Assembly (NCBI GenBank): GCA_037386545.1
Contig: JARRLY010000014.1
Location: 1 to 57,168, forward strand
Length of the DNA stretch: 57,168 nt
Reading direction: 5' to 3'
From: Candidatus Bathyarchaeota archaeon
GTDB taxonomy: Archaea > Thermoproteota > Bathyarchaeia > Bathyarchaeales > Bathyarchaeaceae
Shown piece after piece: positions 1-57,168 of this stretch. A program made the translations under genes and the position numbers. Below the pieces are notes generated by a model. That model ran no database searches. It was not told the origin of the DNA and worked only from the letters and a program-made list of their open reading frames with translations. How positions within the stretch are numbered: position 1 is the first letter of the stretch; each line of letters begins with the position of its first letter.

Positions 1-205
1 TCTCTTTCGCTTTTTTTGCAAAAGCTTCCGGAGCGGCTCCGCGTCCAATATCCACAGTTTTAAACTGTGCCCGCTTCAGAGCTTTTCTGACCATCTCTTT
101 CGCAGTAGTCATCAAATCGGGGTCAAGAGTGCCAATCACAACAGTTCCAATGGGATTGTCGGGTTCAGGCGGCTCCTTGTCCATCATACCTTTTAACCAA
201 GCCAC
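1..205 (-). CDS. B12/corrinoid-binding domain protein, atypical motif (partial, runs off window edge)
   Basis: Manual translation from GTG 205 (GGTGA RBS): MAWLKGMMDKEPPEPDNPIGTVVIGTLDPDLMTTAKEMVRKALKRAQFKTVDIGRGAAPEAFAKKAKE; fits the corrinoid-protein pattern GTVVIGTVxGDxHxxGKxxVxxxLxxxGFxxxDLGxxVPxxxF. Confidence 0.7.
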   Translation of the reverse strand, partial: MAWLKGMMDKEPPEPDNPIGTVVIGTLDPDLMTTAKEMVRKALKRAQFKTVDIGRGAAPEAFAKKAKE

Positions 206-463
206 AAAAATCACCACCATATATTATGCCAATATTTGTATTTAAACATGGTATAATCACAAAAAGGTTATAAATGTTGTTTTAACTTCGAAACATCATC
301 AAAAATAACAAATCAAAACAAAACTGCTAAGGATTTTAATTAGTTTTCCACATTAACTCATGATACTCACGAATCAACGAAACCAACTCCACATTATAAA
401 TCTTCAATAATTTTTCAGGTTATGATTAAATATCGCCAAATTGATGTTTGAAAGGAAACCCAA

Positions 464-1054
464 ATGATGAGATTTCAGTTGAAGCTATCGCCGACAACTT
501 TTCTTGTTGCAGTTAACATTGTTGTTTACATCTTCACGTCAGTTATTGGTGGCAACTTTTTAGAAACAAATATCTATGTTCTGCGAGAGTTTGGACAATA
601 CAACCTCTATGTTCTTAACGGCGAATACTGGCAGTTGTTAACTTCTATTTTTGTCCATGTAGACATAATGCATATCGCACTTAACATGTTGTTCTTGTTT
701 ATTTTTGGGTTAAGGGCAGAAGATTTTTTCAAAACCGAGGAATACTTTACAGTTTACTTACTCTCCGGACTAACAGGCAGCCTATTAACCCTGTTTTTCA
801 TGTCAGCAAACACACTCTCGGCAGGAGCATCAGGTGCAGTGTTTGGGATGTATGGAGCAAGTTTAATTTACATGCGAAAAAGGTTTGGTCAATCCATAGC
901 AGGAGCCCTGTTGTATTCTTTACTGTTTTTAATGCTGACAACGGGCTCAGGCGTTAACGTGATTGCCCACTTTGGGGGGCTCGTAACAGGACTAGCAATC
1001 GGTTATATCTTGGCTCAATCTCGCCAAGAAATTTACTGGTTAGAAAACTACTAA
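464..1054 (+). CDS. Rhomboid intramembrane serine protease
   Basis: WQLLTSIFVH, HIALNM, catalytic GASG and AHFGG motifs; about 6 TM segments. Confidence 0.93.
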   Translation: MMRFQLKLSPTTFLVAVNIVVYIFTSVIGGNFLETNIYVLREFGQYNLYVLNGEYWQLLTSIFVHVDIMHIALNMLFLFIFGLRAEDFFKTEEYFTVYLLSGLTGSLLTLFFMSANTLSAGASGAVFGMYGASLIYMRKRFGQSIAGALLYSLLFLMLTTGSGVNVIAHFGGLVTGLAIGYILAQSRQEIYWLENY

Positions 1055-1076
1055 CAAAAAACATAAAGAAATCAGT

Positions 1077-1874
1077 TTAGTTCATAGCATACAAACAGAA
1101 CATGTCACCAACAGTTGCACCAAAAAGTTTGGCAGCACTACCTCGATTTACTGCAAGTTCGACAAATCCACTACTTCCAACTAAAACCAAAGAATCCCCT
1201 AAGTAAACTTCGCCATAGGCTAAACAAAAAGGCAAATCCAAAGAGTGGCCACCAACATCTGCATGTATAGTGGTCCCTGTAAGTATTTTTGCTTCTTCCA
1301 GATGTTGGACAGAAATGTTGCTGATTAAGTTACCAAAATTGTCAATATGTAAAACTTCTCCAACAATTTTAGAATTCGTTGTTTGGGGTTTAGCAAAGTT
1401 CGGCAGTATATAGTCGTGGATTTCAGGTCCAAACTCACAAGCTTTAACACCCTTTGTCAGGTGGGCAGCAGTAGGAGCAAAAATGTCACGCCCATGGAAA
1501 GTATTTGAGACTTTAGAGAGCAGGTAATCAGGGTTTTTGATGCTATAAACATGGGTTATTTTTTCTTTTTGTGCGGCTAACATCAAAACGCCGTTGTCTG
1601 GTCCAACGTAAAAGTTAAGTTTTGTTTCTACAATTATTGGACGTCGTTTTGTTCCAACTCCAGGGTCTACGACTACGACGTGAATTGTTTTTGAAGGAAA
1701 ATATGGAGCAGCGCAAGCTAAACAATAAGCCCCCATGGGTATACTAAATTTTGTTACTTGATGAGATATATCTACAAGACAAATATTGGGGTTAATGGAC
1801 AAGATTGCGGCTTTCATTTGTGCGACGTAAGGGTCTTTTAGACCAAAATCGGTAAGTAAAGATATTATGGACAC
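1077..1874 (-). CDS. SAM hydroxide adenosyltransferase (DUF62 family)
   Basis: LTDFG, VVDPGVGT, GPDNG, TFHGRDIF, IDNFGN motifs. Confidence 0.93.
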   Translation of the reverse strand: MSIISLLTDFGLKDPYVAQMKAAILSINPNICLVDISHQVTKFSIPMGAYCLACAAPYFPSKTIHVVVVDPGVGTKRRPIIVETKLNFYVGPDNGVLMLAAQKEKITHVYSIKNPDYLLSKVSNTFHGRDIFAPTAAHLTKGVKACEFGPEIHDYILPNFAKPQTTNSKIVGEVLHIDNFGNLISNISVQHLEEAKILTGTTIHADVGGHSLDLPFCLAYGEVYLGDSLVLVGSSGFVELAVNRGSAAKLFGATVGDMFCLYAMN

Positions 1875-1938
1875 GCTTTGTCTCTCAAAATGAGTTGATT
1901 AATTGCCATATTTAATAACTGTTCCTTGACTAGGTTGT

Positions 1939-2718
1939 GTGGGAAAAACGGTGCAAACAAAACAAACAGTGCCCCTCGAAAAGCTTGCAGAAACAAAACA
2001 AGGAAAAGTTCTGTGTTATCCAAGATGCGAACAACCAGAACTGGAAAAGCGCGTAAAAGAACTAAAAACCCTCGGAATAACAGCCTTAGAGTTCACTGGA
2101 AATAGAAGTGTGTTTGACGTTCCAGTTCTAGGAAAAGGCTGCGTGGGCATTGTTGTAATAGCACACACTAATTCCCAAAGAGCTGCGTTGAAGATCAGAA
2201 GAATTGACGCAGATAGAAAAGAAATGTCCCATGAAGGAGAAATGCTGCAAAAAGCAAACAGTATCAATATTGGACCAAAACTCCTTGGAATTAGTGACAA
2301 CTTTTTGTTAATACAACTAATTGAAGGCCCCCATTTTCCGGATTGGATACAAACCATAAACGAAAAAGAGGCGAAAACACGCATTCGGGAAGTTATAAAA
2401 AAGGTGCTAAAGCAATGCTACCGTCTTGACCAACTGGGGTTGGACCACGGTGAATTAAGTAACGCTTCAAAGCACATAATTGTTGATGGTAACGATAATC
2501 CGTATTTGATTGATTTTGAAACTTCCAGCATCAAACGTAAAGTTTCTAATGTTACTTGTGTTTGCCAGTATCTTTTGTTAGGAAGCCAAACTGCAGACAA
2601 AATTAAAGATAAAATTGGGAAGCTAAACAAAAAAGAAATCATAAACAAATTGCGTATTTACAAACAAAATAAAACAAGAGAAAATTTTGAAAACATTATA
2701 GAACAAATTGAACCGTAA
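1939..2718 (+). CDS. Archaeal Ser/Thr protein kinase-like protein (RIO/COG2112-like)
   Basis: LGKGCVG glycine loop, ALK, HGELS and IDFE motifs. Confidence 0.85.
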   Translation: MGKTVQTKQTVPLEKLAETKQGKVLCYPRCEQPELEKRVKELKTLGITALEFTGNRSVFDVPVLGKGCVGIVVIAHTNSQRAALKIRRIDADRKEMSHEGEMLQKANSINIGPKLLGISDNFLLIQLIEGPHFPDWIQTINEKEAKTRIREVIKKVLKQCYRLDQLGLDHGELSNASKHIIVDGNDNPYLIDFETSSIKRKVSNVTCVCQYLLLGSQTADKIKDKIGKLNKKEIINKLRIYKQNKTRENFENIIEQIEP

Positions 2719-2721
2719 AAG

Positions 2722-3354
2722 TTATTGTTTGCCGAAAACTAGTCGGTCAGTAACTACAGAAACGGCGTAGAAAATGTCGTCGGGGTCTAGGTCGTCAGTA
2801 GACAAAACCAAGTTGAAGGGCGTGAGGTCGTGACCAAGGTCAAAGCCGTATAGATTTTTGTAGATTTGTCTGGTTTTGGCGTCTTTTTCTGTCAGGGCTT
2901 TTAGGGCTTCTTCAGGGCTCATTCCGTCTCGTTTTACTACTCGAGTAGCTCTAACCGCAGGTGAAGCTTCTAACCAAATTTTGAAGCCTTTGTCTTTCAA
3001 AAGCCAAGGCACGGTCCAACTGTCCAAAACTACATTGCCCTCTTCGGCTAATTCTAGTAGTTTTTCATCAATTTTTTTGTCAAAGGTTGGATCATCCTTT
3101 CGTTTTTGCAAAAAGTCCAAACCTTCTGCGGATTCCCACCAGCCATTTACGTCTGAATGGTAACCTTCTTCTTTGGCTAGGATACGCATTGCGTTTCCTC
3201 CAGAAAAATAGTTTAGTCCATATTTTTCGGACAATTTTCTTGCTACTGTACTTTTTCCCGAGCCAGTCATTCCACTGACACAAATTATTATTTTATGATT
3301 TCTATCGTTACAACTATTTTCCACGTTTACTGAACCCCAACTGTTACTGTTCAA
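2722..3354 (-). CDS. cmk: Cytidylate kinase (true start probably GTG 3324)
   Basis: SGMTGSGKS P-loop; usual position after secY/DUF106. Confidence 0.9.
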   Translation of the reverse strand: MNSNSWGSVNVENSCNDRNHKIIICVSGMTGSGKSTVARKLSEKYGLNYFSGGNAMRILAKEEGYHSDVNGWWESAEGLDFLQKRKDDPTFDKKIDEKLLELAEEGNVVLDSWTVPWLLKDKGFKIWLEASPAVRATRVVKRDGMSPEEALKALTEKDAKTRQIYKNLYGFDLGHDLTPFNLVLSTDDLDPDDIFYAVSVVTDRLVFGKQ

Positions 3355-3389
3355 AATGTCTTGTCCAAAACAAGCATAGAAACCGACAT

Positions 3390-3911
3390 TTAGTCAACTG
3401 CCCCCGTTAATCCAAAGATACGTTGGAAGAATGAACCAAATGTGAACGAGCAAATAAGATACCAGTAAAATAAGCTAAGGGGCATGACTCCACCAAACCA
3501 TGGCAGATAGGCTACGGGGTCAGGTCCGATGAAGGGGCTGTTAAATAGTTTCATGCCAAGTATGCTACCAGTTAGTAAGAGCCAAACTACAAAGAATACT
3601 CCCATGGTAATGGGCATTACTCGAAACTGTTTAGAAGTTAACGAAAGCTGCTGAGACTGAAGCTGAAGAAGAAGTTTTTCTTGTTTTTGAGCTTTCTTGA
3701 TCAGTTTTTTGTCACCACTGGCTTTTCCTTCTTTCATGTTGGCATTTTTTTCTTTAGTTAACTCAGAGATTTGTTTCTGCAATTTTCTAAGCTTTTGACG
3801 ATGTTCTTTAGGCATAAAACGCGTGTTAATAAAAGAAGAGGAAAATGACATCAATATAGAAACACATAGAACAATAATCGTAACAATTGGAACCTGAGCT
3901 AAAGAACTCAT
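3390..3911 (-). CDS. DUF106 / EMC3-TMCO1 (Oxa1 superfamily) membrane insertase
   Basis: TM, coiled coil, TM, then WYLICS motif; GGAGG RBS before ATG 3911; follows secY. Confidence 0.85.
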   Translation of the reverse strand: MSSLAQVPIVTIIVLCVSILMSFSSSFINTRFMPKEHRQKLRKLQKQISELTKEKNANMKEGKASGDKKLIKKAQKQEKLLLQLQSQQLSLTSKQFRVMPITMGVFFVVWLLLTGSILGMKLFNSPFIGPDPVAYLPWFGGVMPLSLFYWYLICSFTFGSFFQRIFGLTGAVD

Positions 3912-4006
3912 TAGTTTTTCCTCCAGCAAACTGTGCCTTTGGCAATATGAAAGTGTTTGCCAATATCAGGCAGAGCTGTTACATTAAATGTTCTAATCAA
4001 TGTTTT

Positions 4007-5434
4007 TCATCCCAAGACTTTACCCAATGCAGGATACATTTCTGCGACTTGCTCTTGCACCAGCAACTGGTAATACTGATACAATATACCTACAGCAAGC
4101 AAGATACCAGTTCCAGTCCCGAAAACACCAAAGAAACCTGCAACAGCAGCAATAAGTCCAATTATTGCACCACCAAGCACCGTAACTACTGGAATGTATC
4201 GTTTAAGTATCATTTCTATGGATTTTCCTGATCTGCGGAATCCTGGAATTTGCATACCAGAGTCAACAAGCTGTTGTGCAACTGTGCTGGGCCCCAAGCC
4301 ACCAACTTCAAGCCAAGTCAAAGAAAAAATTACTGCAAATGAAATCATTATCAACGCATAAATTGCGGCTCTCAGAGGGTCAGCAAGTAGACCGGCTATA
4401 CCGTTAGGGGCAGTAACGTAGTAAGCAAGACCACCAGTTAACTGGGGTGTACCCTCAGTTACAGTATAAGTTCCAATTAGCTGAGCAAACCAGTTACCTG
4501 AACCCCAAGGTTGGGTGTATAATAGTTGAGCAACCACAGCAACGTTTGCAAAAAGTGCTGAAGCAAAGATTACAGGCAAGTTTGAAACGTAAAGAAGCTT
4601 GATTGGGTATTTACCCCGGAAGCCACGATAGTTTGCATGTGAAATTGGAAGTTCAACACGAACACCTTCCATGTAAATTACCAAGATGAAAATAACAGCA
4701 GTTGCAATGAACCCAATCATACTTGGATAAGTAGTAAGGACTCCATTAGAATCATATCTCAAGAAGGCGTCAACTATTGGATGTCCTCCAGCAATTATCT
4801 CACCAAGAGCGATAAAGGCACCATAGTTGTGACCATCAGCCAATATTGCAGAAATTCCAAAACTGTCCCACATGATTCTTTGGGCAACTCCAGCCAATAT
4901 GAAAAGGCTAATTCCGCTTCCAAGTCCCCAACCTTTCTGCATCATTTCATCCAAAAGCATCAAGATAATACCTGCAAAGATTAGCTGAGCGAATATTATT
5001 ATTGTAGTACCAGTGTCCAGAGTGCCAAAAACTCCTCCTACGAGGTAGGCAGAAGCCTGAACAACAGTAAGTAAAATAGCAAAAAACTTTGTAGCTGCAG
5101 TGAATAATGCACGGTCTTCGGGGTGTCCTAAATCAGCATTAATTATACTTGAACCAATGAGCAGTTGCAAAATAAGTCCACCAGTTACAATTGGCCCAAT
5201 ACCAAGGGTAGTAAGGGTTCCTTGGTTTGAAGCAAAAATTACTTGATATGCAGCAAAAGTTTGTCCACCACTGTCAACATTAAAGAGGTTTACTTGGCTC
5301 ATGACAAGATAAATTATGAGCGCCATTGCTGTCCAGAATAGTTTCTCGTTGAAGCTTACTTTTCGCGTTGGTGAACCAACTTCCGGCATAAACCGTGAGA
5401 GTGGGCCAAACAATGAAAGGAATTTGCCTGCCAT
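4007..5434 (-). CDS. secY: Protein translocase subunit SecY (Sec61alpha)
   Basis: LGIGPIVT, GSGISLFI, YPIKLLYVSNLP motifs; about 10 TMs. Confidence 0.98.
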   Translation of the reverse strand: MAGKFLSLFGPLSRFMPEVGSPTRKVSFNEKLFWTAMALIIYLVMSQVNLFNVDSGGQTFAAYQVIFASNQGTLTTLGIGPIVTGGLILQLLIGSSIINADLGHPEDRALFTAATKFFAILLTVVQASAYLVGGVFGTLDTGTTIIIFAQLIFAGIILMLLDEMMQKGWGLGSGISLFILAGVAQRIMWDSFGISAILADGHNYGAFIALGEIIAGGHPIVDAFLRYDSNGVLTTYPSMIGFIATAVIFILVIYMEGVRVELPISHANYRGFRGKYPIKLLYVSNLPVIFASALFANVAVVAQLLYTQPWGSGNWFAQLIGTYTVTEGTPQLTGGLAYYVTAPNGIAGLLADPLRAAIYALIMISFAVIFSLTWLEVGGLGPSTVAQQLVDSGMQIPGFRRSGKSIEMILKRYIPVVTVLGGAIIGLIAAVAGFFGVFGTGTGILLAVGILYQYYQLLVQEQVAEMYPALGKVLG

Positions 5435-5565
5435 GATACTTCCTCAATTTTCAATCTAACAGTGTTTAAACTGATTTGTTAAGTTGCGTATGTTGAACAC
5501 AAATATAAACACTTTGACATAGTAAGGTAACCTAAATGGTTACCAAAAAAACAAAAAAGGCCTTT

Positions 5566-6015
5566 TTATTCAGCTGCGGCTTCTTGCAGGATTGCTCCAC
5601 CAGCTTCTTCCAGTTTTTTAGAAGCAGACTCAGAATAAGTTGAAATCCTAACCAGAACAGGCTTAGTTATTTTACCAGTTCCTAAAAGTTTGTCAAAGCC
5701 AAGACTTTCTAGGTCTAAAACAACCTTTTTGTCTTTGCGCTCAAGTTTTTCAACTGCATCTAGGCGGTCAACTAGATCATCAAGTTTTCCAACATTGATG
5801 ATTTTAACTTTAGAGTTAAGAGTTTTAGTCGACACAAAACCATGCTTAAGCCAGTAGGTGGGATCGTGCTTTACGACATAAGTCCATTTGTGCTTGTCAA
5901 GACCAGCTTTTCCAGTTCCACCTCGTCCACCTCTTGATCGGTGTTGGCCAATCTGACCGTATCCATGTGTTCGAGAACCTCGATATTTTCTTACTTTTCT
6001 TTTTTTAGTTGGCAA
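5566..6015 (-). CDS. rpl15: 50S ribosomal protein uL15
   Basis: RGSRTHGYG, KLLGTG motifs; TTG start with GAGGT RBS. Confidence 0.97.
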   Translation of the reverse strand: MPTKKRKVRKYRGSRTHGYGQIGQHRSRGGRGGTGKAGLDKHKWTYVVKHDPTYWLKHGFVSTKTLNSKVKIINVGKLDDLVDRLDAVEKLERKDKKVVLDLESLGFDKLLGTGKITKPVLVRISTYSESASKKLEEAGGAILQEAAAE

Positions 6016-6025
6016 ACGTCAAACC

Positions 6026-6556
6026 TCACTTTTTAATTGAAATTTTAGTATCTATTTTCTTTGATTTTTCCATTTTAACTTCCAACACGCCATTCTTATA
6101 AGACGCTCGTGCGGATTTGGGGTTAACTTTGGTTGGAAGTTTTAGTTCATCATACCATTCAAAGTCTTCCGCTTCAATGGAAAGAGTTAAACAAGTATCA
6201 GTTACCCGGAGATCAATATCATCCTTACAGAGTCCTGGAAGTTGAGCTAAAACCAAAAGATTGTTTTTTTCTTCAAGAAAATCAATCAAAGGCTCAAGGT
6301 CATCTTCGTCAAAGTCCAAATCATCAGGCAAAAATTGATTTCGGTTGATTTCTCGAATTTTGGGCCGTCCATCGGGTCCAACTCTTACTGAAAATCCACG
6401 GAAACTGTTTTTTCCAGATGATTTATCGTGAGAGGAATTTTCAAAGGCTTTTTGTATTGTTTCGTCGATGAGGTTGCCTAGTTTTTCTAATTCATCATAT
6501 ATGTCATTTAGCCAAGGTGACTTCTTTTTTCGGCGTTTCCACCATGGGTCGCTCAT
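6026..6556 (-). CDS. hsp20: Archaeal small heat-shock protein Hsp20
   Basis: GFSVRVGPDGRP, EPLID, LPG, ASYKNGVLEV alpha-crystallin domain, C-terminal IxI (ISI). Confidence 0.93.
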   Translation of the reverse strand: MSDPWWKRRKKKSPWLNDIYDELEKLGNLIDETIQKAFENSSHDKSSGKNSFRGFSVRVGPDGRPKIREINRNQFLPDDLDFDEDDLEPLIDFLEEKNNLLVLAQLPGLCKDDIDLRVTDTCLTLSIEAEDFEWYDELKLPTKVNPKSARASYKNGVLEVKMEKSKKIDTKISIKK

Positions 6557-6622
6557 TGCAATTCCTCTGTAACTGTGAAATGTGCTGACACGGTAACTAT
6601 AAAGATTATCGCTAAAGGGCGA

Positions 6623-7102
6623 CTAAATCATGCGTTTAAGCAAATCGTTAATTGCTTCTCCGCGATATCCAGCTTCGCCGCCAGCAGCGTAACTCTTTTT
6701 GATTTTTCCCTTGAATCCTTTACTTGGTGGACTAAGACGAAAAACAGGTTTAACTTCAGGCAAACTACAAAAATCAACTTCAACGTTTACAATGGCTTCA
6801 GCTAAAGCATCCAAAGAATCATAACCTAATTCTTTAGCATATTCATCAGTTAGTTTTTTGTCTCCTGGAAGTCTGCCCCGCTTCTTTAATAGCATAGCTA
6901 CTGTTTCTTTAGTAGCGTTGCCCCAAGTTATACAGTTTTTACTCTTTTGTAACATACCGTTGTAATCAGGGCGATCATCAACCAATGTTGCATGACAGTT
7001 TCGAGTTAACCGCAACATCATCAGGGTGTCTTTGGTTTCTTGCGGAATATCGCTTAAACCACGTATTCGAACAGCAACCAAACATTTTCTTTGTTCTGGC
7101 AT
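6623..7102 (-). CDS. rpl30: 50S ribosomal protein uL30
   Basis: VRIRG, FRLSPPSKGF, GYRGEAINDLL; operon position. Confidence 0.96.
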   Translation of the reverse strand: MPEQRKCLVAVRIRGLSDIPQETKDTLMMLRLTRNCHATLVDDRPDYNGMLQKSKNCITWGNATKETVAMLLKKRGRLPGDKKLTDEYAKELGYDSLDALAEAIVNVEVDFCSLPEVKPVFRLSPPSKGFKGKIKKSYAAGGEAGYRGEAINDLLKRMI

Positions 7103-7103
7103 C

Positions 7104-7739
7104 TTAACGCACCCAATCTCCTGGAGTAACCAACAAGTAGGTTTTCTTCAAAGCATCAAAGACAGCGAAAGAAAAAGATGGAACAGTTCGAGTTGAACCG
7201 TAGCTTTTTGTCCAACAGTCCTTTACGCCAGCTAAACCTAAGATAATCTTGGCAGTTTCACTTGCAACGATGCCCAGACCACGTGGTCCAGGAACCAACA
7301 CAATTTCTACTCCTCCACATTCGCCTGAAACCTGGAAGGGCAAAGAATGATGTTTCCCACATCCACATTCCCAAGATCCACATCCTCGACGAACAGGAGT
7401 AATTTTAAGGCGTGCATTAACTGCAGCTTTTTCAATAGCTGAGCGTACTTGGCTTGCTTTTCCAGCAGCTAATCCGATATATCCGTCACGGTTTCCGACT
7501 ACTACGATTGCTCTGAATTGTGATTTTTCTCCAGCGTCAGTTTGTTTTTGTACTAATCCGATGTCTAGAACTTCTTCCTGAAGGTTTGGAAGCAAAGTGT
7601 TCACTATTTCGGGTTCACGTATCTTGAGACCTTCCATGAACAATTCTTCCATAGAAGAAATTTGTCCGTCAAGAACCATTTTTCCCAATTTAGTCCGTGG
7701 CACCCAAGTTTCATACTTTTCGTCTCTGTTGGACCTCAT
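7104..7739 (-). CDS. rps5: 30S ribosomal protein uS5
   Basis: WVPRTKLG, VRRGCGSWEC, PGPRGLG. Confidence 0.97.
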   Translation of the reverse strand: MRSNRDEKYETWVPRTKLGKMVLDGQISSMEELFMEGLKIREPEIVNTLLPNLQEEVLDIGLVQKQTDAGEKSQFRAIVVVGNRDGYIGLAAGKASQVRSAIEKAAVNARLKITPVRRGCGSWECGCGKHHSLPFQVSGECGGVEIVLVPGPRGLGIVASETAKIILGLAGVKDCWTKSYGSTRTVPSFSFAVFDALKKTYLLVTPGDWVR

Positions 7740-7754
7740 GTTTATCCCTCTCTA

Positions 7755-8357
7755 TTATTTCTCCTTTTTTTCAAACGATGATGTAATTTTGTCTTTAATT
7801 TTTGCAAAGTGTTCAGGTAGTTCCTCAGGTTTGAGTTTTTTTGCCAGATAATTTGAGAACTTTTGTTGATATACGTCAGGTTCTTCCGACAACTGACCCG
7901 CATATTCTGCAATATGTTCACCAGCTAATCTAGATTCGTCAGGGAGAACTTCTTCACTGTGAGGAACTTCAACACCTGCATCAACTAATCCTTTTAGGGC
8001 AGCAAAGATTCTTGAACGTTTAACGGGGAGATGTAGACCAATATCTAAGAAAGCAGTTTCCACACCGTTGGCTAATGCTTTGTAGCCACATAGTAAACCA
8101 GTTAGATATGCTGATGGAAGATTTCCTCCATTGCATTTCCAGCCATAACTTTTGGCTAACTCATGAGAGTGAGCAGAAACCAAAACTTTGTCTCCGATTG
8201 ATTTTGCTTCAATAACCTGAACAATCACATTTTTCAGGCTGAGACGAACAACAGCGCGAGGCACACGTGAAAGAACAAATGCTCTACGTGTTCGATAGTT
8301 TGTTTTTCCTTCCCGTCTTCGGCGGAAGACCACTCGATATCTTGGACCAGTTGCCAT
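7755..8357 (-). CDS. rpl18: 50S ribosomal protein uL18
   Basis: RRRREGKTNY, NLPSAYLTG. Confidence 0.97.
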   Translation of the reverse strand: MATGPRYRVVFRRRREGKTNYRTRRAFVLSRVPRAVVRLSLKNVIVQVIEAKSIGDKVLVSAHSHELAKSYGWKCNGGNLPSAYLTGLLCGYKALANGVETAFLDIGLHLPVKRSRIFAALKGLVDAGVEVPHSEEVLPDESRLAGEHIAEYAGQLSEEPDVYQQKFSNYLAKKLKPEELPEHFAKIKDKITSSFEKKEK

Positions 8358-8810
8358 TTAACGTCTCCTCCACAAATCTTTTGTATTGATGTAGCGTTCT
8401 AAATCTGCTTTAGATTCAAAAACACCACTTTCTGACATGTCATATAGTTTTCGGTAAGTGCTTTCTGCAATTGCACGGGTTTCCTTTAAGTCACGCAAAC
8501 GACGACGTATAGGTCGAATTCTGTTCATCCAAATTTGTTTTTTAGAAATCTTTGAACGAGCCGGACCACTTTTTCCTCCAGGTCCTCGTCTCAAACCTTT
8601 CTTTCGTTTTTGTGCTAACAATTTAGCACGAGAACGAGAAACACCTTTAGCTGGAAGACGTCTAACTACTTTTTCGTGAATTAGCTTGCGGATTTCTTCG
8701 CGAGTAATAGCTGCTTCAACATAATCAATGCGTTCAGGGTCAATCCAAACTCGAGTTTCTCCAACTTTCATTATTTCTGCAGCTAACCGACGTTGACTTT
8801 TAAGACTCAT
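8358..8810 (-). CDS. rpl19e: 50S ribosomal protein eL19
   Basis: QRRLAAEI, RVWIDP, WMNRIR. Confidence 0.97.
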   Translation of the reverse strand: MSLKSQRRLAAEIMKVGETRVWIDPERIDYVEAAITREEIRKLIHEKVVRRLPAKGVSRSRAKLLAQKRKKGLRRGPGGKSGPARSKISKKQIWMNRIRPIRRRLRDLKETRAIAESTYRKLYDMSESGVFESKADLERYINTKDLWRRR

Positions 8811-9248
8811 TTAATCTTCTCCATTTTCTGTTTCTTCAAAATCTGCCCGAGCTTTGCGTGAGTTCAAAACGTGAATTCCCTGTTCGTCAGCAGCGGCAAT
8901 AATTTCAAATCGTTTTTTTGCACCTACTGTGTGAGCTACTCGAACAACCTGAATTTCAGGATCAACTCCAGCTAGGTCTTCCACATTGAAAACACGTGTT
9001 TCCACGTACCCAGAGGGGTGCAAGCCTCGTGTAGCTTTTGGACTTTGGTAACCTACAGTTGGGGATGCGGGCCAGCCTTTGACTTTTTTGCGCATTTTGC
9101 TATCGATGCCATGAGGTCTTCTCCATCTATCAGTGACACGTTTGAGTCTCCAACTTTCTTGTCTTCTAAATTTAGGCTTTTTGTTTTTCACATAAGCATT
9201 TTTAGAAGATTTTTTTACTGTGTTATCTTTTCGTTCTTCAGTTGTCAA
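8811..9248 (-). CDS. rpl32e: 50S ribosomal protein eL32
   Basis: KPKFRRQES, WRRPHGIDSKMR, RGLHPSG. Confidence 0.97.
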   Translation of the reverse strand: MTTEERKDNTVKKSSKNAYVKNKKPKFRRQESWRLKRVTDRWRRPHGIDSKMRKKVKGWPASPTVGYQSPKATRGLHPSGYVETRVFNVEDLAGVDPEIQVVRVAHTVGAKKRFEIIAAADEQGIHVLNSRKARADFEETENGED

Positions 9249-9793
9249 TCTACGAATCCCTCATGTTCTTCAAAAACATATATACCGTCCAAGAAAACTC
9301 GTGGGTCTTTCGACTTAATTTTTGTACCATTCTGGATGTTTGCAGCGGTTTGGCTAACATCTTCAAGGCTTATTCCTTGAACGATAATATCGTCACCTTT
9401 TATTTTGACGTTACAGTTTCCCATTATCTTGACTTTACGGGCACTACGTTCACCAGTAAAGTTTGCAATAGCCAAAGATTTTCCTTCAATTTTAACGGTT
9501 ATAGGAAAGTGAGAATAAACGATTTTCAACTTATATGTGAATCCTGTTGTGACTCCCTTTATCATGTTCTTGATATGAGAACTAACAGTTCCAACAAGGG
9601 CTGCTTCTCGTTTGCGTGGCCAACTTGCTTTAACGGTAAATGTTTTTTCATCTAACTGAATTTTAACAGGTGCATGAGAAAAGTCTCGCACTAGTTCTCC
9701 TTTTTCACCTTTGATGGTAACGGTTCTGCCGTCTAACATGCCCACTACATTTTCGGGGACTTCAACTGTTGATACGGTTTCTATTGCACGCAT
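9245..9793 (-). CDS. rpl6: 50S ribosomal protein uL6
   Basis: YSHFPI, NFTGE, DPRVFLDGIY. Confidence 0.97.
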   Translation of the reverse strand: MRAIETVSTVEVPENVVGMLDGRTVTIKGEKGELVRDFSHAPVKIQLDEKTFTVKASWPRKREAALVGTVSSHIKNMIKGVTTGFTYKLKIVYSHFPITVKIEGKSLAIANFTGERSARKVKIMGNCNVKIKGDDIIVQGISLEDVSQTAANIQNGTKIKSKDPRVFLDGIYVFEEHEGFVD

Positions 9794-9805
9794 TTTCTGT
9801 TTCTC

Positions 9806-10198
9806 CTAATAAACATAGGCCAAAAGACGACCGCCGATCTTTTTTTCTCTTACCTCTTTGTGGGACAGAACACCTTGAGAGGTGGAAAAGACCAGCACAC
9901 CGATGTCTCGGGAGGGAAGGAACTGTTTTTCCCAGTTTTCTATTTCTTTTGAGCTAACAGGAATTCTAGGTTTAATTGCACCACACTTGTTAACTCGACC
10001 AAGAAGTTGTACACGGAATTTTCCGGAGCGGCCGTCATCAATGAACTCAAATTCTCCGATGTAGCCGTTAAGCTGCATTACTCTCAAAACACGCCCCAGT
10101 AGATTGGAAGCTTGATTAATTATGCATTCACGTTTTCGGCGTATTTCGTTATTGATTATGGTTGTCAAACCATTGGCGAGCGTGTCCATCATAGGCAA
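9806..10198 (-). CDS. rps8: 30S ribosomal protein uS8
   Basis: [26 protein letters not shown]. Confidence 0.97.
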
Positions 10199-10213
10199 TT
10201 CTACTACATCTCC

Positions 10214-10378
10214 TCACTCGTATTTCCTAAAACCCAGGTCGCTTGCAATTTCTCGGAAACATTGCCGACAAAGGTCTAAGCCATATCTGCGTACAAGGGA
10301 ACCGTAGGATCCACATCGCCTACAGGGACGACTGCCCTTACCAAATTTTCGTTCTACTTTAGTTTGCTGTTTCACCAT
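10214..10378 (-). CDS. rps14: 30S ribosomal protein uS14, zinc-binding type (54 aa; not in ORF track)
   Basis: Manual translation [54 protein letters not shown]; two CxxC motifs. Confidence 0.96.
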
Positions 10379-10388
10379 GATTCACCAT

Positions 10389-11164
10389 TTATAGTATTTC
10401 AACATCAAATTCGTCTTTAATAAATAATATCGCTTCTTTAGCAGTTAACTGATGGTCTTTACCAATTTTAGCTTGGCGACGGTGCTTGCGTTTAACGCGA
10501 TAACCGGCTCGCCCAAGAGAAACTGAAACATCCATACCATGAATTCCAAGTTCAGGCAAATATCTAGTCCCTGGAAGGTTTATGTGCTCCTTGATTCCAA
10601 AGGAAAAGTTGCCTTGACGATCAAACGAGTATTTTGAAATTTTGTTTTCAACAGCATAAAATGCTTTGTTCAAAAACTCTTTTGCTGGCTCATCCCTAAG
10701 AGTAACTACACAAGCGATTGGTTCTCCTTTTCGGATGCCAAACTCGCGTATTGTCTTTTTGGCGTTGCGTTTAGAGGGTTTTTGGTTTGTTAATTGTTTA
10801 ATTATTGTAACTGCTTGGTCCAATGGAGCACCAGATTTTCCAACAGACATGTTAACTGTTACTTTCTCAATCATTGGCATAAGCATAGGATTTCCAGCCC
10901 ATTCTTTACGCACAGTTTTAGCAACAGGCTTAGATTCAGGTTTTTCCTCAGTTGTAGGCTTTTCTTTTTCTACAGATGCAGATTCTTTCTCAGCTTCTTT
11001 CTTATCAGATTTTTTCTCTTGATCAACAGGAACTTCAACCTTAACAGGTTTCTTTTCTTCTGCAGAATCTTCAGTCTTAGTTTTTTTGGTTACCTTCGTT
11101 GATTTTTTCTCGGGTTTTTTTCAGATGCAATTTTTTCTTCAGATTTTGTTTTTTTGTCTGCCAA
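10389..11164 (-). CDS. rpl5: 50S ribosomal protein uL5 with ~84-aa Lys/Glu-rich N-terminal extension; reading frame interrupted at the A7 run 11115-11121
   Basis: Core 10389-10913 (IEKVTVN, FGIRKGEPI, GNFSFGIKEH). The frame stays open upstream to the A7 run; TTG 11164 lies 1 nt after the eS4 stop. Confidence 0.9.
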
Positions 11165-11165
11165 C

Positions 11166-11924
11166 TTACCTTTCCTCCGGCACAGATGTTAAGGCTTCAT
11201 TATCCCCTAGAGCAAAAACAAAATCAAGAATTGTTTGCAACTGATTTCCGTTTTCATCTTTAATTGTTACGATGAGGTCTCTGCGTTTTTTGTCTGCTTG
11301 TTTTTCAATTTTGTCGATTTTGCCGATTTTACCCATATTTTTTCCGCCGATTACAATGACAGATGCACCGACGTCTAGTTTTGTGTGATTAAGGAGTTCA
11401 CGATCAGGGATACTAAGTTTTAAAACGTCAAGAGTAGTATAAACAACCTTTTCTGGCAATGAATATTCAGTTTCTTCAACTAAGTAATTTGAGCCATCAT
11501 GCAAATCAAGTCGCATTTTGCCATTTTTTACTATAGTTTTGTCTTCAATTCGGTAGAGCTTAAAGGAGGCACTGTTAGAATCAATTGGCCTCAAAAATAG
11601 ACCTTTTTCAGAGGGCAAAATTGTGTAAGATTTGTTATTTTCAGGTACAGTTATTATGTCCATTAAACCGACAAGAAACTTTTCGTCACGTCTAACTTTT
11701 CCATCAACTAGGATTTTTCCTGAAGATAGAATGTTTCTAACTTCTTTAGCGGTCTTTGCAAATCCAAGCATGTCTCGTACAATTAAAGCCAAAGGTAACG
11801 AACGTGAAGCAGGATGAGCCCCAGGGTTAGGTTTTACTGTCCAAACTTTTTCTTTTCTGTGAATAGGCCACAATTTTGGCGCTGGTTTACGTTTAAGATG
11901 CCCGCGTACGCCTTTTCTTCCCAA
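11166..11924 (-). CDS. rps4e: 30S ribosomal protein eS4
   Basis: HLKRKPAP, PGAH, VDGKVRRD, VGLMD. Confidence 0.96.
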   Translation of the reverse strand: MGRKGVRGHLKRKPAPKLWPIHRKEKVWTVKPNPGAHPASRSLPLALIVRDMLGFAKTAKEVRNILSSGKILVDGKVRRDEKFLVGLMDIITVPENNKSYTILPSEKGLFLRPIDSNSASFKLYRIEDKTIVKNGKMRLDLHDGSNYLVEETEYSLPEKVVYTTLDVLKLSIPDRELLNHTKLDVGASVIVIGGKNMGKIGKIDKIEKQADKKRRDLIVTIKDENGNQLQTILDFVFALGDNEALTSVPEER

Positions 11925-11925
11925 A

Positions 11926-12381
11926 TTATTTTCCTCCAGTTTCCTTTTTTACTTTAGTTGCTTTTTTCTTGCTTTTTGTTGTTTTCTTTTTAGGCTTTTC
12001 TTGGGGGGCTTCAGCTTCTTCGTTTGCGCCTTTGCGCTCCAAGATTTTTTTGCGCCATTTATCGTCTAGATTTAAACGTGTAATCATTACTTTTGAAGGA
12101 TGGATAGGAACAGGTATTGCAGTTCCATCTACTTTTTCTCGAGTTGCACCTTCAATAAATATTCGATATTTCTTGCGGTCGATCTGATTGACTTTTCCTT
12201 CAGATCCTTTACGGTCACCTCTCATGACCATAACAGTGTCGCCGTTTCGAACAGGAAGGGACCTAATTCCGTGAGATTCTTTCAATTTAGCGGAAAGAGG
12301 AGCAGAAAATCGTTTATAGCGATCAGTACCAGTGGCTTGATACAGCTTTTTTCTTTGCTTAGTGGGTTTAGTTACTTTCAT
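11926..12381 (-). CDS. rpl24: 50S ribosomal protein uL24 with Lys-rich C-terminal tail
   Basis: PVRNGDTVMVMRG KOW motif, IHPSKVMI. Confidence 0.96.
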   Translation of the reverse strand: MKVTKPTKQRKKLYQATGTDRYKRFSAPLSAKLKESHGIRSLPVRNGDTVMVMRGDRKGSEGKVNQIDRKKYRIFIEGATREKVDGTAIPVPIHPSKVMITRLNLDDKWRKKILERKGANEEAEAPQEKPKKKTTKSKKKATKVKKETGGK

Positions 12382-12393
12382 CAGATAAATCTC

Positions 12394-12834
12394 CTACAAA
12401 ATGATACTTGCAGCGCTGGCAATTCTTGGCCATTTTTCTGCTGCTTCTTTTGCTATTGGACCACGAATTTCTGAACCACGCATTTCTCCTTCAGGAGTCA
12501 TTACTACTGCTGCGTTATCTTCGAACTGAACCCAAGTTCCGTCTACTCGTCGAAAGGGTTTTCTTTGTCGAACAACAACAGCGTGGAATATTTTTTTGCG
12601 CATATCAGGAGTGCCTTTTCTAACTGATATAGTTATCAGGTCACCTACTGATGCTGATGGAACGCGTCTAAGTCTTCCTTTGTATCCTACTACTTGGATT
12701 TGTCGGACTTCTCGAGCCCCAGAGTTATCGGCACATTTCAAAACTGCACCATTGTTTAATCCTCGGGAAATTTTTGGTTTTTGACCAACAACACCTTTGG
12801 CCATAAAAGCGCGCGACTTAGCTCGTGCTGCCAC
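12394..12834 (-). CDS. rpl14: 50S ribosomal protein uL14
   Basis: CADNSGA, FEDNAAV; start uncertain (GTG 12834 vs ATG 12843). Confidence 0.96.
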   Translation of the reverse strand: MAARAKSRAFMAKGVVGQKPKISRGLNNGAVLKCADNSGAREVRQIQVVGYKGRLRRVPSASVGDLITISVRKGTPDMRKKIFHAVVVRQRKPFRRVDGTWVQFEDNAAVVMTPEGEMRGSEIRGPIAKEAAEKWPRIASAASIIL

Positions 12835-13156
12835 CAGAACCATCCTCCAGTTTTTCTATTACTACGAAGCCCACGGTCTTGCTTATTGGGCGACATTCTG
12901 CTAATCGTACTTTGTCTCCTACTTTAATTCCTAAGCAGGGGGGGCTGTGTGCAGCTACATTGCTTCGTCTTTTTTCATATCTTCTGTATTTTGGAACGTA
13001 ATTTAGGTAGTCGCGACGAACAATAACGGTTTTTTCCATTTTGTTACTTACAACTGTCCCTTCTAGTGCGTGTCCTCTCAATGCAAGTGTCCCATGAAAG
13101 GGACAATTAATATCGTCACATGTTTTCTTTGGTTTTTTTGCGGTTAATGCTGACAT
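12818..13156 (-). CDS. rps17: 30S ribosomal protein uS17
   Basis: CPFHG, KYRRYEKRRS, ECRPISKT. Confidence 0.97.
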   Translation of the reverse strand: MSALTAKKPKKTCDDINCPFHGTLALRGHALEGTVVSNKMEKTVIVRRDYLNYVPKYRRYEKRRSNVAAHSPPCLGIKVGDKVRLAECRPISKTVGFVVIEKLEDGSGGSTS

Positions 13157-13438
13157 TTACCAAGCTCTCCGTATTCTTTTTTTAAGTCGATCTTCAGGTC
13201 GTCCAGTCATTACTTTGCCGTCGATTTCCACAACTGTTCCGCTTGACAATGTGAAATCAAAAACGGCAGTGTCTTTGATGACAACCTTTCTCTGATTATT
13301 ACATGATAATGTAAATGTGTTACGGGTCTCGTCAATTATTTGACCATTTAATCCAACAACAGAAGGGTTAGAACATTTAACTACGTTAGCTTCAAGACCA
13401 ATGAATTCATCCTGAACTATACTTGGAGCTACATTCAT
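13157..13438 (-). CDS. rnp1: Ribonuclease P protein component 1 (Rpp29/POP4)
   Basis: EFIGL, GQIIDETRNT, RPEDRLK; usual position between uL29 and uS17. Confidence 0.93.
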   Translation of the reverse strand: MNVAPSIVQDEFIGLEANVVKCSNPSVVGLNGQIIDETRNTFTLSCNNQRKVVIKDTAVFDFTLSSGTVVEIDGKVMTGRPEDRLKKRIRRAW

Positions 13439-13647
13439 TTCTGTTCACCATTCTGTTCTTCTGCGTCGATGGTTAAGATACGAGCAATAGTTTTACGCAT
13501 TTCACGAATCTGCGAGGGATTGTCAATGGCTCCTCCCGCAGCAACCATTGTTTTTATTCGTGCAAGTTCTGTTCGGAACTCGTTCACTTTTTCAATGCGT
13601 TGCTCCGAAGACATTTCTCGGATTTCTTTAACTCGTAAAATGGCCAT
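13435..13647 (-). CDS. rpl29: 50S ribosomal protein uL29
   Basis: EIREMS, IREMRKTIARILT. Confidence 0.95.
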   Translation of the reverse strand: MAILRVKEIREMSSEQRIEKVNEFRTELARIKTMVAAGGAIDNPSQIREMRKTIARILTIDAEEQNGEQK

Positions 13648-13649
13648 GA

Positions 13650-14756
13650 TTATTTACCTGCCTCTTTTGTTTCTTCAGGAGCTGACTCTTTTTCAGCTTC
13701 TTTCTTTTCAGACTTTTTATCTTCTTCAATTGGAGCCTCAACCTTAACAGGTTTCTTTTCTTCTACAGGAGCAGTTTCAACTTTAGGTTTAGCTTCTGGT
13801 TCAGGAGCTTTGGCAGGTTCTGCTTCCTTTGCAGGTTCAGCTTTCTTTTCAGTTTTTTTCTCTTTCTTTTCTTCAGCAACTTCAGTTTCAGAAGACTTTG
13901 TCGGTTTTTCCTTTTTAGGAACATCCTTTTTTGGTTCAGATTCTGCAGGTTTAGTTTTTTCTTCCACAGGAGCTTCAACTTCAGCAGGTTTTTCTTCTGT
14001 TACTGGTTTTTTCTCTTCAGCAGGAGTAGCTTCAACCTCAGGTTTAGCTTCCGTTTCAGGAGCTTTCACAGATTCTTCTTTGGAAGTAGTTTCTGCTTCA
14101 ACTGGCGCTTCAGGGCTTATTTCTTCTTTTTCTACTACTGGTTGTGGTGTAGCTTTGTCTGGAATGTCGTAAACTTCTAGTTTGTCGGGAAATACTGCAT
14201 CTGGTGGAAGAAGGCTTACTCTTACACCTAATGTTCCAGGTTTAAGGTGAACATCCAGTTCTGCAGTTCTCATGTATTTTCGGGGAGGTTCACCGCTTTT
14301 GGGCAGATATCCTTCAATGAATTTCTCGTATCGAGCGCGGTCTGTTCGGAGTTTGCCGCTGATTATTACTTCGATGCCTAGTGCGCCTGCTTCCATTGCG
14401 TTGGTTATTGCCCAAAATCCTGCGCGCCTGTAGTGAATGCCACGTTTCAGAGCTGAGGCAATTCGTGATGCGACTACGTGGGCGTTTAGTTCGGGAACTT
14501 CGATTTCTGCTACAGAAATTTGTGGGCTTGGAAGTTGGAATTGTTCTTCTAGAATTCGTGCGAGAGCACGGATTGTTTCTCCACCGCGACCAATTACGAG
14601 TCCGGGGCGCATGGTGTAGATGACTAAGTGTGTACCTAAAGGAGTCTTTGTTATGCTTACTCCACCGTATCCTGCGCGTTCGAATTCATTTTGTAAGAAT
14701 TCTTCGATTTCGATTTTTTTGATTGAATCTTCTATGAAATGATTAACTACAGACAT
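13650..14756 (-). CDS. rps3: 30S ribosomal protein uS3 with ~170-aa E/K/P/A-rich C-terminal tail
   Basis: KH domain RPGLVIGRGG, GIEVIISGKL; low-complexity tail follows PDKLEV. Confidence 0.97.
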   Translation of the reverse strand: MSVVNHFIEDSIKKIEIEEFLQNEFERAGYGGVSITKTPLGTHLVIYTMRPGLVIGRGGETIRALARILEEQFQLPSPQISVAEIEVPELNAHVVASRIASALKRGIHYRRAGFWAITNAMEAGALGIEVIISGKLRTDRARYEKFIEGYLPKSGEPPRKYMRTAELDVHLKPGTLGVRVSLLPPDAVFPDKLEVYDIPDKATPQPVVEKEEISPEAPVEAETTSKEESVKAPETEAKPEVEATPAEEKKPVTEEKPAEVEAPVEEKTKPAESEPKKDVPKKEKPTKSSETEVAEEKKEKKTEKKAEPAKEAEPAKAPEPEAKPKVETAPVEEKKPVKVEAPIEEDKKSEKKEAEKESAPEETKEAGK

Positions 14757-15226
14757 TAAATTCCTTCCATTTCTTCCAAAACAATTTCCACATGTGTGAG
14801 AGTGTTATATCGTGGCGATGAACGACCAAAAGCTCGAGGAATAAACCGCTTGATTTTCATTCCAGGAAAAGCTGAAGAGTGAACTATCTTTAGTTGTTCA
14901 ATATCCAGTCCTTTATATTCAGCGTTTGCTTCACCGCTTTCAAGAATCTTCAATACTGCTTGGGCAGTTTTTACAGGATATCTTCCTGCAAAACCATAAT
15001 CCATTCCATGGCGGTGGGGCACATGTTTTTTGAATCTTCCGAATGGAACTGCTTTTTTCTTTAAGATAACTTGGCGAAGGAAATCTTTAGCTTGTTCTAG
15101 TTTCATTCCGTTTATGGTTTTACATACTTCTCGTGCATGTTTATGGGACACCCTAAGTTCGCGTCCGCTAGCTTTTGCGGTCTTATCGGGTTCCATATCG
15201 GTTACTGAGTATCCCCATTTTGGCAT
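14756..15226 (-). CDS. rpl22: 50S ribosomal protein uL22
   Basis: VSHKHAREVC, GRYPVK, PRAFGRSSP; ATG 15226 preferred. Confidence 0.96.
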   Translation of the reverse strand: MPKWGYSVTDMEPDKTAKASGRELRVSHKHAREVCKTINGMKLEQAKDFLRQVILKKKAVPFGRFKKHVPHRHGMDYGFAGRYPVKTAQAVLKILESGEANAEYKGLDIEQLKIVHSSAFPGMKIKRFIPRAFGRSSPRYNTLTHVEIVLEEMEGI

Positions 15227-15315
15227 ATCTATCGTCCATCTGGATAACAAACAGCATATTTAAGCCTTTATGGTTGTCTAAGTCTCAAGTACTAACAGTA
15301 AGGACGTAGAGAATA

Positions 15316-16347
15316 TTGGAAAACGAAACAGCAATTCAAAACCACGTCGTAGAAGCACTAAAAAAACCTGAAACATACGACAAACCACCCAAAAAAATTG
15401 AAACAAAACAGACCCACATATCCTACGTTTTCCTAGCAGATAACTTTGTTTACAAGGTCAAAAAAGCAGTAAATTTTGGATTTTTAGATTTTTCAACTCT
15501 AGAAAAAAGGCGAAAATTTTGTGAAAAAGAACTAGTTCTTAACAAGCGCTTGTGCGGGGACATGTATCTAGAGGTTATTCCAATAAACATGTCAGCTTCA
15601 GGTGAAATCAAAATAAACGGAGAAGGAAAAACCGTTGAGTATGCAGTTATGATGAAAAAAATTCCTGAAGAAAAAATAATGACCAAGCTTTTGGAAGAGG
15701 AAAAAATTGACAAAAACATCATGAATAAAATGGCAAAAATAATTGCAGGTTTTCATGAAAAAGCCCAAGTATCCCGAACAGACGCCGAATTTGAACCGTT
15801 ATCAACTATAGAAACTAACTGGCGAGAGAACTTTCAGCAAACTCAAGAATTTATTGGCAGAAGCATTTCCGCACATACACACAAGTTTATTCAAAAAAAG
15901 GTAGACCAATTTATGAAAAAAAGCCAGGGGTTATTGGCAAAACGAGTTGCTGAAAACAGAATCAAAAAGTGTCATGGGGACATGCACTCAGGGAACATCT
16001 TTGTTGCAGATAAGATTTACATTTTTGATGCCATCGAATTTAATGAACGATTCAGTAACTGTGACGTTGCTTCAGAAGTGGCGTTTTTGGCAATGGATCT
16101 AGACTTTAAAGAGAGAAAAGATTTGTCTGAGTTTTTTGTTGAAAAATATGTCAAGTATTCTGGCGACCAAGGATTATTGAAATTGTTGAATTTTTACAAG
16201 TGTTATCGTGCTTATGTTCGAGGAAAGGTCACTAGTTTTAGATTAAATGACCCAAATGTAAACGATGAAGAAAAAAAGATTGTAGCAAAAGAGGCAGCAG
16301 CATACTTTAAATTAGCTTCAGATTATGCAAAACAACTTAAAAATTAG
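15316..16347 (+). CDS. Stand-alone COG2187 aminoglycoside-phosphotransferase-like kinase
   Basis: QTHIS, YKVKK, CEKELVLNKRL, CHGDMHSGNI, FDAIEFN, YRAYVRGKV motifs. Confidence 0.88.
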   Translation: MENETAIQNHVVEALKKPETYDKPPKKIETKQTHISYVFLADNFVYKVKKAVNFGFLDFSTLEKRRKFCEKELVLNKRLCGDMYLEVIPINMSASGEIKINGEGKTVEYAVMMKKIPEEKIMTKLLEEEKIDKNIMNKMAKIIAGFHEKAQVSRTDAEFEPLSTIETNWRENFQQTQEFIGRSISAHTHKFIQKKVDQFMKKSQGLLAKRVAENRIKKCHGDMHSGNIFVADKIYIFDAIEFNERFSNCDVASEVAFLAMDLDFKERKDLSEFFVEKYVKYSGDQGLLKLLNFYKCYRAYVRGKVTSFRLNDPNVNDEEKKIVAKEAAAYFKLASDYAKQLKN

Positions 16348-17213
16348 ATAAATTGTTTTGCCACAAAATCGGGAACGTTAACTGTTCCCATTATGATTGG
16401 GTTTTGGTGGCAATCACTGCCTCCGGTCATTTTTAGTCCATTTTGTTTTGCAAAGTTCACGTATTGTTTTGTTGTTTTTGGGCTGCTTCGGGAATGCCAG
16501 CACTCTATGCCATCAAGATAATCCAACATGGAGTCTTTGATTATGCTTGTTTGCTCAGGCAGTGAATCAGTTAACTTAACAAGAGAAGTTCCATAAGGGT
16601 CATTTGGATGTGCTAAAACCGCAATTCCTCCAGCATCTCTTAACAGCTTTGAAGCTTCCTTAAGATAAAGGGGAAATTTTGGAACATTACATTTCACAAG
16701 ATAAGTAAGGAAGGCTTCTTTGCGGTCTTGTACTATACCTTTTTTGATTAAATAATCAGCAATATGAGGTCTACCAAGGGAACCATCAGCAGAATTTTGT
16801 ATTTGAACCAAATCGTCTTGAGTAAATTTTGGTATGCCTTTGGTTTCAAATTCCATGTTGAGTTTTTCCAGAATTTTTGCCGCTCTTTCTTCTCGATAAT
16901 TACTGAGTTGTTCAAGTTTAGCAATCAAGAATTTATTGGTAACATCAAAGTTATAGCCCAACAAATCTAAAGAAACAGCTTTTCCGTCCCGATAATCAGG
17001 ATGAGAAAAAGTAATGTTAAGTTCAACACCACTAACGTAACTGATTCCGTGTTTTTTTGCCAAGTCCATGGCTTGCTGTTGACAACCGATGGAGTCGTGG
17101 TCACTGATGGATATCAAGTCAATGTTTCGGGTTTTAGCTTCTTTAATGATTTCTTTAACTGTAAGTTTTCCGTCTGAACAAGTTTTCGAGTGAATATGCA
17201 AATCAATTATCAT
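16344..17213 (-). CDS. PHP-domain phosphoesterase (TrpH/YciV-like)
   Basis: DLHIHS..SDG, DHD, GVE, GRPH, AHP, GGSDCH. Confidence 0.92.
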   Translation of the reverse strand: MIIDLHIHSKTCSDGKLTVKEIIKEAKTRNIDLISISDHDSIGCQQQAMDLAKKHGISYVSGVELNITFSHPDYRDGKAVSLDLLGYNFDVTNKFLIAKLEQLSNYREERAAKILEKLNMEFETKGIPKFTQDDLVQIQNSADGSLGRPHIADYLIKKGIVQDRKEAFLTYLVKCNVPKFPLYLKEASKLLRDAGGIAVLAHPNDPYGTSLVKLTDSLPEQTSIIKDSMLDYLDGIECWHSRSSPKTTKQYVNFAKQNGLKMTGGSDCHQNPIIMGTVNVPDFVAKQFI

Positions 17214-17225
17214 GGTGCAGTCCAG

Positions 17226-17828
17226 TTACTTGACTACTTTTTTGATGATACACCAAGTTTCTGGCTCATCTTTTTCAGTATCAACAGTCAAATGAATGAT
17301 GCTAAGGTTTGGATATAATTGCTTAAAGTCCTCCAAATCAGGTTCTTCAAAGCGGTTTTTGTTTGCATCATATGCTTCTTTGGTTAAGGCATTTGATTCA
17401 TAGTTTTCTTTGGTTCGGCGCAAAATCCGGCGAAGGGAAGACTCTTCAGAACAATGTGTCTGCAAAATAACAAAAGGAATCTTGGCATTAGCCGCAACTT
17501 CTGCTGCTCTTCGGCGCAGTTTTTGAGTTACAAAAGTGGCATCCAATATTACGCCTTTGCCTTTTTTTGCCAAGTTTGCAGCTTGCCTAAACATTTCGTT
17601 GTAGACCATTTCCCGTTTGTTCATGTTTCCGGCAACTCTTACGTCAAAGATGTCTTCGTTTTTGAGGACTTCCAAACGGATTATGTCGGTTCGTAAAATG
17701 GGGTAGTCTTTCATTTTTGCGATTTCTTGAGAGGTTTCTGTTTTGTAGGTTCCAGGAAGCCCGCAAGTAATCAACAAAATGTTAGGACCTAATTCGGATT
17801 CAACAAACTTTGCAAAGGGTTCTCGCAA
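17226..17828 (-). CDS. AAA_33/COG0645 P-loop kinase
   Basis: CGLPGTYKT variant Walker A, D.IR, VILDATF. Confidence 0.85.
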   Translation of the reverse strand: MREPFAKFVESELGPNILLITCGLPGTYKTETSQEIAKMKDYPILRTDIIRLEVLKNEDIFDVRVAGNMNKREMVYNEMFRQAANLAKKGKGVILDATFVTQKLRRRAAEVAANAKIPFVILQTHCSEESSLRRILRRTKENYESNALTKEAYDANKNRFEEPDLEDFKQLYPNLSIIHLTVDTEKDEPETWCIIKKVVK

Positions 17829-17985
17829 CTAGCGCACCAGCGATAACTGCAACACAAAGAAAAAATAATAATCTTTTGGACAAAACCAAAGCACCAAAAC
17901 GGCGTGCTTAGCATATTTACTCCATTTAGCCCACTCAAACTGCACGATTTATAACGGTATTGAACCATTCTTATTTGGATTCACA

Positions 17986-18178
17986 ATGAAGAAAACAAAC
18001 AACAAGAATCCTAGGGGCCACCTTTGTTTTGGCAGGAATTTTAATGCTTATCCATCACGTTATAGTTAGTGGCAGATTGTTTGATTTATTGGATATTTTG
18101 CATCATGAATTTTTTGAAGCAGTAGCCTTCACTGCTGGAATAGTTCTGATTTTGACTACATTGTTTGTGAAGGATTAA
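17986..18178 (+). pseudogene. Small two-TM membrane protein with paired HH motifs, frameshifted near the 5' end
   Basis: ATG 17986; removing one A from the run at 17992-17995 gives MKKQTTRILGATFVLAGILMLIHHVIVSGRLFDLLDILHHEFFEAVAFTAGIVLILTTLFVKD*. Confidence 0.6.
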
Positions 18179-18306
18179 CGAGTTAAACAGACAAACTAAT
18201 TTTTCAGTTTTTAGTTTTTTTACAATTTTTCAAAATAATTAATAGGTAATTCAGTTATTGAGCGAAGTAATTTATAGGACGACGGTTACTCCCATCTTTA
18301 ATCCTC

Positions 18307-19632
18307 GTGGTTTTCATGATTCATAAGCCCAACAATCCAACCCCAAAACAGGACAACAGTGGTTTTTTGTATCCCCACTACGATCAAGACTGCATCTGCA
18401 ACATTCCAGGAACCATATTGGATTTATTTGAAGTAAACCACAAGTTAACTACGCTTCCTATGGATTTAAACACTGAAGTTGATGGAGTTGACAAAGTTGT
18501 CTTGTTTGTTTTGGATGGTTTTGGATACGATCAGTTTTTGCGATACAATAAAGAACAAAAGTTTTTGTCCAGTCTAGCAAAAAGAAGCGAAGTTTTTCCA
18601 TTAACCAGTATTTTTCCTTCCCAGACAACTAATGCACTAACAACTTTGAATACGGGTTTAACTCCTCAAGAACATGGGCTGTTTGAGTATTATATTTACA
18701 TCAAAGAAGTAGACAGAATCGTCAACACCTTGCGTTTTGAGCCCTTAGGATCTAGAATCAGAAACGAATTATTAGAAAAAGGATACAGCCCAGATATTTT
18801 GTTTAACGGAACCACAATTCAAACCAAACTAAAAGAAGCAGGCATCAAATCTTTCACCCACATTTACGCTTCTTATGCGTACAGTCATTACTCGAAACTT
18901 TTGTTTCAGGACAGCACATTTATTCCGTCTTTGAAGTCTTCAGATTTAATCGTTACACTAAAAAAGAAACTAGAAAAAACACGTGGACCAGCCTACTTTT
19001 TTGTGCACCTAAGCAACTTGGATACTATATCCCATGAATACGGTCCGAAAAGTTATGAATATGGGGCGGAATTGTCAGCAATTTCTTATTTAATGAACAA
19101 AGAGTTAATACAAAAAATTGACCTCCAAACCGCGAAAGAGACCTTAATCCTCTTAACTGCAGACCATGGGGGAGTAAATATTGTTCCAGAAGACACAACG
19201 TACCTGAACGGCTTTTCTGGGGTTATAAATAATCTACAGAAGGGGAAGTCTGAAAATATAATATTACCCACAGGTAGTGCAAGAGATGTGTTTTTGCATG
19301 TTAAACCAGATAAGCTGGCAGGGACACAAGAATTGCTTCTGGAAATAATTGGCAACAAAGCAAAAATTGTTGAAACTAAACAGGCAATAAATGACGGCTT
19401 ATTTGGACATGGAAAAGTTGGAAAACAGTTCGTTGACAGAGCAGGTAACTTGTTGATTTTGCCTTACGACAAAGAAACAGTTTGGTTCGAACATTTCAAA
19501 AACATAAAATACAACCCAATTGGACAACATGGTGGATTGAGTCAAGAAGAAATGATTGTGCCGTTAGCAGTCACTACATTGGACAAACTCAAAAAAAGAC
19601 ATTCAACCAAGAATTCAAACAGAATCAACTAA
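18307..19632 (+). CDS. Alkaline phosphatase superfamily nucleotide pyrophosphatase/phosphodiesterase
   Basis: LDGFG, FPSQT, DTISH, TADHG, GQHGG metal motifs. Confidence 0.9.
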   Translation: MVFMIHKPNNPTPKQDNSGFLYPHYDQDCICNIPGTILDLFEVNHKLTTLPMDLNTEVDGVDKVVLFVLDGFGYDQFLRYNKEQKFLSSLAKRSEVFPLTSIFPSQTTNALTTLNTGLTPQEHGLFEYYIYIKEVDRIVNTLRFEPLGSRIRNELLEKGYSPDILFNGTTIQTKLKEAGIKSFTHIYASYAYSHYSKLLFQDSTFIPSLKSSDLIVTLKKKLEKTRGPAYFFVHLSNLDTISHEYGPKSYEYGAELSAISYLMNKELIQKIDLQTAKETLILLTADHGGVNIVPEDTTYLNGFSGVINNLQKGKSENIILPTGSARDVFLHVKPDKLAGTQELLLEIIGNKAKIVETKQAINDGLFGHGKVGKQFVDRAGNLLILPYDKETVWFEHFKNIKYNPIGQHGGLSQEEMIVPLAVTTLDKLKKRHSTKNSNRIN

Positions 19633-19716
19633 AATCAAAGAGATAAATGAGAACAAACCATAAAAGAACTAGGACCAACAAACGCCCAGAATCACAAACT
19701 CTAAGAAATAAAAAAG

Positions 19717-19733
19717 AAGGAAAACTTTTCCTT
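19717..19733. terminator. Inverted repeat between convergent genes
   Basis: aaggaaaa-c-ttttcctt flanked by A/T runs. Confidence 0.35.
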
Positions 19734-19756
19734 TTGCCACAGTTAAAAAAATTTGT

Positions 19757-20002
19757 TTACTGATTTTTGTATTCTTTAGCGACAATCATTGTGGTTGTCA
19801 AGAAAATATCAGATAGGGAGCGGAGTTTGTCTGTTAAGAATCGGTCCATATCTGCGAGGTCTTTTACTTCGACTTTTGCGATTGCGTCGTATTCTCCGTA
19901 TAATTCGTCAACTTGAACAACTTCTTCGAAGTTAGCAACTTTTTCACATACATCTCGTTCAGCGCCTGACTTCAAAGTAACAAGGATATAACCATAGACC
20001 AT
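19757..20002 (-). CDS. Stand-alone Lrp/AsnC ligand-binding (RAM) domain protein
   Basis: 81 aa, YGEYDAIAKV, TTTMI; no HTH. Confidence 0.88.
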   Translation of the reverse strand: MVYGYILVTLKSGAERDVCEKVANFEEVVQVDELYGEYDAIAKVEVKDLADMDRFLTDKLRSLSDIFLTTTMIVAKEYKNQ

Positions 20003-20102
20003 ACCAATTACCTCTTCACAACTACACCCACACCAAAAACTTAAACATATCGTTCAAAAACCGCAAAAACAACAGCGCATCAGTTCGCGAATTGAAAACA
20101 AT

Positions 20103-20130
20103 AAAAAAGTGGCTTGTGGTCGCCCACAAG
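20103..20130 (-). terminator. Hairpin plus U-tract downstream of glpX
   Basis: Minus strand cttgtgg-GCGA-ccacaag (7-bp stem, GNRA loop) followed by ccac-T6. Confidence 0.55.
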
Positions 20131-20151
20131 TTATTATAATAAGCCTAAAAA

Positions 20152-21162
20152 TTAGGAAAGATGGCCAGTATATCCATTAAAGTCAACTGTCTTGTAGACA
20201 GGGTGATCTTCAAATTTCAAAGTTGTTTCAGAAGTTTCAATGGTACCGCTAGGCAAACGCATACAAAGAGAGCTGACAGTTGCACCATTTGCAGTAAAAC
20301 GTACACCATCCAAAAGTTCACCTTTAGTTATACCTGAAGCAGCAAAAACTAGTTCGTTGCCTTTTGCGAGCTCTTCTTCATTATAGGTTTTCTCAACATC
20401 AACCCCAATTTTTCGTAACCGATCCAGTCTACCAACATCGTCTTTTTTCCCTTTCCAGACCTTAACCAACATTGTTCCACCCAAACATTTTACGGCAGTT
20501 GCAGCAATGGTTGCCTCGGGTCCGGCACCTGCTCCTAAAAGAAGGTCAACACCTGAATCAGGCATACAAGTTACTACTGCTCCTGCAATGTCGCCGTCGG
20601 GAAGTAGAATAATTCGGACTCCAAGTTTTCTTAAAGTCTCCAGAATAGGTTTGTGGCGGTCACGCTCTAGCATGATAACTGTGAAATTTTCAAGAGATAA
20701 TCCCTTAGCTTTTGCTACAGTTTTTACGATTTCTTCAATGGACATGTCCAAAGAGATTTTTCCTTTTGACTGTTTGTCGGTTGCTACTTTGAAGTAGTAT
20801 CCATCGTCAGGCAACACTTGGAAACAACCAGCGGGTGCGCACGCAAGGGCAGAAATCGCGTCTTTTCTGCCTTTAGAGGTTGCAGTTGTTCCATCTACAG
20901 GGTCAAAAACAAATTCCACTTTGGGTCCTTTGCAGGTGCCTACGCGTTCCCTGCTCATAAATGCGGGAGCATTATCTTTGGGTCCTTCACAGGATATTAC
21001 TTCACCGTCAATTTCTGTTTGATTCAAAACTGCTCTTGAAAAGTCGACAGCAGTTGCGTCTACTAAGTTTTTGTCGCCTTTGCCAATGTGGAGCGCAGCG
21101 CCAACGGCTCCGGCAACGGTGATTCGAGTTAAAGAGGGAGCTAAAGCCCTAAGAGATGCCAA
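20152..21162 (-). CDS. glpX: Class II fructose-1,6-bisphosphatase family protein (divergent GlpX)
   Basis: GKGDKNLVD, EG.KD.AP, DPVDGT, RDRH, DGD, G.GAGPE, ASGIT.G.LL.GV. Confidence 0.85.
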   Translation of the reverse strand: MASLRALAPSLTRITVAGAVGAALHIGKGDKNLVDATAVDFSRAVLNQTEIDGEVISCEGPKDNAPAFMSRERVGTCKGPKVEFVFDPVDGTTATSKGRKDAISALACAPAGCFQVLPDDGYYFKVATDKQSKGKISLDMSIEEIVKTVAKAKGLSLENFTVIMLERDRHKPILETLRKLGVRIILLPDGDIAGAVVTCMPDSGVDLLLGAGAGPEATIAATAVKCLGGTMLVKVWKGKKDDVGRLDRLRKIGVDVEKTYNEEELAKGNELVFAASGITKGELLDGVRFTANGATVSSLCMRLPSGTIETSETTLKFEDHPVYKTVDFNGYTGHLS

Positions 21163-21313
21163 ATTTTACACCGCCACCTACTAACGTGGTACCCTCAGTA
21201 AAACAGTTTCGGACAAACCAGACACATTTAATGACCAGTAAATATTAAAAAAATAAACATAATCCATATTTAGTAACAAGCACTTTTTTGTAATTCAGAA
21301 AGGACGAATCAAA

Positions 21314-21679
21314 ATGATTATCGGAATTATATCAGACACTCACGATAACCTGCCAATGATTGAAGCAGCAGTAAACAAACTAAACGAACTAAACGTAGAA
21401 CTAGTATACCACGCAGGAGACTACATCGCACCTTTTGTGGATTCAAAGCTAAGAAACTTGAAAGCCCCCTTGATCGGAGTTTTAGGCAACAACGACGGCA
21501 GCACACATTTCTACGACATCTTAATAACAGGTCACACCCATGAAGCAAAAATCTACAGAAAAGGACAAATGCTAGTTATTAACCCTGGAGAAACCTGTGG
21601 ACTGCTAACTGGGAAATCAACAATAGCAATACTTGACACAGACAAACTTGAAGCAGAAATAATTGAACTTAAAAAGTAA
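21314..21679 (+). pseudogene. MJ0936/YfcE metallophosphoesterase with apparent internal in-frame deletion
   Basis: SDTHDN, HAGD, GNND, GHTH, NPG present; the segment carrying the HG motif between GNND and GHTH is missing (121 aa). Confidence 0.75.
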
Positions 21680-21793
21680 GCAATTATGTTTTAGTTAAAA
21701 ATCACCAAGTAATACAGAGTTCTTCTGGAATATGCTTTAGATATTCAAGAGTAACTGGTCAAACTTTATCCTTATCCATTACTGTTAAAACTT

Positions 21794-22465
21794 TTAGAAA
21801 TACATACTGTTTATCACGTAAAGTAAAACCAAATGCAACGGATAGTAAATGTAAAAAAAGTATTTGCGCCATAAGGGGATTTTGTAGTCTTCTGCGTAAT
21901 CTTTTACTATGGATAAATAACCAGTGTCATGTAAGACAATCAAAGGAAGCGCCGCAAGGGACAAAAATTGACTACTAAAAGGAAACAAAAACAAACAATT
22001 TAACAGAACAATCAAAACAACTCCTAGTTTTGTGTTTTTTCGCAAAAATGCCATACAACCCATAAGCGCTAATCCATAGATGCCATAATCGAAATTTATC
22101 AAAAATGAAATAACCAAAGGAATAAAAGCAAAAATTGACGCTTTTTGGAAATAATACACAAACACAAGACCTAATCCCAAGGTGAAAAAAATGTTAAGTG
22201 ATTCAAAGGGCGCATAATCATGAGCCAAAAAGAAAGGAATTTGAGAAATCGCAGCAAATGCAAACAAACGGATAGCATAGTTACGGATATTTTTGGTGTT
22301 TTCCATTCCTAGTATTATCAGGTAAGCGAATATTGGAAAAGCAAGGCGGCCCACAAAACGCAGAACACGCAGTTCTGGGTATAGTACTGCTCCGATGTGG
22401 TCTATGGTCATAGTGATTATTGCAATCCATTTGAGGAGTTCTCTGCCATAGTCAAAGCCGTACAT
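21794..22465 (-). CDS. TraX-family membrane protein (putative acyltransferase)
   Basis: LKWIAIITMTIDH, GRLAFPIF, NIFFTL, YIYYPLHL. Confidence 0.85.
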   Translation of the reverse strand: MYGFDYGRELLKWIAIITMTIDHIGAVLYPELRVLRFVGRLAFPIFAYLIILGMENTKNIRNYAIRLFAFAAISQIPFFLAHDYAPFESLNIFFTLGLGLVFVYYFQKASIFAFIPLVISFLINFDYGIYGLALMGCMAFLRKNTKLGVVLIVLLNCLFLFPFSSQFLSLAALPLIVLHDTGYLSIVKDYAEDYKIPLWRKYFFYIYYPLHLVLLYVINSMYF

Positions 22466-22490
22466 ACGTATTCCTTCAAGTAAATGTGAA

Positions 22491-24308
22491 CTACATTTTT
22501 TGTGGTGCTTCTATTCCAAGTAGCATTAAACAGTTGCGCAAAACAATTCGAACTGCATCAACCAGTGCCAATCGAGCTGCGGCTAACTGTTTTGATTTGG
22601 CTTTTATTACAGGCAGTTTTGTGTAGAATTTGTTGAATTTGTCAGCTAAACTGTTAACGTAATCAGCTATGGAGTTTGGTCGAAGGTTTTCTGCAGAATC
22701 AACAAAAATTTCAGGAAAACTAGCCAAAGTTAAAATTATGTCTTTTTCCAGAGGGTCAGTTAACAAGCCGTAATCTGCGTTTTCATTTTTGACAGATGCT
22801 TTACGAAGTATACTACATCCCCGAGCGTGGGAATACTGGATGTAAGGGGCACTATTTTTCTCAAAATCCAACACCCGGTCCCAAGTAAAAATCACAGGTT
22901 TAGTAGGATCGACCGCTATCAGGGCGTACTTAACAGCACCTTTTCCCACGAATTCTGAAATTTTTTGTTTTTCGTCTTCAGACAAAAAGGGAGAACGCTT
23001 AGAAACCTCAGAATATGCTCGTTGTGCGGCTCCTTCCATGACTTCGTCAAGGGTTATGTAACGGCCTCTGCGGCTGGACATTCGGTATCCAGGCAGCCTA
23101 ACTAAACTGTAAGCAAAATGAGTAAGCCGCGGTATGTATTCGGGATGACCCAAAGCGCTCAAGGCAAGTTTTAGTTGCAGTTGAGGCAAGGTTTGTTCCA
23201 TCCCAATTACGTTGACTACTTGTTCGGCTTGGGTAAACTTCCATAGATGATAAGCAATATCACGAGTAGTATACAAAGAAGTCCCATCCGCCCGAGCCAA
23301 AGTCAAAGGAGTAATCTCGTGGTCTTCACTGATTCCCAACTTAGGTTTTAGGTCCAAATCTTCAGCGACTTTTTCTGCATCAAACTCTAAAACTCCATTT
23401 TCTTCAAAAACATAAGGAGTTTTTTTCAAGCTAGAGATTGTTTGTTTAACATCGCCTCGCCAGATTAGGTCACTTTCCCAGTCCCAACAGTCCATGGAAA
23501 TTTCAACGCTGGATAGGGTTTCTCGGAATCCAGAAAGGCATAATTCACAGACTTCGCGAAGTAACTGTTTTGCTGTTTTTTCTTCAGCTTCATAATTTTG
23601 TATAAGTTTAGCAATCTGATGCTCGGGGTCAGTATCCTTGTTGATTTCATCCAAAAGTTTTTCAAAAAGTTCGGGAAAACGCTCTTTAATTTCTGAAGAG
23701 ATAGAAACCCACTCATCCAATTGCCGATTCAGTTTAGGAAGGTCTTCTGGACAAGTCGTTTTTGCTGATTCAACAGCCTTTTTGTAGCGTTTAACTTCCA
23801 TTATGCAGCTAGTAACCGTGTATATACCACCAATAAAGCGGTCAGGTTTTTGGTCAGGTTTGGGTTTTCCCAGTTTTGTATACCCGTAAGCAATAACTGC
23901 ACTTTGTCGTCCCACGTCGTCCACATAATAATGACGAGAAACATCGTGTCCTCGTTTTTTCAAGATTCGGGAAATTGCATCTCCTAGCATGGGGTTTCTT
24001 GCTTGTCCGATGTGGATAGGGTGCACGGGGTTAACGCTGGTGTGCTCGAGCAAAATTTTTTGAGGTTCGCTGGTTTTTACATAACCATATTCCAAATCAA
24101 ATTGTTTTACTGAATTTAGAGTTAAGCGAGAAAACAATTCTGAGTTAACCTTAAAATTCACGTATCCTGCTCCAGCAGCAGAAACGGATTCAATTAATTC
24201 AATCTTTGATACGTCAATTTTTTCTACGATTTGTTGAGCTATGAAAGTGCTTTTCAGTATTGTTTCGCATGCGTTGTAGAAGTCGGCAAAGGGGTTAACT
24301 GGACTCAT
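22491..24308 (-). CDS. argS: Arginine--tRNA ligase (N-terminal domain appears shortened)
   Basis: EHTSVNPVHPIHIGQARN HIGH motif, MSSRRG, PYIQYSHAR DALR domain. Confidence 0.96.
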   Translation of the reverse strand: MSPVNPFADFYNACETILKSTFIAQQIVEKIDVSKIELIESVSAAGAGYVNFKVNSELFSRLTLNSVKQFDLEYGYVKTSEPQKILLEHTSVNPVHPIHIGQARNPMLGDAISRILKKRGHDVSRHYYVDDVGRQSAVIAYGYTKLGKPKPDQKPDRFIGGIYTVTSCIMEVKRYKKAVESAKTTCPEDLPKLNRQLDEWVSISSEIKERFPELFEKLLDEINKDTDPEHQIAKLIQNYEAEEKTAKQLLREVCELCLSGFRETLSSVEISMDCWDWESDLIWRGDVKQTISSLKKTPYVFEENGVLEFDAEKVAEDLDLKPKLGISEDHEITPLTLARADGTSLYTTRDIAYHLWKFTQAEQVVNVIGMEQTLPQLQLKLALSALGHPEYIPRLTHFAYSLVRLPGYRMSSRRGRYITLDEVMEGAAQRAYSEVSKRSPFLSEDEKQKISEFVGKGAVKYALIAVDPTKPVIFTWDRVLDFEKNSAPYIQYSHARGCSILRKASVKNENADYGLLTDPLEKDIILTLASFPEIFVDSAENLRPNSIADYVNSLADKFNKFYTKLPVIKAKSKQLAAARLALVDAVRIVLRNCLMLLGIEAPQKM

Positions 24309-24327
24309 TAGTGTTTTCTTCCTAGAG

Positions 24328-24406
24328 TGGCGGGTCCACGGGGATTCGAACCCCGGAACTCCGGCTTCGCAGGCCAGTGTCCTAATCCAGACTAGACCAT
24401 GGACCC
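24328..24406 (-). tRNA. tRNA-Arg(GCG), intronless, CCA encoded
   Basis: GGGTCCA...TGGACCC-G-CCA acceptor stem, CTGGC-CT-GCG-AA-GCCGG anticodon arm, GGTTCGAATCC T-arm. Confidence 0.96.
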
Positions 24407-24791
24407 TTCAGAGAGGGGACAACAATCACACATAATAGGTTTTCTTTTAAAAAACACCAACTGAAAAAGAACTAGACAATAAGACGTTATCAACCTACGC
24501 CATGAACATGGATTAAAATGGAGCATATTAATAGCAATTCAAATTGCTACAATGTTTAAGTCCATCAATACAATCAAGTAAAGAGCGAAGTTTTTGAAAC
24601 TCCACAACTATTGATGTGAAAGTCTAAAACAAAAGATAGTGTATATTAGTGTACAAATAACAGTGCAATGTTGAGATTAACCTTTTTTCTGATTTTCACA
24701 CACTATTAATAAACCGTTGAGTTTTAAAAACAAAATGTTTGCTTTAACAAGGCTTATAGGAGAAATCGACTTAAAGAAGAGAAGAGCCGGC

Positions 24792-25922
24792 ATGTCTTCA
24801 AAACTTATTGTGGTCAAAGTTGGCACAGCAAGCCTAACCAAAAATAACGGTGTTTTAAACAAAAAACTAATGGGCGAACTGGTTGACCAAATAGCAAAAG
24901 CAATAAAGCAAGGCCACAAAATCGTTTTTGTAACCTCGGGAGCAGTAGCAGCAGGGTTATCTGAACTAGAAATTCCGCCTAAACCCAACGACATTGTCTT
25001 TCAACAAGTTTGTGCAGCAACGGGACAAAACATAATCATGGCGACATATCGGGAACTTTTTAAAAAACACAACTTAAAGGTCGCCCAAATTTTGCTCACC
25101 GCAGAAGACCTCTCAAACCGTGCTGCTTACCTACATATTTGTGACGTTTTAGAAATGGCTTTGCAGTTAGGAATTGTTCCCATCATAAATGAAAATGACG
25201 TAACATCCACAGATGAGTTGATCCCGATAACAAAAGGATATGAAGTGAACTTTAGCGACAACGATAACCTCTCAGTTTTGGTAGCAAACGCCCTAGAAGC
25301 AGACACTGTCATCATACTATCCAACGTAGATGGACTTTTCACCCTGCCCCCAAAAAAGAAGGGAGCAAAACTCATCCAAACAGTCAAACAAGTCACCCCA
25401 GAACTCAAGTGTGAAATCGAAGGAAAAAGCAAATTTGGCCGAGGGGGTATGGAAACAAAGCTAAAAGCAGCAGAAGTCGCTACCGAAAGCGGGATTCCTT
25501 TGGTTATTGCTAACAGTCAAAAAGAAAACGTGATAACAGACATAATTGCTGGAAAACAAGTGGGCACCCTCTTTAAGGCCCAACAGAAGTTGCCAAAAAT
25601 AAAACGGTGGATAACATTTGGGGCTTCTGTTAAGGGGCAAATTTTTGTAAACAAAGGAGCCAAAAAAGCCATTCTTGAGGGTGCTAGTCTTCTTCCTGTA
25701 GGAGTAACTAATATTGAAGGAACCTTTAACGAAGGAGATGTTGTGTCCCTGATTGATCATAACGGGGATGAGTTTGCAAAAGCTAATCCTAATTACAACA
25801 GCGGCGAAATCGGGGCAATAAAAGGCTTAAAAACCAAACAAATCAAAAAGGCTCTAGGTTATATCCGACATAAAGAGGTTGTTGCCCGAAAAAACATATG
25901 TTTATTGAAGTGTGAATTATGA
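24792..25922 (+). CDS. proB: Glutamate 5-kinase with PUA domain
   Basis: VVKVGT, TSGAV, INEND, DND, GGMETK; C-terminal PUA (SLLPVG); ATG 24792 preferred. Confidence 0.95.
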   Translation: MSSKLIVVKVGTASLTKNNGVLNKKLMGELVDQIAKAIKQGHKIVFVTSGAVAAGLSELEIPPKPNDIVFQQVCAATGQNIIMATYRELFKKHNLKVAQILLTAEDLSNRAAYLHICDVLEMALQLGIVPIINENDVTSTDELIPITKGYEVNFSDNDNLSVLVANALEADTVIILSNVDGLFTLPPKKKGAKLIQTVKQVTPELKCEIEGKSKFGRGGMETKLKAAEVATESGIPLVIANSQKENVITDIIAGKQVGTLFKAQQKLPKIKRWITFGASVKGQIFVNKGAKKAILEGASLLPVGVTNIEGTFNEGDVVSLIDHNGDEFAKANPNYNSGEIGAIKGLKTKQIKKALGYIRHKEVVARKNICLLKCEL

Positions 25923-27160
25923 TAGAAGAAATCTGTAAAAAAGCAAAAACTGCAGCTAAACAGTTAGCCCAACTTTCAGATGAACAAAAAAACAGGGCAC
26001 TATGTAGCATGGCAGACTCTCTTGATGAGAACTGCACAAAAATTTTAGAAGCAAACCAAACAGACGTACAAGAAGCCCGAGCCAAAGGCGTAAAAGAAGC
26101 CCTCATTGACCGACTTGTCTTAAGCAAAAAACGCGTAGACGCCATGGCAAACGACCTAAGGGGATTAACTAAACTTGTTGATCCTGTGAATGAAATTGTA
26201 AAAACATGGACCAGACCCAACGGATTAATTATTGGACAAATGCGCGTCCCCTTGGGGGTAATCGGAATCATTTACGAATCCAGACCCAATGTAACCTCTG
26301 AAGCGTCGGGACTGTGCATCAAAGCAGGGAACGCCATCATTCTAAGAGGCGGTTCAGACGCTATACGCTCAAACTTGGCCATTGGAAAAGCTCTACGAGA
26401 AGCCCTAAAAAAGGCAGAAGTAAACGAGGACGCCATACAAGTTGTTCCTGTAACAGAAAGAAGCATTGCAGAAAAAATGATGACCATGCGCCAATACATC
26501 GACGTATTAATTCCCCGAGGTGGGGCTGGTCTAATAAAAACGGTAGTTGAAAAATCTACAGTACCTGTAATAGAAACCGGAACCGGAAACTGTCATATCT
26601 ATGTGGAACCCGACGCAGATCTAAAACGCGCAATTGACATAGTGATCAACGCCAAAGTCCAAAGACCTGGAGTATGCAATGCAGCTGAAAAACTGTTGAT
26701 CCATAAGGATGTTGACAAGCAGTTCCTGTTTGATGTTGTTTCGGCTCTTAACATGAACGGGGTTGAAGTTAGGGCTTGTAAAAAAACAATGAAAATTATG
26801 CCTAACCTTAAGCCCGCAACAGAAGAAGACTGGTATACAGAATTCCTTGACCTTATCATCGGACTAAAAATAGTGGAAAATACACAAGAAGCAATAGACC
26901 ACATCAACAAATACGGAACTAACCACTCCGAATCAATTCTGACAGCTAACTTTGACAAGGCACTAAAGTTCATCCGTGAGGTAGACTCTGCAGCAGTATA
27001 CTGGAACTCTTCAACCCGATTCACCGATGGCAACCAATTTGGAATGGGCGCAGAAATCGGAATCAGCACCCAAAAACTCCACGCCCGAGGACCCATGAGC
27101 ATCCACCAACTAACAACTACAAAATTCTTCATACTGGGAAGGGGACACATCAGACCCTAA
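25919..27160 (+). CDS. proA: Gamma-glutamyl phosphate reductase
   Basis: VPLGVIGIIYESRPNV, GVCNA, ISTQKLHARGP; ATGA overlap with proB. Confidence 0.97.
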   Translation: MIEEICKKAKTAAKQLAQLSDEQKNRALCSMADSLDENCTKILEANQTDVQEARAKGVKEALIDRLVLSKKRVDAMANDLRGLTKLVDPVNEIVKTWTRPNGLIIGQMRVPLGVIGIIYESRPNVTSEASGLCIKAGNAIILRGGSDAIRSNLAIGKALREALKKAEVNEDAIQVVPVTERSIAEKMMTMRQYIDVLIPRGGAGLIKTVVEKSTVPVIETGTGNCHIYVEPDADLKRAIDIVINAKVQRPGVCNAAEKLLIHKDVDKQFLFDVVSALNMNGVEVRACKKTMKIMPNLKPATEEDWYTEFLDLIIGLKIVENTQEAIDHINKYGTNHSESILTANFDKALKFIREVDSAAVYWNSSTRFTDGNQFGMGAEIGISTQKLHARGPMSIHQLTTTKFFILGRGHIRP

Positions 27161-27197
27161 CCCGTTTTTAATTTCTCCATTTGCAGAGATGTTAAAA

Positions 27198-27253
27198 TAT
27201 TAATATACTAATAGAGGTACAATGTTAAGAACAACCTTTTTTAAAAAATTTCA
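27198..27253 (-). repeat. Dispersed ~56-bp intergenic repeat, copy A
   Basis: Reverse complement matches 41270-41325 at 43/56 positions without gaps (hand count). Confidence 0.65.
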
Positions 27254-27278
27254 GAAGCACAAAAAATGTTTCAACACA

Positions 27279-27578
27279 TCACTGCTTGTTTAGAGCTTCG
27301 ACGAGTAGTTCTAAAGTTTTTTCAATGTTTTCTTTTTGTTTGCCGCCGATTATTGGGCTGAAATATTTTTTGACGTACATTCCGTAAACAAGGATTTCTC
27401 GGGGGTCGGATTCTGATAGGGCTTCCAGCAACAAATTCAGGATCTGCTTTTTTGTTTCGCTGTTTTTGATGTCTTTTAGGATGTCTTCTCTTTCGGCACT
27501 TTTTTCTTCGTTTTCTTCAGCCTTTTTTGGCTTGTAACCTAATTCTTCAAGCTTTTTCAGAAGGGACATTTTGTTCAC
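27279..27578 (-). CDS. Hypothetical helical protein
   Basis: 99-aa ORF overlapping the end of the upstream ferredoxin gene; no recognised motif. Confidence 0.6.
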   Translation of the reverse strand: MNKMSLLKKLEELGYKPKKAEENEEKSAEREDILKDIKNSETKKQILNLLLEALSESDPREILVYGMYVKKYFSPIIGGKQKENIEKTLELLVEALNKQ

Positions 27579-28074
27579 CTTTCCAACTTTGTGGAATTAA
27601 TTTTTTAACAGTGGCTTCCCGGGTTTTTTCATCAAATTCTTCTTGAGTCATCAAACTCAAGGCACCCTCAGGACACCATTCAATGCATTGGGGTTTGCCT
27701 TCGCAAAGGTCACAGACTTTAACTGTTTTTTTGTCTTGACTTAAAAACATGGCACCATATTTGCAGGCTTCGATGCACCAGCCGCACATGTCACATTTAT
27801 CGTCATCCACAGAAATTACGCCTGTTTCTTCATCTTGAGTTAATGCATCTCGCGGACATGCCCGAACACACGGAGCATCCTCACAAAGCCTGCACACCAC
27901 AGGCAAATTAACTAGTTGATGCAATCGCAAAACCTTGATTCTGGAAAGTTTGGGGTCAAAGCTGTTCTCTTTATGCAATGCACAAACAAGTTCACACACT
28001 CTACAACCGGTGCATTTTTCAAAGTATAAGCCTACAAATTGTGTTTCTTGTGCCGTTTGCTTTGATTTTTCCAT
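27547..28074 (-). CDS. 4Fe-4S dicluster (four-cluster) ferredoxin-like protein
   Basis: CTGCRVCELVC, CRLCEDAPCVRACP, CDMCGWCIEACK, CDLC...CIEWCP. Confidence 0.92.
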   Translation of the reverse strand: MEKSKQTAQETQFVGLYFEKCTGCRVCELVCALHKENSFDPKLSRIKVLRLHQLVNLPVVCRLCEDAPCVRACPRDALTQDEETGVISVDDDKCDMCGWCIEACKYGAMFLSQDKKTVKVCDLCEGKPQCIEWCPEGALSLMTQEEFDEKTREATVKKLIPQSWKGEQNVPSEKA

Positions 28075-28274
28075 TGATGTTAACCTTCCAGACAGCGTTA
28101 AGTGTTGTTAGTTACATGCAGGTTTATGTTTTCTGTAATTATACTTGAATTTGTGTAACTTAAAACTGTTTACAAAAAAATTTGAAATTTAGATTTAGAA
28201 TAATTTAAAAAGAAAACAACATAAAAACTATTGATATTAATTACAAATATAAAATTAAATGCAATAATGTTTAA

Positions 28275-28314
28275 ATATCGCTGGTGATGTCTTTAGCGAC
28301 ATCACTGGTGATAT
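28275..28314 (+). promoter_or_regulatory. 17-bp inverted repeat covering the padR RBS and start (operator or RNA hairpin)
   Basis: atatcgctggtgatgtc-tttagc-gacatcactggtgatat; TTTAAATA box at 28270-28277. Confidence 0.65.
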
Positions 28315-28861
28315 GATGAGTCAAGGGTGGACAACACGAACAAGCGGCGTTCCAAGGGGTCTGTTACGGTTTTTAGTCATTAACATGCTCATGAACAAAC
28401 CAATGTCAGGTGTAGAAATTGTCGAAGTAATCGAAACAGAAACAGGCGGACGATGGAAACCCAGTTCAGGTTCAGTTTATCCTCTTCTGGCTAAACTTCA
28501 TGAACGAGGATACACCGTTGAAAAACCAAGTGAAGAAACCGGAATCAAAAGATATGCCATCACCAAGAAAGGCAAACAGTTCTTTGAAAAACAGATAAGT
28601 TTTGGACAAAAATTGCTGAATAAACTGGAATTTCTTGTTCCTTTGCTTATTGCTGGATTCCAATTCTATCATAATGATGAAAAAATTGTTTCTGGAACCA
28701 GAAAACCAGCCCAACGAGTAGTCAAAAAACTGTTGGACATTCGTCAAACAAGCGTTAAACTTACTGAAGAACACGCACAAGAAATCGAAAAGATTCTGAA
28801 CAAATGTGCGGATGAACTGGAAACAGTTTTTCAAAAAATTAGTCAAAAAAGCAAAACATAG
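28313..28861 (+). CDS. PadR-family transcriptional regulator
   Basis: PMSGVEI, WKPSSGSVYPLL, YAITKKG. Confidence 0.92.
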   Translation: MMSQGWTTRTSGVPRGLLRFLVINMLMNKPMSGVEIVEVIETETGGRWKPSSGSVYPLLAKLHERGYTVEKPSEETGIKRYAITKKGKQFFEKQISFGQKLLNKLEFLVPLLIAGFQFYHNDEKIVSGTRKPAQRVVKKLLDIRQTSVKLTEEHAQEIEKILNKCADELETVFQKISQKSKT

Positions 28862-28884
28862 GCAGTAATTAAGAGGAATGGGAC

Positions 28885-31800
28885 ATGGGTCTTAAATCTA
28901 GTTTTATGGTTGCAAAGCGCTCATTGTGGAGAAGAAAAACCAAGAACCTCAGCGCCATTCTTGCAGTAACTTTGGGCGTAACCTTACTTGTTGGAATCCA
29001 AATCACAACAGACACTCTGCAAAACACGTTTCTTACCAGTTTGCTTCAGAGCGAAGGCGAAGTCGACTTCAACATAGCAAACGCAACAACTGGCGGATAC
29101 TTGACGGCAGCAGAACTACAAAAAATCAGTTCAGCGGCTCCGGATGCTGTGGGAATAATGCCGGAGTTAAAAATGAAGGTCCCGATAATGCTGGGTTCCC
29201 AGTTTGATTCGTCAACAGAGCTTGCCGGAATTTCTACTAATTTTTCTGACGTTTTTGGTTCCTTTTATGATTGGAAAACAGGAGATGAACTGAACATTGG
29301 TGATTATTTGGTGGATAACACAACCATTTTGTTATCAAGCCGATTGGCTGAAAACCTTGGATTGGACAAAGACACCAATCTTCCAATCAAGTTAACTACA
29401 GAATTCACAAATCTTACAGTTGTTATCAATGTTGATCCAACAACAGGTAATTTTACTGCAGTTCCAACATATTCTACAGAGAGGATAGAGCTTACTGTTG
29501 CTGGAATTTACGATTCAAACCGTCCCGGAATCGGTTCCCGATACCGAGGAATGCTTATGGCTCTTGAGGATCTTCAGCAGTGGAGAAGCCTCCAAGACCC
29601 AACCCGCGAAACTGACACTATAGGCTCTTACTTGATTGCCCTGAAAACTAACCACTTTACTGTAGAAATTGAAGAAGAATACCTCCAAGAACAAGTAGAC
29701 CTGTTTAAAGCCTCAGTTCCTCCTGACACTTACACGGTTACCTCTAACCGTTTGACTTTTTTCAGTATTGCAGAAATCATAATGACCCTGCTAACCACCA
29801 TGCTGGGTGCCTTAGGCATGCTGATCATGGTAACGGGTGTTTTGCTCATCACTAATGTTCAACTAATGAACGTAGAAGACCGCGAATTCCAAACCGGAGT
29901 CCTAAGAGCTGTCGGAGAAAACCGTGGAGGAATATTCCAGTCAATCTTAATCGAAAACGTGTTCCAAGGAATCCTAGGCGGCGTATTTGGACTGGCAGGC
30001 GGATTAGCCTTTGGTCAAGCAGTCGCGATGTATCTGGTGAGCTTGTTTGGCACAGGAAGTCAAAGTGTCCAACCAATTGTCTCAGAACAAGTAGTAATAT
30101 TGTCAGTAATAGTTGGAGTTGCTCTTGGAATCATAACAGGCATACTCCCAGCCCTGCGAGCATCCCGAGTCAACATCGTAGATGCCCTGCGGGGAATCAA
30201 AAGCTCCTTTGAAGAAAAATCTGGACGCAACCTAGCCCTGTTGGGCGTGTTAGGAATAATTGTAGGAAGCGCAGTTTTATTGTCTTACGGAGTTATCGAT
30301 GACACACACCAAGCAATCTGGCTTACTGAAGGCTGGAACAGCGTAGAAGAGTGGCAAAACATCCTAATTGGAACCTTTTTACTGTTTTTGGGCATAGGTG
30401 CTGTGCTTTCACGATACATCAGCAAAACCAAAGCAATGAACATAACCGCCATAGCCATCTGGGCAATACCCATGTTCCTGTTCACCGTAGCAATGGGAGA
30501 ATGGATAGAAGATGTTTCTCAACTTGCCCAAAATATTCTGATGATTGGTGTTATGGAAATCATAATCGGCTCGGTTATGCTGGTTTCAGCAAATCTGTCC
30601 ATAATAATGAACGGACTACGAAGTCTGCTCGTTAAAATCCGAGGAATGAAAGGAGTTGGACAAATTGCGCCCTCATTGATTTCGTCCCACAAGTCACGTT
30701 CGACTTTAACTTTTGCAATCTTTGCAGTAATAATGACGTTGAACGTAACCGTTGCAACATTGGTGCCCACCAACCTAAGTTCAGTAATAGAAACCGAAGA
30801 AGACTCCCGTGGAATCGACCTCATAGTGTTCCTCAACAAACCTGAAACAAAAATTCCGGGCACATCATACGCTGAAGAATTATACAACTTAAGCGAGCAA
30901 ATAACCGACATAATTCCGTTCAAGACCTTCAGCACAACCACAGATTATCAAAAGTTCTTAGCTGTAACCAATCCATATTCCCCCGATTTTGGGGCACAAA
31001 CCGACTTACTACCAATTGGATATGGAGAGATTACGTCAAAACAAATCCGTGGAAACGCAACTGATGCATCAGATTCTGATTGGCGTTATGATTTCTACTT
31101 AAGTAGTTTCCCTGATGGCATTACACACCCAGAAGTTGATGATGTGACCGATGAGCAACTTCTTGAAATGTCTAAAGAAGCTTGGGATTTGTTCTTTGAC
31201 CCCACATTTACCATGGCGGCATATAATGTCTCTTTAGCGGAACTTCTTGCAGAAGACCGCGAACTCGACGACATAGACCTTTCTGGACTAGGTGGATATG
31301 GAGGCAACCCATTAGAAGATGTTGAAGTTCTCCGTTACGACAACGGCACGGCTATTGAAAATCCGGTGGTGTTCACTGATTCATTCATTTTGCCGGTGGG
31401 ACTGCAGATTTGGGTGCCAATGAACACTTCGGCATACGGATTCCCAAATTATCAAGCGTTCACTGTAGGAGGACGTTTGGATGGTAACCGCGCAGGAGGG
31501 TTCCCGTTGTCTTCGGTTAGCATTAGTAGCTTAACTTCTGGAGGAAGCTTTGATTACGTGGACCTTCTAGGAAAAATATACTTGAATGATTATTGGGCAA
31601 ACCAAACCAACTTCTTAGCAGAAGCAGACGGTGAAAGCTCAACCTCAAGAGCCCCTAACCAGTACGATTATTTCTTAATCAAAACAAGCTACGACATGGA
31701 CGACCCCGAAATCGAAACAATCGCCCAATCTATCGAAGAATTCACCAATACAAACGATTACGGATACCGTGACCTAGCTGGTGACAACTTCTACGTTGCA

Positions 31801-32241
31801 AGTTCAACTGTTTTGTATTCAAAGGTAGAATCTTCTCTGGAAATGGTAAACCGAGTGGTCTCGTTCCTGCAAATATACGTCACCTTCGGCTTAGGGATTG
31901 GTGCTGTTGGAATGGCAGTAATTTCTGTCCGTAACGTTTCAGAACGAAAACGTGAAATCGGTATGATGCGAGCCATCGGATTCCCAAGAAGCCAAGTCAT
32001 GGTGTCTGTTTTGCTTGAATTGGTTGTGTTAGGCGTTATAGGTTTGCTCATTGGCGTAGCCAACGGAATACTCATCGGCATAGGCTTTGCAAACATGCAA
32101 GGAAGTGCTCTGATAATCCCCTGGAACGACCTCGCAGTATATCTGGGCTTTATCACCTTGATTGCCTTAGCCGCAGGAGCCATTCCTGGATGGTTTGCGT
32201 CACGAATTCCACCCGCAGAAGCATTAAGGTATGTAGGTTAG
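28885..32241 (+). CDS. FtsX/MacB-type ABC transporter permease with two FtsX domains
   Basis: REFQTGVLRAVG and ERKREIGMMRAIG motifs, PALRASR, PAEALRY; large extracellular domains. Confidence 0.92.
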   Translation: MGLKSSFMVAKRSLWRRKTKNLSAILAVTLGVTLLVGIQITTDTLQNTFLTSLLQSEGEVDFNIANATTGGYLTAAELQKISSAAPDAVGIMPELKMKVPIMLGSQFDSSTELAGISTNFSDVFGSFYDWKTGDELNIGDYLVDNTTILLSSRLAENLGLDKDTNLPIKLTTEFTNLTVVINVDPTTGNFTAVPTYSTERIELTVAGIYDSNRPGIGSRYRGMLMALEDLQQWRSLQDPTRETDTIGSYLIALKTNHFTVEIEEEYLQEQVDLFKASVPPDTYTVTSNRLTFFSIAEIIMTLLTTMLGALGMLIMVTGVLLITNVQLMNVEDREFQTGVLRAVGENRGGIFQSILIENVFQGILGGVFGLAGGLAFGQAVAMYLVSLFGTGSQSVQPIVSEQVVILSVIVGVALGIITGILPALRASRVNIVDALRGIKSSFEEKSGRNLALLGVLGIIVGSAVLLSYGVIDDTHQAIWLTEGWNSVEEWQNILIGTFLLFLGIGAVLSRYISKTKAMNITAIAIWAIPMFLFTVAMGEWIEDVSQLAQNILMIGVMEIIIGSVMLVSANLSIIMNGLRSLLVKIRGMKGVGQIAPSLISSHKSRSTLTFAIFAVIMTLNVTVATLVPTNLSSVIETEEDSRGIDLIVFLNKPETKIPGTSYAEELYNLSEQITDIIPFKTFSTTTDYQKFLAVTNPYSPDFGAQTDLLPIGYGEITSKQIRGNATDASDSDWRYDFYLSSFPDGITHPEVDDVTDEQLLEMSKEAWDLFFDPTFTMAAYNVSLAELLAEDRELDDIDLSGLGGYGGNPLEDVEVLRYDNGTAIENPVVFTDSFILPVGLQIWVPMNTSAYGFPNYQAFTVGGRLDGNRAGGFPLSSVSISSLTSGGSFDYVDLLGKIYLNDYWANQTNFLAEADGESSTSRAPNQYDYFLIKTSYDMDDPEIETIAQSIEEFTNTNDYGYRDLAGDNFYVASSTVLYSKVESSLEMVNRVVSFLQIYVTFGLGIGAVGMAVISVRNVSERKREIGMMRAIGFPRSQVMVSVLLELVVLGVIGLLIGVANGILIGIGFANMQGSALIIPWNDLAVYLGFITLIALAAGAIPGWFASRIPPAEALRYVG

Positions 32242-33300
32242 GTGAAAAAGATGGCAATAAAATCGAAACTTTCAAAAATCATGGTCTTCGCCTTACTTGT
32301 CTCAGGGATAGTTGTTCTTGCATGGATAGCCTCCATAATATTGAATGATATATTCACATGGAACAAAGATATCTACAGTATACTCTTTGGTTCTCGGACA
32401 GGTGAAAAAATCAGCTTAGAAATAGGCATGACAGTCTTCCACTATGTCGTGGTCGGCGCGTTACTGCTTACTCTGGGTATAGGAGCTTATTTGAGATATC
32501 GAAGTCGAACCATTACTCTGGATAGCGACTTGAATCAATCGTTAGTAATAATGAAGAAACAAAAGAAGGATACATTTAACAAAAACAAAGAGCCGATTTT
32601 GGTAATCACTGGGTTACATAAACGATATAGTGAAGGAAAATCCAATGAAGTCCACGCCATTCGAGGATTGGACCTCACCGTTGACAAAGGTGACATGATG
32701 GCAATTATGGGACCCTCAGGATGTGGAAAAACAACCTTGTTGAACATGATAGGCCACTTAGACCGCCACTCCGACGGTCAAATTATCATCGACACCATTG
32801 ACACTGCTACCCTTTCAGATGGGAAAATGACCAGTTTCCGAAGGGACAAAATTGGTTTTATTTTTCAGTTGTTCAATCTATTCCCCTTCTTGTCTGCAGT
32901 AGAAAACGTGGAAACCCCCCTGTTACTGAAAGGGATGAAAGCAGGAGTGGCTCGTGAACAAGCAAAAATGATTCTAAGAGAACTGGGAATGGGAGACAGA
33001 CTTTATCACAAACCTTCTGAACTTTCTGGGGGACAACAACAAAGAATCGCAGTTGCCCGTGCTTTGATTACCGAACCTGCAATTATTCTGGGTGATGAAC
33101 CAACTGGAGATTTGGATTCTACAACAAGTAAAGATGTTATGAACCTGTTTCGTAGAATCAATAAAATCAACAGACAAACTCTGGTTTTGGTAACCCACAA
33201 CAGATGGATTGCCGAACAATGTGACTATATTGTTCACATGAATGACGGAAAAGTTTCCAACGTGGAATATGGTCCTTTCACAACAAAGGAGGAAGCCTGA
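32242..33300 (+). CDS. LolD/MacB-type ABC ATPase with two N-terminal TM helices
   Basis: GPSGCGKT, IGFIFQ, LSGGQQQR, DEPTGDLD, VTH. Confidence 0.92.
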   Translation: MKKMAIKSKLSKIMVFALLVSGIVVLAWIASIILNDIFTWNKDIYSILFGSRTGEKISLEIGMTVFHYVVVGALLLTLGIGAYLRYRSRTITLDSDLNQSLVIMKKQKKDTFNKNKEPILVITGLHKRYSEGKSNEVHAIRGLDLTVDKGDMMAIMGPSGCGKTTLLNMIGHLDRHSDGQIIIDTIDTATLSDGKMTSFRRDKIGFIFQLFNLFPFLSAVENVETPLLLKGMKAGVAREQAKMILRELGMGDRLYHKPSELSGGQQQRIAVARALITEPAIILGDEPTGDLDSTTSKDVMNLFRRINKINRQTLVLVTHNRWIAEQCDYIVHMNDGKVSNVEYGPFTTKEEA

Positions 33301-35042
33301 TGCAAGTTTACGCCGCAGGATTAATCGACAAAACTTTACGCCCAATCAATGCAAAGCTGCAAAAGAAGCTGGTTTCTGAATGCAAAAAAGCACTTCAGGT
33401 TTCGGGCAAAGCCATGTCAAGCCAAGAGTTGAACGCTTTCATTGTTTTGTCTGGAAAAAAGGAAAGCGCAGTGGAGCAAAAAATTGTTGACGCTGTTGAA
33501 ACAGGGCGAGTTTACAGGCAGTTCAAAAAATATTATGCAGATAACGAGTCTAGACTACGGAAGAATCTTAAAGATGACCAAGAATTGCGAGAAACCTCTA
33601 AGATAATTAAAGATTTTATTCGGGAAATTGACCCAAATCTTGTTAAACTGTTTGATTCGCAGCTCAAAAAAATAATCAAAGAATTGCCGTCAAGTCATCG
33701 GGAAATCCAACTGAAAAGTTATGTTACAGTCTGGGATTTTGCAGAGACCAAAGAATACCGTTTTTACCTGTCGGGCTTTGATGCTCCAATATTTACGGGG
33801 TCATCAACTGAAACTCAACTAAACGTAGAAGAATTAGTTGACAAACTAATTATAACAAACTTTTTTGCAGTTTTCATGAAGCCCACAGTTACTCGACTTA
33901 AAGAATTGAATAAGATTCTAGAAAGGCTAGAGATGGGAGTTGGTGGTTCTCACTACAAGACCAAGAATCCTAAACTTCAGAAAAAACTTGAACTGTTTTT
34001 GAGAATTTTAGCAGCAAAACTTAGCGCCTTACAGGATATAGACAACCTGCTTTTCAGAATTTTTAAGTTGTTCCAAGTTCCCGAAAAGTCGCTGACTCCT
34101 CACAGAATAAAAAACGAATCAATAGAATTCAACACAGTATTATCAAAACTTGCCACAGAAATCGAGCAGGCCAAAACTTTGCTTGTGGAGGTTCATAACA
34201 AGATTCAGCAGTGCCAGATTCATCTTCGTGACTATTTTGATGAGCATAAAAATGGAATTAGAATCGTTGAATCAAAAGATGATTTCAAAAATGCTTTGTT
34301 GCCTCTTGCAGAATTAAGCAAAGATCTTTTTGTTGAAGCTGAACTGCTAAAAATGTGGTCAGACTTTTTCGGAGTTGACATTCCATACTTTAGCTTTAAT
34401 AAACAAGTTTTCAACACCCAAGACATTGAAGTAACAGACATAGAGACCAACACAATCATAGCAGTTCGTGGATTAACCAAGAATTACAATCTTGGACGAA
34501 CAACAGTTTATGCCCTCCGAGGAGTAAATGTTGACATCAAAGAAGGCGAATTTGTCGCAATTGTAGGAAACTCAGGAGCAGGAAAAACAACCCTATTGAA
34601 CTGTATTGCCGGTCTGGACAGCCCAGATTATGGTGTAGTTTTGTTCCGAGGTGAAAACCTTCACCAAATGGATGATGAAGAAAACATCGCCTTGCCTGCA
34701 GACCTAGCAGGATTAAGCAAAGAACTCAAAGAACGCATAGAAAACCTCTTAGAAGGAGTTGGTTTGAGCAACCAAGCTAAACAGTATCCCGCAACCCTGA
34801 GCGGCGGACAAATGCAACGAGTAGCCATCGCCAGAGCATTAACTAACGGTCCAGCGGTAATATTTGCTGATGAACCAACTGGAGATTTGGATTCGGCAAC
34901 AGGAAAACAGGTAATGGAGTTGCTGGAAAAATTCCATGAAGAAACCAAAACCACAATAATCATAATCACCCACGAACAAGACATCGCAGACTATGCTCAA
35001 CGACAAATCCAAATTGAAGACGGCGTAATAGTTTCAGAATAA
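33300..35042 (+). CDS. Large helical N-domain fused to LolD-type ABC ATPase; Q-loop segment missing
   Basis: GNSGAGKT, LSGGQMQR, DEPTGDLD; HQMDD runs directly into EENIALP. Confidence 0.8.
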   Translation: MQVYAAGLIDKTLRPINAKLQKKLVSECKKALQVSGKAMSSQELNAFIVLSGKKESAVEQKIVDAVETGRVYRQFKKYYADNESRLRKNLKDDQELRETSKIIKDFIREIDPNLVKLFDSQLKKIIKELPSSHREIQLKSYVTVWDFAETKEYRFYLSGFDAPIFTGSSTETQLNVEELVDKLIITNFFAVFMKPTVTRLKELNKILERLEMGVGGSHYKTKNPKLQKKLELFLRILAAKLSALQDIDNLLFRIFKLFQVPEKSLTPHRIKNESIEFNTVLSKLATEIEQAKTLLVEVHNKIQQCQIHLRDYFDEHKNGIRIVESKDDFKNALLPLAELSKDLFVEAELLKMWSDFFGVDIPYFSFNKQVFNTQDIEVTDIETNTIIAVRGLTKNYNLGRTTVYALRGVNVDIKEGEFVAIVGNSGAGKTTLLNCIAGLDSPDYGVVLFRGENLHQMDDEENIALPADLAGLSKELKERIENLLEGVGLSNQAKQYPATLSGGQMQRVAIARALTNGPAVIFADEPTGDLDSATGKQVMELLEKFHEETKTTIIIITHEQDIADYAQRQIQIEDGVIVSE

Positions 35043-35073
35043 ATTGTTAGAATATTCTAGTTGACTTGAGATT

Positions 35074-36111
35074 TTACATGTGTTGCAACTTGATTTTCAG
35101 GTCTTGAATTGTTGCCCGAAAATCATTTCTCACAAACCCTTTTTTTACAAGCTCAAAATCTGCTATCCGCCTTTTGGGCTGAAACACAAGTCGTTTAATC
35201 CAAATTTTCTGGAAATCTTTTATCGTATTTGTTAGTCCTCTTAGGCTTGCTTTTGCTTCTTCATGTTTTTTAGAAACAAAGAATCCAGCAGAAACAATAA
35301 GGATAGACAAACAAAGAAGAGGAAATCTCCAACAAACGTTTCCAAATTCATAATTCTTTATTGCAGTATGCATACGATTCTTGGATGAATGATAAAGCAT
35401 ACCTCCGCTAACTCCTCGTAATACACTGCTTCGATGAATCACTAAAGATGATGAAACAAACAGAACAGAAAAACCACGCAAGCGAACACGTAAAGACAGG
35501 TCAGTGTCGTCATCATAAATAAAATAGTCATCATCAAATCTTCCAACTTCATTGAAAAGTGTTCGGCGGATAATACAGCAACCTGCAGATGCGGCTAACA
35601 ACTCAAAATTTTGTTTTAGTTCTTGGGCATTTGAACCATAATTTGCCGACCAAGTTCCTAGAGCATCAACATTTTCACAAAAGTACTCCAAACGGTTTTG
35701 GTCTTCAGATAACACAATTTTTGCTTGTGCCAGACCTACTGTTTTATCATCTTCCATGACTTTGACAAGTTCAACAAGCCAACCCTTGGAGGCGAATTCA
35801 ATGTCGCTGTCCACAAAAACCACATACTTTCCGTTACTCATTTTTGCTCCAACGTTACAACCTTCAGCATGCCCCACATTGTTAGCATTTTTGACGATTT
35901 TCACACGGGAATCTGAATCTGCAACAGATTTTATTGCGTCGAGGCTTCCGTCCGATGAGGCATTGTCAACGACTGTCACACCAAAGTTGGGATAATCAGT
36001 TTCTAAAAGGGTTCTCAAACAAGTTTTCAGCAGGTCTTTTCCATTGAAATTGACTATAACAACTGAAACAGAAGGACAGCTTTCACTTGTTTGTGCCAAA
36101 TTTTTCACCAT
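35074..36111 (-). CDS. Glycosyltransferase family 2
   Basis: VVIVNFNG, VDNASSDGS, VDSD, FDDDYFIYDDDTDL. Confidence 0.92.
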   Translation of the reverse strand: MVKNLAQTSESCPSVSVVIVNFNGKDLLKTCLRTLLETDYPNFGVTVVDNASSDGSLDAIKSVADSDSRVKIVKNANNVGHAEGCNVGAKMSNGKYVVFVDSDIEFASKGWLVELVKVMEDDKTVGLAQAKIVLSEDQNRLEYFCENVDALGTWSANYGSNAQELKQNFELLAASAGCCIIRRTLFNEVGRFDDDYFIYDDDTDLSLRVRLRGFSVLFVSSSLVIHRSSVLRGVSGGMLYHSSKNRMHTAIKNYEFGNVCWRFPLLCLSILIVSAGFFVSKKHEEAKASLRGLTNTIKDFQKIWIKRLVFQPKRRIADFELVKKGFVRNDFRATIQDLKIKLQHM

Positions 36112-36245
36112 TCAAAAATCAAAGTTTGGTTGATTTTGCAAGTTTTCTTGGTTCATAAAAGGGGCGGATTGACTTTAAGTTCTTTTTGGCACAACAATTA
36201 AATGGTTTTTATGAGAATCTACGAAAGTAAATTGAAGCGATTCAC

Positions 36246-37262
36246 ATGGAAGAAACCAAAGCTAACCCCTCTGTAACGGTTATTGTCCCGGTAAAAAATG
36301 GAGAACAAACAATCCAGCCGTTGCTAGAATCGCTACAAAAGCTCGATTATGACCCAAAAAAAGTCGAAGTAGTTGTGGTTGACGGAAACTCTGAAGATAA
36401 AACTCGAGAAATCGTCAAAAAATACCCAGTAAAATTGGTTATCGAAGACAAAAAAGGAATCAATCTCGCAAGAAACATGGGAATCAAAAACAGCAACGGA
36501 GAAATTATTGCCTTTACCGACTCTGATTGCATTGTTCCCTCAAACTGGATAACAAAAATTGTGGAAAACTTCAAAGATCCCCAAGTCAGCTGCGTAGGCG
36601 GAAGCGCAATTGCTCTGGACAACGATTTTGTTTCCCAATATGCAGACAACAGTATAGTAAGACTAATGCCTGTTTTCAAAAAACGCGAAGAACTCAAACA
36701 AGTAAAACCCTTCTTTGGTCACCCTGCAGGATGCAACATGGCCTTCCGAAGAAAAGTAGTAGAAGAAGTCGGATTTTTTGATGAACAAATCCAATACGGC
36801 TTTGACGAAGTCGAATTCGCAGACAGAATCTGCCGAGCAGGATACACAATGGTATTAGACCCCGAAGTTTCAGTTTGGCACAAACACCGCTCAACTTTTG
36901 GAGAGTTTTTGAAACAGAACTTTCAGTACGGCAAAGGAAGCGGAATTGTTTTCAAAAAGAAACTGATGGCAGATTCGGTCTCCAAATGGACATTTTTAGC
37001 AATAATTGGCTTCATAACGTGGCTAACAATAGTGGGAACCTTCACCTTTTTAGTAACCACATCCAACTCCAGCCTTTTTTTCTGGATATTATTTGGTTTC
37101 ACTGGTTTACCGTTAATTATTGTAGCGTCAGTTTACGCTTACCGAGCCATAAAAAACAAGAAATTTTCACGTGTTATTGCGTATCCTTTCATTGACATGT
37201 TTAGAACAATCACTTTTTGTTCGGGACAACTGTATCAGCTTATCAAAGGCAGTAAAAAATAG
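36246..37262 (+). CDS. Glycosyltransferase family 2 with C-terminal TM helices
   Basis: VIVPVKN, VVDGNSED, FTDSDC, GCNMAFRR. Confidence 0.92.
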   Translation: MEETKANPSVTVIVPVKNGEQTIQPLLESLQKLDYDPKKVEVVVVDGNSEDKTREIVKKYPVKLVIEDKKGINLARNMGIKNSNGEIIAFTDSDCIVPSNWITKIVENFKDPQVSCVGGSAIALDNDFVSQYADNSIVRLMPVFKKREELKQVKPFFGHPAGCNMAFRRKVVEEVGFFDEQIQYGFDEVEFADRICRAGYTMVLDPEVSVWHKHRSTFGEFLKQNFQYGKGSGIVFKKKLMADSVSKWTFLAIIGFITWLTIVGTFTFLVTTSNSSLFFWILFGFTGLPLIIVASVYAYRAIKNKKFSRVIAYPFIDMFRTITFCSGQLYQLIKGSKK

Positions 37263-37377
37263 TAGAATAATAAGTACAAAGCTAACTTTGATAGGTCCAT
37301 AGACGACAATATTCCGAAACCGTAACATTCCAAGCGACGTAACTTTTCTTATAACCTACAAAGGACCTCTAAACAAT

Positions 37378-37545
37378 AGAGAGGGAAGACCTACGTTGGA
37401 TTTCGGGTCTGGCGAGGACCACGTTTACAACATGTTGTTCTCCGTGATGTGTTGTAAACGAAAAAAACGCAATAAACTCCAGGTTAAGTAAAATACAGGG
37501 CAACGGTAAAACGTTCAGACCGAAATCCATCACAATTATTTTACG
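37378..37545 (+). ncRNA. Candidate structured non-coding RNA of unknown family
   Basis: Closing stem tggatttcgg(g)tctg/cagaccgaaatcca encloses a 17-bp hairpin; TTATAA box about 25 nt upstream; lies between convergent genes. Confidence 0.45.
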
Positions 37546-37611
37546 ATAGCTTAAAAAAAGTCCATTAAAAGAATTTTTGATAATAAAAAAGAAAATAAAA
37601 AGAAGAAAGGT

Positions 37612-38136
37612 TTAGTATCTTCTTCTTTGGTATCCGCCGTCGCTTCGTCCGCCGCTGCTGTAGCCGCCACTACGTCCGCCGCCGCGTCCGCCATAACCGC
37701 CGCGTCTGCCGCCGCCTCTATTGTAGCCGCCTCTGTTGAATCTTCGGGGTTGTTCGTATTTTTTGTCGGATAGGTTGTTTTCTGTGTTGACTTCTTCGAT
37801 TGGTGATTCTTCTACTAGTTCGTAGCTGCCATATTTTCCTATGTTTAGGCGCATGTTGCCGCGGAATAAGTTAATGTAGCCGTTTGTGATGCTTAGGGTG
37901 GCTTCTTCATTTATTGCGTCTATTTTGTCATCCCAAAGGGTCATGTATAAACATCCTGTCTCGTCGCCAACTAGAGCATCTGCAACTCGGCGTACCGAAT
38001 AATCGCGTCCAGTAACGCTTCTGACTTCGCCTTTAGAAACTACTTTTACAATTGTGTTGACACCTCGAGATTGTGGGGTCAACGTTTCGATTTTTACTAT
38101 CTCTTCTTCACTTTCGGATGGTTCTTCTGTTGACAT
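37612..38136 (-). CDS. ssb: Crenarchaeal-type single-stranded DNA-binding protein (one OB fold plus G/R/Y-rich tail)
   Basis: VADALVGDETG, TLWD, NGYINLFRG.MRLNIGKYG; RGG tail. Confidence 0.92.
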   Translation of the reverse strand: MSTEEPSESEEEIVKIETLTPQSRGVNTIVKVVSKGEVRSVTGRDYSVRRVADALVGDETGCLYMTLWDDKIDAINEEATLSITNGYINLFRGNMRLNIGKYGSYELVEESPIEEVNTENNLSDKKYEQPRRFNRGGYNRGGGRRGGYGGRGGGRSGGYSSGGRSDGGYQRRRY

Positions 38137-38291
38137 TTAATATTCATCCGATTTACATGGTCATTTAGAGCAGTTCTTAAAGATTGTGGTATTAAGTTCA
38201 GAAACTAAACAGCACCAAAAAACCTTCTACTCCGTACGTTGAATCAAATTTCACTTAATTTATAAGGTCCCTAAGGTTAGTCATTCTAAAG

Positions 38292-39785
38292 GTGGTTTTA
38301 TTGAACAAGCACAGAAGATTCCGAGAACAACGGACACCTGTTCCAGTAGAAAAAATTGATGATTGCACATGGAGAATACCCCAAAGTTTCAATCAAGGAA
38401 TGCGTGTTCCAGGAATAGTCTTTGCTGACGACCAACTTATCCAAAAAATGAAACAAGACAGAACCCTTAACCAATGTTCAAATGTTGCTCATCTTCCGGG
38501 AATTTATAAAAACGCAATCACCTTGCCTGACGGTCACGAAGGGTATGGTTTTCCAATTGGCGGTGTTGCTGCTACAGATTATGAAGAAGGTGTGATTAGC
38601 CCAGGAGGAGTTGGCTACGACATTAACTGTGGAGTTCGTTTGTTGACCACAAGCCTTTCTGAAAAAGAAGTCAGACCACATTTGGGCAATCTAACTGGTG
38701 CGATTTTCAAGAATGTTCCCTGTGGTTTGGGTAGTAGCCGTAAAGATTTCAAATTGAATCTGCACGAACTGGAACACTTGATAACCGAGGGCGTCTCTTG
38801 GGCAGTAGAAAAGGGCCTAGGTAGACCCAAAGATATTGAACACTGTGAAGAAAAAGGTTGTATGGAAGGGGCAGATCCCGACAAAGTTTCTTCACGAGCT
38901 AAACAAAGAGGCTTACCTCAGAGTGGAACCTTGGGTTCAGGAAACCACTTTTTAGAAATCGGCAAAGTTGACGAAATTTACAACAAAAAAGCTGCAAAAA
39001 CTTGTGGAGTTACTCATGAAGGTCAAGTTACGGTTTTGATTCATTGTGGCTCTCGTGGGTTTGGCCATCAAACTTGTTCAGATTATTTGCGGGTTATGGA
39101 ACGAGCAGTGCAAAAATACAAGATTTCCCTTCCTGACCGCGAACTAGCTTGTGCACCAGCTACAAGTGAGGAAGCTCAAGATTATTACAAAGCTATGGCA
39201 TGTGCTGTGAACTATGCTTTTGTTAATCGTCAGGTTATAACTCATTGGGTGCGTCAAAGTTTTGAAGAGGTTCTTAAACAATCGGCTGACAATTTAGGAC
39301 TTGATTTGGTTTATGATGTTGCTCATAACATTGCAAAAATTGAAGAACATAACATAGACAGGAAACGCACCAAAGTTTGGACTCACCGAAAAGGTGCGAC
39401 TCGTTGTTTTCCTCCTGAGCACATCGATGTTCCTGCAGATTATCAGCAAATTGGGCAGCCTGTTATTATTCCGGGAAGCATGGGAACTAGTTCGTGGTTG
39501 TTAACGGGAACACAAAAAGCTATGGAACTTTCTTTTGGATCTACTGCACACGGTGCAGGACGAATGATGAGTCGCTCTGCTGCAAAACGCAGATTCTGGG
39601 GCGGAGACATAAGAAAAGGTCTAGAAAGTAGAGGAATTGTAGTTCAATCTGCTAGTCCTGCTGTTTTGGCTGAAGAAGCAGACAGCGCATACAAAAATGT
39701 TGACAATGTTGTAGAAGTTAGTCATAATGTTGGAATCGCCACCAAGGTTGCTCGTTTGGTACCCTTGGGTGTGGTTAAAGGATAA
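38292..39785 (+). CDS. rtcB: RNA-splicing ligase RtcB
   Basis: PDGHEGYGFPIGG, DINCG, GSGNHF, HCGSRG, HRKGAT, STAHGAGR. Confidence 0.97.
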   Translation: MVLLNKHRRFREQRTPVPVEKIDDCTWRIPQSFNQGMRVPGIVFADDQLIQKMKQDRTLNQCSNVAHLPGIYKNAITLPDGHEGYGFPIGGVAATDYEEGVISPGGVGYDINCGVRLLTTSLSEKEVRPHLGNLTGAIFKNVPCGLGSSRKDFKLNLHELEHLITEGVSWAVEKGLGRPKDIEHCEEKGCMEGADPDKVSSRAKQRGLPQSGTLGSGNHFLEIGKVDEIYNKKAAKTCGVTHEGQVTVLIHCGSRGFGHQTCSDYLRVMERAVQKYKISLPDRELACAPATSEEAQDYYKAMACAVNYAFVNRQVITHWVRQSFEEVLKQSADNLGLDLVYDVAHNIAKIEEHNIDRKRTKVWTHRKGATRCFPPEHIDVPADYQQIGQPVIIPGSMGTSSWLLTGTQKAMELSFGSTAHGAGRMMSRSAAKRRFWGGDIRKGLESRGIVVQSASPAVLAEEADSAYKNVDNVVEVSHNVGIATKVARLVPLGVVKG

Positions 39786-39795
39786 TTTGCTAACA

Positions 39796-40680
39796 CTATT
39801 GGGTTCGTAAATAATGAAAAAGGTACTCTTGGGCGTACCCAACATATCTTCCAAAGTATTCGCGACCAAAGGCGCCAATAGTTTCGTATTCTTTTGGGGT
39901 AATTGAACCCTTATTTGCCACCCGTTTGATGAACTCTGGGTCAAAATGCTTGGCATATAATCTTGTGGTTGCTCTTTTCATCCAAACATCTATCGGAAAA
40001 GCTTCAAGTTTTTCTAAGGAAAACAACAAAACACAGTCTGCTACCTTGTGACCAACCCCGGGCAACTTTAACAGTTCTTGTTTTGCTTGATAATAATCTA
40101 AACCTTTGAGGTTTTCCAAGTTTAATTCTTTGTTGTTTATTCTTTTAGCTGTTTCTAGGATGCGTTCGGCTCTGAATCCGAGTCCGCAATTTCGCATATC
40201 TTTGGGGCAGGCTTGCAATAGTTGTTCAGGTTTAGGAAACGTATAGAAGTCATAGCCGTTAAAGGTTATTTTATTTCCAAAGCATCGGGAGATGTTATTT
40301 ATCATCTTTTTTATGGCAGGTATGCCTTTGAAGGTTGCACAAATGTAAGATGCAAGGCACTCCCAGGGTTCTTGTCGGATTAATCGCAGTCCATAAAATT
40401 TGTTGATTGCTTGTTTGATGTGCTCGTCTTTAGATACTTGTGAGAGGAGTTGGGGGAGCTTGTCGTCTAGTCTTAGATAGTTTTCTAAAAAACCATCATT
40501 TTTTGTTTCTGGAAAAAACTGGAATGATAATGTGTCATTTTCTTGTTTTATCTTTATGACCTTATCTGCGACTACACCGTACCACCAGTCACCAAGTTTT
40601 TGCCACCTGAATAGTTGTCCGCAATCAAGGCTGTGTTCTAAGCTGAAGGGAGTTTTTGTTGAATTCAGCTTAATTTCCAT
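39796..40680 (-). CDS. 8-oxoguanine DNA glycosylase (OGG1/AlkA-type HhH-GPD)
   Basis: CGQLFRW, QEPWECL, LPGVGHKVADC, FPIDVW. Confidence 0.9.
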   Translation of the reverse strand: MEIKLNSTKTPFSLEHSLDCGQLFRWQKLGDWWYGVVADKVIKIKQENDTLSFQFFPETKNDGFLENYLRLDDKLPQLLSQVSKDEHIKQAINKFYGLRLIRQEPWECLASYICATFKGIPAIKKMINNISRCFGNKITFNGYDFYTFPKPEQLLQACPKDMRNCGLGFRAERILETAKRINNKELNLENLKGLDYYQAKQELLKLPGVGHKVADCVLLFSLEKLEAFPIDVWMKRATTRLYAKHFDPEFIKRVANKGSITPKEYETIGAFGREYFGRYVGYAQEYLFHYLRTQ

Positions 40681-41120
40681 GGAAAGTCTGTTCTTCCAAT
40701 AGAGCCTGCAAATAATGTATCTCCTGTAAAAACAAGTCCGTCACCTAGCAAGGAGATTCCACTTTTTGTGTGTCCGGGTGTGTACAACACAACCAGTTTG
40801 TAGTTGCCGATGTTGATTACGTCACCGTCACTGAGTTTTTTGTCAGGATTAGCCCGCCCTGAGTGGTTTTCATGAATCAGAATTAAGGCACCTGTTGCCT
40901 GTTTCATAATCATGTTTCCAGAAATGTGATCTGGGTGTCCGTGCGTGTTGATTATGTATTTTGTTGTTAGTCCGTTTTGTTTGATGTAGTCCAAAATGGG
41001 TTGAGCTTCTGTTCTGGTTTCTAATCCAGGGTCAATGATTGCTGCTTGTTTGGTTTCTTCACAGCTTACAACATAGCAGTTAGTAGACAAATATCCAACC
41101 TTGAAACATTTAACGTTCAT
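40665..41120 (-). pseudogene. MBL-fold (glyoxalase II-like) hydrolase, C-terminally truncated
   Basis: THGHPDH, TPGHT, TGDTLF..SIGRTDFP, then an abrupt run into the OGG1 start; final PGHG motif absent. Confidence 0.8.
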
Positions 41121-41269
41121 TTAACAGACCTCACTAAACAACTCATACTCAAAAATAAAGCGGGCTATAAAAAGTATACAAAAACGGATGAAGTATAACA
41201 GTAAACCTGCAAATCTGAGGCCACTAAACCAAAAAAGACCTAAATAAAATATTACAATTCTTGTTTGCT

Positions 41270-41325
41270 TGAAATTTTCAGAAAAAGGTTGTTTTCAACA
41301 TAGCACTATTATTGATATAGTAATA
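41270..41325 (+). repeat. Dispersed ~56-bp intergenic repeat, copy B
   Basis: tgaaattttcagaaaaaggttgttttcaacatagcactattattgatatagtaata. Confidence 0.65.
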
Positions 41326-41452
41326 GATGCTTAATTTGGGTTTTTTTGGTCATTTTGTAATACGTTATTTTTTTACCTATCAAGTTTCGACATATGTCTT
41401 TGCAGGTAGGATTCTATTTATTCTAAATCAAGACATTAAATCAAGTAATTTG

Positions 41453-41608
41453 GTGAGCAGAAAATTGAAGTATGAAATAGAAATTGAGCTTCCTAGTTCT
41501 GGTGCATGGTTCAAATACTTTACTGGAATCGACTCTTTAGAAGAGGCACAAACAATCAAAGCGGCTGCAGAAGGCAACGTTAACGCCAGAATTATGAAAG
41601 GCGCATAA
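41453..41608 (+). CDS. Small hypothetical protein (51 aa)
   Basis: GTG start: MSRKLKYEIEIELPSSGAWFKYFTGIDSLEEAQTIKAAAEGNVNARIMKGA; followed by a T-rich tract. Confidence 0.55.
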   Translation: MSRKLKYEIEIELPSSGAWFKYFTGIDSLEEAQTIKAAAEGNVNARIMKGA

Positions 41609-41766
41609 TTCTGTTTATTAGCTTTGCTTTTGTTGCGGTTTTAGTATTCTGTTTTCTATGTTTTCGTTATTTTACAGATTTTTGTTTTATTATAGCAAAA
41701 TTTTAATCAGCTCCAACATGTACGGCATAATAGGAACAGCTAACGGAAGGATACAGGCGAAATAAA

Positions 41767-42567
41767 GTGGTTGCTAGCTTTGATAACATAAAAAAATACA
41801 TTCAGATGCGAGAAAAAACTGACCGCCAGATGTCAATCTTTTGGTTATTTTTGTACTTTTTGCCCATTTTTGTTGCAATTATAGCGGTTGGCTATGTTAT
41901 GGTTTCTTTCATGGCTCAGTTTTCTTCAGTTGAGTTTGTGACTGAATACGATTTCATTTATGACAAAATATCATCCGATGTTGCGCGGCCATGGTTTCTT
42001 GTTGGTTTGTCCTGGTTTATTTCAATATTTGTTGGACTAGTTGTTCCATATTATCTTGTTAATCGGCGCAAAACCCATTTTAACCGACAAAAACTCCTGT
42101 GTGAAAACCTAATTGCTGGTATTGATTCGGTTGCACAAACACAAGAGATAGATGTTCAAGAAGGTTTGCTATCTCTACGAAAAAATGTTGAAGAAACAAA
42201 AGCAGATAGAACGGACAAAAATCCAATTTTATGGGCATTTTTGTCGGCTTTTATTCCATTTATTTCGTTATATGTTTATTATTTTCTGCTTTCGGACTTT
42301 TACAAGCATGAACAACTGGAAAACAGTTTTTGGCAACAATCCAGCAGCACATTAAGTCAGTTAGGAATCAATTTTTCTGTGCCCCAAAGAACAGAAGCGA
42401 TTCCTAACAGAAGTTTTGTGTTATATCTGATTTTAACTATAGTGACTATGGGCTTGTTTGGAGCATACTGGCTTTATTTTCTGTTGAAAGACCCCAACCA
42501 ACACTTTGATTACCACAAAAAAGTGGAAAATCAACTGTTAACTGCATTAGACTCAAATGAGCTGTAA
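41767..42567 (+). CDS. DUF4234-like membrane protein
   Basis: RSFVLYLILTIVTMGLFGAYWLY...DPNQHF motif; several TMs. Confidence 0.7.
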   Translation: MVASFDNIKKYIQMREKTDRQMSIFWLFLYFLPIFVAIIAVGYVMVSFMAQFSSVEFVTEYDFIYDKISSDVARPWFLVGLSWFISIFVGLVVPYYLVNRRKTHFNRQKLLCENLIAGIDSVAQTQEIDVQEGLLSLRKNVEETKADRTDKNPILWAFLSAFIPFISLYVYYFLLSDFYKHEQLENSFWQQSSSTLSQLGINFSVPQRTEAIPNRSFVLYLILTIVTMGLFGAYWLYFLLKDPNQHFDYHKKVENQLLTALDSNEL

Positions 42568-42580
42568 AAATCAGTTCGGT

Positions 42581-43161
42581 TTAAATCCCAAGAAGATACG
42601 GAGTAACAAAGGTTTCAATCAGCGCTGCAATACCCATTAGAATTATTGACGTTATTGCAAAGATTGCTGTGTCTTGTATTCCTACTTTGAATTTTGATTT
42701 TTCTAAGGTTCTACCCTTTAGTTTGGTTAATATTGCCTCTGAAAGGGTTACCTGCCACAAAACTATCGCTGATAACTGGAATAAAAATGCGGGTATCTCA
42801 ATTATTCCATGAGGCACAAGTCCGATTATAGGATATACAACTCCGTTTCTTGCTCCCACCATGACTGCTACTATTCCAATTATTCCACTGTTAAGCAAAA
42901 CTTCCAATCCAAGCAAAAAAGGCCCTAAAAATGGAATCCAAACAATCATTCTGATAGGGTTCCAAAAATGACCAATTCTGTGAACTGGTTCAAATTTTCA
43001 GTTAGTTCAGGTACAGCATTAAAAATTATGACAGTGACAATTATTGAGGCTGCCAACAAAACAACGAAAGATAAGGTTATTGATTTAACAATCAAAATGT
43101 TTCTATTGAGTGCTTCTTTGAAGACCTGTTTTGCCTTCGAGAATTGTGACTCGACTTGCAG
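42581..43161 (-). pseudogene. SpoIIM/DUF95-family membrane protein split by a frameshifting deletion
   Basis: PHGIIEIPA and AALIETFVTP motifs in 42581-42949; a hydrophobic upstream frame (from ~43161) is out of frame, junction ~42977. Confidence 0.75.
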
Positions 43162-43356
43162 ACCCTACAGCCCCATGTAAACTGAATAACTTGGATTGAT
43201 TAAAACTTTTATCTGGGTAAAATTTTTTTCATATACACATTCTAGAAAAAATACCGAATACAAAACGTAATTTTAAATATCGAATAGGTTTTAAACTTGT
43301 GAATCACATTTTTTCAGGTAAACAACTTTCTATTATTTTGCTGTGGAACGGACCAA

Positions 43357-44718
43357 ATGACGGCTCAACTAACTGAATCCTTAAAAGAAAATATACTGAA
43401 CATATGCAAAGATGTTGCAGGTTCTCGCAAAATCACTGCTGTTTGCGTTTATGGCCCGTGGGCGTGTGGATATGCGAACAAAAAAACTGACATAAATGTG
43501 CTATTGGTTCTTGAAAGGTTTCTTCTTAGGCTACAAAATCATTATGACACCAATGGCGACACCAAAATTTCAGTTTTGATTGTTAACCGTTCAGACTTTG
43601 AAAGAGACATCAAAAAAGGATGGTTAGGAGAATTTTGTGCAGAACGACTGCTTCTGCCCTATGTCCCGTTGATTAATTCTGAATATTTAGAAAGCAACGA
43701 AAAGGAAACTAAAAAAAGAATAATAATGGAAATTTTGGGGAACGTAGTTTTAGAATTTCCTGAATCTTCTTATGATTTTAGCATAAAAAACGAATACTTC
43801 ATGTACGAAACAATGATGCGAAAAGCCAAACTGTTTCCTCCATTAGCCTATGTTTTTCACAATGTTACTCAAAAGAATGGAGATCAAAATATCAAAAACA
43901 TCATGGATGGTTACTTGAAGGCATTTAAAGAATTGGAAAAAGAAAACATTATTGCTCTTTTTGATGACCACATAAAAATTACAGCAAAACACATCGAAGC
44001 AATAAAAAACTGGAAAAATAAAATTCCCGTTGTCATCAAGTTTTTGCGGAGAATGACTGTTACCCCTCTTTTGAGAATGTTTTCCGAAACTGCGGACTCG
44101 TTTATTCAAGAACGACGACTTTTCTCAACTGACAACAAAAACACAATTAGCGCCAATCATTTGGTTTCCCAACTAGAAGACCCCAGAAAATATGTTTTAC
44201 TTCCTACACCGTTGGGGGTAATTTCGCTAGCGGATAAATCTGACATAACTGATGTAGCAAAAAAATTAATGGTTGCCGACAAGTTCTCAAAGATTGAAAT
44301 TAAAAAAATTGGCGGAGTTTTTAACGACATTTATCTTCTGACGATAACAAAAAATGATCAAGAAAAAGTTGCCAAGGCTCATAGTTTAGGGGTTACTTTG
44401 GGAGATTGTAAACCAGAAAATTTCATGGTTACAGAAAAAGGAATTTTTTTGTTAGACCTTGAACAAGCATCAAGAAAAGGAAACAAAACATGGGACGTTG
44501 CAGAATTTTTGTATTTCTCAGGTCACTACAGTCCAGCCATGTCACCAACCACACCTGCAATAATTATTGCAAAAAGCTTCATTGAAGGATACCTCCAAGG
44601 AGGAGGCGACAAAAAAGATGTAATACGAGCGGCGTCTCCAAAGTATACTAAAGTCTTTACTGTTTTTACGGCCCCTCACATTTTACTTGCAATGTCTAAT
44701 ATTTGCAAAAAAACATAA
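43357..44718 (+). CDS. Nucleotidyltransferase-like domain fused to a Kdo/RIO-like kinase; kinase N-lobe largely missing
   Basis: YGPWACGYANKKTDIN (degenerate GS..DxD); IGGVFN glycine loop; GDCKPEN, DLEQA, WDVAEFL. Confidence 0.7.
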   Translation: MTAQLTESLKENILNICKDVAGSRKITAVCVYGPWACGYANKKTDINVLLVLERFLLRLQNHYDTNGDTKISVLIVNRSDFERDIKKGWLGEFCAERLLLPYVPLINSEYLESNEKETKKRIIMEILGNVVLEFPESSYDFSIKNEYFMYETMMRKAKLFPPLAYVFHNVTQKNGDQNIKNIMDGYLKAFKELEKENIIALFDDHIKITAKHIEAIKNWKNKIPVVIKFLRRMTVTPLLRMFSETADSFIQERRLFSTDNKNTISANHLVSQLEDPRKYVLLPTPLGVISLADKSDITDVAKKLMVADKFSKIEIKKIGGVFNDIYLLTITKNDQEKVAKAHSLGVTLGDCKPENFMVTEKGIFLLDLEQASRKGNKTWDVAEFLYFSGHYSPAMSPTTPAIIIAKSFIEGYLQGGGDKKDVIRAASPKYTKVFTVFTAPHILLAMSNICKKT

Positions 44719-44733
44719 AAAAACAACTGAATT

Positions 44734-46374
44734 TTAACTTTGTACAAGTTCTTGTAGCCTATCGTTAAGAAGGTGATACTCTTTTTCTGAAATCCATTTT
44801 TCTTCTTTGAGTTCAGTAATTCCCTTTTTGATTGCTAACTGTGACTCAGTTTTTTGGAAAATATTGGCTTTATGACCTGCTTCATTAATCTCCTTTTCAA
44901 AAACTGGGCTTTCTTGGGTCAAGTCCACCAATCGATCGAGAAGAGCAGTAATAGTTTCTGAGCGGTTTTGCAAAAAATATTTCATTTTTCCTGAACTAAA
45001 AACACTTTTCAGTTTGGTTTTAATTCCTATGCAGCCCATTTTTGAGGGAGGAAAAATCACATAACGTTTTGCAACTTCTGTTTCGAAACAAACCAAATAA
45101 GCAGACAAATAAGCCAAAACTTTTTTTCTTCTTCTTTCATTGACACCAAAATCATCCAGTTCAGCTAATGCTGTTTCTTTTATTGAAACCATTTCATCAA
45201 TTTCTTTGATTATTGCAGTAGTCATTTCCTGCAAAGAAACCAGTTCCTGCTCTTCCAATCTAGACCTAGCTTCTTTGGCCGCTTCAAGATCATGAAGAGC
45301 TCTCATGGCATCTTCAACTTTGTCGTTTGGTTTTGTTCGTGTCCGGCTCACTTTGATTTTTTTGGCTTCCTCAACATTTTCAATTTCGCGGTCAATATCT
45401 TTGATTTCTTTATTCAACAAGGGAATTTGTTTTTTGTTTTCTTCAATTTTTTTGGACATATCAAACTCACCAGCTTCATCTTTGTTATCCCTTGCAACCT
45501 TGATGTCTGCTTCAAGACGCTCATTTTGTTTTGAAAATCGTTCAAGTTTCTTTTCAATTACAACCCGTTTCTGATGAAGAGCCCTAAGCTTAAGGTCATA
45601 TCTGTCACAAATCCTTGTTACTTCTTCATCGCGCTTTTCTTTAATTTCCTTTATTTTTGCCATTACTTTGGGTTTTACTTTCTTAATTTTTTGGTTAAAT
45701 TCTTTCATGCTTTTTCGCATATCTGCCTGTAATGACTTTACTTGCTTTCTTGAGGATTGACTTAAAAATTTCATAACGGCCTTTAGATTTTTAATATCTC
45801 GTTCGAGGTCGTTTTTAACTTCATTGAGCTTTTCTACTGATGATTCAACTTCAGATTCATCCAACATCGGCGATAAAACTGCTTTTGAAGAATCAGATTT
45901 TACTGAATCTTCTGAATCATTAAGATAATCCATTACATCTTGAATAAATTCGGACTTTGTGATAAGGCCTTCAATTGTTTTTTCTTCTTGACCGTCAAAG
46001 TTTTTGAAATAATTAATATTTTGAGACAAAGCTGCACTATAGGCGGCATTTGACTTTGAACTTGCTTTAATGTCAGTATCAAAAGCATTAACATCTGGAA
46101 CTATATCATAATTTATCGATTTTTCTGTAAATTCAAGACCGTCAAAAATTAGGGTCATTCCATTCCAAGGAACTAACCATAAAGGATACCCTATTTCGGT
46201 TATAAATTCCAGCTTCTCGGCTGGTTTTTTTAAGACAGTCCCTTCACCTTTTTTTCTTTCTCGTTCTGCTAAATAGAAAAGCCCTGCCATTTCCATGTCT
46301 TTTGTGAAGGGTCTAACGCGCTCTTTAGCTGCAACGCAAAAAGGCAAGCCAATTCTTTTTACTTTTTTCGCCAA
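44734..46374 (-). CDS. Long coiled-coil hypothetical protein
   Basis: ~250-aa K/E-rich heptad region between globular ends (YPLWLVPW...FDGL); no Walker A. Confidence 0.75.
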   Translation of the reverse strand: MAKKVKRIGLPFCVAAKERVRPFTKDMEMAGLFYLAERERKKGEGTVLKKPAEKLEFITEIGYPLWLVPWNGMTLIFDGLEFTEKSINYDIVPDVNAFDTDIKASSKSNAAYSAALSQNINYFKNFDGQEEKTIEGLITKSEFIQDVMDYLNDSEDSVKSDSSKAVLSPMLDESEVESSVEKLNEVKNDLERDIKNLKAVMKFLSQSSRKQVKSLQADMRKSMKEFNQKIKKVKPKVMAKIKEIKEKRDEEVTRICDRYDLKLRALHQKRVVIEKKLERFSKQNERLEADIKVARDNKDEAGEFDMSKKIEENKKQIPLLNKEIKDIDREIENVEEAKKIKVSRTRTKPNDKVEDAMRALHDLEAAKEARSRLEEQELVSLQEMTTAIIKEIDEMVSIKETALAELDDFGVNERRRKKVLAYLSAYLVCFETEVAKRYVIFPPSKMGCIGIKTKLKSVFSSGKMKYFLQNRSETITALLDRLVDLTQESPVFEKEINEAGHKANIFQKTESQLAIKKGITELKEEKWISEKEYHLLNDRLQELVQS

Positions 46375-46655
46375 GGTTTACACCAGTTTAGTCTATTTGC
46401 TAATTGAACTACACGTGATATTTTCAGTTTCGTAAACTATCAGGTGTTGTTGTCTTCTTTAACAGGAGACGAGATTGAATTAAACTAATTCTAACAGGTT
46501 ATTTAGGTTTGTTGCTTCAACTCTATGCTCCTTAAAAAGGCTTTAAAAACCACTTTTAAATTTTCGGTCAAATAATGTTAACTATGGTTTTCAAAACTCT
46601 TTAGTTCGGAGCATTTAAATCTGTGGAAAAACTTTGCAGTTGACGGTGGATTAAG

Positions 46656-47186
46656 GTGAACTACAGTAAAGACATACCCATCGGAGAGCACCCCCCAGAA
46701 GTTTTAAACGCTGTTATAGAAGTAGTGAGTGGTTCAAGAGACAAATACGAATACAAATCAGAATGGGAAGCCTTTACCTTAGACCGAATGATTCCATCTT
46801 CTGTTGTTTTCCCTATTGAATACGGATTTGTTCCTCAAACATGGTACGACGACAACGACCCGCTTGACATAATGGTTATGAGTTATGAACCCTTAGAAGT
46901 CGGATGCATCGTACGCGTTAGAGTAATTGGCGTGCTAGAAATTGAAGATGAAAAAGGTGTAGACTCGAAAATTTTGTCTGTTCTTGTTGATGATCCCCGA
47001 TTTGAAGGCATCCACGACATAGCTGATGTTCATGTTCATCAACTTAGGGAAATTCAAGAATTCTTTGAAACCTACAAACGATTAGAACCCCACAAATGGG
47101 TCAAAGTAAACGGATGGGAACCCGCAAAAAAAGCCCAAGAAATTGTTCAATACGCAGCTGAACAATACAAAAAACACAAAAAATAA
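46656..47186 (+). CDS. ppa: Inorganic pyrophosphatase (family I)
   Basis: KYEY, YGFVPQT, DDNDPLD, DEKGVDSK, FFETYKRLE. Confidence 0.96.
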   Translation: MNYSKDIPIGEHPPEVLNAVIEVVSGSRDKYEYKSEWEAFTLDRMIPSSVVFPIEYGFVPQTWYDDNDPLDIMVMSYEPLEVGCIVRVRVIGVLEIEDEKGVDSKILSVLVDDPRFEGIHDIADVHVHQLREIQEFFETYKRLEPHKWVKVNGWEPAKKAQEIVQYAAEQYKKHKK

Positions 47187-47212
47187 CAAAATACCTTTTT
47201 TGCGCTCAATTT

Positions 47213-47899
47213 ATGTTTGTGATAAAAATGGGCCTGAAGGCAGTAATGTTTGATTTGGGTTTAACTCTTATTCGAACGGCATCTTTTCCAGAAATTTATC
47301 GGCGCATACTAGCAAATTTTGATGTTAAAGTTTCTGTTGAAGCAATTATAAAAGCGCAAAAACAAACCGAAAAAGAGTTTGACGTATCAAATTATGATGA
47401 AAATAAACGACAAAAATTCTGGACAGATTACAACACCGCTTTAATCAAAAAACTAGGAACCAAAGAAAACATTGTTTTTTTGGCCAGTAAAATTGACGAA
47501 CTTTGGTGGCGTTTTTCTCACATGGAAGTTTTTGAGGAGGTGGAACCCACATTTTCCGAACTAAAATCCAGAGGATTAAAAATTGGCCTTATATCAAACG
47601 GATTTCAAAAGGACCTTGACTATGTCTTGGAGGAATTAGACCTAAAAAAATGGTTTGACTCAGTAGTTTGCATTGATTCATGTAATTGTGCAAAACCAAA
47701 CAAAGAAATTTTTTTGTTTGCTCTTGACCAGTTACAAGTAAAACCAAATGAAACTGTCTTTGTGGGAAATTCCATTGAGCAGGACTATGACGGAGCATTT
47801 GCTGTTGGAATCAGGCCGTTTCTAATCGACCGAGAACAAAAGCATTCAAGTCAGTATAACAAAATTAATAGTTTAACTGACTTGCTAAGTATTCTTTAA
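47213..47899 (+). CDS. HAD-superfamily hydrolase
   Basis: FDLGLTL, ISN, KP, VGNS..QDYDGA. Confidence 0.88.
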   Translation: MFVIKMGLKAVMFDLGLTLIRTASFPEIYRRILANFDVKVSVEAIIKAQKQTEKEFDVSNYDENKRQKFWTDYNTALIKKLGTKENIVFLASKIDELWWRFSHMEVFEEVEPTFSELKSRGLKIGLISNGFQKDLDYVLEELDLKKWFDSVVCIDSCNCAKPNKEIFLFALDQLQVKPNETVFVGNSIEQDYDGAFAVGIRPFLIDREQKHSSQYNKINSLTDLLSIL

Positions 47900-47906
47900 G
47901 AACGAA

Positions 47907-48374
47907 TTATTTTCGTAGTTGAGCAGGCAACAACACTTTTTCTTCAATTATTATGGCAGTTGAGGTTTCATCTATTCCTTGTATCTGTCTTGTTTTTTCT
48001 ATAAAATCCGACAACTTTTTGAGGCTTTCAAAGCGTGCTTTCGCCATCAAATCAAAGTTTGCTGCTTGAACTTCAGTTATTTCTTCGATTTCGTTGAAAC
48101 TTGTCAATGCATTTATGATATCTTTTTTTGGTATGTGACCGTTTCCGGGAGTTGCCTCGGACAAATTAATCTGCATTAACGCCCCAATAGGTAGTAAAGT
48201 CTTTTCATAATCAATCAAAGCTTTGTATCCAATGATTATACCCTCTTGTTCCATTTTTTTGATTCGTCTATGAACAGTAGATATAGGCATTCCTAAAATT
48301 TTTGAAAGTTTTCTGCTAGAAAAACCTGAACGTCTTGCTAGAATTTTGAGTATTTGTTCGTCTTTTTCATCCAC
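47907..48374 (-). CDS. Lrp/AsnC-family transcriptional regulator
   Basis: DEKDEQIL, STVHRRIKKMEQEGII HTH, C-terminal RAM domain. Confidence 0.92.
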   Translation of the reverse strand: MDEKDEQILKILARRSGFSSRKLSKILGMPISTVHRRIKKMEQEGIIIGYKALIDYEKTLLPIGALMQINLSEATPGNGHIPKKDIINALTSFNEIEEITEVQAANFDLMAKARFESLKKLSDFIEKTRQIQGIDETSTAIIIEEKVLLPAQLRK

Positions 48375-48684
48375 GACTTTTCCCTCAGTAAATGAGAGAA
48401 ATTATCACCCACAAGCATTTTAAATAGTTTCTTTTACTCAAAATGAGAAAAAATAGGATTCCCAACAAGAAATTTTCCAAAAATAAACTATCATCCAGAC
48501 AAATCTTCAAACAGCTGTTTCATGTTTTGATTATATCCTTTTGGGGCCCTCTGTCCTAGTTCAATAAGTTTAGTTCTGCATGAGTTTTTTTATCCGAGCT
48601 CTTTTTCTACTATTTTATCATTTTTGCAATCAGTGAACATTTACATTAAATAGGGTGATTGCGTCAACACGTAGATAGAACTAC

Positions 48685-49482
48685 GTGATGATAATGACTG
48701 AATTAATTGCTGAAGGTGATGATGTATATCTTTACTTGGATCCCCGACGAACATACCTCGTTAAAGTGGAGGCTGAAAAAAGTTTTCACACACACAAAGG
48801 CTATGTCCAGTTAGGGGACTTGATCGGAAAAGAATACGGCACAAGAATCCCCAGCAGCATGAATATAGAGTTTGTTGCTTTAAAGCCTAAATTACGTGAT
48901 TACATCTTCAAAACAAACAGGCGCACCCAGATTTCATACCCTAAAGATATCTCCTTAATAATACTAAACAGTGGAATTGGACCTGGAAGCAGAGTAGTTG
49001 AAGCGGGCACTGGAACAGGAGCACTCACCAGTGCTATTGCTCATTACATTAGACCCAACGGTACTGTTTACTCGTTTGACATTAAGCAGGATTTTCAAAA
49101 AAACGCGAAAAATAATCTAGAACGGGCAAAACTTTTGGATACTGTAAAACTAAAAGAGGGAGACATAACCCAAGGAATAGAAGAAAAAGATTTAGATGCC
49201 ATAATTTTAGACATGGCTACCCCGTGGTTGGTCATTCCTCATGCTTATGAATCTTTGAAGGGCAGTGGAGTGTTGGTGTCGTTTAGTCCGACCATTGAGC
49301 AAGTTGTGAAGGTTACTGAAGCCTTGTATGATTGCGGATTTGTTTGTATCGAAACCTGTGAAACGTTGATTCGGTTTATGCAGGTGGCAAGGGGAAAAAC
49401 GCGCCCCCAGACGTTGATGACTGGTCATACTGGTTATTTGACTTTTGCGCGTAAGTCTGTCAGGCAAGAGCCTGACATTTAG
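48685..49482 (+). CDS. trmI: tRNA (adenine-57/58-N1)-methyltransferase TrmI
   Basis: TQISYPKD, EAGTGTG, LDMATPW, FSPTIEQ, HTGYL. Confidence 0.93.
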   Translation: MMIMTELIAEGDDVYLYLDPRRTYLVKVEAEKSFHTHKGYVQLGDLIGKEYGTRIPSSMNIEFVALKPKLRDYIFKTNRRTQISYPKDISLIILNSGIGPGSRVVEAGTGTGALTSAIAHYIRPNGTVYSFDIKQDFQKNAKNNLERAKLLDTVKLKEGDITQGIEEKDLDAIILDMATPWLVIPHAYESLKGSGVLVSFSPTIEQVVKVTEALYDCGFVCIETCETLIRFMQVARGKTRPQTLMTGHTGYLTFARKSVRQEPDI

Positions 49483-49484
49483 AC

Positions 49485-51539
49485 TTAAGCAATTTCGATG
49501 CTGTTAATTTCTGTGAGGGAGTCTAAGGTGTTCATCTTAACTTTCATGTTGGATATTGTGTAGAGCACATTTTCGATGTATAAACTTCTTTGCACTGAGT
49601 AGCCAGAGTAGAAGTAGTATCCACTCTTTAGCAGGTCTGAGTTGTCGTCCATGTGTGTAATTTGTCCGCGCAGACTAATTCCTTGAACTGATATGTCAAA
49701 AACGTAAGCACCTTGCCAGACGTATTCACCATATGCCCAGTCAGGGATTTCTCCTTCGTAGTTGCTTTCATCAAGTTCTGCAACTAAAACAGGAATGACC
49801 AGCAGGTTCTTTTGCTTGTCAAATAGCAATGATTTGTGGTCGTAAAGGATTGGGGAGTCTGTACCGCGGTCGCCGATTTCGTATTTTGCTACTTCTCGAG
49901 GGTTTGAAACATCGCTAACGTCAAACATGGAGATTTTTACTCCTTGGTACCATGCGAAGTCGTCTTCGGAGTCGTAGTCTGTTTCTTTGCCAATTCCGAT
50001 AATATGATTTTCATCATATGCATGCAAGTAACCTGAATAACCTGTTACCTTGAGTTGGCCCAAAACCGTAGGTGCTGTAGGTTGGGACAGGTCAATAACA
50101 AACAAAGGGTCAACGTTTCGGAAGGTTACGACGTAGGCTCTGTTGCCTATGAACCTTGCAGAGTAAATTTGTTCTCCGGGAGCTAAATCTTCTAAACTGC
50201 CAACAATTTTGAGGTTGCTGTCCAGAACGTAAACGTTGTTTTTTGTTGCTGGTTCGTTTTCTGGAGCAAAGGTTCGCCAGTTATTGTTGTTGAGTGTTGT
50301 TGCGACTCGGAAGTATCCGTTGTATTCATCCATGCTGAACTGGTTAAGAACATATCCAGGAACTTCCCCTTCTGCGATGAAGTTTATGGCTTCTTGGTCG
50401 ATTTTGGCTTTGTAGATTTTTGTTTTCATTGCTTCATCTTCTTGCCAGTTGTATTCTGGGAAGGTCATGTAGATGTTGTCGATTGAGACATACATTCCGC
50501 TGGTGCCGCCAAGCAGGACAGTTTCGTGGGTTGGTTCTTGGGCATCATTTTGGATGTTAACTGCAACAATTGTACTGAAAGTGTATGAAGTGTCAGAGTT
50601 GTTGTAGAAGTATATCTCTGTTGCTTCGATGGTTTCTGTTTGGTTGTTAGAGTGAACCCGAGGCAAGAAAACATCTGTTTCATAAAGGTAAGTGTACTGG
50701 GTTGCAACCATGTACACGTAGTCGCCTATCATTCTTGAGCTAAAGTAGTTTCCGTCAACAGAAAATTCACGACTCAAAACCGGGTTAGCTTTGTTTGAAA
50801 CGTCATAAACTTTGACGGTTGTTGTAGGGGGCTCGTAAACTATGGGTATGAAAGGCTCAACGGGTTCAATTTCTTCTTCAACAGGTCTTTCGGGTACTTG
50901 AGGAGAAGTGGTTTGGTTTGAGGGCGCAGTTGGTTTTACTTGTTTTTCGTTGTCTGATGTAGAATCATTTACAACATCAGAATCAACAAGAGGAACAGGC
51001 AAATCTGTTTCATATAGCGGATAAACACCATATTCGTTTTCAAAAAGAGCAAGCTTGTTGCCGTTGATGAAAATTCCTGTTATTCCACCTTCCAAAACAA
51101 TTTTTGAAAGAATTTGTGCTTCTTCGGCTGGAAAGGCTTTGACAATAGTTAAATTACTTCCGGAAACAATGTAGATGTATTCGCCGTCAGTTTTTACTAT
51201 ATCTGCTTCGTCTACGCCTTCGACTTGAACGTTAGTTTCAGAATATTCAGCAGCTGTTGGTTCAACGGGAACAGCTGGTTGTGGAGCATTTACATCTGCT
51301 GAAAAGTCTTCAAAACCTAATGTGAATGCTCCGCCTCTGGAATAATAATAGTTTCCAGAGTTTGACGTGTTTTCAAGAAAAGTTTTCAGTTCATCATAAG
51401 ACGCGAACTGGTTTAATTCAATTGGAACTAAATTTTCAGGTTTATCAGTTAAATAAACGTATACGGGTATTGAAGAGATAACTAAAATTATTCCTATAAA
51501 ACAAGCTACAAATGCTTTCGTGTTATCCATGTTTTTCAC
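49485..51539 (-). CDS. Membrane-anchored secreted beta-propeller domain protein (COG4880-like)
   Basis: N-terminal TM; YSETNVQVEGVDEADIVKTDG, NQFSMDE, GEQIYSARF, FRNVDPLFVIDL. Confidence 0.9.
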   Translation of the reverse strand: MKNMDNTKAFVACFIGIILVISSIPVYVYLTDKPENLVPIELNQFASYDELKTFLENTSNSGNYYYSRGGAFTLGFEDFSADVNAPQPAVPVEPTAAEYSETNVQVEGVDEADIVKTDGEYIYIVSGSNLTIVKAFPAEEAQILSKIVLEGGITGIFINGNKLALFENEYGVYPLYETDLPVPLVDSDVVNDSTSDNEKQVKPTAPSNQTTSPQVPERPVEEEIEPVEPFIPIVYEPPTTTVKVYDVSNKANPVLSREFSVDGNYFSSRMIGDYVYMVATQYTYLYETDVFLPRVHSNNQTETIEATEIYFYNNSDTSYTFSTIVAVNIQNDAQEPTHETVLLGGTSGMYVSIDNIYMTFPEYNWQEDEAMKTKIYKAKIDQEAINFIAEGEVPGYVLNQFSMDEYNGYFRVATTLNNNNWRTFAPENEPATKNNVYVLDSNLKIVGSLEDLAPGEQIYSARFIGNRAYVVTFRNVDPLFVIDLSQPTAPTVLGQLKVTGYSGYLHAYDENHIIGIGKETDYDSEDDFAWYQGVKISMFDVSDVSNPREVAKYEIGDRGTDSPILYDHKSLLFDKQKNLLVIPVLVAELDESNYEGEIPDWAYGEYVWQGAYVFDISVQGISLRGQITHMDDNSDLLKSGYYFYSGYSVQRSLYIENVLYTISNMKVKMNTLDSLTEINSIEIA

Positions 51540-51623
51540 CTAATTTGACGTTGTTATATCCTAATAAGGAAAAAAGAACTTAATGCTACGCATTAGAACA
51601 AGGTGTACAAAAAATAGAACAGC

Positions 51624-51965
51624 CTAAAAAACTTGTCTTCGAAGTAAAACAAAAACTCCAAGGGCGACAAGAAAGCTGGGCACTGTGATAAATGCAACAG
51701 GAGACAAATCTGTACTTAAATCAGTAGAAGTAACATCCGCAGTTACTTGGGGTTCTTCAGGCAACACATCAGATTCTTTGGGGTCAGGTTCACTTGGCGC
51801 CAGAACAGAAAAATCTCCAGATGTCGAGTCTAAACCCATTGTTTCGTTGTTGTTGTATGTGTAATCTGAAAATGGATTATTGTCTTTAAGCAAGGCTAAA
51901 GGAGCAACCATAGTAACAGTGCCAAGCAAGATGGCAAGCCCAACATAAAGAACAGTTTTTTTCAT
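51624..51965 (-). CDS. Small two-TM protein with acidic loop
   Basis: Hydrophobic N and C termini around a D/E/S/P-rich linker. Confidence 0.7.
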   Translation of the reverse strand: MKKTVLYVGLAILLGTVTMVAPLALLKDNNPFSDYTYNNNETMGLDSTSGDFSVLAPSEPDPKESDVLPEEPQVTADVTSTDLSTDLSPVAFITVPSFLVALGVFVLLRRQVF

Positions 51966-52025
51966 TTTTCTTTTCCAACCTTATCAATGAGGTGTGATGC
52001 TTTTAAGTCCACACTTTAGAACACC

Positions 52026-52496
52026 CTAAAATGGCTTTTCTTTCCAGAGCCTGATGGTTTCTAGCCATAAAACGGCATTTGCTACTATACCAAAAATGAT
52101 TGCAGCGATGTTGTGGGGGGAACCGGTTGGTTGGAATAGGATTACGTTGTAAATCACAAGGTATATGGCAAACATTGTGGTCAGCCAGATGGCATAGAAC
52201 AGGTGCCGTGGAACAAGGAAACGTCCCATTCTGCTAAAAAATTTTAAGAGACCGACTTTAATTTCTTGGTTTAAGAGGTATTCACCTCTAACAGTTTTTT
52301 CTGCCAAACCAAGACCCAACAATTTGTCAAGGTGATGAGCAGCCACGCTTGGGCTTGATAATCCTAGCGAGCGTTGTACTTCTCGAACGCCTACGCTGGT
52401 TTGGGGGTCTTTGAGCATGTACCAGTAGATTTGTAGAGTTTTTCCTTTCAGTTTGGATTCAATTTCCGCCAAATCGGAAGAAGACAAATCAGACAT
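52026..52496 (-). CDS. Membrane-anchored winged-HTH protein
   Basis: LKGKTLQIYWY, GVREVQRSLGLSSPSVAAHHLDKL HTH, then two TM helices; ATG 52496 preferred. Confidence 0.8.
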   Translation of the reverse strand: MSDLSSSDLAEIESKLKGKTLQIYWYMLKDPQTSVGVREVQRSLGLSSPSVAAHHLDKLLGLGLAEKTVRGEYLLNQEIKVGLLKFFSRMGRFLVPRHLFYAIWLTTMFAIYLVIYNVILFQPTGSPHNIAAIIFGIVANAVLWLETIRLWKEKPF

Positions 52497-52584
52497 CAAA
52501 CTCGCCCAAACCAAATATGATAACCCCATATAATATAATTCTCCCAAAAAAGTCAATAATAATAAAATGAGACTTTATAGTGCA

Positions 52585-52639
52585 AAAAATTTCATGAAAA
52601 AGCTGTTTTCAACATAGAACCGCTATTAGACTACTAACA
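52585..52639 (+). repeat. Dispersed ~56-bp intergenic repeat, copy C
   Basis: aaaaatttcatgaaaaagctgttttcaacatagaaccgctattagactactaaca; shares the exact core tgttttcaacatag with copy B. Confidence 0.6.
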
Positions 52640-52682
52640 TGTTTATCATTGTACATCAGAATATACCTTTTAGGGCATAACA

Positions 52683-53152
52683 TTGAACTAAGTTTTCAGA
52701 CCAAGACAAACAAAAAGCAACTTTGTTTGGGTCATAGTTTTGTTACTGATAATTGATGTTCCAATTTGTGCAATTTTGTTTTTTACTTTCCAAGAAATCT
52801 CAGTTTTGTTTGTTGTTCTAATAGCTGTTCTGGTAAGTAACATGGTTCCAAATCGTTGGGAAACAAATCAGAGTTGTTTCTTGTCGCTGGAATCGCAACA
52901 ATTTTTCCAATATTAAACTCCATTTTAGAGTTAAAATTTGGCAAATACACAAAAACGATGAAAATTTTCCTAGGAATTGTATTCATGGTGTTGATGGGAC
53001 TGTTTTTTGGAATTGTGTATTTCACACAAAGCATAGTAAAAACTACAATAACTGTCTCTCACAGGGGGTGTTGCTTTTTTGGAAGCAACCAATTATTCTT
53101 TTTCTTCAGGGAAGAGTTGTTTTCCTTTTTCGGTGTATTTGATGAAGCCTAG
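52683..53152 (+). pseudogene. Degraded membrane-protein gene
   Basis: Hydrophobic frame (NFVWVIVLLLIIDVPICAILFF...) preceded by TTG-AAC-TAA, then shifting near 52850 into the hydrophobic 52856 ORF. Confidence 0.4.
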
Positions 53153-53554
53153 TTTGTTGAAAAAGTCTAGTTGGTCATCTAGTTCTCCAGTTTCTGTTAG
53201 TTTTTCGTTGACGATTCTGAAAAAGAAAACCATCTTCATGACGATTTTGTTTCCAGTTGCGGGCAAGGGCACTCCAAAAAGGTTCCAGTCTCCGGTGTGG
53301 GTTCCAGTTGCTTTGACTCTTACCCATACTTTTTCGCCTTCACAGATCATGTCTTCGATTTGTTCGTGCCAGTCTGGGAAGCCGTCAAAGGCCATAGTGA
53401 ACAGCTTTTTAAATTTTTCACGCCCTTTTTGCTGATGGGTGTGGTCAATAAAATCAGGTGCAACTAGTTCTTCAAAAATTTCCAAGTTTCGGTTATTGTA
53501 TGCTTCAATAAATCGTCTCATTATTGCTTTATTTTTTTCTACAGACAAAAACAT
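53093..53554 (-). CDS. SnoaL-like ester cyclase (NTF2 fold)
   Basis: EKNKAIMRRF, FPD, GTHTG, PATG. Confidence 0.88.
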   Translation of the reverse strand: MFLSVEKNKAIMRRFIEAYNNRNLEIFEELVAPDFIDHTHQQKGREKFKKLFTMAFDGFPDWHEQIEDMICEGEKVWVRVKATGTHTGDWNLFGVPLPATGNKIVMKMVFFFRIVNEKLTETGELDDQLDFFNKLGFIKYTEKGKQLFPEEKE

Positions 53555-53595
53555 CCCCCTTTGTTTGTAGATTTTACAGAACTTAACAGTATTGT

Positions 53596-54126
53596 CTAGT
53601 TGTCTTGTTTATTTTTGAATCGCTTTATTGTTACAATCTTGTAGGCTATCGGAGAATAAACTGCGGCAACAGCCATTAAAATTGCACCAATTAACAATAG
53701 TGCCCAGCCTATGTCGTTTGTTATCCATTGTAACAAAAATCTCAAAGACTCGGGTAAGACATCTGCAAAATGATTGAAATCAAAGGGAAAAACCACTAGC
53801 AACCAAACAAAACTAAAAGCCATAAAGATTATTGCCCCAAAAGAATCAAATAGGCGAGAAAGGAGCCTTTGACCAAGTATACCTTCCAAGGTTCCAGTAA
53901 TGAACCAAGCAGTAAGGTTCCCGTAAAGCATAATCATTTCTAAGATTTCAAATTCAGAAGTGAAAAAACCGGTTGCATTCAGTTGATGCACAACAAAATA
54001 CAGCATCATCAAAATACTGACAACAACAATAACAACACCAAACACACGGTCTTCACGAGGGATGCCTTTGGCGGCCTCTGTTTTGGCCCTAGAAAACCAG
54101 TTTTCAGTTGTTTCTGTTTTGCTCAA
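53596..54126 (-). CDS. Hypothetical membrane protein (4 TM)
   Basis: Hydrophobic segments, TGFFTSEF and FPFDF motifs; 4-nt overlap with upstream gene. Confidence 0.75.
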   Translation of the reverse strand: MSKTETTENWFSRAKTEAAKGIPREDRVFGVVIVVVSILMMLYFVVHQLNATGFFTSEFEILEMIMLYGNLTAWFITGTLEGILGQRLLSRLFDSFGAIIFMAFSFVWLLVVFPFDFNHFADVLPESLRFLLQWITNDIGWALLLIGAILMAVAAVYSPIAYKIVTIKRFKNKQDN

Positions 54127-54599
54127 GAGGAAACCCTACTTTTAAGTTTCAAGGCAAACTCTTCAGCTTTTTGGATGTCTTTTGCGTTGGGTCTCCCTTT
54201 GTTCATTCCGCCAAAATATTTCATGAAACTGTTTGTGTTAAAGCCCTTACACTGAAAATCATCAACTATCTGGTAACCTTTAGATTCCAACTTTTCCCGA
54301 AGGGCGGAGTGGTCTTTGGCTCGTTTTTTGTCTTTTGTTAATGCTGCGGTTGAAAAAATGAAGACGTTTTTGTTATTTACTTCTGGTAGCTTGTCTGCAA
54401 AATCAAGAACCTGTTTGTAATGTTTTCCGCTGTCGATTCCGGCACCAAAGCCCACTAAATCATATTCTAAGAGTTTTTGTGGGTCTGTTTCTTGTGGAGT
54501 TTTGATTTTTGCATCTAAAACTTGTGCAAAAACTTTGGCAACTTTTTCAGTATTCATATGATGATATGAATACACAACCAGCAAACACTTCGTTGTCAT
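54123..54599 (-). CDS. Flavodoxin-family protein
   Basis: YSYHHMNTEKVA, GFGAG, FST, F.CKG, GRPN. Confidence 0.88.
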   Translation of the reverse strand: MTTKCLLVVYSYHHMNTEKVAKVFAQVLDAKIKTPQETDPQKLLEYDLVGFGAGIDSGKHYKQVLDFADKLPEVNNKNVFIFSTAALTKDKKRAKDHSALREKLESKGYQIVDDFQCKGFNTNSFMKYFGGMNKGRPNAKDIQKAEEFALKLKSRVSS

Positions 54600-54615
54600 A
54601 TCAAATCACCTTCAG

Positions 54616-55275
54616 TTAAATAATTGGATAAAACAGTAACCATCCTCCTAGAATCAGTTCAAAAACAAGAATTGACAGCCCACCTACGTTCCATATTGCC
54701 TTGGAGTCGGGTTTGAAAATGTTTACTCCGCTGCCAACGCCGTAGATGACGCTGGCAATTATTCCAAACCATCCAAGCAAATCAGGCACCACTGTAGTTT
54801 GAGTAGCAAACACGATAGAATATGCAAGGGTACCAATGGAAAAAAACAGTTGTGCAAAAACAAAAACAGTATTTTTTGTTTTAAGGACACTGCGCGCAGA
54901 ATCAACTATCGAGGCTTTTTTGTCATCATTGGCACTTGAGTACTGTTTTGCTAAATTGGCAATCCCCCAGTAGATTTTTTTGTAGTAAATTTGGATTAAG
55001 GCTTCTAGGCTTCGGGAAACTGTCCAAACAACTGCTAAAATTATGCTATAGGAGCCAAAAGTAAAAAACAACACAACAGCAAGAGCAAATAGGGCAAAAT
55101 GCTCAACAACAATAAACCTGAGGGATGTTTTGAATTTTTTTGGGTTACTAGCAATTTTTTGCAGTTTTGCTTTAGCGTTTAGGTCACTAAAGGTTTCATA
55201 ACCAAATCGCCCACTTACAATATTGACAACAATAATAAACCAGAAGAAAAACCCCGACAAAACAATTTCAATCAA
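54616..55275 (-). CDS. DUF4386-like membrane protein
   Basis: R..EA, VP.LLGWFG, FELILGGWLL motifs. Confidence 0.75.
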   Translation of the reverse strand: MIEIVLSGFFFWFIIVVNIVSGRFGYETFSDLNAKAKLQKIASNPKKFKTSLRFIVVEHFALFALAVVLFFTFGSYSIILAVVWTVSRSLEALIQIYYKKIYWGIANLAKQYSSANDDKKASIVDSARSVLKTKNTVFVFAQLFFSIGTLAYSIVFATQTTVVPDLLGWFGIIASVIYGVGSGVNIFKPDSKAIWNVGGLSILVFELILGGWLLFYPII

Positions 55276-55296
55276 TTTTTAACCAACAAAAATTTG

Positions 55297-55662
55297 TTAA
55301 AGCCAGTTCCATGCATACCAAATCGTGGCGGCATTGAATACTAAACCAACTATCAGCAGATATTTGTCGTAAGCTGAAGGGTAGGTGGGCAGTCCAATGG
55401 CATTAAAGCCAAACAAAAATATTGCAACGATAATATTGGTCCAACGGTTCATGTCGTAAGGCAACAGCAAAGTCAAAGAAACCATCAATATAGGAAGCAG
55501 CATCAAGGTTGCCATCCCAACGAGCATTTTTTGGTTCATTTTTTTACCTTCCATCTCTCCGGGCTTAAAGTCCCCAGCAAATATTCGCAAAACATCACCC
55601 AACAGATATGAGAGCATCAAAGACACCCACAAACCCGAAAGAATCAATTGTACATCTTGCAT
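55297..55662 (-). CDS. DUF6326-like small membrane protein
   Basis: LSGLWVSLMLSYLLGD, NRWTNI, WYAWNW. Confidence 0.7.
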   Translation of the reverse strand: MQDVQLILSGLWVSLMLSYLLGDVLRIFAGDFKPGEMEGKKMNQKMLVGMATLMLLPILMVSLTLLLPYDMNRWTNIIVAIFLFGFNAIGLPTYPSAYDKYLLIVGLVFNAATIWYAWNWL

Positions 55663-55690
55663 AATCTAACCACACTCAATTTCATGCTTT

Positions 55691-56083
55691 TTAGATTGGA
55701 ACATTATTTTTGGTTTCTTGGTAGGTCCTTATGGACCAAACCAAAGTCAGAACAGAAAAAACGTAGCGCAGTATTGTTGCCCACCAGTTATCCACGGGGC
55801 TGTGTAGTCCAGCATCTGTCATTTGAGCTAAACTCAAAACAAGAAACACAGAATTAAGAACCAAAAACACTCCTTCCAGACCAATTATGCCCATCAATCC
55901 GAATCGTTGTCCAAACAAAAACAAAGTTGCAAAAGTTGCAATTAGGGCGTAGATGGCTACAACGGTTATTGCGCTTTGGGGGTCGTTTAAGCTGTATTGA
56001 TCCATGGCTACAACGTAGCCGCCAAACAGTAAACGAAAAAGCAAAGTTGCCATTAACGCTTTGCTGTTCCAGGTGAGTTGCAC
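55691..56083 (-). CDS. Hypothetical membrane protein
   Basis: Four hydrophobic segments; start overlaps the upstream stop. Confidence 0.7.
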   Translation of the reverse strand: MQLTWNSKALMATLLFRLLFGGYVVAMDQYSLNDPQSAITVVAIYALIATFATLFLFGQRFGLMGIIGLEGVFLVLNSVFLVLSLAQMTDAGLHSPVDNWWATILRYVFSVLTLVWSIRTYQETKNNVPI

Positions 56084-56769
56084 TATTTCACCTCGATTTT
56101 TTGACCTTCAGGGTGGTTAAATCCTTTAACGATAAGCCATGTAGCCAGAATCATTTCTTGGAAAGCTATGGGGGCGGCTAAAAACTCCATCCATTCAGGA
56201 CTGAACCCAAACATCCGAATTGGAGTTGTTGCAAACCACAGGGCTCCCCCAATAAGGCCAAGAAGAGCTAACCATCTTGGAGTAATCTTTGTTTTGAGTA
56301 ACAGGTAATTGAATATGACGGCGCCAAGGGGGAAGGAAACGTCCACCAGTAAACTGCCCCATTCACGGATTGCTAATAACATGTCTCCAGAAGCAGGGTA
56401 AAAGAAAACATCAGAACCAATAGGAGAGGCTACATATTCTTTACTTAACGATAAGATTGCCAGCAAAACAATTGTATTAAGGAAAATGGTTAAGCCTTCA
56501 AAGATTCGGGTTGCAACATAACTTAAGGCCAGAGTCTCACTGTATTTTTTTAACAATGGAAACATTGCAATTGGTATTCCAACTATGGCGGCTGTTGAAA
56601 CTATTTCAAGAAGTGCCCCAAATATGATTTGGTTCTCGTTTGTGGAAACAATGCTGAGATAATTGTCCTCGTAGATGCAAAGAGAAAAAACACCACCAAC
56701 GATTAATATAACAGTAGCAATTAAGAACAAGATTCCAACTATTATTGCGGTTTTTCGTTCATGGTTCAT
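56083..56769 (-). CDS. DUF4386 membrane protein
   Basis: RKTAIIVGILFL, RIFE, PRWLA..G, QEMILATWLIVKGF; ATG 56769 preferred. Confidence 0.85.
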   Translation of the reverse strand: MNHERKTAIIVGILFLIATVILIVGGVFSLCIYEDNYLSIVSTNENQIIFGALLEIVSTAAIVGIPIAMFPLLKKYSETLALSYVATRIFEGLTIFLNTIVLLAILSLSKEYVASPIGSDVFFYPASGDMLLAIREWGSLLVDVSFPLGAVIFNYLLLKTKITPRWLALLGLIGGALWFATTPIRMFGFSPEWMEFLAAPIAFQEMILATWLIVKGFNHPEGQKIEVK

Positions 56770-57010
56770 TTTTTTCATTCCCATATTTCTAAAAGCAAGG
56801 ATTGACATCATTTCGTGCTCACCATATAAAAATTTTAGGTAGTTGATTGAAAATATATTGTAACTGAATTTAATCAACATAATAAAGAAAAAAATAAATA
56901 ATTTATAACATAATTAATGTATAAAATTTACATTAAAACCAAATTTCTGCATTTTTGGTCACTGAACACTTTTATGACCAACAAAATATAGTCTGAAGCA
57001 GTGAAAAATT

Positions 57011-57168
57011 ATGAATCCAGTTATTGAAGCCATAAACGGTAGACGCTCCGTAAGGGCTTATGATTCAAAACCTATTCCTGAAGACATCCTGAAACAAATT
57101 ATTGACGCAGGCAACCAAGCACCATATACTTCCATGACTCGTTCGCAGCCTTGGCGGTTTGTTGTTGT
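57011..57168 (+). CDS. Nitroreductase-family protein (partial)
   Basis: Manual translation MNPVIEAINGRRSVRAYDSKPIPEDILKQIIDAGNQAPYTSMTRSQPWRFVV. Confidence 0.88.
   Translation, partial: MNPVIEAINGRRSVRAYDSKPIPEDILKQIIDAGNQAPYTSMTRSQPWRFVV

Follow-up and report, generated by a model that had tools for sequence, protein, structure and literature searches.

Ribosomal proteins are textbook examples of slow, vertically inherited genes, and uS3 and uL5 sit on different subunits, uS3 in the 30S head and uL5 in the 50S central protuberance. Why do these two proteins carry nearly the same peptide in one bathyarchaeal genome, and how did it come to be there? We addressed this question in a 57,168-nt stretch of a Candidatus Bathyarchaeota contig (JARRLY010000014.1; hereafter the window), in which a sequence-only reading had noticed a repeat common to the two genes, and had taken it for a recently copied or homogenised surface module with a possible role as a docking motif or solubility tag.

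uS3 and uL5 share a 107-nt repeat

The uS3 gene (13650..14756, minus strand; 368 aa plus stop) matches KH_2 (PF07650, E=2.5e-14, residues 16-88) and then Ribosomal_S3_C (PF00189, E=2.6e-23, residues 99-181). Archaeal uS3 chains are its best solved structural matches (E=9e-59), and with one of them, a solved uS3 of 318 aa (9o17_AC), the alignment continues past the core. After the conserved ...FPD, a low-complexity tail of 177 aa (13653..14183, minus strand) runs to a conserved ...KEAGK; its composition is biased (K+R 0.21, D+E 0.29, A 0.11, P 0.13, V 0.08, S+T 0.12), and residues 192-368 have no Pfam match. Duplicated EEKKPV-type units make up this tail itself: 13747..13843 pairs with 14002..14098 (minus strand; family D4, 97 nt, 76%), and an 18-nt tandem repeat of 2.4 copies (TRF; 13808..13852, minus strand) differs in length among assemblies, with an 18-nt deletion at 13827 in an X1 contig.

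The second copy of the module lies in the N-terminal extension of uL5. The alignment first proposed, 10978-11064 vs. 13681-13767 without gaps at 74/87 nt, was reproduced and extends to 107 nt; 10959..11065 in the uL5 extension (encoding EEKKPVKVEVPVDQEKKSDKKEAEKESA) and 13662..13768 in the uS3 tail (encoding EEKKPVKVEAPIEEDKKSEKKEAEKESA) are identical at 88 of 107 positions, ungapped (repeat family D2, 82%), at an offset of 2703 nt, or 901 codons. Both copies lie on the minus strand in the same reading frame and translate to the peptides originally quoted, and each contains the exact 27-mer that had been pointed out (11035..11061 and 13738..13764, minus strand). The borders are sharp, as identity falls to background beyond 10959-11065. 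Outside the module, no similarity between the uS3 tail and the uL5 extension rose above shuffles in either protein (score 83 vs. null mean 80.5, p ~0.38) or nucleotide comparisons (14 vs. null maximum 20). An unfiltered tblastn match had suggested that the uL5 extension as a whole resembles the uS3 tail (38% identity, 118 aa); this was rejected, as the remainder scored at shuffle level once the module was removed.

Both tracts are compositionally biased, and the uS3 tail has weak tblastn matches (30-34% identity) to another acidic repeat protein of the genome, as might be expected if two K/E-rich low-complexity sequences had come to resemble each other by chance. Against this, the local nucleotide score of the tail pair was 51, whereas 200 codon shuffles averaged 13.8 and did not exceed 20, so that composition-matched sequences do not align equally well. 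In 100 dinucleotide shuffles of the window the 27-mer never matched twice, and in a blastn-short search of the whole 1.37-Mb assembly the copies match each other at E=4.9e-15. Chance resemblance is thereby excluded, its probability being next to nil. A duplicate produced by chimeric assembly of a metagenome-assembled genome (MAG) would be another trivial source. The window is indeed a MAG contig with a likely defect 50 nt from the repeat (see below), and X1 Logan contigs break near the repeat. However, an independent metagenome contig (L049, JGI, 99.5% identical) has the two copies where they belong, one in each gene; each copy is spanned by Logan contigs of two further studies (X3, X4), and many independent genomes show the pattern, with contigs as large as 776 kb and 1.56 Mb among them. 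Misassembly, raised at the outset as a possible refutation, is therefore largely refuted already, and we regard it as highly improbable.

The same blastn-short search found no third copy in the 1.37-Mb assembly, the next-best match being a 22-mer (E=0.004); the further genomic copies that the first reading had proposed to look for thus did not appear. Genomes G000 and G005 have only the two copies; G001 has a weaker third match inside the same uS3 tail (E=4.2e-4) and G010 a marginal 32-nt match elsewhere in the genome (E=0.0035). We therefore rejected a mobile or repeated genomic element, as these four genomes are without further clear copies. An RNA element was likewise set aside: Rfam at E up to 1 was empty over 10300-14800, and the modules also vary among species. 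Weak tblastn matches on contig C16 pointed to two other candidate tail-sharing proteins, one acidic with PVEA repeats and one an ORF whose tail is K-rich; both resemble the tails in composition only. The best 60 of 127 matches in a genome-wide self-blastn were ordinary paralogs and contig-end overlaps.

The uL5 frame is interrupted in the window

As it should read, the uL5 gene spans 10389..11164 (minus strand), an N-terminal extension being followed by the core Ribosomal_L5 and L5_C domains. Its TTG start (11164-11162) lies one nt past the stop of S4e, and a GGAGG occupies 11178-11174. Read from this conserved start, the window's uL5 frame closes after 24 codons, and 10914-11117 is open in the uL5 frame yet lacks any ATG, GTG or TTG. 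The break maps to 11113..11121 (minus strand), where 121 nt (40 codons plus 1 nt) are missing between imperfect direct repeats TTTTC(A/G)GATG; because of this loss the window's uL5 is frame-broken, and its repeat copy is cut off from the TTG start. The uL5 N-extension described earlier is thus real, although in this window it is severed from its start.

The missing 121 nt are present in four other assemblies; Logan contigs of X3 and X4 have 117 unaligned letters at the deletion site, and the JGI contigs L048 and L049 were also aligned. X2 read data, covering 10 of 30 bins, and X1 contigs, which break at 10975 and 11118, speak neither for nor against the shorter form. In near-identical contigs the intact uL5 is 298 aa long, and an identical 298-aa protein is present in the protein collection (P0001, cluster with 14 member sequences). 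The intact protein of contig L048 matches Ribosomal_L5 (E=1.2e-18) and Ribosomal_L5_C (E=3.7e-19), with no Pfam match in residues 1-126. A canonical A_AAA_AAC heptamer lies exactly at the uL5 frame change, and a programmed -1 frameshift was considered; it was rejected because the frame runs uninterrupted in relatives and in the four other assemblies, which are 121 nt longer here. The deletion is likely an assembly or strain defect.

Both tails across the genus Candidatus Bathyarchaeum

The uL5 extension was matched in 24/24 genus relatives and in 0/35 genomes of other genera of the family. In 34 of these 35 genomes (19 other genera) the uL5 match begins only at query residue 52-74; in the 35th (G045) it begins at residue 25 but has three stops inside. 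The uS3 tail measures 108-238 aa in 19 genus genomes vs. 28-85 aa in 6 outgroups. By these comparisons, both long tails are specific to the genus. The uL5 extension, of 66-173 aa, is inserted between a conserved M-AEEK start and the ...RKEW.GNPM core. Although its sequence and length vary widely, it keeps an open frame in all genus genomes, and in 17/17 genus loci a conserved CCGGAGG is followed 8-9 nt later by a TTG or ATG start. By these signs the extension is coding.

A single ribosomal-protein operon contains both tracts, on one strand and separated by 2.7-3 kb; each is rich in purines and biased in codon use. Of the residues in either tail, ~94% are K, R, D, E, A, P, V, S or T, and the two tails also share the terminal position and the lack of a domain match typical of low-complexity tails. 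In AF2 models of uS3 and uL5 the tails are coil (pLDDT ~28-52) without predicted structure. Both tails are probably disordered, a conclusion that rests mainly on composition since both AF2 models are of low overall quality (mean pLDDT 48.7 and 43.6; cores only 55-74, shallow alignments). Across the genus, orthologous tails are mostly unalignable, their net charge ranges from about -0.26 to +0.29 per residue, and the uL5 extensions of G005 and G037 contain tandem arrays of 6 and 10 residues.

Module sharing recurs with species-specific sequences

Tails of related genomes were compared, as had been suggested, and sharing proved to recur in 10-12 of 19 genomes. We scored the uS3 tail against the uL5 extension within each of 19 genus genomes, most of them short-read MAGs, and each against 200 codon shuffles; the nucleotide score exceeded all 200 shuffles in 10/19 genomes. 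Self-blastn of the 6-8-kb loci gave long-range repeats between these two tracts in 12/19 loci and between no other gene pair in the 19 loci, and detected no shared module in 7/19 genomes. The shared modules differ from species to species in sequence and in position within the tail, and their identity reaches 92-95% at the nucleotide level (123/132 nt in G001, 78/82 in G005, 66/70 in G010 and 66/72 in G039; 83/99 in G000 and 123/148 in G007).

Partner assignments agree with this pattern. The uS3 tail found its best partner in its own genome's uL5 extension in 8/19 genomes (reciprocal best in 5/19), and the diagonal sum was 644, whereas the highest of 10,000 label permutations reached 519 (19 genomes, nucleotide). 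In a second set of 19 uS3/uL5 protein pairs from other contigs, which were paired by equal length of the longest contig and some of which may be species already counted, the own partner was best in 10/19 rows (diagonal sum 696 vs. permutation maximum 506), with shared stretches such as 31/31, 56/62 and 36/39 identical residues.

Pairwise identities across genomes further showed that a module often resembles its within-genome counterpart more than the orthologous tail of a sister species, an excess that could weaken with closer relatives as species sampling is sparse. In G001, for instance, the two tracts agree at 93% of 132 nt, whereas the match to sister G018 reaches 88% over 94 nt, and the G010 module is present in both G010 genes without a match scoring at least 22 in any other genome. 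Judged by sequence comparison, within-genome similarity thus exceeds orthologous similarity in several lineages, the pattern of concerted evolution, and the modules appear as discrete tracts with sharp borders within unrelated sequence.

Origin and probable exchange of the modules

We consider it likely that the modules would reflect gene conversion or segmental copying that has recurred between the two disordered tails, which would serve as sequence-tolerant surface appendages without a specific motif; we infer both the recombination mechanism and this role. Segments of 40-150 nt would be copied in frame between the tracts, repeatedly and in both directions, most likely through non-allelic gene conversion that starts at short stretches of identity, of which the exact 27-mer is an example, and replication slippage would meanwhile lengthen and shorten the tracts. 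As an outcome, the two tails would evolve in concert and as mosaics, although the proteins that bear them are not homologous. Identity of the copies extends to synonymous positions, which argues for shared DNA descent and not convergence. As to direction, the G000 module matches the uS3 C-terminal end of G016 and G006 and not their uL5, and the uS3 of a close relative (P0122) carries a uL5-type stretch, VTKKPAKAESAP. The only hint of recombination itself is a low-depth X3 contig that joins 14001 to 11046 with 14 letters between.

For the window's own 107-nt repeat, the distal end of the uS3 tail is the probable source, and the copying into uL5 would have taken place in an ancestor of this species group. 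Its module occurs in the uL5 of four related species, including three close relatives (P0002-P0004), and since these already carry it, the window's copy predates the species; for the same reason, its 82-84% identity also fits one old, diverged copy. The view that the module was recently copied or homogenised is therefore supported in its copying or homogenisation, given the recurrence of shared modules, while 'recent' holds only in a relative sense. One ancient duplication, in which uS3-tail DNA gave rise to the uL5 extension in the ancestor of the genus and no exchange followed, would account for the joint appearance of both tails in the genus and for the module common to the four related species. 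It is nonetheless very unlikely in our judgement: different species share different, non-homologous modules, identities of 92-95% within genomes exceed those to sister orthologous tails, the G010 module is confined to its own two genes, and orthologous tails can mostly not be aligned at all.

Possible functions of the tails

The proposed docking motif is not borne out, as the shared sequence differs per species, the tails range from net negative to net positive charge, and 7/19 genomes share none. A short linear motif should be conserved across orthologs; here both sequence and position vary by species, and no motif common to the genus was found within the shared modules. A putative role as a solubility tag or surface bristle is possible. 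Codon differences between copies in five modules comprise 16 synonymous and 20 non-synonymous changes, and the peptides may be under some constraint because the latter are fewer than a rough, uncomputed neutral expectation. The net charges of the two tails are correlated (r=0.65 over 19 genomes, phylogeny uncorrected), which could reflect shared selection as well as exchange.

These last two observations bear on whether the tails are kept alike by working together, with conversion events retained by selection; they might engage the same co-evolving partner, or contact each other across subunits or between ribosomes. Sharing does recur although the tails otherwise diverge very fast, only uS3 and uL5 take part, their charges co-vary and the substitution counts fall below the rough neutral estimate. 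On the other hand, tail charge spans acidic to strongly basic, and neither the sequence nor the position of the modules is held constant across the genus; matching is also not required, because 7/19 genomes have no detectable shared module. We find selected matching unlikely, and are more doubtful still of a species-specific peptide on the 30S head and the 50S central protuberance acting as a functional paired handle, matched by selection and kept in step by gene conversion. If true, such a handle would recruit one co-evolving factor to both subunits, or its tail-tail (polyampholyte) contacts would organise or store ribosomes in very slow-growing sediment archaea.

Relation to known systems

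Archaeal ribosomal proteins are known to contain low-complexity regions (LCRs), 11 of them in archaeal S3; these regions are A/E/K-rich, sit mostly at the C-terminus and were considered to be exposed on the ribosome surface (Ntountoumi et al., 2019, PMC6821194). The uS3 tail described here fits that description; in the passages of the survey covered here, supplements being outside this scope, uL5 is not among the named proteins and no sequence sharing between different ribosomal proteins is described. The 60 solved uL5 chains among the matches listed measure 159-196 aa, and their alignments to the 298-aa protein begin at residue 121-139, so that no listed chain has the extension.

Gene conversion drives concerted evolution of prokaryotic duplicated genes and of fungal ribosomal-protein paralogs (PMC6053082, PMC6993855). 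In the parts of these studies considered, within-genome copies are likewise closer than orthologs in several lineages; however, whole paralogous genes are involved there, whereas here only 40-150-nt tracts inside low-complexity DNA would move, between appendages of two non-homologous, single-copy, essential genes. Rapidly evolving tandem repeats also create disordered regions in archaeal Borg proteins (PMC9879509). As far as that account was covered, the two systems are alike in their fast, lineage-specific, in-frame repeat dynamics that yield disordered segments, and slippage appears here too, in the 18-nt repeat polymorphism and the G005 and G037 arrays; Borg repeats are local tandem arrays, whereas the copies here lie in two genes kilobases apart. 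Neither the uL5 extension nor the tail sharing is described in the titles and abstracts of the literature searched, and nothing about these tails appears in a study of rRNA circularisation in archaea in which Bathyarchaeia are mentioned.

Two ribosomal proteins of different subunits and without common ancestry would thus repeatedly exchange DNA between their fast-evolving appendages within one genus, which may offer a natural system in which to measure non-allelic gene conversion in an uncultured archaeal lineage and a clean test of any sequence-specific role of such tails. The same locus may show how a core ribosomal protein can acquire a new terminal extension and how that extension is then remodelled. 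In practice, the tails break assemblies, the window being an example, and mislead gene callers: several public uL5 entries of the genus are only 165-192 aa long, which, judged from lengths, is that of the core without the extension.

Results

The sequence-only reading had proposed that the C-terminal tail of uS3 and the N-terminal extension of uL5, two low-complexity tracts encoded in the same ribosomal-protein operon, share a duplicated module of ~87 bp. We confirmed a gapless match of 74/87 nt between its two spans, as well as the two peptides quoted for them; the match has a long form of 88/107 nt (10959-11065 vs. 13662-13768, minus strand; offset 2703 nt, or 901 codons) and includes an exact 27-mer (11035-11061 and 13738-13764), two matches to which were found in 0/100 shuffled windows. 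Both copies lie on the minus strand in one common frame, and their local nucleotide score of 51 is far above all 200 codon shuffles (mean 13.8, maximum 20), the very check that the reading had suggested; chance resemblance of the two copies is excluded. In a search of the whole 1.37-Mb assembly the copies matched each other at E=4.9e-15 and no further copy was found, the next best match being a 22-mer (E=0.004), and with the module removed the tails were no more alike than shuffled versions of them.

The uS3 copy belongs to an ORF at 13650-14756 (minus strand; KH_2 and Ribosomal_S3_C domains), whose tail of 177 aa begins after a conserved FPD motif and found no match in a domain search. The second copy precedes the uL5 core ORF (10389-10913), in a stretch that is open in the uL5 frame and lacks a start codon. 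In relatives, uL5 starts at a TTG or ATG directly past the S4e stop, 8-9 nt after a conserved CCGGAGG (17/17 genus loci); the window's TTG at 11164-11162 is out of frame with uL5, and a frame read from it ends after 24 codons. Two JGI metagenome contigs, 99.5-99.7% identical to the window, carry 121 extra nt (40 codons + 1) at 11118-11121 and encode an intact uL5 of 298 aa with an N-extension of 126 aa, and the same extra letters occur in Logan contigs of two further studies. Because these contigs carry the additional 121 nt, the break in the window's uL5 frame is either a deletion allele or an assembly error; the site of the missing nucleotides (11113-11121) is flanked by imperfect direct repeats, TTTTC(A/G)GATG. 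A programmed frameshift at the A_AAA_AAC junction is ruled out, given that near-identical contigs hold 121 more nt and an intact uL5. One JGI contig contains both repeat copies, which answers the concern, raised with the original claim, that the duplication might arise from misassembly. Separately, in run X3 a low-depth contig has position 14001 of the uS3 tail and position 11046 of the uL5 extension joined across 14 other letters; it may stem from a recombinant variant, from a relative or from a chimera in the assembly graph.

For both proteins, near relatives carry the source names Candidatus Bathyarchaeum sp. or Bathyarchaeota archaeon. The uL5 extension was matched in a first draw by 18/18 genus relatives and in a family-wide search by 24/24. 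Twelve genomes representing 12 other families of the order all lacked it (matches begin at query residue 50-69), and of 35 genomes representing 19 other genera of the family, 34 matched uL5 from residue 52-74 only. The 35th, G045, matched from residue 25 with three stops inside. In three outgroups only 7 residues precede the uL5 core, and all 60 of the solved uL5 chains listed are 159-196 aa long and match only from residue 121-139. The uS3 tail measures 108-238 aa in 19 genus genomes vs. 28-85 aa in six outgroups. Five NCBI-source public uL5 entries from the genus (P0007, P0027, P0067, P0111 and P0114) have 165-192 aa, which is core length without the extension; judged from entry lengths alone, gene calling probably placed their start internally, since the true start is TTG.

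We collected both tails from 19 genus genomes, this species being represented by an intact near-identical contig; three genus genomes whose contig was missing one gene of the pair were excluded, and two had uL5 only. The nucleotide score of a genome's own uS3 tail against its own uL5 extension exceeded all 200 codon shuffles in 10/19 genomes and did not in the other nine (G016, G006, G004, G014, G017, G003, G013, G011 and G036). The shared tracts span 39-148 aligned nt, in frame, and their sequence is distinct in every lineage (123/132 nt in G001, 78/82 in G005, 66/70 in G010, 66/72 in G039, 123/148 in G007 and 83/99 in this species). Self-blastn of the 6-8-kb loci gave long-range repeats linking exactly the uS3-tail and uL5-extension tracts in 12/19 loci; no other gene pair was so linked in any of the 19, and seven loci had no long-range repeat. 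Genome-wide, the G005 module has no other copy, and the only further matches of the G001 and G010 modules are, respectively, a weaker copy inside the uS3 tail and a marginal hit of 32 nt. Tail sharing is a trait of the genus. The uL24 gene (11926-12381), sited between the two exchanging tracts, encodes a K-rich C-terminal tail of ~34 aa past its Pfam domain (residues 118-151) and has no module in common with them. On another contig of the window's genome (C16, 11699-14641), two adjacent open frames encode low-complexity proteins, one of 608 aa containing long acidic PVEA-type repeats and one of 294 aa whose C-terminal tail is K-rich; as sharers of the uS3 tail these were rejected, the resemblance being one of composition only.

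The best partner of the uS3 tail was the own genome's uL5 extension in 8/19 genomes (reciprocally in 5/19), and the sum over own pairs was 644, whereas 10,000 permutations of the genome labels averaged 340 and peaked at 519; kin are not independent in this comparison, yet outscoring a sister's copy errs on the conservative side. In G001 the two paralogs agree at 93% over 132 nt, vs. 88% over 94 nt when compared with the uS3 or the uL5 gene of its sister G018; in G005 they agree at 95% over 82 nt vs. at most 92% over 52 nt elsewhere, and no genome but G010 itself matches the G010 module with a score ≥22. Orthologous tails are otherwise hardly alignable across the genus. Sharing genomes fall in at least six separate clades of a core-protein tree. 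A second data set of 19 pairs was drawn from a large protein collection by matching uS3 and uL5 on equal 'longest contig' values, so that pairing is inferential and overlap with species already counted is possible (one pair, with uL5 annotated without the extension, was dropped). Here the own partner was best in 10/19 rows and 9/19 columns, residues were identical at 31/31, 56/62 and 36/39 positions in example stretches, and the diagonal sum was 696 vs. a permutation maximum of 506.

In G016 and G006 the window's module finds a match in the distal uS3 tail (78-88% over 60-73 nt) and none in uL5, which suggests copying from uS3 into uL5. Three close relatives (P0002-P0004, 73-84% identical overall) already carry it in uL5, so the event is older than this species; of the proposal of a recently copied or homogenised module, copying or homogenisation is a fitting kind of explanation, the sharing recurs in the genus, and 'recent' holds in a relative sense. 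Exchange seems to run in both directions, since the uS3 tail of one of these relatives holds a stretch otherwise typical of uL5, VTKKPAKAESAP. A further module, also in this species' uS3 and distinct from the first, has its match in the G016 uL5 extension (score 46-47).

Discussion

Charged low-complexity tails on archaeal S3 have been published (PMC6821194), in line with the background cited in the sequence-only reading, and gene conversion between paralogs is likewise known. By title and abstract, we found no literature describing a genus-wide uL5 N-extension, although the supplements of PMC6821194 might list uL5 cases, and none in which ribosomal proteins without homology repeatedly exchange tracts of their tails.

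We infer a recombination step, in which non-allelic gene conversion or segmental copying would act between two directly oriented, codon-biased low-complexity tracts separated by 2.7-3 kb; losing the DNA between the copies would cost essential genes, and therefore only conversions would survive. Slippage in addition adds and removes repeat units. The uS3 tail holds an internal 97-nt repeat and an 18-nt tandem repeat (2.4 copies, 13808-13852), whose length is polymorphic, one Logan contig of run X1 having an in-frame 18-nt deletion at 13827. In G005 and G037 the uL5 extension contains long, perfect tandem arrays, with a 6-residue unit repeated ~13 times in the former and a 10-residue unit ~8 times in the latter, which points to its growth by slippage.

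The suggested docking motif, as a conserved one, is unsupported, because modules differ by species and 7/19 genomes have none in common between their tails. That selection matched the two tails to each other we regard as unlikely. Net charge per residue varies between -0.26 and +0.21 in the uS3 tail and between -0.03 and +0.29 in the uL5 extension, with a correlation between the two of r=0.65, kinship among genomes ignored. Codon differences between the copies of five modules number 16 synonymous vs. 20 non-synonymous, which, against a rough neutral expectation, may reflect some constraint. K, R, D, E, A, P, V, S and T make up ~94% of the tails, which have no match in a domain search and no secondary structure predicted by AF2 (models poor overall). 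Our working reading, alongside exchange by recombination, is that the tails are putative sequence-tolerant surface appendages.

In G036, the uS3 open frame continues (L038, 2116-3205) into sequence like the C-terminal half of the window's L29 ORF, owing to a fusion or deletion or else to a defect in that genome's assembly. The window's final 119 nt (57050-57168) are identical to the first 119 nt of contig C20, and several other contig ends overlap likewise; given these overlaps, such contigs are probably adjacent in the assembly graph.
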